Source: Spirogloea muscicola (lineage: Eukaryota). From it: a stretch of DNA of 38,542 nt. The translations under genes and the position numbers were made by a program. Positions 1 through 38,542 of this stretch are shown piece after piece (the stretch's first letter is position 1; the number at the start of each line of letters is the position of its first letter). Below the pieces are notes generated by a model, which searched no databases, was not told the DNA's origin, and saw only the letters and a list, made by a program, of their open reading frames with translations. The stretch spans positions 1,074,860-1,113,401 of the forward strand of contig WELB01000001.1 in the NCBI GenBank assembly GCA_009602725.1. The letters are read 5' to 3'.

Positions 1-326
1 GCGCCGCCCCAAGCGCCGCCGCCGCTCGCGGCGGCGCGCTACTCCTCCTCGGCGGCCGCGCATGGCCGCGGGCCCCTCGCCGCGGCCGCAACCACCGCGC
101 TGTTCCCGATGATCGCGCCGCGTTCGCTCTGGCGCTGCAGAGGTTCACATCCCCCCACCGCCGCCACCGCCGCCGCCGTCTCCGCCGCCGCCGCCGCCGC
201 AGCCGCCGTCGCTTGGCAGCCACGCCGCATGACGGCGGCCCTTAGCAGCAGGAGGCGGCTGCGGGGCGCCACGCCGTTCGGGCGGCATATCCGCGGACGT
301 GGAAGCGCCCGCGGAGAGCCGGTCGC

Positions 327-3300
327 ATGGATCGCAGGCTAAACGGTGGCGGTGTAGCTGGCCCGTCCGCCGATCGCACTCACTTCAAGAAGGATGGCCC
401 TGGCCACGCCGGACGACTGCAAGGCAGGCGGAGCGCTGGGAAAGACACGGTCGCAGATGTTCGGCGGACAGGGAGGTCGCGGTGCGTCACGCGCAGTCCC
501 TCGTTTGTGTTGGGGTGCCTCTTGCGAAAGCAGTGGCTCGATTTCGTCTCAGTCACGAACCAGCTCGTCGCTTATATGCAACCAAGCGCATGCGCAGGAT
601 TCAAGCCTCTGAAGAAGAGGCATTGGAATCTCAGATGGGATTTGAGTACTTCACAGAGGGCGAGCCTCGCCTTGGTTGGCTGCTCAACTTCAGTACGGTT
701 AGTGCCAGGCTTGGCTTATGAAGTGAGACGCAATCCTAATTGTCCGGATCCAGATGCCAGTCAGTGTGCCTGGGCCGTGCCACGCCAATCCCAGAGCTTC
801 TTTCTGGGTCTCCAGGCTACTGCTTATCAGCTGACATTGGCATTCTTGAAGGCACAGCCATGCTTAAAGAGGGCCATCGTCTGCATTGCAGGGCTCAATT
901 GAAGATCAGGAGACGAGGCTGACCCGCAGCTGCATCAACCTATACTTCATGTGCCAGGTATTGCCTGCTTATTGTGCTCATTTTGCTCACTACCAAGCAG
1001 CCTGAGGGCAGGCAATCGAGTACCAGACCTCTGTTTGAGCCTGCACAGCGGTCTAGTTACACAGTCCACCTGTATAACCTATGTGGTTCACTACGTACTA
1101 TGAGTAACACAAATTTTGGAGAAACATATGGTTTGCAACACACAGCAAGCGACATGAGGAGAGAAGGGTCACCTCGAGATAATCACTGACACAAACCTTG
1201 TATTTTTTGCCTGAGACAGGACGGGTCGTCGTTCAAGGCGCGAGCCCCTTTCTTACCATACTTCTACCTTCGGACAAAGGTAAGAAAATGATCAGGCTGT
1301 CCATTAAATGGGAGACATTGTATTGTTAATTCCATTCTTCATGCAAGGAGATACTAAATAGCAGCAGGGAGAGTAGGAGGACATCTGCTTTGTTCAGTTG
1401 TTCGGGGCAAGAGGTGTCCCTTAGCAAGGGTAACAAGTGGGCAAAGGCATTGAATGTGTGAAATGATAAATCTACGATAGTGAAACCCAGGCGGCGGGGG
1501 GTTAGAGGAGGTGGAGAGGGAGGGATTTGAAGGGTTATGGATCTCGGTGGCTGGTACTCAAGAGAATCCTTGACTTTTGCAAGTCCTCACTGTGTGCTAC
1601 CTAGGCCACCTAGCAGCAACAGATGCTCAAGGAAGTTCCACTAGGGCCAGGCTTGCCTGAGGCTGCCCACTAATGCTGAGTCAAGAGTACAGAGTGGCAT
1701 GGAGATGGAGGTGGATGCACACCTCCGTCGCCGCTACGAGGGAAGGTTTGCCGACATCTGTATCGTTGAACGGGAGGACCTAGATCTGGTATTGCTACAC
1801 CTCTTCCACAGATTGCACTATGAATGCAGTGTCGCTGTAATTAATCAGTGCCCGCAGAGGCCGTAGGATCTGCTTCTGCGAAGCCTTTACAACATTCGCA
1901 GCTCAAGGAGTGGTGCACCAGAATACCATTTGTCAATGAGAGGCTCGTATGCCCTAGAGCATTAACCAGGAGTGCACACCTGTAGTCTTACCCCTGCACG
2001 CTCCTTCTCTTAATGGCTGCAGAAGAACCACATATCTGGCCTGCGTAGCTCCTTCCTGAAGCTCAGCTTCCATTCGGTTCAAGACTTGATGGATGTGAAG
2101 AGGGAGATTGGCCCTATAGTGGAGCGGAACCGCTCCAAGCTGGAAGCTGCCACAGCCTACCAAACCCTCCAGCAGGAAGGAGGGTATGTTCTTGGCCCAG
2201 CTCCATGAACCCGTTAATGGCACTCAGCATCACAAGGCATTCTACAAGTACTGGACCAAGCCTACGCTCTTCCAGACCTGAGCTCGCTTTTCCGGGCATT
2301 TTGCAACTTGGTGCTGCAGCAGAGGTACAGACAGTAGCAGGGTTCTTGAGTATATGGACTGCCTTTTGGAGATGCGGGAGTATGATGTCCCATATCACGT
2401 CCGCTTTGCCATCGATACGGGTGAGCTACTCTTGAATCCCAGCCTTCAGGCTCAACTTGCTGCTTATTTGGCTGGAAGATGTGAAAGCCCAACTCAATCT
2501 CCTAACAGAGTGACTCCTGCAACATATTGCACCAGATGTCAGATGCGGATACTGGTACACTGTGGCAGCAGAACAAGGTGAAATCAAGGTCAAGAGACGC
2601 GCAGATTTACTGCAGAGAGCAGAGCCCAGGATCTGCGCATTCGATATAGAGACCACCAAGCTTCCCCTCAAATTCCCAGATGCAACCTACGATCAGGTCA
2701 TGATGATCTCGTACATGTTGGATGGCCAGGGCTACCTCATCACCAACCGCGAGGTATGCTCCTACATGCACCCTGGTTCACACATTCGCCAGTGACTGGG
2801 CTTGTTAGCCTGTCACGACTTCAAGGCAGTGCAAATTCAGATACAGACGTGCGGTCTGCATGACTTACGCCAAAAGATTGATGCAATCAATGGATGTGTG
2901 TCCAACCATATCTCTTAGGTTGTAGGTGAAGACATTCATGATTTGGAGTACACACCAAAGCCAGAATTTGAGGGACCATTCAAAGTCTGGAATGAGGCCA
3001 ATGAGGTGAGATTGCAAGTAGCAAGTAAGAGTCCCTCTGACACTGTCCCCTGCCAGTGCTGTAGTTGCTACGCGGAAGGATGGAAGCTGAAAGCAAAAAT
3101 GCAAAGATAGATCATTAAGGGTCAATAAAGTATCGCTGAAGAAACTGGTGTGCTGGTATTATGCAGGAAGCTTTATTAAAACGATGGTTCAAGCACATGA
3201 GGGAATGCAAGCCCGGGATATATGTAACTTACAATGGCGACTTCTTTGACTGGCCATTTATAGAGGCCAGAGCAGCACACCACGGGATGGACATGCACCA

Positions 3301-6300
3301 GGCAGGGACTCGTCTGCCCATTGTACGTGGTAGGCAGCCACTGCATTGTCTTTGCTGCGGATTCTCACTCACATAGAGTGCATTTCGTGCAGGACTTGGG
3401 TTTCCGATGTGACATGAACCAGGGTGAGTGCCGCAGCAAAGCTGCAGTGCACCTTGACTGCTTTGCTTGGGTGAAGCGTGACAGTTACTTGCCACAAGGC
3501 AGCCAGGGCCTTAAGGTACTCACTGCAAATAGCAAGCATAGCACACTTGGTACTGTTCCAGAGCTGAAGCAGGAGTAGCAGCAGATTCAGCACTAGACAG
3601 TGGTCATCTGCATACTTGCCTGGGCATATTCTCATTGTGAACCCGCATCAATTGAGCTTAATTTCCTACTACGTGCCAAGGAATGCCTTCTTGACTGCCA
3701 ATCTGCTATTATCCCCTCTTTGGTCAGGCTGTTACAAAGCAGAAGCTTGGCTACGACCCACTGGAGGTCAACCCAGAGGACATGGTCCGCTTTGCCATTG
3801 AGCAGCCTCAGGTAGGATGCTGTTCCAAGGCATTTGAGACTAAGGCATGAAGGTGACAGTTCATGTGCTTTCCTTGCACCTCTTATGCAATTCTGTAATC
3901 TACTCCTCTGACAATCTCATGCAGGTGATGGCCTCCTACTCTGTGTCTGATGCCGTGGCGACGTACTATCTGTACATGACATATGTGCACCCTTTCATAT
4001 TCTCCCTCGCCACCATCATCCCCATGCCACCACATGAAGTCCTTCGGAAAGGTTCTGGAACACTTTGCGAGATGCTGCTCATGGTGCAGGTGCGAGAGCG
4101 AACTTAAGCCATTGAAATGCCTGCCACTGCACAGACAGGGCCTCCTCTCTTATCAACATTGGGGTTCCAAGACAACATTCTGAAACTTAATGAAAGTGCA
4201 ACCACTCTTTGACAGGCTTTCAAAGGAAAAATTATCTGCCCAAACAAGCACAGCTCTGAGCAGGAGAAGACATACAACAATCACATGTTAGACAATGAGA
4301 CCTACATAGGCGGGCATGTGGAGTGCTTGGAGAGTGGAGTCTTTCGATCTGACCTCCCAACACATTTTCGCCTGGAATCGAAGGCCTACCAGGTGCCTCT
4401 CATATACGGGGCACTTTCACTTACAGGTCGACTATACTTGCCAATGATTGCTGCAGGTTTGTAAGGAACCTGAGCATTGAGGTTCTTGTAAGAGCTATTT
4501 GCACGAAGTAATCTGAAAGATCGGGGAAATTTTCTCTCTGACTGGAGTGAGTACTGGCGCAGGAGCTAATTGACCACCTGGATAGGGATTTGCATTTTGC
4601 AATTGTGGAGGAGAGCAAGCTGGAAATTGCTGATGTCAGCAACTACTCCGAAGTCAAGGAAGCCATTCAGAAGCAGGTATGGTGTGCAGACATTATTGCA
4701 ACTGAGCTGCCTTTGAGTGGCACCGTTATGCAGCTAGCTGCCGGTCAAGCTGTTAGACCACTATGCCCAAGCACATGCCAAGCACATGTTTGGAGGTGTT
4801 AAATGGCGGTGCTGTTATGTGTAGATAGCTCAGTCTCCACTTGTCCAGCAAGGGCTGGTAAGGTGCAAGGCTCACCTCCTACTTAGAGCTACTAGTCAAG
4901 ACGGGCTTGATTAGCTTGGGAGGATGCATGACTCCGAGTCTAAGCATCATCTTGCCATCTCATCTTCCAGTTAGAAGCTCTGAGAGATGCCCCAACAAGA
5001 GATGAGCCCCCAGTCATCTACCATCTGGATGTTGCAGCCATGTATCCCAATATCATCCTTACCAATCGCCTCCAGGTTGGTCACTTATGGCTTTGATTCA
5101 CCTCCAAGTGTGCTGGACTTGCATGTATGCCACTCACTAGTCCGCTCACTATACAGATGATCCTTAGATGGGACAGGCAACTTCAAGCGTGGAAGAGCAT
5201 TTCTAGGCACTCACAAGAGACCATCATCTTGTGCAGCCGCCGTCAATCGTGACAGACGAAGTGTGTGCTGCGTGTGACTTCAATAAGCCCGATAAGACAT
5301 GCCTGCGAAAAATGGAGTGGGTCTGGAGAGGAGAGACATTCATGGCTACCCGCAGGTGCGTATCTCTTGCATCGTAAGCTTTGTCAAAGCTCTGGCCTTT
5401 TCTTTGACATGTAGTGTACGGCAAGGCATTGGTTCTGTGTTTGCTGCTGTCTTCGATACATTCTCACGCCCGCGCTGCTTGAGGAGCTGTGAGAAAACGA
5501 AATGGGACAGGCTGATGAGTGTTCGCCACTCTTACAAAGATCGAACCTGTTCTGCAGTGAGTATGGCCACCTTAAGCATCAACTTGAAGCAGAGCAGTTT
5601 GCTTCTGCAAACAAGGGAGGTGCTCCAAGACTCTTCCGAGAGCTCACAAAGGACGAACAGGAAGCCAAGCTAAAGGATCGACTCAAAAGGTACTGCCAGA
5701 AGGTAATTTTGCAACATGTCTCATGCATCAAGCACAGCAAATAACAAGAGTTTTGATGTTGAAGCCTGATTTGCAGGTGACGTCCACCCTGAATTCCTCA
5801 CAAGACAGTACTGGATTTTGCTGTCAACTTGTACATGCTTCTCCCTCAGCAATGCATCTGCACACAATCACGATCTGAACATTTCTGGTACACTGATATC
5901 ACTTATAAGCCTTGCCAACATTGTCAAAAACAGGTCTACAAGCGTGTGTTAGACAAACCATTCTCAGAGTTGCGAACGGCTGGGATCTGCATGCGCGAGA
6001 ATCCTTTTTATGTCGACACAGTGAAAAGGTTTCTGCAACCCTTGGCCTTCTCAGCCTGCAACCCACCTATGGAGGCAAGCCCTTAATGATGGACTGTGAG
6101 GAGAGAAGGCATGGCACAAGCTAAGCTTGTCCCAATTGCATGACAATCGCATTTTGTTGCTTGCCAGCTTCCGAGATCGACGCTACGAGTACAAAGGTCT
6201 GAACAAGATCTGGAATAAACGCCTCCGCGATGCCAAGTCCCTTGGCGATCCACTGGGTGTTTCAGAAGCCCAGGTACTATGATGATGTGTAGTCAGCCTG

Positions 6301-9300
6301 CAGATCCGATGGGCTTCCTCTTGACTGACTTCGGCTCACGGATTCTGCAGAGCACACAGGATCTGCGTCGTAGCATAGGTGCTGACAGTGTCGCTGAAGC
6401 CACTGTTTTGCACTTGAGAAGCTCCTTCAGCATGCTGGGCCATTTTAGCTGTGACACGCATCATCCAGTCTCACGTCAGCAAACTTGCTCATTTTCATTT
6501 TCAGACAGCTGGTCTTACATATCACATACCTATGAAGTTGATCTACATATGTTGGTATTACTTGCAGGACATGGTCGTCTTGTATGATTCTTTGCAGCTG
6601 GCGCACAAATGCATCTTGAATTCATTTTACGGCTATGTGATGCGAAAGTAAGAGCATTTTCTGCTTGTATCTGCTGATCATGCTCGAATTGATAGTCCTT
6701 TCCACCAGGCTGCTCTGCCAACCTCGTGTAAATATAAACATAATAATCTGTTTAAAATTCATTCTTCCATAGGCTTGGTGCTAGACTCCACTTCAATCTT
6801 CCATCAAATCCTGCTCAGGCGCAGCACCTTGCTTCTTGTGCTACAGCTTCCTCACATGAATCTCTTCCTGTAACCATCAACAACAGAGGTGCAAGGTGGT
6901 ATTCAATGGAGATGGCAGGAGTGGTCACATATACAGGTGCAAGGATCATTCAGAATGCACGAGCGCTAGTGGAGCGGATCGGAAAGCCGCTTGAGCTTGA
7001 CACAGATGGCATTTGGTGTGCCCTTCCATCGTCTTTCCCAGAGAACTTCGTCTTTAACACGAGGTAGCAGGGCTGCCCATCATGCCTAGCATCCTTCAAA
7101 CATTACCACATGGCATTCCCTCTATGTGTTAAATCATGTTCTGCTTAAAGGGCACTCCATCCAATTCAATTATATCCTGCTTTCAACACCTTCTGTACAT
7201 GTAAATTTGCATGGCATGTGTGTCTGATTGCGTGTCAGGAGTGGGAAGAAGCTATCCATCTCTTATCCATGTGTGATGCTGAACGTTGAAGTGGTGGTGA
7301 ATAACAGCAATGACCAATACCAGGTAGCTCAGAGTCGTTTGTGACTTGAAGTCTTGTCATATATGATGGTGAACATAGGCCATCATCAGTATTAGTAATT
7401 GGCTTGGTGCAACAGGGGTCAAAGTATTGAGGTCCATTCGTCCTAATTCATATGCTGTCATGAATTTAAGACATTGACTTGGGACATTGGCATTGCTCTT
7501 CTGTCTGTGAGGCAGACACTGGTTGATTCTTTGCGGAAGGTGTATGTTACAAGCAAGGAATGCTCCATTAGTTTTGAGGTTGATGGCCCTTACAAGGTAT
7601 TATGATCCGTGCTTCAAGGAAGAGTTGCTGCTTTCCTCATGTTGCCCTTGTACTGCATGGTAGGATAGGCAGCACATTGGAGCATGATCAGAGGGATCGA
7701 TGTCACATAAACGACTCTTGACTGCGTGACCAGGCCATGATACTGCCTGCTTCAAAGGAGGAAGGGATATTAATAAAGAAACGGTATGCCGTTTTCAACG
7801 AAGATGGCTCCCTAGCAGAGCTGAAGGGATTTGAGATAAAGCGAAGGGGTGAGCTGAAGCTGATCAAGATCTTCCAGGTACATTCACACATCTTTGCAAA
7901 GAGATTCTCAATCTTCCTCGGCACTTTCTCCAGGTTTATGTAGGTACTCAAAACAAAGCTCGTTCTTGTGCAGTCGGAGATTTTCCAGAACTTTCTTCAT
8001 GGACAGACCTTGACGGAATGCTATGCTGCAGTTGGAGCTGTTGCCAACAGGTGGCTTGACATGCTGGAGGTGCAGTCTCACTGATGCAGGACTACTTAAC
8101 TACCTGAGGCATGTTGGCCACTGTCACAGCAAGCTGTGCTTTGCTATTGTCTGTTGCAGAAGCTTATCCTCTTCCTAACACTGCCTGACACGCTACTCCA
8201 TCTTCTCCATCATGTCTTCCCTGATTAAAGAATCAAGGCATAGATGTGGCCGACGACGAGCTCTTGGAGTACATCTCAGAAGCAAACACCATGAGCAAGT
8301 CCCTTGCCGAGTATGGCGAGAAAAAGTCGTGTGCCACTACAACTGCCCGGCGGCTGGCTGATTTCCTAGGAGATGCCATGGTGAAAGACAAGGGCCTGCG
8401 ATGCCAGTACATCATAGCCAAGACTCCAACAGTGAGCAATGAATAATCGCTATCTGCCATATTCTGTCAGCATGCATATGACCACCCTTACTTGCTCGTC
8501 TGTGTCCTAATAAGACCTTAATCAGTTACAGTTCCCTTGTTCTGTTGCATACTTGTTGCTTATTCTGCTGTTTCTATGAAATTTGAAGAGGAAAGACCCT
8601 CAAATACCTGAAGAGGTGTACAAATGACAATGTTGTAGATGCATCTCATGAAGAAGTAGGCTGAGGCGTGCTCAGCGCAACACATTGGCTTGATTGGTAG
8701 GGCATGCTCTCTTTAACGTCTCACAGATATTCTTCACACCTTGACAGGGCGCTCCGGTCAGTGAACGCGCCATTCCTGTGGCGATTTTCAATACTGAGCC
8801 TGGTACTTCCGCTTCTTTTCTTTGCCTTTGACTGCCGGTGCTTAACATCCATCCTGCTTCAATCTGCCTGACCTTTAGAGGAGTCCCATGTATGAGTGAC
8901 GTCTGATGATGGCAGTTGTGGTGCTTCAGAGATAATGAGGTCATATGTGAGGAAATGGTGCAAGATGTCTGGGGACTTGGAACTACGCGCCATTGTGGAC
9001 TGGGATTACTACCGAGGTCGTCTGAGCAGTTCCATCCAAAAGATCATCACCATCCCTGCGGCCATGCAGAAGGTTGTCAGGCAGATGCCTTGTCTGCCCA
9101 ATATGCACCAGCTGTTCACGTGCAATGTATACTTAAACAAGAAGCTGTGCTGAATATGAATTTGTTTGCAGATTGTCAACCCTGTTCCACGAGTTGTCCA
9201 TCCTAACTGGCTCTGGCGGAAGGTGAGGGACAAGGATGATAAGTTTCAGCAAAGGACCATCAAAGATCTCTTCCTACCTCAGAAGTCACTGCCTGCAGCA

Positions 9301-12300
9301 CCAGCTAGAGACTGTGAGGAAGCTCCCAGCGTTTTGGCTCTCGAACGCGACCTTGAAGACATGGGCCTTGGGCCGTCCTCCAGGTACACATGCCGTGCGT
9401 GCACCTGCCTGATGTACATATGAAGATGAAGTAGCAGCCTACTGCATGATACAAGCCACAATATGTTGCATCTCAAGATTGTGCCTGCATGCTACCAATG
9501 TGCCAGGCAGGGCACTGGAGGAAGTCTACCAGCAAGAGCAGCTGTGAAGTCTCGTCAGGATCAGGAAGACACCGAGAGGAGCAATCATGGTGGAGGCGAA
9601 GCTGCAAATGACGAAGGTGGAAATGGGAGTCCAGGGGAGGTATTCTTGACTGGTAGGAAAGAGCTGATGGAGAGGACCAACAGAAACTTGAGCCCGGAGA
9701 GGGAGCCAGATTATGCTGTTTGGCTTGAGCACCGCAAAAGGAAGTGGCAAGAACTTCGTCAGATGAAGAAGTCGGCAAAGTAAGCAGTAACTCATCTTTC
9801 TGTGCCTTCGACAATGACAAGTAACTGAGCATCCCCCGGCCCTTATCTCTGAAGTCGTCGAAGCAGGTAGACTATTGGACTAATGTAGTCCATCAACCTG
9901 TATAGTGAACTGATGGTTAAGGAGAAGACTGAAGGTAAAGGAGAAGAAGAAGAGGTTTTCAGTATTGACAAATATACAGCAGCTATGAAGATGGAATGCA
10001 ATGCAACATCCTTGTTGCTTCTGATGACAGGGCAGAAGAAGAACAGCGAAGGCGAAGGGAGGGCAATACTACGCCTGACAAGGAACTGCAGAGCAGGGCA
10101 CGTGCACATGAAGGGGCAGGCGCATACTTTAAACAGAAGGAGGCCTCCCTGCTGCGCTCCCATTGGCAGGTGAATGCTGGTCAGTGTTAGAGGTGCAGCT
10201 CTAGGTGCATGAAAACACGAGGGTCTGTTTCTGGCATGTATATTCCACACCTTGACTCGGTCCTGAGACTCAGCTGCTTATGAGTCAATTTGTTTCGACT
10301 TGGTTTACAATCTTCTCGTACACCCACCTGGAAACATGTGCAGGTAATCCAAGTAGCACCTGGCGACAGGCCAGGCAAGTACATTGCATGGGTGTTGGTG
10401 GATCATGACATGTACAAGGTTCCTCTGACCATACCAAGGCAAATCTACATGAACACTCGAGGGGCCGGGTCGGATGATGCAATTGGGGAGAAAGTAAACA
10501 GGACTCTCCCCCATGGTCGCCCTACTCTTAACCTGCTTCAGGTACTAAATACTGATCCAAGCTATACACTTCAAGCTGCAGATGTATGTCAGCTAAGCAC
10601 TTCATGTCCACAGCCGCCTCAAAGCCAAGGTTGGTGAAAGATTATGTGAAGGCTTGCGCATCATGTGACGGTGTTATGACAAGAAGTCCACTGCAGGTCG
10701 TTGTGGCAGAACAACAGTTCCGAGAGGCAACCAAGGAACTGGCTGCTCACCTTACAGACCCAGATGTGGAGGTTAGCTCTTACATGCTGCTGACTGCAAC
10801 TTGTTGGTCCTATGCAAGAAAGTCGGATGCATCAGCGTGTCTGCCTGGAGAGCTAGGTGTTGTTCACGAGATAATAAACATTCGTGTTGTGGAACAGCAT
10901 TCACGGCTCTCCTGAGATGTCCTTCTTGTCCTTCCTTGCAGGGCATTTATGAAACTCAGGTGCCCCTGGAGATCAATGCCGTTCTTGAGATAGGCTGTGT
11001 CTGTGCAATCACGGCAAAGGCTAGGCATCGAAGCCTTCAAGAGGGCTGGCTCCTGGGTGAGCTGACTATGAAGACCACCACAGAGTGCCCGTACCTATCT
11101 TCAGAGGCTAGCTCTTCCTTGCTTGAAGGACTTGCCATCAATTACTTCTTCATCTACCACAGGTACATGACACATGCAGCACCTTTTGTTGCTCATGTTT
11201 GTGCATGCTGTCAATCAGCCGAAGCTGGTATATTACATCTTGTAGGCACTGTGAAAGGCAGCGGCAACCATTCCAGACAAAGGGGCACCAACATGCTTGA
11301 TCATCCTTACACACACTTGGTTGCTGCCAAGCAGAGGAGTAAGACGGTGGGCTTTGATTTCTGAGAGAGATAGGCCTTGATTCTGATCCTGGCAATGGTT
11401 TGTTCACTGCAGTACCTGCGACTCTAGGGGCTTGTTTGCAGTCTATTACCCAGCCAGTGCCTCCCTCCTTGTTCTCATTCAGAGCCAGACACGAAGTCAA
11501 GACATATCAGTACCCGTACTGGAGCGCCAGTTCCAAGTTGCAGCTTTGTCTTCTGGCAATGTAGTGCCACCAACCGCCATAGCCTGCAAGGTAGACCACA
11601 AATTTACCAAGTGCAATTTGTAGCCCATCAGCTTGTTCTTAGTGCTCTACTGTAGTAAGTCCGCGAGAAGCTTAAGCAACGTCTGTGAGATATATAAAGG
11701 TAAAGCGAATACTGTTTCACAGGTGGAATACATGCATACATCCTTGGAGGCAAGGGGCCGAATCCAGCAGGTTATTATGGAGCTGAGGTGAGCTTAGCAA
11801 GTTCATGAGTGCTTGCATGGTATTCTTGGTGTTATTTATTTATTGTGGGCTGCGATTGGGGTAGTCAAAGAGCATTGTTAAATTAAAGATGTGTTCTCAT
11901 TTACCAGGGACACGCACAGAGGCCCCGTTGTGGCCCTCCTTGAGTGCCCAAGACTTGCATCAGCCACTCACAGCTTCACACTGGATGCAAGATCTGTACC
12001 GGCTCTGGGAGATCTGCCTTGTGTTCCAGTGCCATGCAATGCTCGTGACAGCCATTATCAGGCACTCTATACAACCCATACTCACTACTCTTTTGCAATT
12101 TGAGAGCCATCAACTTACTGCCGAATCGAAAGTATCAGTCTTCCATGACAAAACTGCCCATAAGCATACCCAGCATTGCTAAGCGCTGTGATATACTTTC
12201 CTGCAGCTACCTACATGTGGCACTAACATAACCAGATGTGTGCTATGCCATATAGGCCCTCGGGTGGCAGCAAGTAGCAGCTCGCATTGCAGTCCATCGC

Positions 12301-15300
12301 TGCGCGTCGTCAGGCCTCTATCTCCGTGAACACATAGCCATGTCCCGCTATGCTCATGTACGGACTTACTGACGTCACCTGGTGGTCTTCATGTTCTTCA
12401 TATTCTGGAATTTCATATATTCACAACATTCTAATTGCAGAACACTCAGCTTCTATTAGCATGCGCAGCTGAAGCTCCGTCTCAGTCACCTACTCAACCT
12501 CTTCAGGTGCCCTTAGGCAACTTCGAGCCAGACTGGGTGCTCTTCACAGCGGATATGTTCTTTGCTCGAGCTCTCAGGGACAATCAGCAGGTCAGTATTC
12601 AAGCCGTAACATGGTATACTTTTGTATCCTTCAATCATCAGGTTAGGTTGTCAGTGGCGATCAGTGCAGGAATCAAGCAATGCTCCAAGCTATCATAGTC
12701 AGCAATTGCAGCTATGATGCCCCTTCAGGCAGCTGCTTTCCTTTCATAATACAGGTTGTTGCAGCGGATTCTTTGCAGAGACCACGACTGTTCCACATAT
12801 CATGGCTCTCAAGTGGACATAGTAGCGCTTTCTCATTGACAAACTAGGACTGCATCGGCACTAATCTCTACTGTGAGCTGGTTGCAGTTACTTTGGATGT
12901 CAAACAGCGGCCTACCTGACCTTGGTGGAGTGATTGAGGAGGAGGAGGCCAGCTTCGTAGATGAGGTTGACTGTGCATCATCACTATCCTCATAGGAGCT
13001 TTGCTTGAAGCCTGGATAGGCCAGCCTGTGCAATAGTTTAAATGGCACTAGTCAATGACTGGTGTAATAAATCGACTCCAATTATACTGACCTTAGGTAG
13101 AGCAACCGGAGCTGGTGTATCCTGGAGCGTATCGCCAGGTCGTCATAGAGCTCAAGGTAAAGTTGGCAAGTCCCCACACTTGTATTTGGGCCAGCTAAAT
13201 TGCTGTAATGGAAAACACGATGTAAGGATAGTTGTGGGTGGTCCTGTCCTGATTGACTTTGACTGCTTCACCTTCTCCACGCTGCATACCGGCATGCTCC
13301 AGGTGCACCACCTTGCAGTCAACGCGCTCTTACGAAGCAGCCAGATTGACGACATGGAGGGAGGCTCAGTGTTCGGTGGACAGCCCACGGACGACTTTGA
13401 GCTGCCGCTTGGTGGAAGCGTGGCGAGTCACGACGACTCGCTGTCCTGCAGCCCAGCGTTCCGCGTTCTCAAGCAGATGGTCATGGGCTGGGTGCGAGAC
13501 GCCACTGAGTTCCACAACATGTTTGCGGACGAGCTTCTGAAGCACGCGTACAGATGGCTCTGCAGCCCGCAGTCCAAGTTACACGACCCTGCCCTTCACA
13601 GGGTCCTGCAGAAGGTGCACAGCACTCTCTGCTGTTTGGTTGGAGAAGCCTTCTGCTGAGCAGTGATTGTCGATTCATTATCTATTTTAAAAGACATGGC
13701 TTCATAATGGGGACATTTGCATGTCGGTAGACTCTATGTCAGTATGCTATTTCCTGCTAGACCTGAGTCTGACAGCACACTGTGTTGGTGTGCCTTTACT
13801 GCTGAGGCAGGTGATGAAGAAGCTGTTTGCCTTGCTTCTTGCTGAGATGCGAAAGCTTGGAGCTACCATTGTCTTTGCGGACTTCTCACGGATCATCATA
13901 TATACAGGAAAGCACACCAAGTCTGCAGCTGAGGGCTACTGCCAGTACCTTCTCCAAACATTGGCTTCCAGGTTTGACTGCTGTCCTACCATGGTCATGA
14001 TGGGAAAAGGCCAGATCTGGCAGTTTCTAGTCACATGCACTGCGCCCCACTCCTTGCCTCTTTCATGCATGCTTACTTGAGTTGCTACTTTATTGTTTGA
14101 TTTCTGCCGGTCTGTTAATCTGCGTCATCTGGTGCTTGTCTCAGAGAATTATTTGAGTTTGTGACACTTGTACCACAACAGTACTGGCACTCTTTGCTTC
14201 TAATGGATCAGGTATATGCAGCTTCTATATTCATGAAGGCATTTGCTTAGACTGCAGACGCCATCATCGCTCATATGAAAGCTTGGAGGAGCTAATGCAA
14301 ACTCTAACGAATATGTGCAATGCCCCCCCAGTATAATTACGGCGGCATACCGATGAAGCTGGATGATGAGGACAAAGGCCAAAGTGTTGGAGATTGCATG
14401 GAGGACAACAGTCCATCCATTTTGTCCAACTGGAACATTGCCGAGTACCTGCCTCTCGCCACACGAGTAAGAAGTCAGCAAGGGAGCTTTGCTGCAATGG
14501 TGGACCTGACTTACATCCCTGGCAAGAGTTTCAGATTCAGCCATGTGCAGTAGCGCTTGCTGTGCATGGGCTCAACTTTTATGCGTCCTCTCTAAGAGGG
14601 CCACGCAAGTAACACTTCGTCAAATATCCTCGCTGCTCATGTAGGAATACTTTGAGGTTGTCATTGGAGAGTACATATATTTGCCGTGGAAGCACGCCCG
14701 CAGAAAAGCAGCTGAAAGAGCTGCTGCGTGGGACAGTGGTGATCCACCCGCCACAGCTGTTGCAGCTACAGAGATGGAAAAGGATGCCTCCGACTATCTG
14801 CAGACTCAGGTATGACAGCTCCGTGGGATGATCAGATTGTCATTGAGTTATTGAAATAGTGGCTGAATTGAACCTGTCTTTGACTGTTACTTGTCCCGCG
14901 GAATACGATCTCCTACTTGCACTGAATGTGCACGTCATTGCTGGCCAGTTGATGTGGGGATGCGGCCGAGGCTCCCAAGATGATGTGCACGTAGTACCAA
15001 ACCACAGTTCATTGAAGCGTGACGGTGGGCTGAGTGTGGCATGGTGCAGGTCGCGACATATTTCACAGGGAAGATGCTGAGGATTGTGCACAACATACAG
15101 AACTTTGTGTCTGCCAACAAAGGGGGTGATGTGGGTGACCCCAAAGCCGCTGCTGCTTGGAAGTTCCCCAAGCTCGCTGGGTCGCATCTAGAACTCCGCA
15201 ACCCAGCATTGGAGTTCATCAAGTCCATCTGCACAGTCATGTCGATTGACGAGGCTGTGTCCTACCAAGTGATGGTACGCGTGCTGCTGGCTTTATTTAT

Positions 15301-16506
15301 AAAAGAATTGAGATACTACCGAGCTTCTCGTCATACATCAAGCTGGTGGTCAGGCAAAGCATCAGTCCTGCAAGTACTGCAATGTGAGGGCAAGTGACAG
15401 GCATAATGGGCAGCCTTCACTCTCAAGGGAGGCACTCATACCCATCGCAGGTGATGAGACGGAACCTGCTGAAATTGATACACGTGCGGGAGTTCGCCGA
15501 GGAAGCCGTTTTTAGGAACCCGTGCCTCTCCTTCACACTGCCAAATGTCATCTGCAGGTAAGAGCATCCCAGCTCGATACGTCTTCACTAGCTCATGTGT
15601 AATGTATGTAATAGCACGGTGCGGTGATGTCCACACTCCCTTAAGTTTCAAGTTCGCCTTCGTCTTGCACTATAGCAACTCCTGATGCAGTTGCATACTG
15701 AGAGCCAACACCTTGAATGCCTGACAGCTATTGAAATGCCCAATCATTGTGCACTCTCGCAAATCCTACATTCAATCTGCATACTAAGCAGACACCTTGA
15801 CATTGATGCTCAACAGCTATTGCAATGACTGTCAAGATCTGGACCTCTGTCGAGACCCGTTGCTTCTGAGCAAGCAGTGGAAGTGCGCCGTGCCACAGTG
15901 TGGCCAGCCGTATAATCGGGAATGGATTGAGAATGCACTACTTCAAGTGAGGAACAGCATCTCAACCCAGCAACTAATAGCAACAATGGAAAACGTATGC
16001 ACTAGCAAGGGACAATGTGTGGCAGCCTCTGATAGTTGCTGCATACGTTGTTCTTCACCATGTGTTGCAGATTGTGCGACAGCGGTGCCGCCTCTTCCAG
16101 CTGCAGGACCTGCGATGCACCAAGTGCCGACAGGTGACCCACAGCCACATTTTCTTGATCTCACTGTGGAAGAGCAACAAATGACAGGCCTGCACTGTAG
16201 CTGAATATCAATACGCATTCTCCCTCCAGCAAGGTGCAATGCAGTCAACTCACGAACTTTGAGCAGGAGCAGCAAGGCTTATGGCAGAGCTCCTCATGCT
16301 GACTGCTCCTTACGAGCCCTTCTGTTGCGGCGCAGGTCAAGTCCGCCCACCTGGCTGATCAGTGCAGGTGCGCAGGTGCCTTTGAATGTACCGAGGCCCC
16401 TGACGCATTCCGCCAGCGGCTCAAGGTGTTCGCAAACATTGCGGCTTTCCACGGCTTTGAGCTGCTCCTGGAGTGTGTCCAATGGCTGCTGCAGACGAGC
16501 CCTTAA
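327..16506 (+). CDS. POL2: DNA polymerase epsilon catalytic subunit A (family B polymerase), about 52 exons
   Basis: Manually spliced exons (first 327-481, 598-697, 892-957; last 16336-16506 ending TAA) are collinear with plant POL2A/TIL1 as I recall it. Motifs: Exo[16 protein letters not shown] (~2640); Exo[13 protein letters not shown] (~3230); pol motif [11 protein letters not shown] (~5025); CysX CAAC..TC..ICMRE; motif [15 protein letters not shown] (~6600); motif C ELDTDG (~7000); C-terminal CysA/CysB (CNDC..CAVPQC; CTKC..CRC). Introns are GT-AG except two GC-AG. Confidence 0.98.
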
Positions 16507-16738
16507 GACTGGGCCTGGACAAGCCAGCGTGAGTCATAGTACGACGACGTGTGTATGACAAGCTCCGAGTGCCACTCTTGGACAATCCGAGTTGGATCAG
16601 TGGTAGTGCAGGGAACCAGTCCCCTGACCTAGTAGCTCCCGTTCCCTACACATTGCTGGCAACGAGCCCTTCCAGCGCGAGCTTACTTAAGCAAGCATGG
16701 ATCATAGTACAAGACGTGAACATGACAACTCAGTAGTG

Positions 16739-16809
16739 CCACCCCATCTCAGATTGTCCAAGAGTGCCACTCTTGGACAATCACTCTTGGACAATCTGAG
16801 ATGGGGTGG
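16739..16809. repeat. 28-bp perfect inverted repeat (hairpin) with an internal tandem duplication, downstream of POL2
   Basis: CCACCCCATCTCAGATTGTCCAAGAGTG (16739-16766) is the reverse complement of 16782-16809. The loop holds a second CACTCTTGGACAAT. GAGTGCCACTCTTGGACAAT also occurs at 16567-16586. Confidence 0.9.
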
Positions 16810-17970
16810 TGGCAATGCAAGAGACTGATCTTCTTGCATTCTCTGACCTGACAGCCCTCTCCCTCCCCATAATCGGCTAGATGCTGATACTAATGTGCAA
16901 ATAGCTCCATGTTGGTTACGGCAAGGTGTGTAGCACTATGCACAAATTTAGCAGTTGATATAACTGGCTTATGCGCGTATTCAGATACTTGCATAGGATC
17001 TATCTTAACATGGCTGCGAGGAGGCCTGCACTGCCGAGTCAGGCATAGGTACATCAAAAGCCTCATCTCAGCAGAAGCCGGCACATCAGTACTCAGAGCT
17101 CGTGAAGCAGGTGCAATGCACGCCCCTAAGATTGAGCTGGCACAGATGGCATTGAGAATCTGGTGTTGCCCTGCCTTGACGGTGGTTACCAGTAGCAAAT
17201 CATGGGCAGCACTCGCACTTGCCACTCAGATCCACGGGGGCTCAGGCTGCCAGTCACAAGCCGCCAGAGCTTGTCAGCAGGCCTGGGACTGGACCATGCA
17301 TGTAAGCGGTGGGACAATCAGACCTGTGGAAGTATCCTCAAGCATGTCTGAATGTCACAAGTGCATGGCTGGCACACATGGTGGTCAAAGGAGTTCCAGA
17401 TTTCAGCTGGCGAAATGGGCTCCAGCGTGTGACAGGTGTCATTTCGTCTTCAAGCCTGACATGAGCAGCAAAGCTGACCTACCCTAGCTCTACAAAACTA
17501 GCTCAATGTGTAACTATGTATGAGCCATCGGCCAGGGGCCAACGAGCCAGGTGGAGCCAGCGAGCTCCGTGGCAAAGCTACACCCTACGCTAGCATTTAA
17601 ACAGGCATCCAGAAGTAGGTTGCAACCTGTGGAGTGACCAGGGCCCCCACCTCAGTCTCTCCTGGACGACTGTAGCAAGATTTGCGCACCGCCTGCAAGA
17701 AGCTTGCACAAAGGACAGCTTGGGGACATGTTTGAGGAGGTGCTGACGGGATAGCACAGAAGTCCGTGGCTCCTCTCACTGTGGGCTGCTATCTGACCCC
17801 ACTTCCAATGCCGACTTCCTCCGCCATCTTACCCTGCTTGAATGCAATCACCCACAGTGCCTCCTTGCAGATGCACGCAAGGAAGCCTGCTTCACAAGGC
17901 TCGCAAGCCTGTGCAGAGAACATCATGAACCCTGTTCAAGTCGGACCTGCAAAGCTCGCACCCTTTCCCA

Positions 17971-20747
17971 TCAACCTGCTTGCCGCAGAGTGCAGGCCAC
18001 TGTCTGGGCCCACATTCGGAGGTGCTGCTTCATAGCAGCAGGGTGATTGCTATGGTCCGGTACAATCCACGGCTCTTCCTTGGGGGGCGAGGAGCTCAAC
18101 GAGTCCAATGACTGCCTGCAAAACCTTGGCAGGTCCTCGCTCTGCGTGTCTGAGTATGAAGCATCTCCCTCGCTCTGCACAGACTGATATTGCACAGGAT
18201 AACCCGTTCTCAGTCTTCAATGGTGCCAACCGGTGTCGCAAATCACCGACGCAGGCCAGCGGGACGTACCTCATGACTATAAACAGCTGTTACTACTTGA
18301 GAAGCTAAAGTCATGCAAAACCCACCTTGGCAGGGCTCATAGGGGGGCTGTCAGCGTTTTGCAGCCTTCCTGGAAGCGTTTGCTGACGCAAGATTCGCTG
18401 CTGCACCGTCTCCACAGCTTGGTACAGCCTCAATGCAGGTAGAGTGGAAGCCATCCTTGGGCTGATGACGCTCTGATCAAACTGCACCAGTACCACATAA
18501 CAAGCATGGTCATGGACTGGCAGTGTCCGGACAAGGACTGACTGACTTAGACCTAGGCTGGTGGAAAACTCACATTACCACCTTACCAACTGACGTGTAG
18601 ATTTCGAGTGGAACTGAACCTGTCACCTGTAGCACAAAACCATATGGTAAGGAGCTGTTTGTTAGCTCACGCCTAGGACAGTGAGCAGGAACAGCCTAAG
18701 CGAAAGTGTCATACACAGTGCCTGCAAGTTCCTCTTGCATGAGCCTTGCACAGGATTCTGATCTTCGCCGCCAGCATTCACCTGCAGCAATCATCTGAAG
18801 TGCGACGAACTTGTGACTGTTAAGTGACTAAAGTGACAAGAATGTTCCTAATGCACAAGGCCATAGATGTGTGGACAGGGGTTGAGATTATCATTCCGTG
18901 TGGATTTTGTATGGCTTCAAACGTACCTTGAAACCAAGATCGAAGAACCCGCGCAACTCTTCAATGTCAGCGTCAGTGAGACTCTTGGCTTTCTCAGGAT
19001 ATGCACTTTCCTGCTGCTTCTGAGTGCTTCTACCCATGCAAACATCGGCAGACATACTGCAATAACACCAGCAATGTCATGCAAGCATCAGCAATCTAGA
19101 CAAAGGTCTGCTAGGCTAGAGAGAGGTAGAATGGATAGCTAAGCATGCTGCCAATCATGAGTAGAACAACGTTGGGAAAGGAACACAGAGCTCAGAGATT
19201 ATATAAGGCATTTAGAATATTTAGTGGAATAGTATGTGAAGCCCAGCAGTACATGCATAGCAATACAGGATGCCATGTAATCTATGAAAATTACAGTCAA
19301 AGCATAGCAAGCAGACAAGGCATCATGAGAAGATACATAGAAAGTATGACAATGACAATTATTGGTGCGCTAGCATTGGACTATGGCAGCAAATGTGTCA
19401 ATTCACGACCTAACTTCAACCATTACGAGAACGTCAAAGAGGCATGACCCAAAAATTCCAGGTAGATACGGCAGCTGGAAGAAGGGACATTCCCCGTAAA
19501 TGAAGGACCTGAAGGTGACGACCACCAGATATGACGATTGCATGCAATCAAGAGAATGTAATCACCTTCGTGTTCGGCGAGCCCTGAGAGCTGGTCTGAC
19601 ATGCCGTCGGGAGTCAGAGCCTTGCATCGTGGCCCATCGAACATCCTCTAGGCTCCTTGACAACCTTGGCTTTCTGCCATATCGCTCCTTTCTTTGCCGT
19701 GGCAGAGTTGGGCCGTTACCATCTGGCGCTCTCTGCTCATCTCTTGAAGCTTCGCTTTCCTCGTACTTGTTCTCCTGGTTCTCTGCATGTCACACAAGCC
19801 AAGCCAGACGACATAAGAATATGTTGACAAAGGCAGCGACATTGAAGAACAAAGATTTAGACCACGTTTCATTTCTTCTTGCAATCAAATGATTACCCAT
19901 GCAGACTACGACAGACCAGTGTGGCTAGGCAGCAATGATGTCGATCCATATGGATGAAAACTTGCTGGTCAACAAACACCACATAATATCTGACCTCTTA
20001 CACATAATCATGACAATCATCACTTCCGAGGAAAACTGCTCTAAAATAGGGACGAAGACACACGCAGGCAAAATACGAAGCTCCGGCCAGGTTGTAGCTT
20101 ATTGCACATGCTACTGCATTTGCATACAACAACTTTCAAAGTACTACGACATCAATTTCTTGCACTACAGCATGTGATTTCAAAGTAACGGGCTGACAGC
20201 CGACCTTGTATGGGGGAGAGTACATCCCTGCTTGACTTTGGCCAGGCAACATTGCTGGTGAACCATCCCTCCTCAAGAAGGGTGAGCAGGGTGGGCGATG
20301 GCGTCTTCTTTGAGGAGGACGAAAGGTCCACTTGCACCCTGGGCTCTTTTTCCTCTTCAGAGACTGGCGCTGCTACGTCGAGTCCAAGAGCACTATCAAC
20401 CTGGTGGTCATCAGATGCACCTTGCTGGTCCTCCAAGGCCGCTTGCTCGGTACCGTATTCAGTACTGATTTCAGTTTCTGCCAAGACAGGGGTATCTATG
20501 CTATTTTTCCCCGACAATTCGAGAGATAGCTCATCGCTGTCGTCACGAACGCTGCACATGGCACAGAACATCAGAGAGCATGTCAGAGCATGTCAGAGCG
20601 TGTCTCAAGCATGAGCGACGTCAACCGTCCGCAAGGCTGCCTGAGAAGCATGCGCACGAAGGCCTGCGCCGCACACCTGCTGCTGGTGGCGGACATGCCC
20701 GGGCACGGGACCCTGGGCGCGGGAGGAGCGCGGCCGTGGAAGCACAT
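17971..20747 (-). CDS. DUF1685-family protein, 6 exons
   Basis: Phase-consistent exons 20747-20677, 20551-20205, 19782-19566, 19029-18927, 18481-18326, 18174-17971. They encode KSLTDADIEELRGFFDLGFKF...MASTLPALRLYQAV and a C-terminal NHPAAMKQHLRMWAQTVACTLR, matching plant DUF1685 signatures (KSLTDxDLxELKGxxDLGF, TLPAL, KxxLKxWAQAVAC). Start codon is uncertain. Confidence 0.85.
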
Positions 20748-21164
20748 GGAGGGCGAGGCCCGCACGGAGACGGAGGCTGGCGGCGCAGGGTCAGCGCCCC
20801 GGCGGCGGCGGCGACGCCGGCCACGCGCGTGGCGCGAGCATCGTGCGCTGCGCGCGCCGCGGCGGCGGCGGCGGCGGCGCTGGTCTGAGTCGTCGGGCGA
20901 GAGAGGGCCTGGCGTGGCTGGGGGGTGGTGGGCGGGCGGGCGGGCCAGCGGGAGTGGAGCGGGCGAGGGTGGGGGGAATCCACCGCCGTGTCCGGGAACA
21001 GCACCTTCACCGACGGAGCCGCAGCCGCACCACGAACGGGCGGCGCCGTTGGGAAGTGAGCTCTTGCCTCGCTTGCTTGTTTGTGCCTTTCAGCTTTTCG
21101 GCCCCTTTGGGACCTTCTCGTCAATCCTTGTCCGGCTGGCTTCTCCACAGCCAGTGCCGTAGAT

Positions 21165-21325
21165 GAAGAAGCAAGCGCGGCCAGATGGACTGGTGGCTGG
21201 GAGAGGCCAGCCCAAAAGGAATGGACAAGGACAGAAGAATCCTGGTGCTAAGTACTAAGACAGCAGCAAGGGGACTCTCAGTAACCTCTAGTCTGAAGAT
21301 GCAAGTCCGAATAGTAGGTTGGAAG
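21165..21325 (-). mobile_element. 3' fragment of RLE-type non-LTR retrotransposon (tail copy 1)
   Basis: Minus strand reads ...PTYYSDLHLQTRGY* (stop at 21278-21280), followed by a UTR containing TTGTCCATTCCTTTGGGCTGGCCTCTCCCAGCC and a pyrimidine-rich end. Confidence 0.7.
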
Positions 21326-21350
21326 GGTCTTCTCTGTCCATTCCTTTTGG

Positions 21351-21526
21351 AGAAGTGGCACTCCCAATGGGGGCAAGGGCTGCGAAAAGCCAGCCCAAAA
21401 AGAATTCACAAAGGTTCAGAGGGGCCTAAGAGCGGTGAGCAGCTACAAAGGGGCCTGAGGATGCTATGGTAAAACAGGGGGAGGATGGATCACTCAGTAA
21501 GTACGAGTGAGGAGCCTCAGATCCGA
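21351..21526 (-). mobile_element. 176-nt retrotransposon tail inserted antisense into another tail, 5-bp TSD (TTTGG)
   Basis: Minus strand reads SDLRLLTRTY* (stop 21494-21496) plus a UTR ending GTGCCACTTCT. It is flanked by TTTGG at 21346-21350 and 21527-21531. Removing the insert and one TSD copy restores TGTCCATTCCTTTTGGGCTGGCTTCTCCCAGCC. Confidence 0.8.
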
Positions 21527-21589
21527 TTTGGGCTGGCTTCTCCCAGCCACCAGTCAATCTGGCCGCGCTTTCCTTTCACAGCCCCAGCC

Positions 21590-21685
21590 CCCCTTTTTCT
21601 TTTTGGAAGAGCCACTTTCCCTCACTTTCTTTTTGGGCTGGCTTTTCGCAGCCCTTGCCCCCAGTGGGAGTGCCACTTCTTCTCT
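21590..21685 (+). mobile_element. Retrotransposon 3'-UTR tail interrupted by a 19-nt antisense insert with 11-bp TSD
   Basis: TTTCTTTTTGG at 21596-21606 and 21626-21636 flanks AAGAGCCACTTTCCCTCAC. 21627-21680 is a near-perfect reverse complement of 21351-21404. Confidence 0.7.
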
Positions 21686-21967
21686 CGCACTTGGCTGGGC
21701 CGCCGGCGGCAGCACGCAACAGCCACCGCCGGACCGAGCTCTGACCCCAACCGACCTAGGAGCCGCTCGACCTGCCATCGACCTTGCTCCACACCGCCGC
21801 CGGCGCCGGCGACGGCGCCGGCGGGGTGGGACCCAACCGGCCGCTTCGCCGGCGACGGCGGAGCCCGTCATTGACGGCTGTTCGGCTCCTGCTCCCCCCT
21901 TTTGTTTTCACAGCCGATTCTTTCATATCAGCAGCCGCTTTCTTTTTTTTTGTTTTGTTAGAGTAAC

Positions 21968-22370
21968 CGCGGCCAGATTACTGGAGGCTGGGAGAGAAAA
22001 GAAAGAGCGCGCCCATTGAGGATATGGGCTGGAACAGCCAGCCCAAAAAAGAAGAAGTGGCACTCCCAATGGGGGCAAGGGCTGCGAAAAGCCAGCCCAA
22101 AAAGAATTCACAAAGGTTCAGAGGGGCCTAAGAGCGGTGAGCAGCTACAAAGGGGCCTGAGGATGCTATGGTAAAGCTGCTATGGCACCTTCGTGCCGGA
22201 AGAAGTGGCACTCCCAATGGGGGCAAGGGCTGCGAAAAGCCAGCCCAAAAAGAATTCACAAGGTTCAGAGGGGCCTAAGTGCGGTGAGCAGCTACAAAGG
22301 GGCCTGAGGATGCAATGGTAAAACAGGGGGAGGATGGATCACTCAATAAGTACGAGTGAGGAGCCTCAGA
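21968..22370 (-). mobile_element. Chain of minus-strand retrotransposon tails
   Basis: 22051-22175 and 22200-22370 are near-identical direct copies of 21351-21520; the latter reads LRLLTRTY* (stop 22343-22345). 21968-22050 holds two further hairpin/tail fragments (GGGCTGGCTGTTCCAGCCC...ATGGGCGCGC and TCTCCCAGCCTCCAG...CTGGCCGCG). Confidence 0.8.
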
Positions 22371-22590
22371 GCCCTAGCTGCTGTCTCTGGCTCTGTCCAG
22401 GGGACCCACTTCCAGGACCCTAGCATCTCTGACCTGCGGCTGCTCAGCAGGAATTACTGAGCCATTCGTAGCTGCTTTGTTTCTTCTTGTGCTTGTTTTT
22501 CTTAGCACTTCCCCTGGCTCCCTTCTCGTACTTTGTCCATTCTTTTTTGGGCTGGCTGTTCCAGCCCCTATCCTCTATGGGGCGCTCTTT
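22368..22590 (+). mobile_element. 3' fragment of RLE-type retrotransposon (subfamily ending SRNY*)
   Basis: 22368-22460 reads RALAAVSGSVQGTHFQDPSISDLRLLSRNY*. UTR has TTGTCCATTCTTTTTTGGGCTGGCTGTTCCAGCCC..CTCTATGGGGCGCTCTTT. Confidence 0.8.
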
Positions 22591-22591
22591 G

Positions 22592-22856
22592 GCTCATGCG
22601 GTCCACGCGCGGGCTGGCCGTGCTATGGCTGCTGCTTCCGGGTCTCGGCAAAGTGCCGCTTCTCCTGCTCCGAGTTACTCTGATCTGCTGTTGCTCACAC
22701 GTGGATACTGAGCAGCCATCTGCATCTCCCTCTGCACCATCTTGCACTTTGTAGTGTAGTCCTTTTTCAGCACCTCTTTCTTTGGCTTTGAACATTGTCC
22801 ATTCTTTTTGGGTTGGCTTTGCCAGCCCCTCTTCTCTATGGGCGAGCTCTCTCTCT
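22592..22856 (+). mobile_element. 3' fragment of RLE-type retrotransposon (subfamily ending LLTRGY*)
   Basis: 22592-22711 reads AHAVHARAGRAMAAASGSRQSAASPAPSYSDLLLLTRGY*. UTR has TTGTCCATTCTTTTTGGGTTGGCTTTGCCAGCCC..CTCTATGGGCGAGCTCTCT. Confidence 0.8.
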
Positions 22857-22992
22857 ATGGTAAAACAGGGGGAGGATGGACCACTCAGTAATTACGAGTG
22901 AGGAGCCTCAGATCCGACAGACTAGCTGCCGGGAAGCTATCACCCTGACGAAAGCCAGAGCCCGCAGCGAGAGCACGGCCAGCTCGCAGATG
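22855..22992 (-). mobile_element. 3' fragment of RLE-type retrotransposon (subfamily ending LTRNY*)
   Basis: Minus strand reads HLRAGRALAAGSGFRQGDSFPAASLSDLRLLTRNY* (stop 22885-22887). The UTR is truncated at a CTATGG microhomology with the neighbouring tail. Confidence 0.8.
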
Positions 22993-23372
22993 CCCAAAAA
23001 AGAATGAGCAGAGTACAAGAAGCCCAAGAAGAAGGGGGGCCAGCAAAGCCAGCCCAGAAATGGCCCCCTTTCTCTATGGGCGCGCACTTTCTTCCAGAAA
23101 GAATGGACAATGTCAAAAGCCAAAAAACAAAATACACACAGCCAGGCAGCTAGAGAATAAGACACGACGAAGCACAGGAAGCTCAATACCCCCGGGAGAG
23201 GCCAGCCCAAAAGAAGAAAGAAAGTGCGCGCCCATAGAAGGGCTCAATGGAAGGGCTCACTTTCTTTGGGCTGGCCTCCAATAAAGTCTTTGCTTCCGTT
23301 TGGAAGAGCCACACTCATTCTTCCCACAGCCAATGCTTTCCTCTTCTCTATGGGCGAGCACTTTCTTTTTTC
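22993..23372. mobile_element. Further nested tail fragments, including a 33-nt antisense insert with 7-bp TSD
   Basis: Minus strand has PRGY* (stop 23183-23185) plus UTR. CCAGAAA at 23054-23060 and 23094-23100 flanks TGGCCCCCTTTCTCTATGGGCGCGCACTTTCTT. More tail motifs occur at 23200-23240 (-), 23260-23280 (+) and 23340-23372 (+). Confidence 0.75.
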
Positions 23373-23914
23373 CAGCCTCCACACGGTCCCGTCATCGGAG
23401 AGATTTCGCATCTCGGTCCTGCCTAAATGCGCTTCCCCCAGCCCACCAGCTGTGCGGTCTCCAGCAGATTCTTTCGATTCTCTTCTTATCCGTCTGGCGA
23501 GCCGGCCGCCCGAACAACATGCACGACACGTGGGCTTTAAGGATAATGCCGCCCACTCCACCGTCTGCTCAAACGCCGTGGCCCGCTACCACGCGGCACG
23601 CAAGTCGTGTCACTGCGGCCTCTGGTGTCCTCTATGCGTTGCGGCGGCTTTCCCTTTTCTCACATCCGCGATTATCTGCTGCTTGTGCGTGGCGCCTCCA
23701 TGTAGCTGCCACCGATACTCCCCGCCTCTGGCACCAAGTTGTAGCGAGCATGCTACCAGCAGATGATCCATGGGTGCAGGAGTTGGAAAAGCGGCAAGCA
23801 CTAGGTGCCAAAGCTTTCACACTTATCTAAAGCACCTCACAACCAGAGAAGTATATAGACTTCTGATGGACGTAAAACGCATTGTCATGGTGAATACGTT
23901 AGAAATCTGAAATG

Positions 23915-26900
23915 TCAGCTTGAGACCTTGCTACGAATTTCTGTCGAGGATATGTCCATACGAAAGTTCTCTTCCGGGATGGCCTTGAAGAGATCCGCAA
24001 TTTCGTGTGGTACATCAATATCAGAGAGCACCTGCAGCCCCTCGTGAGGAAAGGTAGGAAGTCAGATAGCAAGCCCCCGAGGCAGCAGGGCCTTATGTGA
24101 GGCTTACTGCACCGACAAGATGTCAAATTGGAGATGACAATACATCAAGTGGTTAAGAAGCTTCTCACCATGAATTTGCCATCTACTAGGCGGCCAGCAA
24201 CAAGGAAGTCACACCCTTGGCCTTTTATGTCTGCGAGGGTGTCCAGCATCTTTTGGAAGCTACTATCATAGTACTTGGGCTGCAACCGTGCACAGGCTAG
24301 CTCACAAATCAGAACAGAAAGAGCGGCAGGGAGCACTTGAAGAGCTTGAAGAGCTTTGATATTACTTTGACGTTGCTGGCTCAATCATAGCAAAGATCTG
24401 TGGCATTTCGAAATTTGTATAAGGGTCGTCATACTGGTCATTCTGCTTGCCAACCACCACAAAAACCACGTACATCGACTAGTCGAACGGCAGTGTCACT
24501 TCCAATCACAAATGTGCTTTCTGGCAACAGCTCTGCCTTCTTGAAAAATAGCGGCTGGTTTGTAATGACCACTGAAAGACCTACATAACCACACATACAG
24601 AGCACGGAGCTCAGAATTGACAATAGTGCTAGACACTGACCACCTCATGACCACAATCTGCAGCTGTTGGTAATATTGCCCACTGTAAGCAAAGACAGAC
24701 CGAGCAAGCTGCATCCCATTCTTAAGTACAGTTGTGCTAACCTGTCACTAGTGTCTGCAAAGTATTCTTGTGCAAGTGTATCCAGGACAACAGACTTTTA
24801 TGCACCAACTTGCACATTTCACATCTTCCCCATGTTCTGGGATCTTGACTTGCTAGACAAGTCCACTTACGAGTACACTTACCTCTACGCTCGAATTGAG
24901 ACAACCTTTGCTTGATGACCGTCAGACTCAGAGGCGGTTTATCAGCATTTATAGCTGATATTTCAAAGCATGGGAAGGCATCCACCTGGTTTCTGCAATG
25001 GATTGCAAAGGAATGCGATGATGTGGAAGCCCAGCATGAATACATGTGTCACTTCCTATCCAGCCTACACAAGGTCAGACTGCAAATCTGACCACCAAAC
25101 AGTGCTAAGAGAGAGTCTGATGGTGTACTTGCAAGCTGCATCCAAGAGCTTGAGATGTCCATCATGTAGGGGATTGAAGGATCCAGATAACATAATCCGT
25201 CTTCCATCTCTTGGCGAATCTACTGGCCAGGTGCCTGTTGACGTTGATCAAAGAAAGCAAACTTGTCGCATGAGCAACTAGCCAGAGGAGCTCGTCCTTT
25301 CCTCATCTCACCTGCTGCCAACCTAGCTACTAAGCTGTTCATCTCGTGACAAGAATTTGCAGTAAGATATGCAGCTTGTGTAACACATGATGACGAGTTT
25401 GTGGAGCACATCAAAGGGGTGCTCTGCTTAAGTGCACTTGCAAGAACCTGGCGAGCTGACCATGGGAATTTCCCCCTCAAGGAGCTGCGTGAGCTGCTCC
25501 TCTGCAGAGTACACTGTGTGTTTCTTCTGTACCACCTCCTCACCTTCCTTGAGCTGGATTGGTATTCTTTGATTGACGTTGCAGGCATCAGCTAAAGCCT
25601 GTCAGCTTGGCCGTCCAGAGTCAGTCCACGTTTAAGTTGCTGGCTTGACAAGGAGAGGAAAATATGCGTTGTCACCAACAGATGTTCCTCTCAGGGGTGT
25701 GCCACTACATACTTAGACAATATTCTAATGCAGGTCTGTGCAGATGGATCTAATCGTGCCCGTCAAAATTACCAACAGTAGTGATGATGGGTAATGGTTG
25801 CTTGCTCATTGGCAGTAACATCATAGCTAAATACAGATAAAGGTTGGTGTAAGCTCATTACAAGCACATTGGTCTGTCTGCCTCTGCAGAGGGTCTATCA
25901 GAAAGTCTGTAGGGTATCAGCGAACCTGGAGGACCAGCAGACTGCTGATACCATCCTCCTCTGATCTACTTCTTTCCCCCTGATACAAGGCTGCTACCAT
26001 GTTTGCTGCAAGGAGATGCTAGAGAAGCTATCCTCCTGGTGATGCATCTTGGCCATATCACCTCACAATTGATGCTTGCACGTGAACAGCGATGCCAGTA
26101 CGTGATTTGATTGATCTCAATAACAAGCCAATCAAAAAGAGGCCGGGATTGCCAACCTTGGTCAAGGTCAGCCCATACTCCCACTTTTCTGCCTGAGTAC
26201 GTACTGCCACAAAGCATCTTCGATGCTAGCAGAAACAACACAACCTTCAGCTTAATTAGCGCCGTACTTTGGAAGTGTATGTGCCGCTTTGAAGTGCAAT
26301 GCGAGGAGAATCTGTCACAGCTTATGCACAGGAATCGATAGCCCATTGACATGAAAAGGCTGCACCTGTGAGGTCCTTTTTTGGCAGGGACAGAGGCAAG
26401 AGCGCAAGTGCAGCCAATGCCGGCTACACTGTATCCTGGAAAACAGTGTTTGACAGATCAATAGCTGGTTGTGGCAGTTTCCAAATAGTCTACGAAGCAG
26501 CTACCTGGTGGCTTGCTTTGGCTTCCGAGAGCCGAAACAGATTGTTCCCATCTGTCGCCACTAGCATCTGTCGCCACTGTCGCCACTAGCTATCAATATC
26601 ACTTTAGGACTTGTTTGAACAATAATTGTGCCAGGGGTTTGCGTATGAAACTGTTGACAAGGTACATGCTCATGTCAGATGATGTGTACCGGGTGTAGCG
26701 AGCTTCAGAGCACGATTGTAGGCTGCTACTGCAATGTCATGTGCAGTAGCCTCACTTGTGAATTGCTGAGGTACCTGCACGATTAAATTGTCAATGTAAG
26801 CTTGGGCACTGAGCTTCACAACCTGTCAGGCCAGCTTTGGCCTGACAATCCCAGCAGCTCAGCAGCACCGTCAACAGTAGGTGTTCTCATTGTCGTCGGT

Positions 26901-27455
26901 CAACTTTCATTTGACCGACGAGCTACATGACTAGCTAGTGATATCTGCAAGGACTGGGGATAATCTACTGAAGCCCTTGGTGGAACAATATTTGATGAAG
27001 TAGGAGTTAGATGCTTCCTATTAGCTGCACACGCATGTGCAGAGTCAGATGTGGCACTGCCTTCTGACTATACTGAGTACTTCGATGTGTTTGAAGACCA
27101 CTGACCACCCTAAGACTTGATACACAGAGGACTCAATCTGCACGTCACCTTGCCAAGGACATTGACCATTGACCGCCGAGAGTATGGTATTGTTGCCTCA
27201 AGAAGCGTATTTGAGGCGCCTGGGACAGATAGAAGCCAACTCAACGCCTGTCACCAGCTGAGACATCGTTTTAGAACAACGAGTATGTATATGAGCAACA
27301 ACAAGTTGCAACAATGTATGTGAGTCAGTCTCTCAGCTGGCAAATCAGCAACAATCAAGACAGAGAACCTGGGAGGCGCCGCCGGACAGGCAGATGACAG
27401 CTCGTGTTGGCGCTGCATGAATGGCCTCCACGGCCGCCCGCACGGCCACGTCCAT
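23915..27455 (-). CDS. Nucleotidylyltransferase superfamily protein (CinA-like N-terminal domain plus HxGH cytidyltransferase-like domain; plant At2g01220/At3g27610-type), 12 exons
   Basis: Spliced protein reads MDVAVRAAVEAIHAAPTRAVICLSGGASQ|ALSWLLSVPGASNTLLEATIPYSR...AYNRALKL...KKGPHR...LSGSFNPLHDGHLKLL...FEISAINADKPPL...NQPLFFKKAELLPESTFVIGSDTAVRLVD|PKYY...FLVAGR...FRMDISSTEIR. First exon 27455-27369, last exon 24031-23915. Confidence 0.93.
26550..26590. repeat. Short intronic tandem duplication (CTGTCGCCA x3)
   Basis: ATCTGTCGCCACTAGC ATCTGTCGCCA CTGTCGCCACTAGC read directly. Confidence 0.8.
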
Positions 27456-27819
27456 ATGAACAAGCGCCGACAGGCACTTGGACCTACTACTTGTTGCTGG
27501 CCTGCAGGGAGGACCTTGTTGTAACTCGATGGTACTCAGCTACACCATCTGTAGCCGACCTCCTGACTGATCTTTCATTCCCGCCTGCGTGCGTCGCGGC
27601 AGCAGGAGCGGAAGAGAGGTGGAACGCGCGCTCTGTCGGACGACGCGCGGCAACGACTGGGGCTGCTGGCGGTAACTCATCCCGCGAGGGGGTAGTGGTT
27701 GCTGATACTGGCGATCGTGAAGGCTTGCCAAGTGCGTGCCAAGAGAGAGCGAGCTCTAGCGAAGGAGGTGGCAACGAAGGGCCAGCCCAGAAGACACTTC
27801 GAATAACGTCTCGACCCCC

Positions 27820-28265
27820 CTGCACTACTCAGACTACCCCCGCAGTGACCACCTCCTCCCGGCCGCAATCGACACTTTCGGCTGCTTGGGTCCTCGCTTC
27901 CATACCCTACTCGAGAACATAGCGAGTCTGGGATATGCACGACGCGAGGATATGCTCCCAGCCCAGATGGGTATACCGGCAGCCTATCTGTCATTTCTGC
28001 GACGTCGAGTGTCAACCTGTCTGCAACGAGCTCAGGCGTATGCTCTGCATCAGAAAGCTGGTCGAGCCTTAGCTGCTGGCACAAGAGCTAGTCAATTGCC
28101 GTCCGGTATTCGAGCGTCAGCTAGCGACCTCTATGTGCTGACTCGTGGTTACTGAGCGGGTCAGCTTAGCAGCAGGTGACGTACATTTGTCCAATGTGCT
28201 TGCCTTTGTACTTGGCCACACATGGCCTCCCCATCTCTTAATATACACGCATTTTCTGTTCGGCC
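27820..28265 (+). mobile_element. 5'-truncated RLE-type non-LTR retrotransposon remnant (C-terminus plus 3' UTR)
   Basis: The open frame reads LHYSDYPRSDHLLPAAIDTFGCLGPRFHTLLENIASLGYARR...FLRRRVSTCLQRAQAYALHQKAGRALAAG...SDLYVLTRGY* (stop 28153-28155). This resembles the end of the restriction-like endonuclease region of CRE/NeSL/R2-superfamily elements (KxxxY...P.a.(E/D)tfG..G...R.S..LQR..A). Confidence 0.75.
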
Positions 28266-28409
28266 ACCCTGCAAAAGACGGGATACAATTTGTGGAAAAG
28301 CCGCAACATGGGATGACATACCAAAAGCAAAGCCAGTTGCTTCAATGAGAAGCAGTGATTAGCCACTCAGTAATGATCCCATTGTCGACTAGATGCAAGT
28401 GGAGTAGAC

Positions 28410-28545
28410 TTGCAGCTACTATGTCCCACTTGTACGTGCTCACACAGGTTTGATGCCTGCTCCTTTGACATTGTCCATTCTTTCTGGGCTGGCTTTGCTG
28501 GCCCCCTTTCTCTATGGGCGCGCTCTTTCTTCTTTCTTCTTTCTG
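28410..28545 (+). mobile_element. Divergent retrotransposon tail in the spacer of the long inverted repeat
   Basis: AATMSHLYVLTQV* (stop 28451-28453), then TTGTCCATTCTTTCTGGGCTGGCTTTGCTGGCCCCCTTTCTCTATGGGCGCGC and a (TCTT/TTC)n tail. Confidence 0.7.
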
Positions 28546-28557
28546 GCCAGAATAAGG

Positions 28558-28922
28558 AAATGCGTGTATATTAAGAGATGGGGAGGCCATGTGTGGCCAA
28601 GTACAAAGGCAAGCACATTGGACAAATGTACGTCACCTGCTGCTAAGCTGACCCGCTCAGTAACCACGAGTCAGCACATAGAGGTCGCTAGCTGACGCTC
28701 GAATACCGGACGGCAATTGACTAGCTCTTGTGCCAGCAGCTAAGGCTCGACCAGCTTTCTGATGCAGAGCATACGCCTGAGCTCGTTGCAGACAGGTTGA
28801 CACTCGACGTCGCAGAAATGACAGATAGGCTGCCGGCATACCCATCTGGGCTGGGAGCATATCCTCGCGTCGTGCATATCCCAGACTCGCTATGTTCTCG
28901 AGTAGGGTATGGAAGCGAGGAC
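28558..28922 (-). mobile_element. Inverted second copy of the retrotransposon remnant (365 bp)
   Basis: Reverse complement of 27890-28254. I see one substitution (ATA vs ATG, I/M in AQMG(I/M)PAAY). ORF 28657..28971(-) repeats ORF 27886..28155(+). Confidence 0.9.
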
Positions 28923-29170
28923 AAAGGAAGGGTCCAAAGCACCATCCTGCGATACTCTCGCCCTGCTTCATTAGCCCCCTGCTAGCCTAGGGCTTCGCTT
29001 AGTGTAGCGCCCTGTTAACACTTCCTTCGCCCTTTTTGTATTGGCTCGGCTTGGACTCCCTTTTACTTCATGAGTACCCCGCGTCTTACCTCTTCCGCGA
29101 GATTGAGCTGCAGGCCACGGGACGACGCGCAGACCTCGCATCCTCGCCCGCCGCTGAGCCCGCCCTTGTC

Positions 29171-29246
29171 AGGCGCGGCTCCAGTGTGTCAAGGCTCACT
29201 ACGGGCTACCTAGGCGCGGCTCCAGTGTGTCAAGGCTCACTACGGG
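29171..29246. repeat. 35-bp exact direct repeat (period 41)
   Basis: AGGCGCGGCTCCAGTGTGTCAAGGCTCACTACGGG at 29171-29205 and 29212-29246. Confidence 0.95.
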
Positions 29247-29495
29247 TAGCTGCTGCCGCATGGCTGACAAAGCCTGACTTGAATCCAATGTCATCACCAT
29301 GGACCGTCACGCTGGCGTCAGCTGCAAGTTCTTCTGATCAGAGGTGCGACCAAGACTTGACCATAGACCTGCTTGGTGCTGCGCGCAAGCGGCTGGACTG
29401 CTGCCTGCACGCTGTCGCGGCAAATTAGCGCAGGCTCACGACTTTGCCACCTGCTTTAGCTAATTACTGCTCTACTTCCGCTGCTGGCTTTGCAG

Positions 29496-32400
29496 GCGCT
29501 TGCTCTGCTAGCTTCAAGAAGTATGGTGACAGATATGCAGGAAAGTGCGGCTGGATCTGGCCGGGATATTGCAGAGCCAGCAATAGGGCCCAGCAAGAGC
29601 AGTAACTGCAGGCTTCCTTGCGATCTACGTCCAGCTGCGCTTGACATCCCAGAACATGATACGCTTGCTGACAGCGACAGACCTGCGGCAATGTCCATTC
29701 AATCTGTGATGCAAGGTTGGACAGAAGAATGGCCCCATGACCAACCTACATCCCTTGCATCGCTCCCAGTCCCGGCCTTTCATGAGTTTGAAGCAATACC
29801 AAAGCTCCATCGTAAGAGAGCACTGTGCCTGGGTGCTCTTGAGTGTATGACTGCTCTACAAGCTCAGACTTCTAGTCACCGGCCTCCCACCCTCGAGGCC
29901 CCATGCATTGCCTCTTACAGCCAGAACGAGGCCAGCATTATGACAGGTCTTCTAAGCTTGGGGACACAGTGCTGCCTCCATTGCCCAAGCACAACAACCA
30001 TGGACATGGCTCTGCCTTCAAGCAGCTTCGAGAAGAGAATTGTCATGCCAACTCTAGTCCTGGACGGAATATCCATTCGTTCCCTGCCAATTCCCTCTGT
30101 TCCGACAGCCAGTTCCAACGGCTTCGATATGACCTACGTGCTGCAACTAGCTGAGAAGGAGTCACCACAGGCCTCTGTGAGTCTCTACAACACTCTGATG
30201 ACATCCAGTGTCACTCTCACGGACAAGCTGGAGAGGTGCCTTCCAGAGACACCGGTGCAGGTCACATCACAACGACTCCCACTACTTCAAGTAGTGATGG
30301 ATAGAGAAGTGTCACTAGCAGACACAGATACGACAGGCATCCAGCGGGAACGGTCACAGAAGGAAGGGCAGGTACCCCTGCTTACAGGCATCCCGCCCAG
30401 CTTGGTTCATCTGCCTGATAACCAAACACTGCTAGCAGTATCAAACAGGCCCTGTGCAAGCCTCGGAAAGGGTGGAGAAGCTTCACAAGCAAGAAGATTA
30501 CCTGCTCCAACCATGTCAAGCGAGCTCAGCTTCTACATAAGGACAAGGCTGCCTTGTGACCTCAACAGTGAGACGCTGAAACACTGCATAGAGGAGCAAA
30601 AGGGTGTGGAGCTGCACTTAATCAGGCCTTCAGACTCACTCTGTCAGATTCTTAGTGCTATGAAGGAGGACTACACCAGGGTTGAGGGGGATTGGGGACC
30701 GCAAGAAGGATCCAGTCATCATTTTGGCTTGGATGCACAGGGCACTGCTGCTCTGCGAGCCAAGATTGAGGGCATGGCTCAAGGGGTGGCAAGGACTCAG
30801 CTGCCAGCTCTTCGGAGTCTTGTGGCTATGCATACTCTGCGGCAGGCAGCTCGGGCGCTGGCAGACTATGGGATACGTGTCGCCCATTTATACTTGGAGC
30901 AGGCTCTTCAGCGGATGACATTCTTAGAGGCAGCAGCAACTAGGTGCCGCACAAGGCTCACTCTCGCATTTGAGGAGGTGGAATCTGGCCTGCTGGAAGA
31001 TCATCCAAAGCTCGCAGTTTTGATGCAAACTCTCAGAAGTCCGCTAGAGCTTCAGAAGCGGGCAGGCAACACCCTTGCAACCCTCATAATATTGGAACAG
31101 AGGGGCTTCTTCACTCTCTTCAGACCCTTGCTGAGCTTGGGATTGAGACCTTACCAGGTGGACAAGGAAGGCTCGCTCCTGCACAATGGAGCATTTGACA
31201 AGACAATGACACATTTGCTGAATGACATGATTGAGCAGATTCTGGCTGTTGCAGACTGCCTGCTCCTGCCTGAAGCGTACGCATAAGCTCTGCACAATCT
31301 TCTTCTGCAAAAAGCTACGACCGCACCTTATGCTCCTCATTACTGTAGTGCACAATTTGGCAGACTCTTGTCCTTTCTAGGGCCCCAGTCTACATGCATG
31401 TATATCTTATCCAGGGGATGGTTTGTCATGGGCTCAATGCTGTGTATGTCATGCAGGTACATCACAGAGTCATTCCAGTGGCAATGCTTCTCAACTGTTG
31501 TACTATATGCCTCAGAAGCTTCGCAAGAAGTTCTGGAGGCTTTGAAGCAAACGCAATGTACAGTGCACCACTTCAAGATGGAGATTGAATATTCCAAACT
31601 ACTGAGAAATTGCGGTGGAACTGAGAGACTGACACCAGGACTACACGAGCCACCTCTTATCACAGATGGCAACATTAATCAGCAACTTGAGAAGGAAAGC
31701 TGCTGGAATGCCCCGATGGTTTGCCCAACAAGCAAGCAAGCAGGGTGTCATTGCGATATGATCTTGGTGGTAAATATCAGCAGGACAGGAAGCCAACCTG
31801 GTACTCGGACTGGGCGCTGGCATTTGCAAGATCACTTACTGAGATGGGAGGCAGACAATGTGCAGGTAAAAGTCATATGATGGGAAGAATAATACTCTAT
31901 CGTACAGTATGCAATAGTCGAGCAATACCAGTCCTTAATTTCACAGCATGTCGCAGGTTATTGAGAGGGAGCTACTGCTTCCACTGGACATCATTTTGAG
32001 TCCTACAGCAGCCTTCGCACTCTACACAGAGGAGAAGCTTGAGCTTGACGCCAGACCACTCGCAAAGTCCTCAACCAACTACGTGGAAATTATTGTCGAT
32101 GACCACTTGAGAGCAATCAGCTGCGCATATGACCTGGTCATCTTGGTAGGGCCTTCTGCATCATTTGGCTTGACATATTTGAAGGGCCTTCTGTCTGGGC
32201 AAGTACATATGGCCGTATTTCACCCAGCTTGCCCGCGTATTGACGCCTGCTTAGTTCCCGATAGTCCTGCTTGCTCTGTGATCAACTGCTGTTGCAGGTC
32301 TTCGAGGGTGGTTGGCAATTCACAAGCAGAATGCTTCATGTTCTGGACGACCTTTACGCTGCTGCGCTTGGACTGGACATTCAGCTCCAATGCTTTCTAT

Positions 32401-34073
32401 CTGACACAGAAGAGCAGACAGGCGAGCTGCTTACAGAGTGCATAAATGCAGTGAGGCTCTCCTTGGCGTCCAGCTACCCAGCTATGTCAGAGTCTCCTAC
32501 CCTTGCCGAAGGCTTCTTGAACAGATTCCCAGCCTTGAATACGCTGAGTGGACATTGCATACTGTCAGCTGGTATTCCTCTCCCTGTGTTCATGTGCCTG
32601 TCTCCTGCTCAACAAGCTGCTGCAGTGAGCCAGTTCAAGGTGTCGAAGCGTGCGCTGGATCTATATCGGATGCAGTGCCAGCAGACTGTGGACGTCGGTA
32701 GCAGCAGCGTGCAATGGGACGCAACAGGTACTACGTACGGTCAAGGCCATGTTCCTGGAGGCCGAGAGCAGGTCAGCCATACCAGACAGGAAGTACATTG
32801 GCGGAGACCAGAAGAAGGCTTGCAAGAGCGGTACAGCTGCGATGGCAGCGGTGTGCGTAGGCTCAACAGACGTTCGTCAGGTGCTCTGGAGAAAGTCATC
32901 AACAGAGAAAGAGTTCCTTGTCCACAATCACATACAAGGGATGAGCTTGAAGACAAGGACACAGCAATGCATATGTCCCCAGAATATTTTGACACGGATA
33001 CTGGACTAGAAATTGAGCAGACTCAGGACATGTCCATGAAGGGAGCCCTCCGGCAGTGGCTAGCTTCTAGAAAGCAAGGGCTCCAGCAGACTCGCACCAG
33101 AAAAGCCCGGCTCATGTCAAAGGTACAGCCCACGAATATTGAGGTAAAATTGGCTCCTTCACGGAGGCGGTGGCTTGAGGAAGATTGTCATATTGGTGCA
33201 GTGCAGGACCCCTTCTTTGACCAGACTGCAGATGACGGGCACGACTCTACTTTCAGCCCAAGCGAAAACTCTCAGAGGAGTCCACTTGACAGCCTGGGTG
33301 TCACATCTGTAGATGATGCTCTCAAGAGCTGGATCGCTGCCAGGAGGACCGATTGTAAGGTTCAAAAGCAGGTATCAAAGAGGCATAGGCATAGTGCTAT
33401 TCCTGCTCTGCAGCGAAGGGTCCAACAGAGGCTGGAAATGTCTGCAGCTAAATCAGGACTGGCAGATGTTGACATCTACCAGCTACGCGCAGAGCGATCA
33501 TCTGAGAATGGTATGCTTCACGCCTTCAGCTTTTTGAGCACAGTATGCTGTTCCATAGGGAGCCTTACATGTGGATGCCGTTTATAATGCAGGGAGGCAA
33601 CCGAAGCTCCCAGAGTTTGAACAGTGGCGGCACAATGCCCTGCACACGGTCTGGGAGGACAGCAACTCAAAAATTACCCAACAAAGACGCTCTGGATCAA
33701 GCTCCACTAGCTCAGATTCTTGGCAGGATCTCCAATCATGGACCCCACTGGACAAGCGAGCCAAGCAGGTAGGTGCATCCTCGCACTGTTGCCCAGTGGT
33801 CAAGGAGCCACTTGGCTGCAATGTAATTGCAACAAAAGACTGCTACATGTGCGTACCACATAAGCAGCAAGACTGCGAGGATGTCATTGTGGATGACAAT
33901 GATTGAGGATGCTCTCTATCACTGTTGCACAACTTAGCAACAATGTGTTGTACATGGCGCAGGAACTCGGATTTGATAGAAGGGGTAAGAAGGGCCAGCA
34001 GAGCAAGCTAGTATGGACAGAACCCCAGTACATGCCCCAGAACCCGCTTGGTGACTTTAAGCTTGACCTATGA
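29496..34073 (+). CDS. SHOC1: SHORTAGE IN CHIASMATA 1-like (Zip2/XPF-like ZMM meiotic crossover protein); 5' end unresolved
   Basis: Exons ~29496-31276, 31457-31865, 31957-32145, 32298-33510, 33593-33768, 33963-34073. Motifs VQVIERELLLPLDIILSP, VFEGG..DDLYAAALGLDIQLQCF, MSESPTLAEGFLNRFPALNTLSGHCILS and C-terminal WTPLDKRAKQ...QSKLVW match plant SHOC1 from recall. First in-frame ATG is at 29523, but a CAG acceptor at 29493-29495 suggests an upstream exon. Confidence 0.88.
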
Positions 34074-34588
34074 GTCCCACAGTAAGCTGTACATTGAGGC
34101 TACCAAGCTTTATGCCTGACAGCCTGCCACCAGTTGGCACTGCAGCTATTAAGAGGTGCCACGCCATTACCCATGTACTATCATGAGTGGAGTACTTCTT
34201 GTATGCTCACTTGCCCTTTGGTATTCATCTGTTGCATTGGCTGAAGTGCAGTCCTATGCACTTCAGACATCGCTCCATCGACTTCCATGGTGTGATAGCA
34301 TCGGGGAGATAGACACCCAACATGTGCTGGCTGCCACCTTGCAAGTGACAAGTGCTGCTGCTGCATAGAGCAAATTGTCATGGCTCTCTAGAGCTCATAT
34401 ATGATGAACCACTGCAAATAATTACAACGCCTGTACACTATCATTGGTGACATTGGAGGGCCAGAGGCCTCTAGGCCATCGAGCCCATGACAAGGTCGCC
34501 ATGATTGCAACACACATGATGCCCACCGCCAACAGCCATGTCATGCTGACTCCAACTCGGGCAGAAGAAAGGGCTCGCTAGCCAGTTA

Positions 34589-37500
34589 TTACTCGATAAC
34601 TGTTCGATGGTATCCTCGCTCTTGCACGAGGCTGTCTAAATAGCTGAGCACCTGTTGACAGCACATGCATGGTGTTAGTGACTATCCACATGGCTTCTCC
34701 ATTGCCTGCAATCGGCCTTTGGCAAGCAGCAGGCTTCGGTGGGATTTTCAGCAAGAGACCGTATCTGACCACAGCACATGCATGCTTGGAACACGCAATA
34801 ACTGCTCTAATTGACGGTACATTGGAAAAGGAAAACAGTGGCAATCTAGAGCAGTGGGAAGAAGTGGGAGAGGGATGTTCATGAGCTCACCAAGTCCCGC
34901 CGCTGCATGAGCAGGTCCAACTCCTCCAGGGTGAGTACGTCCTTGAACTTGGCCAAGAGGGTCGGAAGGTCCAGGAACCGCAGGCGTAGGTACGTCTTGG
35001 CTGACACGCACCTCACGGGCCCCGTCTGGAAGGCATTCTCATGCTCCATTGTGACCACTGCCTCCTGTTGTCATATGAGACGTTTTCAGGAGTGGCAATA
35101 CATGCTCAGTCTGTATTGTATGGAAAACAGAGAGCTCATTGAGTAGCTCTTTCCTGCCAAAGCAGATGGAGCTTGGTCTAATTGGCCAAACTGGCCCGCG
35201 CCACAGGAGATCACTAACAGGAAAACTTGGAAGGAAGGAAGGAAGCGCGAAAGAAGTATAGATCAAGAAGTCAAGACGAAGTGGGGCTGCAAGTCAAGCT
35301 GGACCTTGCGGAAGCCTGCCGCGTGGTCTATGAGGAGGGGCCGCATCCTGCTGTCGCTCCAGTGCTCGCCAAAGAGGAAGTGACCATGGTGGCGGTCCGA
35401 GTTGTTCAGCAGCACGTCCAATATACGCGTGTCGCTGAGCATCGTAGCCACTGGTACGCCCCAGTTGGCGGCCGCCACCTTCCTCAGCGGCTTGCTGTTT
35501 GGGACGTAGTAGATGAACGCGCCCTCCTTAAAGTGCTTGTAGTCCACCTCCACGCCGCCTCGACGATACGCTACCTGCTAGCAACGATCTCCACAACCAT
35601 CAGGCCTGCACAATGTGCTGCAAGATGTGAAGGTGGATGGCCTTCTGGAGTGGGGCATCAGCAGTAGAGGCAGAAGCAGGCTTGAGTGGTCTGCCTGCAC
35701 CCTTACATAACACATGGAAACATTGCAAGCAGTACAACGATATTTGAGTGCAAACTGGTGAAGCAAACACAATAAACATTTTGACGCTAATGTTTATGCC
35801 AGCTTCTGCCCTTGAAGGCTTCACTTTGAAGAACAACCCACAGCTTCAAGGTCATTAGGAGGAGGAGATAAGGGGAAATCTCAACCGGGGGTATGTAGTC
35901 CATGCCCAGGAGGAGGTTAAGCTCATACGCCACCCACTCCATTGGGGCGCGATGCCAGCCCTCGGCGTCCCCTTCAACCTTCGGCTTAAAGACGGCTCCA
36001 ATCTGCAGGTACTTGGACAGGCATGCAGTCAGCAGTAACGAGGGCGACGACACCGCAGGCTGCTCGCTTGTCCGCCCTGTTGAGAGGGTGTTTGGTGCAA
36101 ATTGGGTGCAGAGGATGAGCAAAGTGGTCAACACATGCTGCAAGGGCTCGTCAGTGAGCAACAGCATTATCAAGATGTACATAAGTGAGATAGTCATTAG
36201 CCAAGCCTGTCATTTCAGATGGCTACAACAATCCGACCTCAGCATTTGTCAGCGGCTCCTGAAGCTGGACAATATAGCTCTCATGGCCAAAGTCGGACTC
36301 GGTTGCCCGGCAATCCACCACGCGGCCGCTCGTCAAAAGCTCCCGGATGGCCATATGCTTGCCGTGCACAACAGGGTCATCCTCCGTGGACCTCTGCAAC
36401 CGCAATTTCGAAGCAAATATTACTACAGATAAGAGAAGGCAACCCCAGAGCCTGTGAAGACACTACTTCAAAGATGCTATGATATATGCGGACCATATTC
36501 GCAGCTGGAGCATGTCGCCTAGTCGCCCCGGGTCCCCGTGCTTAAGGAGGACCTGACTCTAGCAAGCGCTGTGCTGACCTTGAATTGGTTGCGCTTGAGC
36601 TCTAGGGCGGAGTTGGAAAGCGTCTGGACGGCCAGCGCAATGTAGTCGTCCGCATCCAGAGCTGCGGCAGCGCCCCGATGTGACTAAGCATTGCAGCTCA
36701 TTCTGGTCAGGATGTCGCATCTGATGCTAGCATCACAGGCTTCATAAGCTTCTCTAAGTACGCAGATGTTCACTTCAGAGCACCTGTTGCAGAAGCATCC
36801 CCTGTGCAGCGCACGGTCGTCTCCATGCTCACAATGGCCGCCGTCGTAGTGCCGGGGGGGCCGCTCTGCTCACTCAGCCAGCACCATGAGACTGCTGCTG
36901 TGCAAAGAACCGGCGCTCAGCATGGACCGCAGCCCGCATCACGGTACTTGCTGTCCTATGAAAAGATTTTCTGGCTTGCCTTGCGGATGGTGGTCTTGGT
37001 GCAGGCGAGTGCACCGGGGTGCGTGACAGCGCACTCCAGGATCTCCGGGAAGACGACAGCATCGACAACCGCCGCGTCCAGTAGCTCCGTCACGACTTCC
37101 TCTGCACGGTGCTGCGGCTCCACTGCACTGCCTACGGCCAGGACCTCTGTAGCAGCGCCGCTGTCGCAGTCGCCGCCGGCCAGGTCCTCATCCAGCAGGT
37201 CCAGCCGCTGCTCAAGCCACTGGCAGCAGCAAGATGCAATCAAGGAATAGGGATTTGCATCAGAGAATATAATACCATGGTGCAAGACATCACCTGCTGG
37301 ACAGGCTTTTTACATTTGTAGCCTGCGGCCATCAAGGAGGCGCTTGCCATTCCATTGATCTACACATAAGGTCACAAGACGGACTTCACAAGCTAACAAC
37401 GAGTAATAAGCCGCGTGACATGAATGTGGGTCAGAAAGCACCCGGGGCTGCCTTCAGTGACAGGCACTGGTAAGATCCCACTACACTGACCCTAACCCAA

Positions 37501-38542
37501 AATTCCAAACCCTCAATCCCAAAACCTAAAGCCCTGTGACAGCATACCATGTGGTCATTGTCCTCCGCAGGGGCTTCGTCAGGTCGACCTTCGCTCAGCA
37601 GCGGCGGGGCCTTGTTCTGCAGGCCCTCGACGGCGGCGGCGGCCTTTGCGGCCACGGCAGCCTGCAGCTCTCTGTCCAGCTCGCGGATGCTCGCCCGCAG
37701 CCGCTCCGCCTCGGCGCGGAGCTCCTCGGCGCGCCGCTCCTCGGCGCGCCGCGCCTCCGCCGCGCGCCGCAGCTCCTTGCTGCACCGCAGCTCCTCTGCC
37801 TGGCGCAGCCTCGCCAGCTTGGTCAGCTTCGCCACCTCCAGCCGCGAGTCCTGGATCCTGCGATCGACGCCTCCAGCGACCGACTCAGAGACTGAAGCCG
37901 CAGTGCTCGCAGTGAGCATCGCAGGCCGCCATGGCCGCCTCGACAAGTCGCTGTCTCATCTCACATCTAAACCCTAACCCTTAAATCCTAATACCATAAA
38001 CCTTCCCTAAACCCCACTCCTAAATCCTAAATGTCATCCCTTGTAAATCCTAAACCCTTAAATATCTAACCCTGATCCCTCAAACACCAATACTCCAAAC
38101 CCGGAATCTTAAACCGGCGGTTAGAAACACATAGCTCTTGCCGCGCGCACTGCACGGCCACCATTGCCGTCGCGCCAACGACCGTCGGCGGCGCTCGGGC
38201 GGCGGCTCGGAGCTCACCGGTGCCCCAGCGCAGAGACCGTCTCCCGCAGCGTCTGCAGCATGGCGCTGTTCTGCCGCTCCACCACCGCCAGGCCCTCGGC
38301 GATGCGCTCCATGTCAACGTCTCCCAGGAAGTCCCGCGCCGGCTCCGCCTGCGGCGGCGACGCCGGGGCCGCGCCGCCGTCGCCGTCTGGCACGGCGGAC
38401 GCGGGCATGTCCAGGGTGCTGCTGCCGACCCACGGCAGCTGGCCAGCGAGGCTGCCGAGCTTCCGGCGGATCGAGCCGTTGGCCCGCTGCTGCTGCGGCG
38501 GCAGCGGCGGCGGCGGCGGCGGAGTTGGCGGCGTGGCTGCGG
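34589..38542 (-). CDS. Coiled-coil protein with C-terminal PI3/PI4-kinase-like (atypical kinase fold) domain; 5' end beyond the window
   Basis: Phase-consistent exons >38542-38218, 37950-37548, 37219-36980, 36865-36815, 36683-36579, 36393-36238, 36002-35886, 35574-35305, 35064-34891, 34651-34589. Kinase-fold motifs AVFKP, EWVAYEL..LLGMDYIPP, LDVLLNNSDRHHGHFL, LIDHAAGF. An E/R/A-rich coiled coil lies in exon 37950-37548. The kinase exons are firm; their joining to the coiled-coil exons is less certain. Confidence 0.75.
37489..37535. repeat. Degenerate telomere-like (CCCTAAA/TTTAGGG) tract in intron
   Basis: ACCCTAACCCAAAATTCCAAACCCTCAATCCCAAAACCTAAAGCCCT. Confidence 0.7.
37966..38115. repeat. 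Degenerate telomere-like (CCCTAAA/TTTAGGG) tract in intron
   Basis: About 150 nt of AAACCCTAACCCTTAAATCCTAA...CCCTAAACCCC...TCCTAAATCCTAAA...ATCCTAAACCCTTAAA, in a C/A-rich strand almost devoid of G. Confidence 0.85.

Follow-up and report, generated by a model that had tools for sequence, protein, structure and literature searches.

Nested 3′ ends in Spirogloea muscicola point to a probably self- and cross-targeting retrotransposon lineage with a restriction-like endonuclease

Among the target classes listed for site-specific non-LTR elements are transposons (PMC4640811), and the closest described systems insert into their own copies. Cnl1 of Cryptococcus neoformans/deneoformans, which is grouped with MoTeR, SLACS, CRE1/2, CZAR and FoTeR (PMC12857005), is reported to insert preferentially within itself; its arrays are described as tandem and subtelomeric, and for a single element (10.1101/2022.06.10.495668). 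Nested insertion of Zepp in Coccomyxa/Chlorella and of ZeppL in Chlamydomonas is likewise reported to produce clusters mostly of 3′ ends (PMC8226300, PMC3446292). With these precedents and the listing of transposons as targets, self-targeting is already a known behaviour. CRE/SLACS/CZAR, R2, R8 and R4 are described as carrying a reverse transcriptase (RT) and a restriction-like endonuclease in a single open reading frame, with variable target-site duplications (PMC12278014, PMC6895275), and they target multicopy host genes, those of spliced-leader RNA and rDNA. In the literature on Zygnematophyceae that was covered (outside Repbase, the Spirogloea genome paper and most subscription papers), neither the family reported here nor its target is described.

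Here we analyse a window of 38,542 nucleotides of Spirogloea muscicola (contig WELB01000001.1), the whole stretch of DNA considered, in which a cluster at 21060–23380 consists almost entirely of 33–260-nt 3′ ends from about six subfamilies within a single lineage of non-LTR retrotransposons (Table 1). Like Cnl1, the algal lineage is a non-LTR element of the restriction-like-endonuclease kind, nests in itself and forms arrays of mostly 5′-truncated copies (10.1101/2022.06.10.495668; PMC12857005); unlike Cnl1, about six diverged subfamilies insert across one another, in both orientations, as pieces of this small size, between genes and at a defined site of the 3′ UTR. Insertion into existing copies is shared with Zepp (PMC8226300, PMC3446292). 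Zepp, however, is an L1-clade LINE with one cluster of 1.5–42 kb per chromosome, probably centromeric, whereas the endonuclease of the Spirogloea lineage is R2-like and its clusters are numerous, small and gene-adjacent, with two sites on scaffold s25. In contrast to trypanosomatid CRE elements, which generally end in poly(A) and insert into spliced-leader RNA genes, the Spirogloea tails are T/C-rich and their target appears to be the family's own tail; an Rfam scan of the window found no family.

The window reads as eukaryotic sequence with short introns, and a sigma-70 promoter/terminator scan, inapplicable to a eukaryote, was disregarded. Gene-like sequence flanks the cluster on either side, and our reading of these flanks, with a minus-strand gene starting near 20900 on the left and a minus-strand gene whose 3′ end lies near 23915 on the right, makes the position of the cluster probably intergenic. 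NCBIfam and Pfam gave the flanking genes no name except for a weak DUF1685 match in the left one (18314–18574, E=5e-4, under the cut-off); the right one we take to resemble plant nucleotidylyl-transferases. The left border of the cluster was moved to about 21060 by a degenerate older copy, and no telomere repeat was seen in the displayed sequence.

Seven coding-end stops of the form TA[C/T]TGAG were counted in 21165–23372 (21283−, 21499−, 22348−, 22455+, 22706+, 22890− and 23188−), in agreement with the at least seven peptide-bearing tails of the initial annotation; one of the seven tails is three codons only (RGY*). Half of the window's 20 such words lie inside the 3.5 kb of two clusters. Four tails had been singled out as sharing a 30-residue span, RA(L/M)AA-x15-SDLxxL(T/S)RxY*, and each indeed has exactly this length with no indel, while pairwise their DNA is 46–67% alike and 13–20 of the 30 residues are in common. 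Their RA codons begin at 22368+, 22619+, 22977− and 28063+; among the positions originally assigned, 22368+ holds, 22592 and 22992 are starts of pieces, and 28064 lies in the second cluster, outside 21165–23372. The tails are T-rich and end in TTTC/TCT repeats, and a Pfam search with the tail peptide returned nothing. Sorting by the terminal 60 nt gives about six types in the first cluster (alpha, beta, gamma1–3 and delta) and a seventh in the second, with 89–100% likeness within a type and 46–88% between types. One subfamily accounts for three of the seven tails (95–98% identical, 100% over 123 nt); since their 5′ ends differ and each has its own junctions, they are separate insertions. Local tandem duplication, which the initial annotation had also dismissed, was rejected because of these separate junctions.

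No RT-coding portion is present in the window, as previously noted: tblastn with the RT-bearing relative P0013 gave no match at E<1e-3. The peptide encoded at 27835–28152 is 64–99% identical to 12 gene models (SM000... names), and the near-identical proteins are S. muscicola gene models. In P0013, from the same species, an RT with YADD is joined to the endonuclease region of the tails; its RVT_1 match is weak (E=0.099), and it had no match among PDB sequences. P0033, a full-length relative of 1096 residues that ends in a similar motif, has a single open reading frame with RVT_1 (E=6.6e-19, the only Pfam hit) and a putative N-terminal zinc finger, a Cys/His motif recognised by eye, and its sole matches among PDB sequences are two R2 proteins. 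Similar in length to P0033 are 83 relatives, including Closterium, Cymbomonas and Porphyridium proteins, and a profile of the endonuclease region collected 128 proteins at E≤0.001. At the level of individual subfamilies, P0026, which holds the complete endonuclease core, matches the beta tail of the 22054–22991 copy at 33 of 35 residues; P0094, P0074, P0032 and P0058 match gamma2 at 79–83%, and P0008 matches gamma1. Longer coding relatives, whose absence the initial annotation would have counted against its proposal, therefore exist, with same-species models prolonging several of the tails, and an array of retrotransposon 3′ ends from several subfamilies is supported.

Modelled with AlphaFold (pLDDT 85.8), the endonuclease region retrieved seven Foldseek matches at E≤0.001, all R2 retrotransposon proteins, and D, D and K are near-invariant in the alignment, a feature of PD-(D/E)xK restriction-like endonucleases. 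In this model, the predicted endonuclease fold is like that of R2 proteins, and tails of DIRS recombinase or Penelope type were rejected on this ground. An ESM Atlas search yielded only RVT_1 clusters without names. The features of non-LTR elements bearing a restriction-like endonuclease (R2/CRE) are thus found here: an RT in the full-length P0033, a C-terminal restriction-like endonuclease, and copies that are truncated at the 5′ end but intact at the 3′ end and flanked by target-site duplications. The endonuclease motifs of the lineage look CRE-like, but the strict SLACS/CRE pattern went unmatched, so CRE is at most a candidate clade. That pattern, given as C-x1-3-C-x7-8-H-x3-4-C-x9-10-RH(D/N)...E...(R/K)PD...(D/E) in PMC12857005, had no strict match among the proteins collected and in relaxed form matched one of seven tested; the motifs come in the same order, but with other spacing and with changes at the R and P residues.

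Table 1. Features of the first cluster and main pieces of the second (window coordinates).
Feature	Position	Strand	Remark
Degenerate older 3′-UTR copy, left ground of the cluster	21060..21152	+	local alignment to beta UTR
E7 duplication, one copy (CACAGCC)	21146–21152		in the older copy; no intact sister for the site
Alpha tail: coding end ...YYSDLHLQTRGY* and 3′ UTR	21165..21328	−	head-to-head with next piece
Short alpha UTR copy	21329..21576	+	broken at TTTGG|GCTGGC by E1; halves 21329–21350 and 21527–21576
Beta tail SDLRLLTRTY* and UTR (E1)	21351..21526	−	176 nt, antisense insert
Delta-type tail remnant, then beta UTR 3′ half starting at TTTTTGGGCTGGC site	21584..21683	+	
GC-rich piece within possible insertion E9	21684..21905		10-bp repeat
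Alpha UTR host	21965..23212	−	hairpin loop split by E5; halves 23194–23212 and 21965–21996
Gamma1 UTR host	21997..23022	−	split at T-run/GGGCTGGC by E2; halves ~22992–23022 and 21997–22053
Beta copy HLRAGRALAA...RNY* and UTR (E2)	22054..22991	−	sense insert; split by E6
Composite insertion E6	22176..22854	both	23-nt filler, beta tail, gamma1 tail, gamma2 tail
E6 beta tail	22199–22369	−	head-to-head with gamma1 tail
E6 gamma1 tail	22368–22590	+	
E6 gamma2 tail	to 22854	+	joined to gamma1 via 8-nt overlap 22583–22590
Gamma3 copy RGY* and UTR	23030..23193	−	split at TTTCTGG|GCTGGC by E3
E3 insert, 33-nt antisense gamma3 tail	23061–23093	+	
Right end: short gamma tail (−), then short gamma-like tail (+)	23213..23377		
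Right-end delta tail	23264–23326	+	
Right-end 41-nt gamma2 tail	23332–23372	+	between two CAGCC copies (E8)
Second nested cluster	27740..28922	mixed	4.4 kb from first
Second-cluster host copy	28922–28547 and 27792–27740	−	split at TTCTGG|GCTGGC by E4

The pieces are nested, not merely abutting. Nine insertions (E1–E9) were proposed from junctions read by eye, with the boundaries fixed before testing, and a script found direct repeats of 5–13 bp at all nine. Because short repeats are frequent by chance (random boundary pairs in the array give 20% at ≥5 bp, 4% at ≥7 bp and 1.3% at ≥10 bp), we also asked whether both flanks of an insertion rebuild an uninterrupted sister copy, a strict pass being at least 14 of 18 positions on each side. 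Five nested events are supported by an intact sister. The rejoined flanks match intact alpha at 35 of 41 positions for E1 (5-bp duplication), gamma1 at 44 of 49 for E2 (13-bp repeat, part of it perhaps tail overlap), gamma3 at 28463–28505 at 42 of 43 for E3 (7-bp duplication) and beta at 45 of 46 for E6 (10-bp duplication, CTATGGTAAA); for E5 (7-bp duplication) the match to intact alpha is 31 of 43 ungapped, and the site aligns with one gap. The strict test was passed by E2, E3 and E6 as against none of 1500 random rejoins, with E1 and E5 falling short on one side, and for E4, E7, E8 and E9 the window contains no sister copy for validation. E9 has its 10-bp repeat at 21574–21583 and 21906–21915, and the piece it encloses found no tblastn match among the proteins collected.

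Nesting reaches four layers, with E6 in the beta copy of E2 (halves 22855–22991 and 22054–22175), this in the gamma1 copy of E5, and this in the alpha host. Once eight inserts are removed, 367 nt are left of 21040–23419, much of it older family DNA. The nested targeting that the initial annotation had proposed is thus borne out by the rejoined flanks and the duplications; both orientations are present as it described, and its account of mostly abutting pieces is refined at the joints, most of which are halves of copies later split by insertions.

E1–E4, three in the first cluster and one in the second, open four host subfamilies at one position, TT(T/C)TGG|GCTGGC, a T-run/GG step at the base of the 3′-UTR stem on its 5′ side; only E2 inserted in sense, the other three in antisense. 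The motif occurs 14 times in the window, always inside the two clusters; seven copies are intact, and seven are interrupted at the T-run immediately 5′ of the motif. The enrichment of breaks there (binomial p 2e-6 to 2e-4, assuming 20–40 junctions) is only a rough figure, because for three of the seven broken copies the left half was not located, so RT stops or jumps could stand in for cuts at these. The other five of the nine events fall elsewhere: E5 in the hairpin loop, E6 about 60 nt upstream, and E7–E9 duplicating (A)CAGCC, a sequence that doubles as the stem's 3′ arm. With only four of nine events at the common position, specificity is loose; the site preference is real within the window, but loose. 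A stem GGGCUG(GC)-loop-(GC)CAGCC(C) can be folded in all types except delta. Compared with shuffles, z ranges from −2.9 to +0.9, with two of seven tails below −2, and the 7-pair stem has one-sided G-U changes and no compensatory change; the hairpin is thus modestly supported.

The second cluster has the same nested make-up. Its E4 insert of 754 nt runs from a 99%-identical (+) copy, coding for the final ~110 residues of the endonuclease domain, to a gamma3 tail. The 368-nt inverted repeat at 27890–28922 might suggest the termini of a DNA transposon, a reading that was rejected because its arms are two retrocopies, one lying within the other. Beyond the window, a cluster-matching piece occurs in 51 of 141 proteins examined and at least two pieces in 13. 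Four of these 13 (P0001, P0018, P0029 and P0035) were excluded, each being probably a single copy in split form. In the other nine gene models, which display exons only, pieces of different subfamilies or strands, or repeated tails, are strung together; these models come from eight sites, on scaffolds s13, s25 (two sites), s66, s129, s169, s384 and s407. Given these sites and the neighbouring cluster, the initial idea of a special "sampler" locus is not supported. Among 77 metagenome loci of distant relatives, 38 have an endonuclease match, none matches the array DNA, and there is one chance-like motif match; an extra 3′-region copy is present in five of the 23 loci with a complete endonuclease, the array motif in none, and viral contigs gave no match to the UTR motif. 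With the motif absent and extra copies few, the habit may be lineage-specific or masked by short contigs.

Family identity, nesting, target-site duplications, the reuse of one site by different subfamilies and insertion in both orientations are established. We consider it probable that these features reflect a self- and cross-targeting guild of retrotransposons of the restriction-like-endonuclease (R2/CRE-type) lineage, present as extremely 5′-truncated nested copies, with the clusters likely growing because the element protein prefers to cut a conserved 3′-terminal motif that every copy carries. The endonuclease would make a staggered cut with a 5–13-nt 3′ overhang in the GGGCTGGC..CCAGCC(C) hairpin motif or next to it, and since either of the two 3′ ends could prime reverse transcription, both sense and antisense inserts would arise at one site. 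Sometimes both ends would prime different RNAs and yield a head-to-head meeting, and the RT would mostly stop or switch template within 30–260 nt. Every new tail would be a new target, giving self-seeding clusters on which all members of the guild could land while sparing genes. Cuts with a 3′ overhang are described as yielding duplications, and LINE RTs as switching templates without homology (PMC6895275).

Composite insertion E6 gives the closest view of this putative process. Three different copies, two of them head-to-head, lie within one 10-bp duplication: the beta tail faces left, gamma1 right, and gamma2 follows behind gamma1. The head-to-head overlap is ~4 nt, and the 8 nt shared by gamma1 and gamma2 double as gamma1 tail and gamma2 RSL codons. 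Most simply read, priming took place at both ends of a single event, which included one template jump; the alternative is successive insertions whose inner duplications were lost. RT template jumping, raised by the initial annotation, is thus plausible, on the strength of three copies in one duplication and the short inner overlaps. Classic twin priming involves one RNA. In L1 twin priming, both 3′ ends at the cut are described as priming cDNA, leaving inverted pieces in one duplication (PMC6895275, PMC2837659), whereas in E6 the tails represent three subfamilies, every one of them starting at its own 3′ end. Another such pair, primed from both ends, may be present in E7. A more specific version, which we offer tentatively, is that the common 3′-terminal hairpin motif is used twice, once on the RNA as a handle for reverse transcription and once on the DNA as the site that the endonuclease targets, so that insertions would plant pads for all subfamilies, and one cut with both ends primed by different RNAs would stitch subfamilies together.

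The same layout might arise with no self-homing, if the elements had a loose taste for T-run/GG or open pre-gene DNA and selection against inserts in genes left copies to collide by chance in the few tolerant intergenic spots. Both clusters do begin close to a GC-rich gene start, at a distance of about 200 nt or less as the flanks read, the T-rich tails provide primer pairing, and the five off-position events together with the commonness of CAGCC (164 sites, 46 of them in the clusters) fit such a view. We nonetheless think it unlikely, because one position is used by four events in four host subfamilies and half of the motif copies are broken there, because the sister-validated events skip the many other T-runs of the tails, and because so little sequence, much of it older family DNA, is left after removal of the inserts. 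DNA-level duplication, recombination or repeat mis-assembly, which could explain why some copies are 97–100% identical, is very improbable: 3′ ends are intact while 5′ ends differ, short direct repeats flank the copies, split hosts rejoin to the base, and identical copies have different flanks.

A function for the host, as a kept trap that samples active subfamilies and is a putative source of double-stranded or small RNA, seems improbable to us, although some features would suit it. About six subfamilies in both orientations are packed into 2.2 kb, where many inverted pairs of 34–57 nt are nearly perfect, and the array lies directly upstream of a gene start, so that read-through would give double-stranded RNA. 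Against this, similar clusters occur 4.4 kb away and at eight other sites, the window has no Rfam match, and the proposed mode of insertion would itself account for the mix of strands and subfamilies, which makes a host function unnecessary.

Compared with Cnl1 and Zepp, what is new is the organism, the cross-targeting of subfamilies via a common UTR motif, the use of both orientations, the very short inserts and the small intergenic clusters. A host-defence reading would matter more, yet it is unsupported here. For annotation, the clusters are a source of corruption, as host gene models include spliced-in pieces of tails. R2-type proteins are in development as gene-insertion tools, and a relative that possibly targets its own RNA-binding motif and is able to load either strand would be a useful comparison. 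Taken together, a streptophyte alga close to land plants is added, as a probable case, to the few organisms whose LINEs target themselves, and a candidate target common to its subfamilies is named at the level of bases.

The first cluster, a nest of short 3' ends from one non-LTR retrotransposon lineage, also holds a GC-rich piece that none of the collected proteins matched. Candidate origins for this piece are the 5' end of an element, the start of a gene that was captured, or a different short element. A GC-rich gene start lies directly downstream of the second nested cluster; a direct duplication of roughly 33 nt is found a short way to the right of that cluster.

Elsewhere in the window, an intron-rich gene carries a match to DUF1744, a domain characteristic of the catalytic subunit in DNA polymerase epsilon. 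The repeats of family D13 are possibly a small foldback element.

Features of the window (window positions)
Feature	Position	Strand	Remarks
Intron-rich gene	about 9400-16300	+	DUF1744, E=7e-24
D13 repeats	16573-16819		14-38-nt unit in short direct and inverted copies
GC-rich piece, 220 nt, in first cluster	21684-21905		flanked by 10-bp direct repeats
Second nested cluster	27740-28922
Possible degenerate tail in second cluster	28258-28400	-	weak alignment to alpha tail subfamily
Direct duplication	29171-29247		a short way right of second cluster

Among the metagenome loci of distant relatives, one 3' UTR is followed by a duplicate 85% identical to it and then by more partial copies (L023:2942-3351). 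Three further loci (L032:1047-1113, L037:55-675 and L072:831-1265) include a long near-perfect hairpin linking one relative's 3' end to the middle of another element and, in two loci, an endonuclease on the opposite strand adjoining the RT match.

One gene model (P0017, scaffold s353) holds the endonuclease C-terminal region as nine tandem copies of 83 residues each; either part of an element has multiplied there in the manner of a satellite, or the assembly is at fault. In four host gene models (P0005, P0010, P0072 and P0077), tail fragments of the family are fused to host parts, which comprise formyltransferase/cold-shock and AAA ATPase (by Pfam accession) as well as AP2-like and AAA-like parts (judged by eye); the annotation is therefore contaminated by this retrotransposon family.

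What the first reader, a model, noticed from the sequence alone, without database searches (positions are those of the whole stretch)
21331..23110. Self-targeting retrotransposon: three antisense insertions with TSDs at the same nucleotide of the family's own 3'-UTR motif
Seen: three insertions interrupt the conserved UTR motif (TGTCCA)TTC(T/C)TT(T/C)TGG^GCTGGC at the same position. (a) 176 nt at 21351-21526, TSD TTTGG. (b) 19 nt at 21607-21625, TSD TTTCTTTTTGG. (c) 33 nt at 23061-23093, TSD CCAGAAA (TTTCTGG on the host strand). Inserts (a) and (c) are clearly the extreme 3' end of a family member and (b) resembles one. All are antisense to the host, with the 3' end abutting the ...TGG. Established: a fixed first nick, variable TSD length and 5' truncation are the signature of target-primed reverse transcription, and RLE elements (R2, CRE, NeSL) are typically site-specific, for example for rDNA, spliced-leader genes or microsatellites. 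Inference: the target here is a site in the element's own 3' UTR, so each insertion creates new targets and new inverted repeats. That would be a self-seeding safe-harbour system.
Basis: partly seen in the sequence, partly recalled or inferred. Interest (0 to 1): 0.9.

Follow-up and report, generated by a model that had tools for sequence, protein, structure and literature searches.

The report
Algal retrotransposons nesting in own tails
Short copies of several related R2-like jumping genes in a green alga sit inside one another's tail ends, four times at exactly the same base of a shared tail motif (three backwards, one forwards), which likely means the elements favour, but are not confined to, a target that they carry themselves.

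Summary
Real, but narrower than claimed. The region is a nest of 5'-truncated copies of several related RT + restriction-like-endonuclease LINE families of a zygnematophyte alga. Inserts (a) and (c) are confirmed: TSD-flanked, antisense, at TT(T/C)TGG^GCTGGC, with rebuilt empty sites matching intact copies 54/57 and 43/43. Insert (b) reads better as a sense tail and is not a secure case. I found two more events at the same bond: an antisense 754-nt block at 27793-28546 and a sense 938-nt block at 22054-22991. Three other TSD events lie elsewhere in the tails, so 4 of 7 secure events hit the bond. It is a hot spot used in both orientations and across families, not a strict antisense site. An RT+RLE parent exists in the same species' gene models. 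The motif is the 5' arm of a 3'-UTR hairpin also seen in distant relatives. More distant relatives do not self-nest (33 of 35 ends). Genome-wide specificity is untested. Self-nesting LINEs are known (Cnl1, Zepp), and this scan's notes report similar nests on other DNA. New variant of a known kind.

The parts
21165..21332 (-). Intact C-family stub: ORF end SDLHLQTRGY* (stop ends at 21278), 3' UTR, uninterrupted motif at 21206-21217
21335..21350 (+). Left half of the C-family host of insert (a); ends in TSD copy TTTGG (21346-21350)
21351..21526 (-). Insert (a): 5'-truncated A-family copy (last 11 codons plus 3' UTR), antisense, at the TGG^GC bond
21527..21578 (+). Second TSD copy (21527-21531) and right half of the C host of (a)
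21576..21625 (+).
21627..21686 (+). A-family tail stub that starts at the motif
21962..21996 (-). Downstream half of a C host split in its hairpin loop (event g); TSD copy 21990-21996
21997..22053 (-). Downstream half of the D-like host of event e; repeat copy 22041-22053
22054..22175 (-). 3' part of the A-family copy of event e (sense insertion at the TGG^GC bond); TSD copy of event f at 22166-22175
22176..22854 (+). Event f: block of a D-family stub (22176-22199 and 22372-22592) followed by a B2-family stub (22590-22854), antisense in the A 3' UTR at another site, TSD CTATGGTAAA
22200..22373 (-). Third A-family copy, antisense in the ORF end of the D stub; no clean TSD found
22855..22993 (-). 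5' part of the A-family copy of event e (ORF end ...SDLRLLTRNY*); TSD copy of f at 22855-22864
22992..23022 (-). Upstream half of the D-like host of event e; repeat copy 22992-23004 (11 nt plus 2 nt that fit either side)
23022..23060 (-). Downstream half of the B host of insert (c); TSD copy 23054-23060
23061..23093 (+). Insert (c): 33-nt B-family 3' end, antisense to its host, at the TGG^GC bond
23094..23196 (-). Upstream half of the B host of (c): ORF end RGY*, 3' UTR; TSD copy 23094-23100
23194..23213 (-). Upstream half of the C host of event g; TSD copy 23194-23200
23210..23372 (.). Further tail fragments in both orientations (23210-23238 -, 23265-23278 +, 23340-23372 +); junctions not resolved
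27735..27792 (-). Downstream half of the F host of event d; TSD copy 27787-27792
27793..28546 (+). Event d: antisense block at the TGG^GC bond: H-family stub with an open 120-codon RLE end (27793-28155) and UTR to about 28257, 204 nt seen once in the window, then a B tail (28462-28546)
28547..28552 (+). Second TSD copy of event d (CCAGAA)
28554..28929 (-). Event h: H-family stub (28560-28923), sense in the F host 7 nt upstream of the bond, TSD AAGGAA at 28554 and 28924; forms a 368-nt inverted repeat (366 of 368 identical) with the stub in d

Best explanation
The region is a nest of 5'-truncated copies of several related RT + restriction-like-endonuclease LINE families in which four TSD-flanked insertions split the same bond, TT(T/C)TGG^GCTGGC, of a motif shared by their 3' UTRs, likely because the element protein nicks that motif preferentially. 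Shown by the sequence: the TSDs, the truncated 3' ends, the two orientations, the cross-family landing, and three further TSD events elsewhere in the tails. Inferred from the TSDs: a staggered cut with 3' overhangs, one nick fixed at TGG^GC on the host's sense strand and the other 5-11 nt upstream on the opposite strand. Inferred: either freed 3' end can prime reverse transcription; priming from the TGG end gives the antisense copies (a, c, d), and priming from the other end, where AAGAA could pair with the RNA's UUCU tail, gives the sense copy (e). Inferred: the two-family blocks under one TSD (d, f, g) come from template jumps or read-through RNAs. Each new copy that includes the tail brings a new motif, so nests would grow by themselves. 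The site is a hot spot, not the only target.
For: TSDs at seven secure events, four at one bond; rough chance 1.6e-4, 1.0e-5 and 2.2e-6 for one target bond per 60, 150 or 250 element bonds. Rebuilt empty sites match intact copies: a 54/57, c 43/43, e 61/70, f 174/176, g 40/44. All 12 exact motif copies lie in two patches. The ORF-end peptide occurs 8 times, all in the same two patches. RT+RLE parent: P0014 has LDISNAFN...YADD and the RLE residues and aligns over its length to the full-length protein P0050 (31%, E 2e-68); P0043 matches Pfam RVT_1 (E 6.6e-19) and R2 proteins in the PDB (E about 1e-6). Nests elsewhere in the genome are suggested by gene models that join pieces of 2-3 families (P0008, P0024, P0028, P0034, P0040) and by family-bearing models that overlap on opposite strands (s13: P0010 with P0040; s25: P0024 with P0034). 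TSDs from 3'-overhang staggers are established for RLE LINEs (PMC6895275 section 14); Cnl1 TSDs run from 1 to 12 bp or are absent (10.1101/2021.08.11.455996).
Against: Only one 38.5-kb window was examined at base level; no genome was held. The events were found by eye, partly guided by the motif, so the chance figures are optimistic. Three of seven TSD events and one TSD-less insertion (22200-22373) are at other sites. Insert (b) fails as an antisense case. Related elements from metagenome contigs show no such habit: 33 of 35 3' ends have no family sequence next to them and 0 of 80 loci carry the 16-nt motif. In event d, 28314-28415 had no contig cover in any of four runs (the tool warns that a hole proves nothing). 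No intact full-length ORF of these families was recovered, and no nicking was measured.
Confidence: 0.6

Rival explanations
1. Regional nesting with a weak local preference: the elements land in existing copies because of chromatin or because insertions elsewhere are purged in this gene-dense genome, and T-rich-GG stretches are merely easy to nick or prime; there is no recognition of the element's own motif.
For: Three of seven TSD events and several unresolved junctions lie at other tail or ORF sites. Both nests lie outside the long ORFs and the spliced gene of the window. Cnl1 and Zepp nest without a reported single site in the passages read.
Against: Four independent events share one bond. 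The window has many other TT(T/C)TGG hexamers on both strands with no tail next to them.
Confidence: 0.22
2. Structure-led or RNA-led homing: the protein, which would bind the 3'-UTR stem-loop as RNA, also binds the same hairpin when it extrudes from DNA (cruciform, or the displaced strand of an R-loop made by the element's RNA) and cuts at its base, with no separate DNA-sequence code.
For: The bond lies 2 nt into the 5' arm of a predicted hairpin. The hairpin G(C/T)TGGC-N3-GCC(A/G)(A/G)C is kept in the 3' UTRs of L001-L003. R2 endonuclease cleaves open 4-way junctions (PMC6895275 abstract). Event g lands in the hairpin loop.
Against: No pair shows a change on both sides in 9 tails, and folding z-scores are strong only for the two B-type tails (-3.2, -4.1; others -1.6 to +0.6). 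Insert and host are different families in a, d and e, which argues against long RNA-DNA pairing. L001-L003 show no nesting at their hairpin in the flank printed.
Confidence: 0.13
3. The junctions are products of recombination or repair between inverted repeats, or of mis-assembly of a high-copy repeat, not of retrotransposition.
For: The family is very repetitive (4,501-7,091 contigs laid per run on 1.5 kb); part of block d has no contig cover; the junctions of the main nest were not checked against reads.
Against: Clean TSDs of different lengths and sequences, intact 3' ends, copies that differ by point changes, and empty sites that rebuild to intact copies. A contig without a difference covers 28893-29100 across the right end of event h in all four runs.
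Confidence: 0.05

Closest known systems
Cnl1 of Cryptococcus (CRE-type non-LTR retrotransposon)
   Same: RT+RLE early-branching LINE, mostly 5'-truncated copies, short variable TSDs, insertion into pre-existing copies forming nested arrays (passages of 10.1101/2022.06.10.495668, 10.1101/2021.08.11.455996 and PMC7175516).
   Different: Cnl1 nests in tandem orientation next to telomeres; here the nests are small and lie between genes, mix several families, take both orientations, and show one bond in the 3' UTR hit four times. No fixed self-site for Cnl1 appeared in the passages read.
Zepp / ZeppL of Coccomyxa and Chlamydomonas
   Same: Green-algal LINE forming clusters of nested copies (passages of PMC3446292 and 10.1101/2022.06.16.496473).
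   Different: ZeppL is described as an L1 LINE, with about one large cluster per chromosome, probably centromeric; here an RLE lineage with two small nests in 38 kb and copies on many scaffolds. The original Zepp paper was not held, so its target sites were not compared.
Site-specific RLE LINEs (R2, R4, NeSL/Utopia, CRE/SLACS, MoTeR/FoTeR)
   Same: Same domain order and PD-(D/E)xK-type endonuclease, fixed nick with variable second nick; targets are multicopy repeats, transposons included (passages of PMC4640811 and PMC12857005).
   Different: Their targets are host repeats (rRNA, snRNA, spliced-leader genes, telomeres). Here the target motif is part of the element's own tail; Rfam gave no family at its gathering score and no snRNA, rRNA or tRNA match among 7 weak hits.

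Membership tests
RLE-type non-LTR retrotransposon | Single ORF with reverse transcriptase followed by a C-terminal restriction-like endonuclease | tested here: met
   P0014 (same-species gene model, 82% to the window peptide over 28% of it) has RT and RLE motifs, with the RT partly missing (Pfam RVT_1 only E 0.21); it aligns to full-length P0050; relatives P0043 and L001 have one ORF of about 1070-1100 aa with RT.
RLE-type non-LTR retrotransposon | Zinc knuckle, H(D/N), E, then PD...D/E and K residues of the REL domain (consensus quoted in PMC12857005) | tested here: met
   Alignments A1 and A2 show C-x-C...H-x3-C...H(D/N)...E...D-x14-D...K...Y; the knuckle His is missing in P0014 but present in P0010. 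Compared with the consensus read.
RLE-type non-LTR retrotransposon | 5'-truncated copies with intact 3' ends and TSDs (target-primed reverse transcription) | tested here: met
   Seven TSD-flanked events, TSD 5-13 nt, U-rich (TTCT) 3' ends.
CRE clade | Placement with CRE1/2, SLACS, CZAR, Cnl1, MoTeR in an RT phylogeny | not tested
   No named reference proteins came back from three homologue searches. 'CRE-like' rests on recalled motif resemblance and is a lead only.
Sequence-specific LINE (R2-like) | Most genomic copies sit at one nucleotide of one target | tested here: inconclusive
   4 of 7 secure TSD events in this window; no genome-wide count.
Sequence-specific LINE (R2-like) | One fixed orientation relative to the target | tested here: not met
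   Three antisense and one sense event at the bond.
Cnl1-type self-nesting | Tandem-orientation arrays beside telomere repeats | tested here: not met
   Nests hold both orientations and lie between genes, away from telomere repeats.
Zepp-type clusters | L1-type element in one large cluster per chromosome | tested here: not met
   RLE at the C-terminus; two separate nests of about 2.2 and 1.3 kb in this window and copies on more than 15 scaffolds.

The most novel reading that the evidence does not exclude
A group of streptophyte RLE LINE families shares one element-encoded target: the protein recognises the DNA copy of its own 3'-UTR stem-loop signal and cuts it at a fixed bond with 3' overhangs that can both prime, so the families home into each other's tails genome-wide and build their own dispersed landing pads. 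This would tie RNA-template recognition to DNA-target recognition and give a new short, portable target for R2-like insertion tools.
Probability: 0.25. Interest if true: 0.75.

Novelty: new variant of a known kind. Interest (0 to 1): 0.45.

Why it matters
How RLE retrotransposons gain and change target sites is open, and self-nesting elements such as Cnl1 and Zepp are described by region and orientation rather than by a cut site in the passages read. A bond hit repeatedly, across families and in both orientations, names a short testable substrate and suggests how a self-made safe harbour can arise in a gene-dense genome. If only a regional bias holds, it is ordinary nested-transposon biology.

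Tried and rejected
No whole genome was held, so 3' junctions could not be counted genome-wide; earlier scan notes held nothing for this genome. Contigs of four runs from one sample were laid on 27600-29100: they show a very repetitive family, but the tables list only the best-supported loose ends and joints (24 shown, 2191 not shown), too few to tabulate flanks; 28314-28415 had no cover, which the tool says proves nothing. No RNA holder was listed. The junctions of the main nest were not checked against reads or contigs. Captured snRNA, rRNA, tRNA or ribozyme target: Rfam gave 7 weak hits, none at gathering score and none of these kinds; rejected. Compensatory pairing in the tail: 0 of 15 pairs change on both sides in 9 tails; not shown. 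Reading (b) as antisense: rejected. A possible TSD at 23274/23375 was left out of the count because that repeat is part of the host hairpin; the insertion at 22200-22373 was left out for lack of a TSD; (b) was left out as undecided. My first reading of the 368-nt inverted arm as the host of d was dropped when the arm proved to have its own TSD. Two protein alignments were too diverse to search metagenomes; a closer one worked. Pfam found nothing for the RLE end. Nine literature searches (listings only, apart from the papers named in the report) showed no description of these families or of an RLE LINE targeting a fixed bond in its own 3' UTR; the library lacks most subscription papers and Repbase, and the original Zepp paper was not held. 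No supplements were read.

Full report
Setting. The window is intron-rich eukaryotic DNA; 1-16.5 kb holds a long spliced gene that I read as DNA polymerase epsilon (recalled from its peptide motifs, no call). No genome was held. The 120-codon peptide P0001 from 27793-28155 has 12 longer homologues, all EukProt gene models with SM identifiers, the best three 96-99% identical. The source labels such models Spirogloea muscicola (12 of the 20 proteins looked up), so the window most likely comes from this zygnematophyte alga (inferred). Relatives also occur in Closterium and Riccia.

Observation. The motif TTYTGGGYTGGC occurs 12 times against 0.04 expected, all in two patches. Insert (a) is the last 11 codons and the 3' UTR of family A, antisense in a C-family tail; insert (c) is the last 33 nt of a B tail, antisense in a B tail. 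Taking them out restores sequences that match intact copies at 54 of 57 and 43 of 43 nt. Insert (b) does not hold as antisense: with its left flank it aligns to A tails on the + strand, in register with the hairpin's 3' arm (score 29, 2 of 500 shuffles), and only weakly reversed (18, 30 of 500).

What else is there. Mapping ten reference pieces from the window back onto it and looking for flanking repeats gave seven secure TSD events. At the bond TGG^GC: a (TSD 5 nt), c (7 nt), d (6 nt, 27793-28546), all antisense, and e (22054-22991, repeat of 11 nt plus 2 that fit either side), which is sense; the host of e rebuilds to a D-like tail at 61 of 70 nt. Elsewhere: f (22176-22854, 10-nt TSD, antisense, in the A 3' UTR; rebuild 174 of 176), g (21997-23193, 7-nt TSD, sense, in the hairpin loop 13 nt past the bond; rebuild 40 of 44) and h (28560-28923, 6-nt TSD, sense, 7 nt before the bond). 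Left out of the count: (b), a TSD-less A copy at 22200-22373, and a doubtful repeat at 23274/23375. The nesting order in the main patch is g, then e inside g, f inside e, and the TSD-less copy inside f. Four of seven at one bond has a rough chance of 1.6e-4 to 2.2e-6; the events were found by eye, so this is optimistic. Blocks d, f and g each join two families under one TSD, the 5' member keeping all or most of its tail, which fits template jumping (known for R2-type RT; recalled, and PMC8857657 seen as a search listing only) or read-through RNA.

The element. The ORF-end peptide (...SDLxxLxRxY*, or its last codons) occurs 8 times, all in the two patches. P0014 carries RT motifs and the RLE and aligns to the full-length P0050 at 31%, E 2e-68. 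P0043 matches RVT_1 and R2 proteins in the PDB; L001 has one ORF of 1069 codons. The REL residues agree with the consensus quoted in PMC12857005 (passages; alignments). Clade membership (CRE) was not tested. Contigs from one sample show the family is very repetitive (4,501-7,091 contigs laid per run); depth there is no copy number.

The motif. It is the pyrimidine run and 5' arm of a predicted 3'-UTR hairpin. In nine aligned tails the inner stem is paired in 86% of cells, with three pairs varying on one side and none on both; the 5' arm is nearly invariant. Folding is significant only for the two B-type tails of six folded. A strict hairpin pattern was found in the 3' UTRs of the three closest metagenome relatives L001-L003 and once elsewhere (L067) among 48 representative loci, so the hairpin looks like an old RNA signal of the lineage, not a recently captured host gene; Rfam found no host RNA family.

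Beyond the window. Same-species gene models that join pieces of two or three families (P0008, P0024, P0028, P0034, P0040) and family-bearing models that overlap on opposite strands on scaffolds s13 and s25 point to more nests, but give no junction sequence. Against a clade-wide habit: of 80 loci from metagenomes (48 groups), 45 representatives of the more distant families were examined, 35 had a 3' end with flank, and only 2 (probably one locus) had family sequence next to it, in tandem; none of the 80 has the 16-nt motif.

Mechanism. Shown: TSDs, truncation, orientation, cross-family landing. Inferred: a staggered cut with one fixed nick on the host's sense strand and a second 5-11 nt upstream; TSDs from such 3'-overhang staggers are established for RLE LINEs (PMC6895275, section 14). 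Either end would prime, which explains three antisense copies and one sense copy at one bond. Whether the protein reads the sequence or an extruded hairpin is open; R2 cuts open 4-way junctions (same paper, abstract). I put 0.6 on a motif-directed hot spot, 0.22 on regional nesting with weak local bias, 0.13 on structure- or RNA-led homing as the sole cause, and 0.05 on artefact.

Comparison. Cnl1 inserts into itself in tandem, near telomeres (passages) and is CRE-type (passage). Zepp forms nested clusters, about one per chromosome (passages). RLE LINEs are often target-specific, transposons being among the known targets (PMC4640811, passages). So self-nesting is known; what differs here is a base-exact hot spot in the element's own 3' UTR, shared across families and used both ways. 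Nine searches listed no paper on this; the library is incomplete. Unchecked notes of this scan describe similar nests in other genomes, which I did not test.

Verdict. A real feature, partly as described. New variant of a known kind; interest 0.45, held down by the known principle and the missing genome-wide test.

Noticed in passing
window 27890-28922: Two H-family stubs form a 368-nt inverted repeat (366 of 368 identical) with 297 nt between the arms; such repeats could yield hairpin RNA for silencing.
   Followed up: partly
window 28258-28461: 204 nt inside block d that match nothing else in the window; 28314-28415 had no contig cover in four runs. Origin unexplained.
   Followed up: partly
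window 27600-27796: Two further contig versions about 90% alike cover the left flank of event d, probably duplicated loci; they could hold the empty site.
   Followed up: no
window 16573-16819: A separate short repeat (CACTCTTGGACAATC...) in three direct copies and one inverted piece just after the polymerase gene.
   Followed up: no
window 29171-29246: Exact 35-nt direct repeat, 41 nt apart.
   Followed up: no
window 37480-37530 and 37965-38110: Degenerate telomere-like runs (AAACCCT, AAATCCT) inside the window.
   Followed up: no
P0017 (gene model on scaffold s353): An RLE segment of about 85 residues of a related family repeated nine times head to tail: a satellite derived from the element, or a mis-assembly.
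   Followed up: no
L008/L014 660-1240 and L067/L073 2406-2639: Distant relatives have an antisense RLE fragment upstream of or inside the main copy; isolated cases.
   Followed up: no
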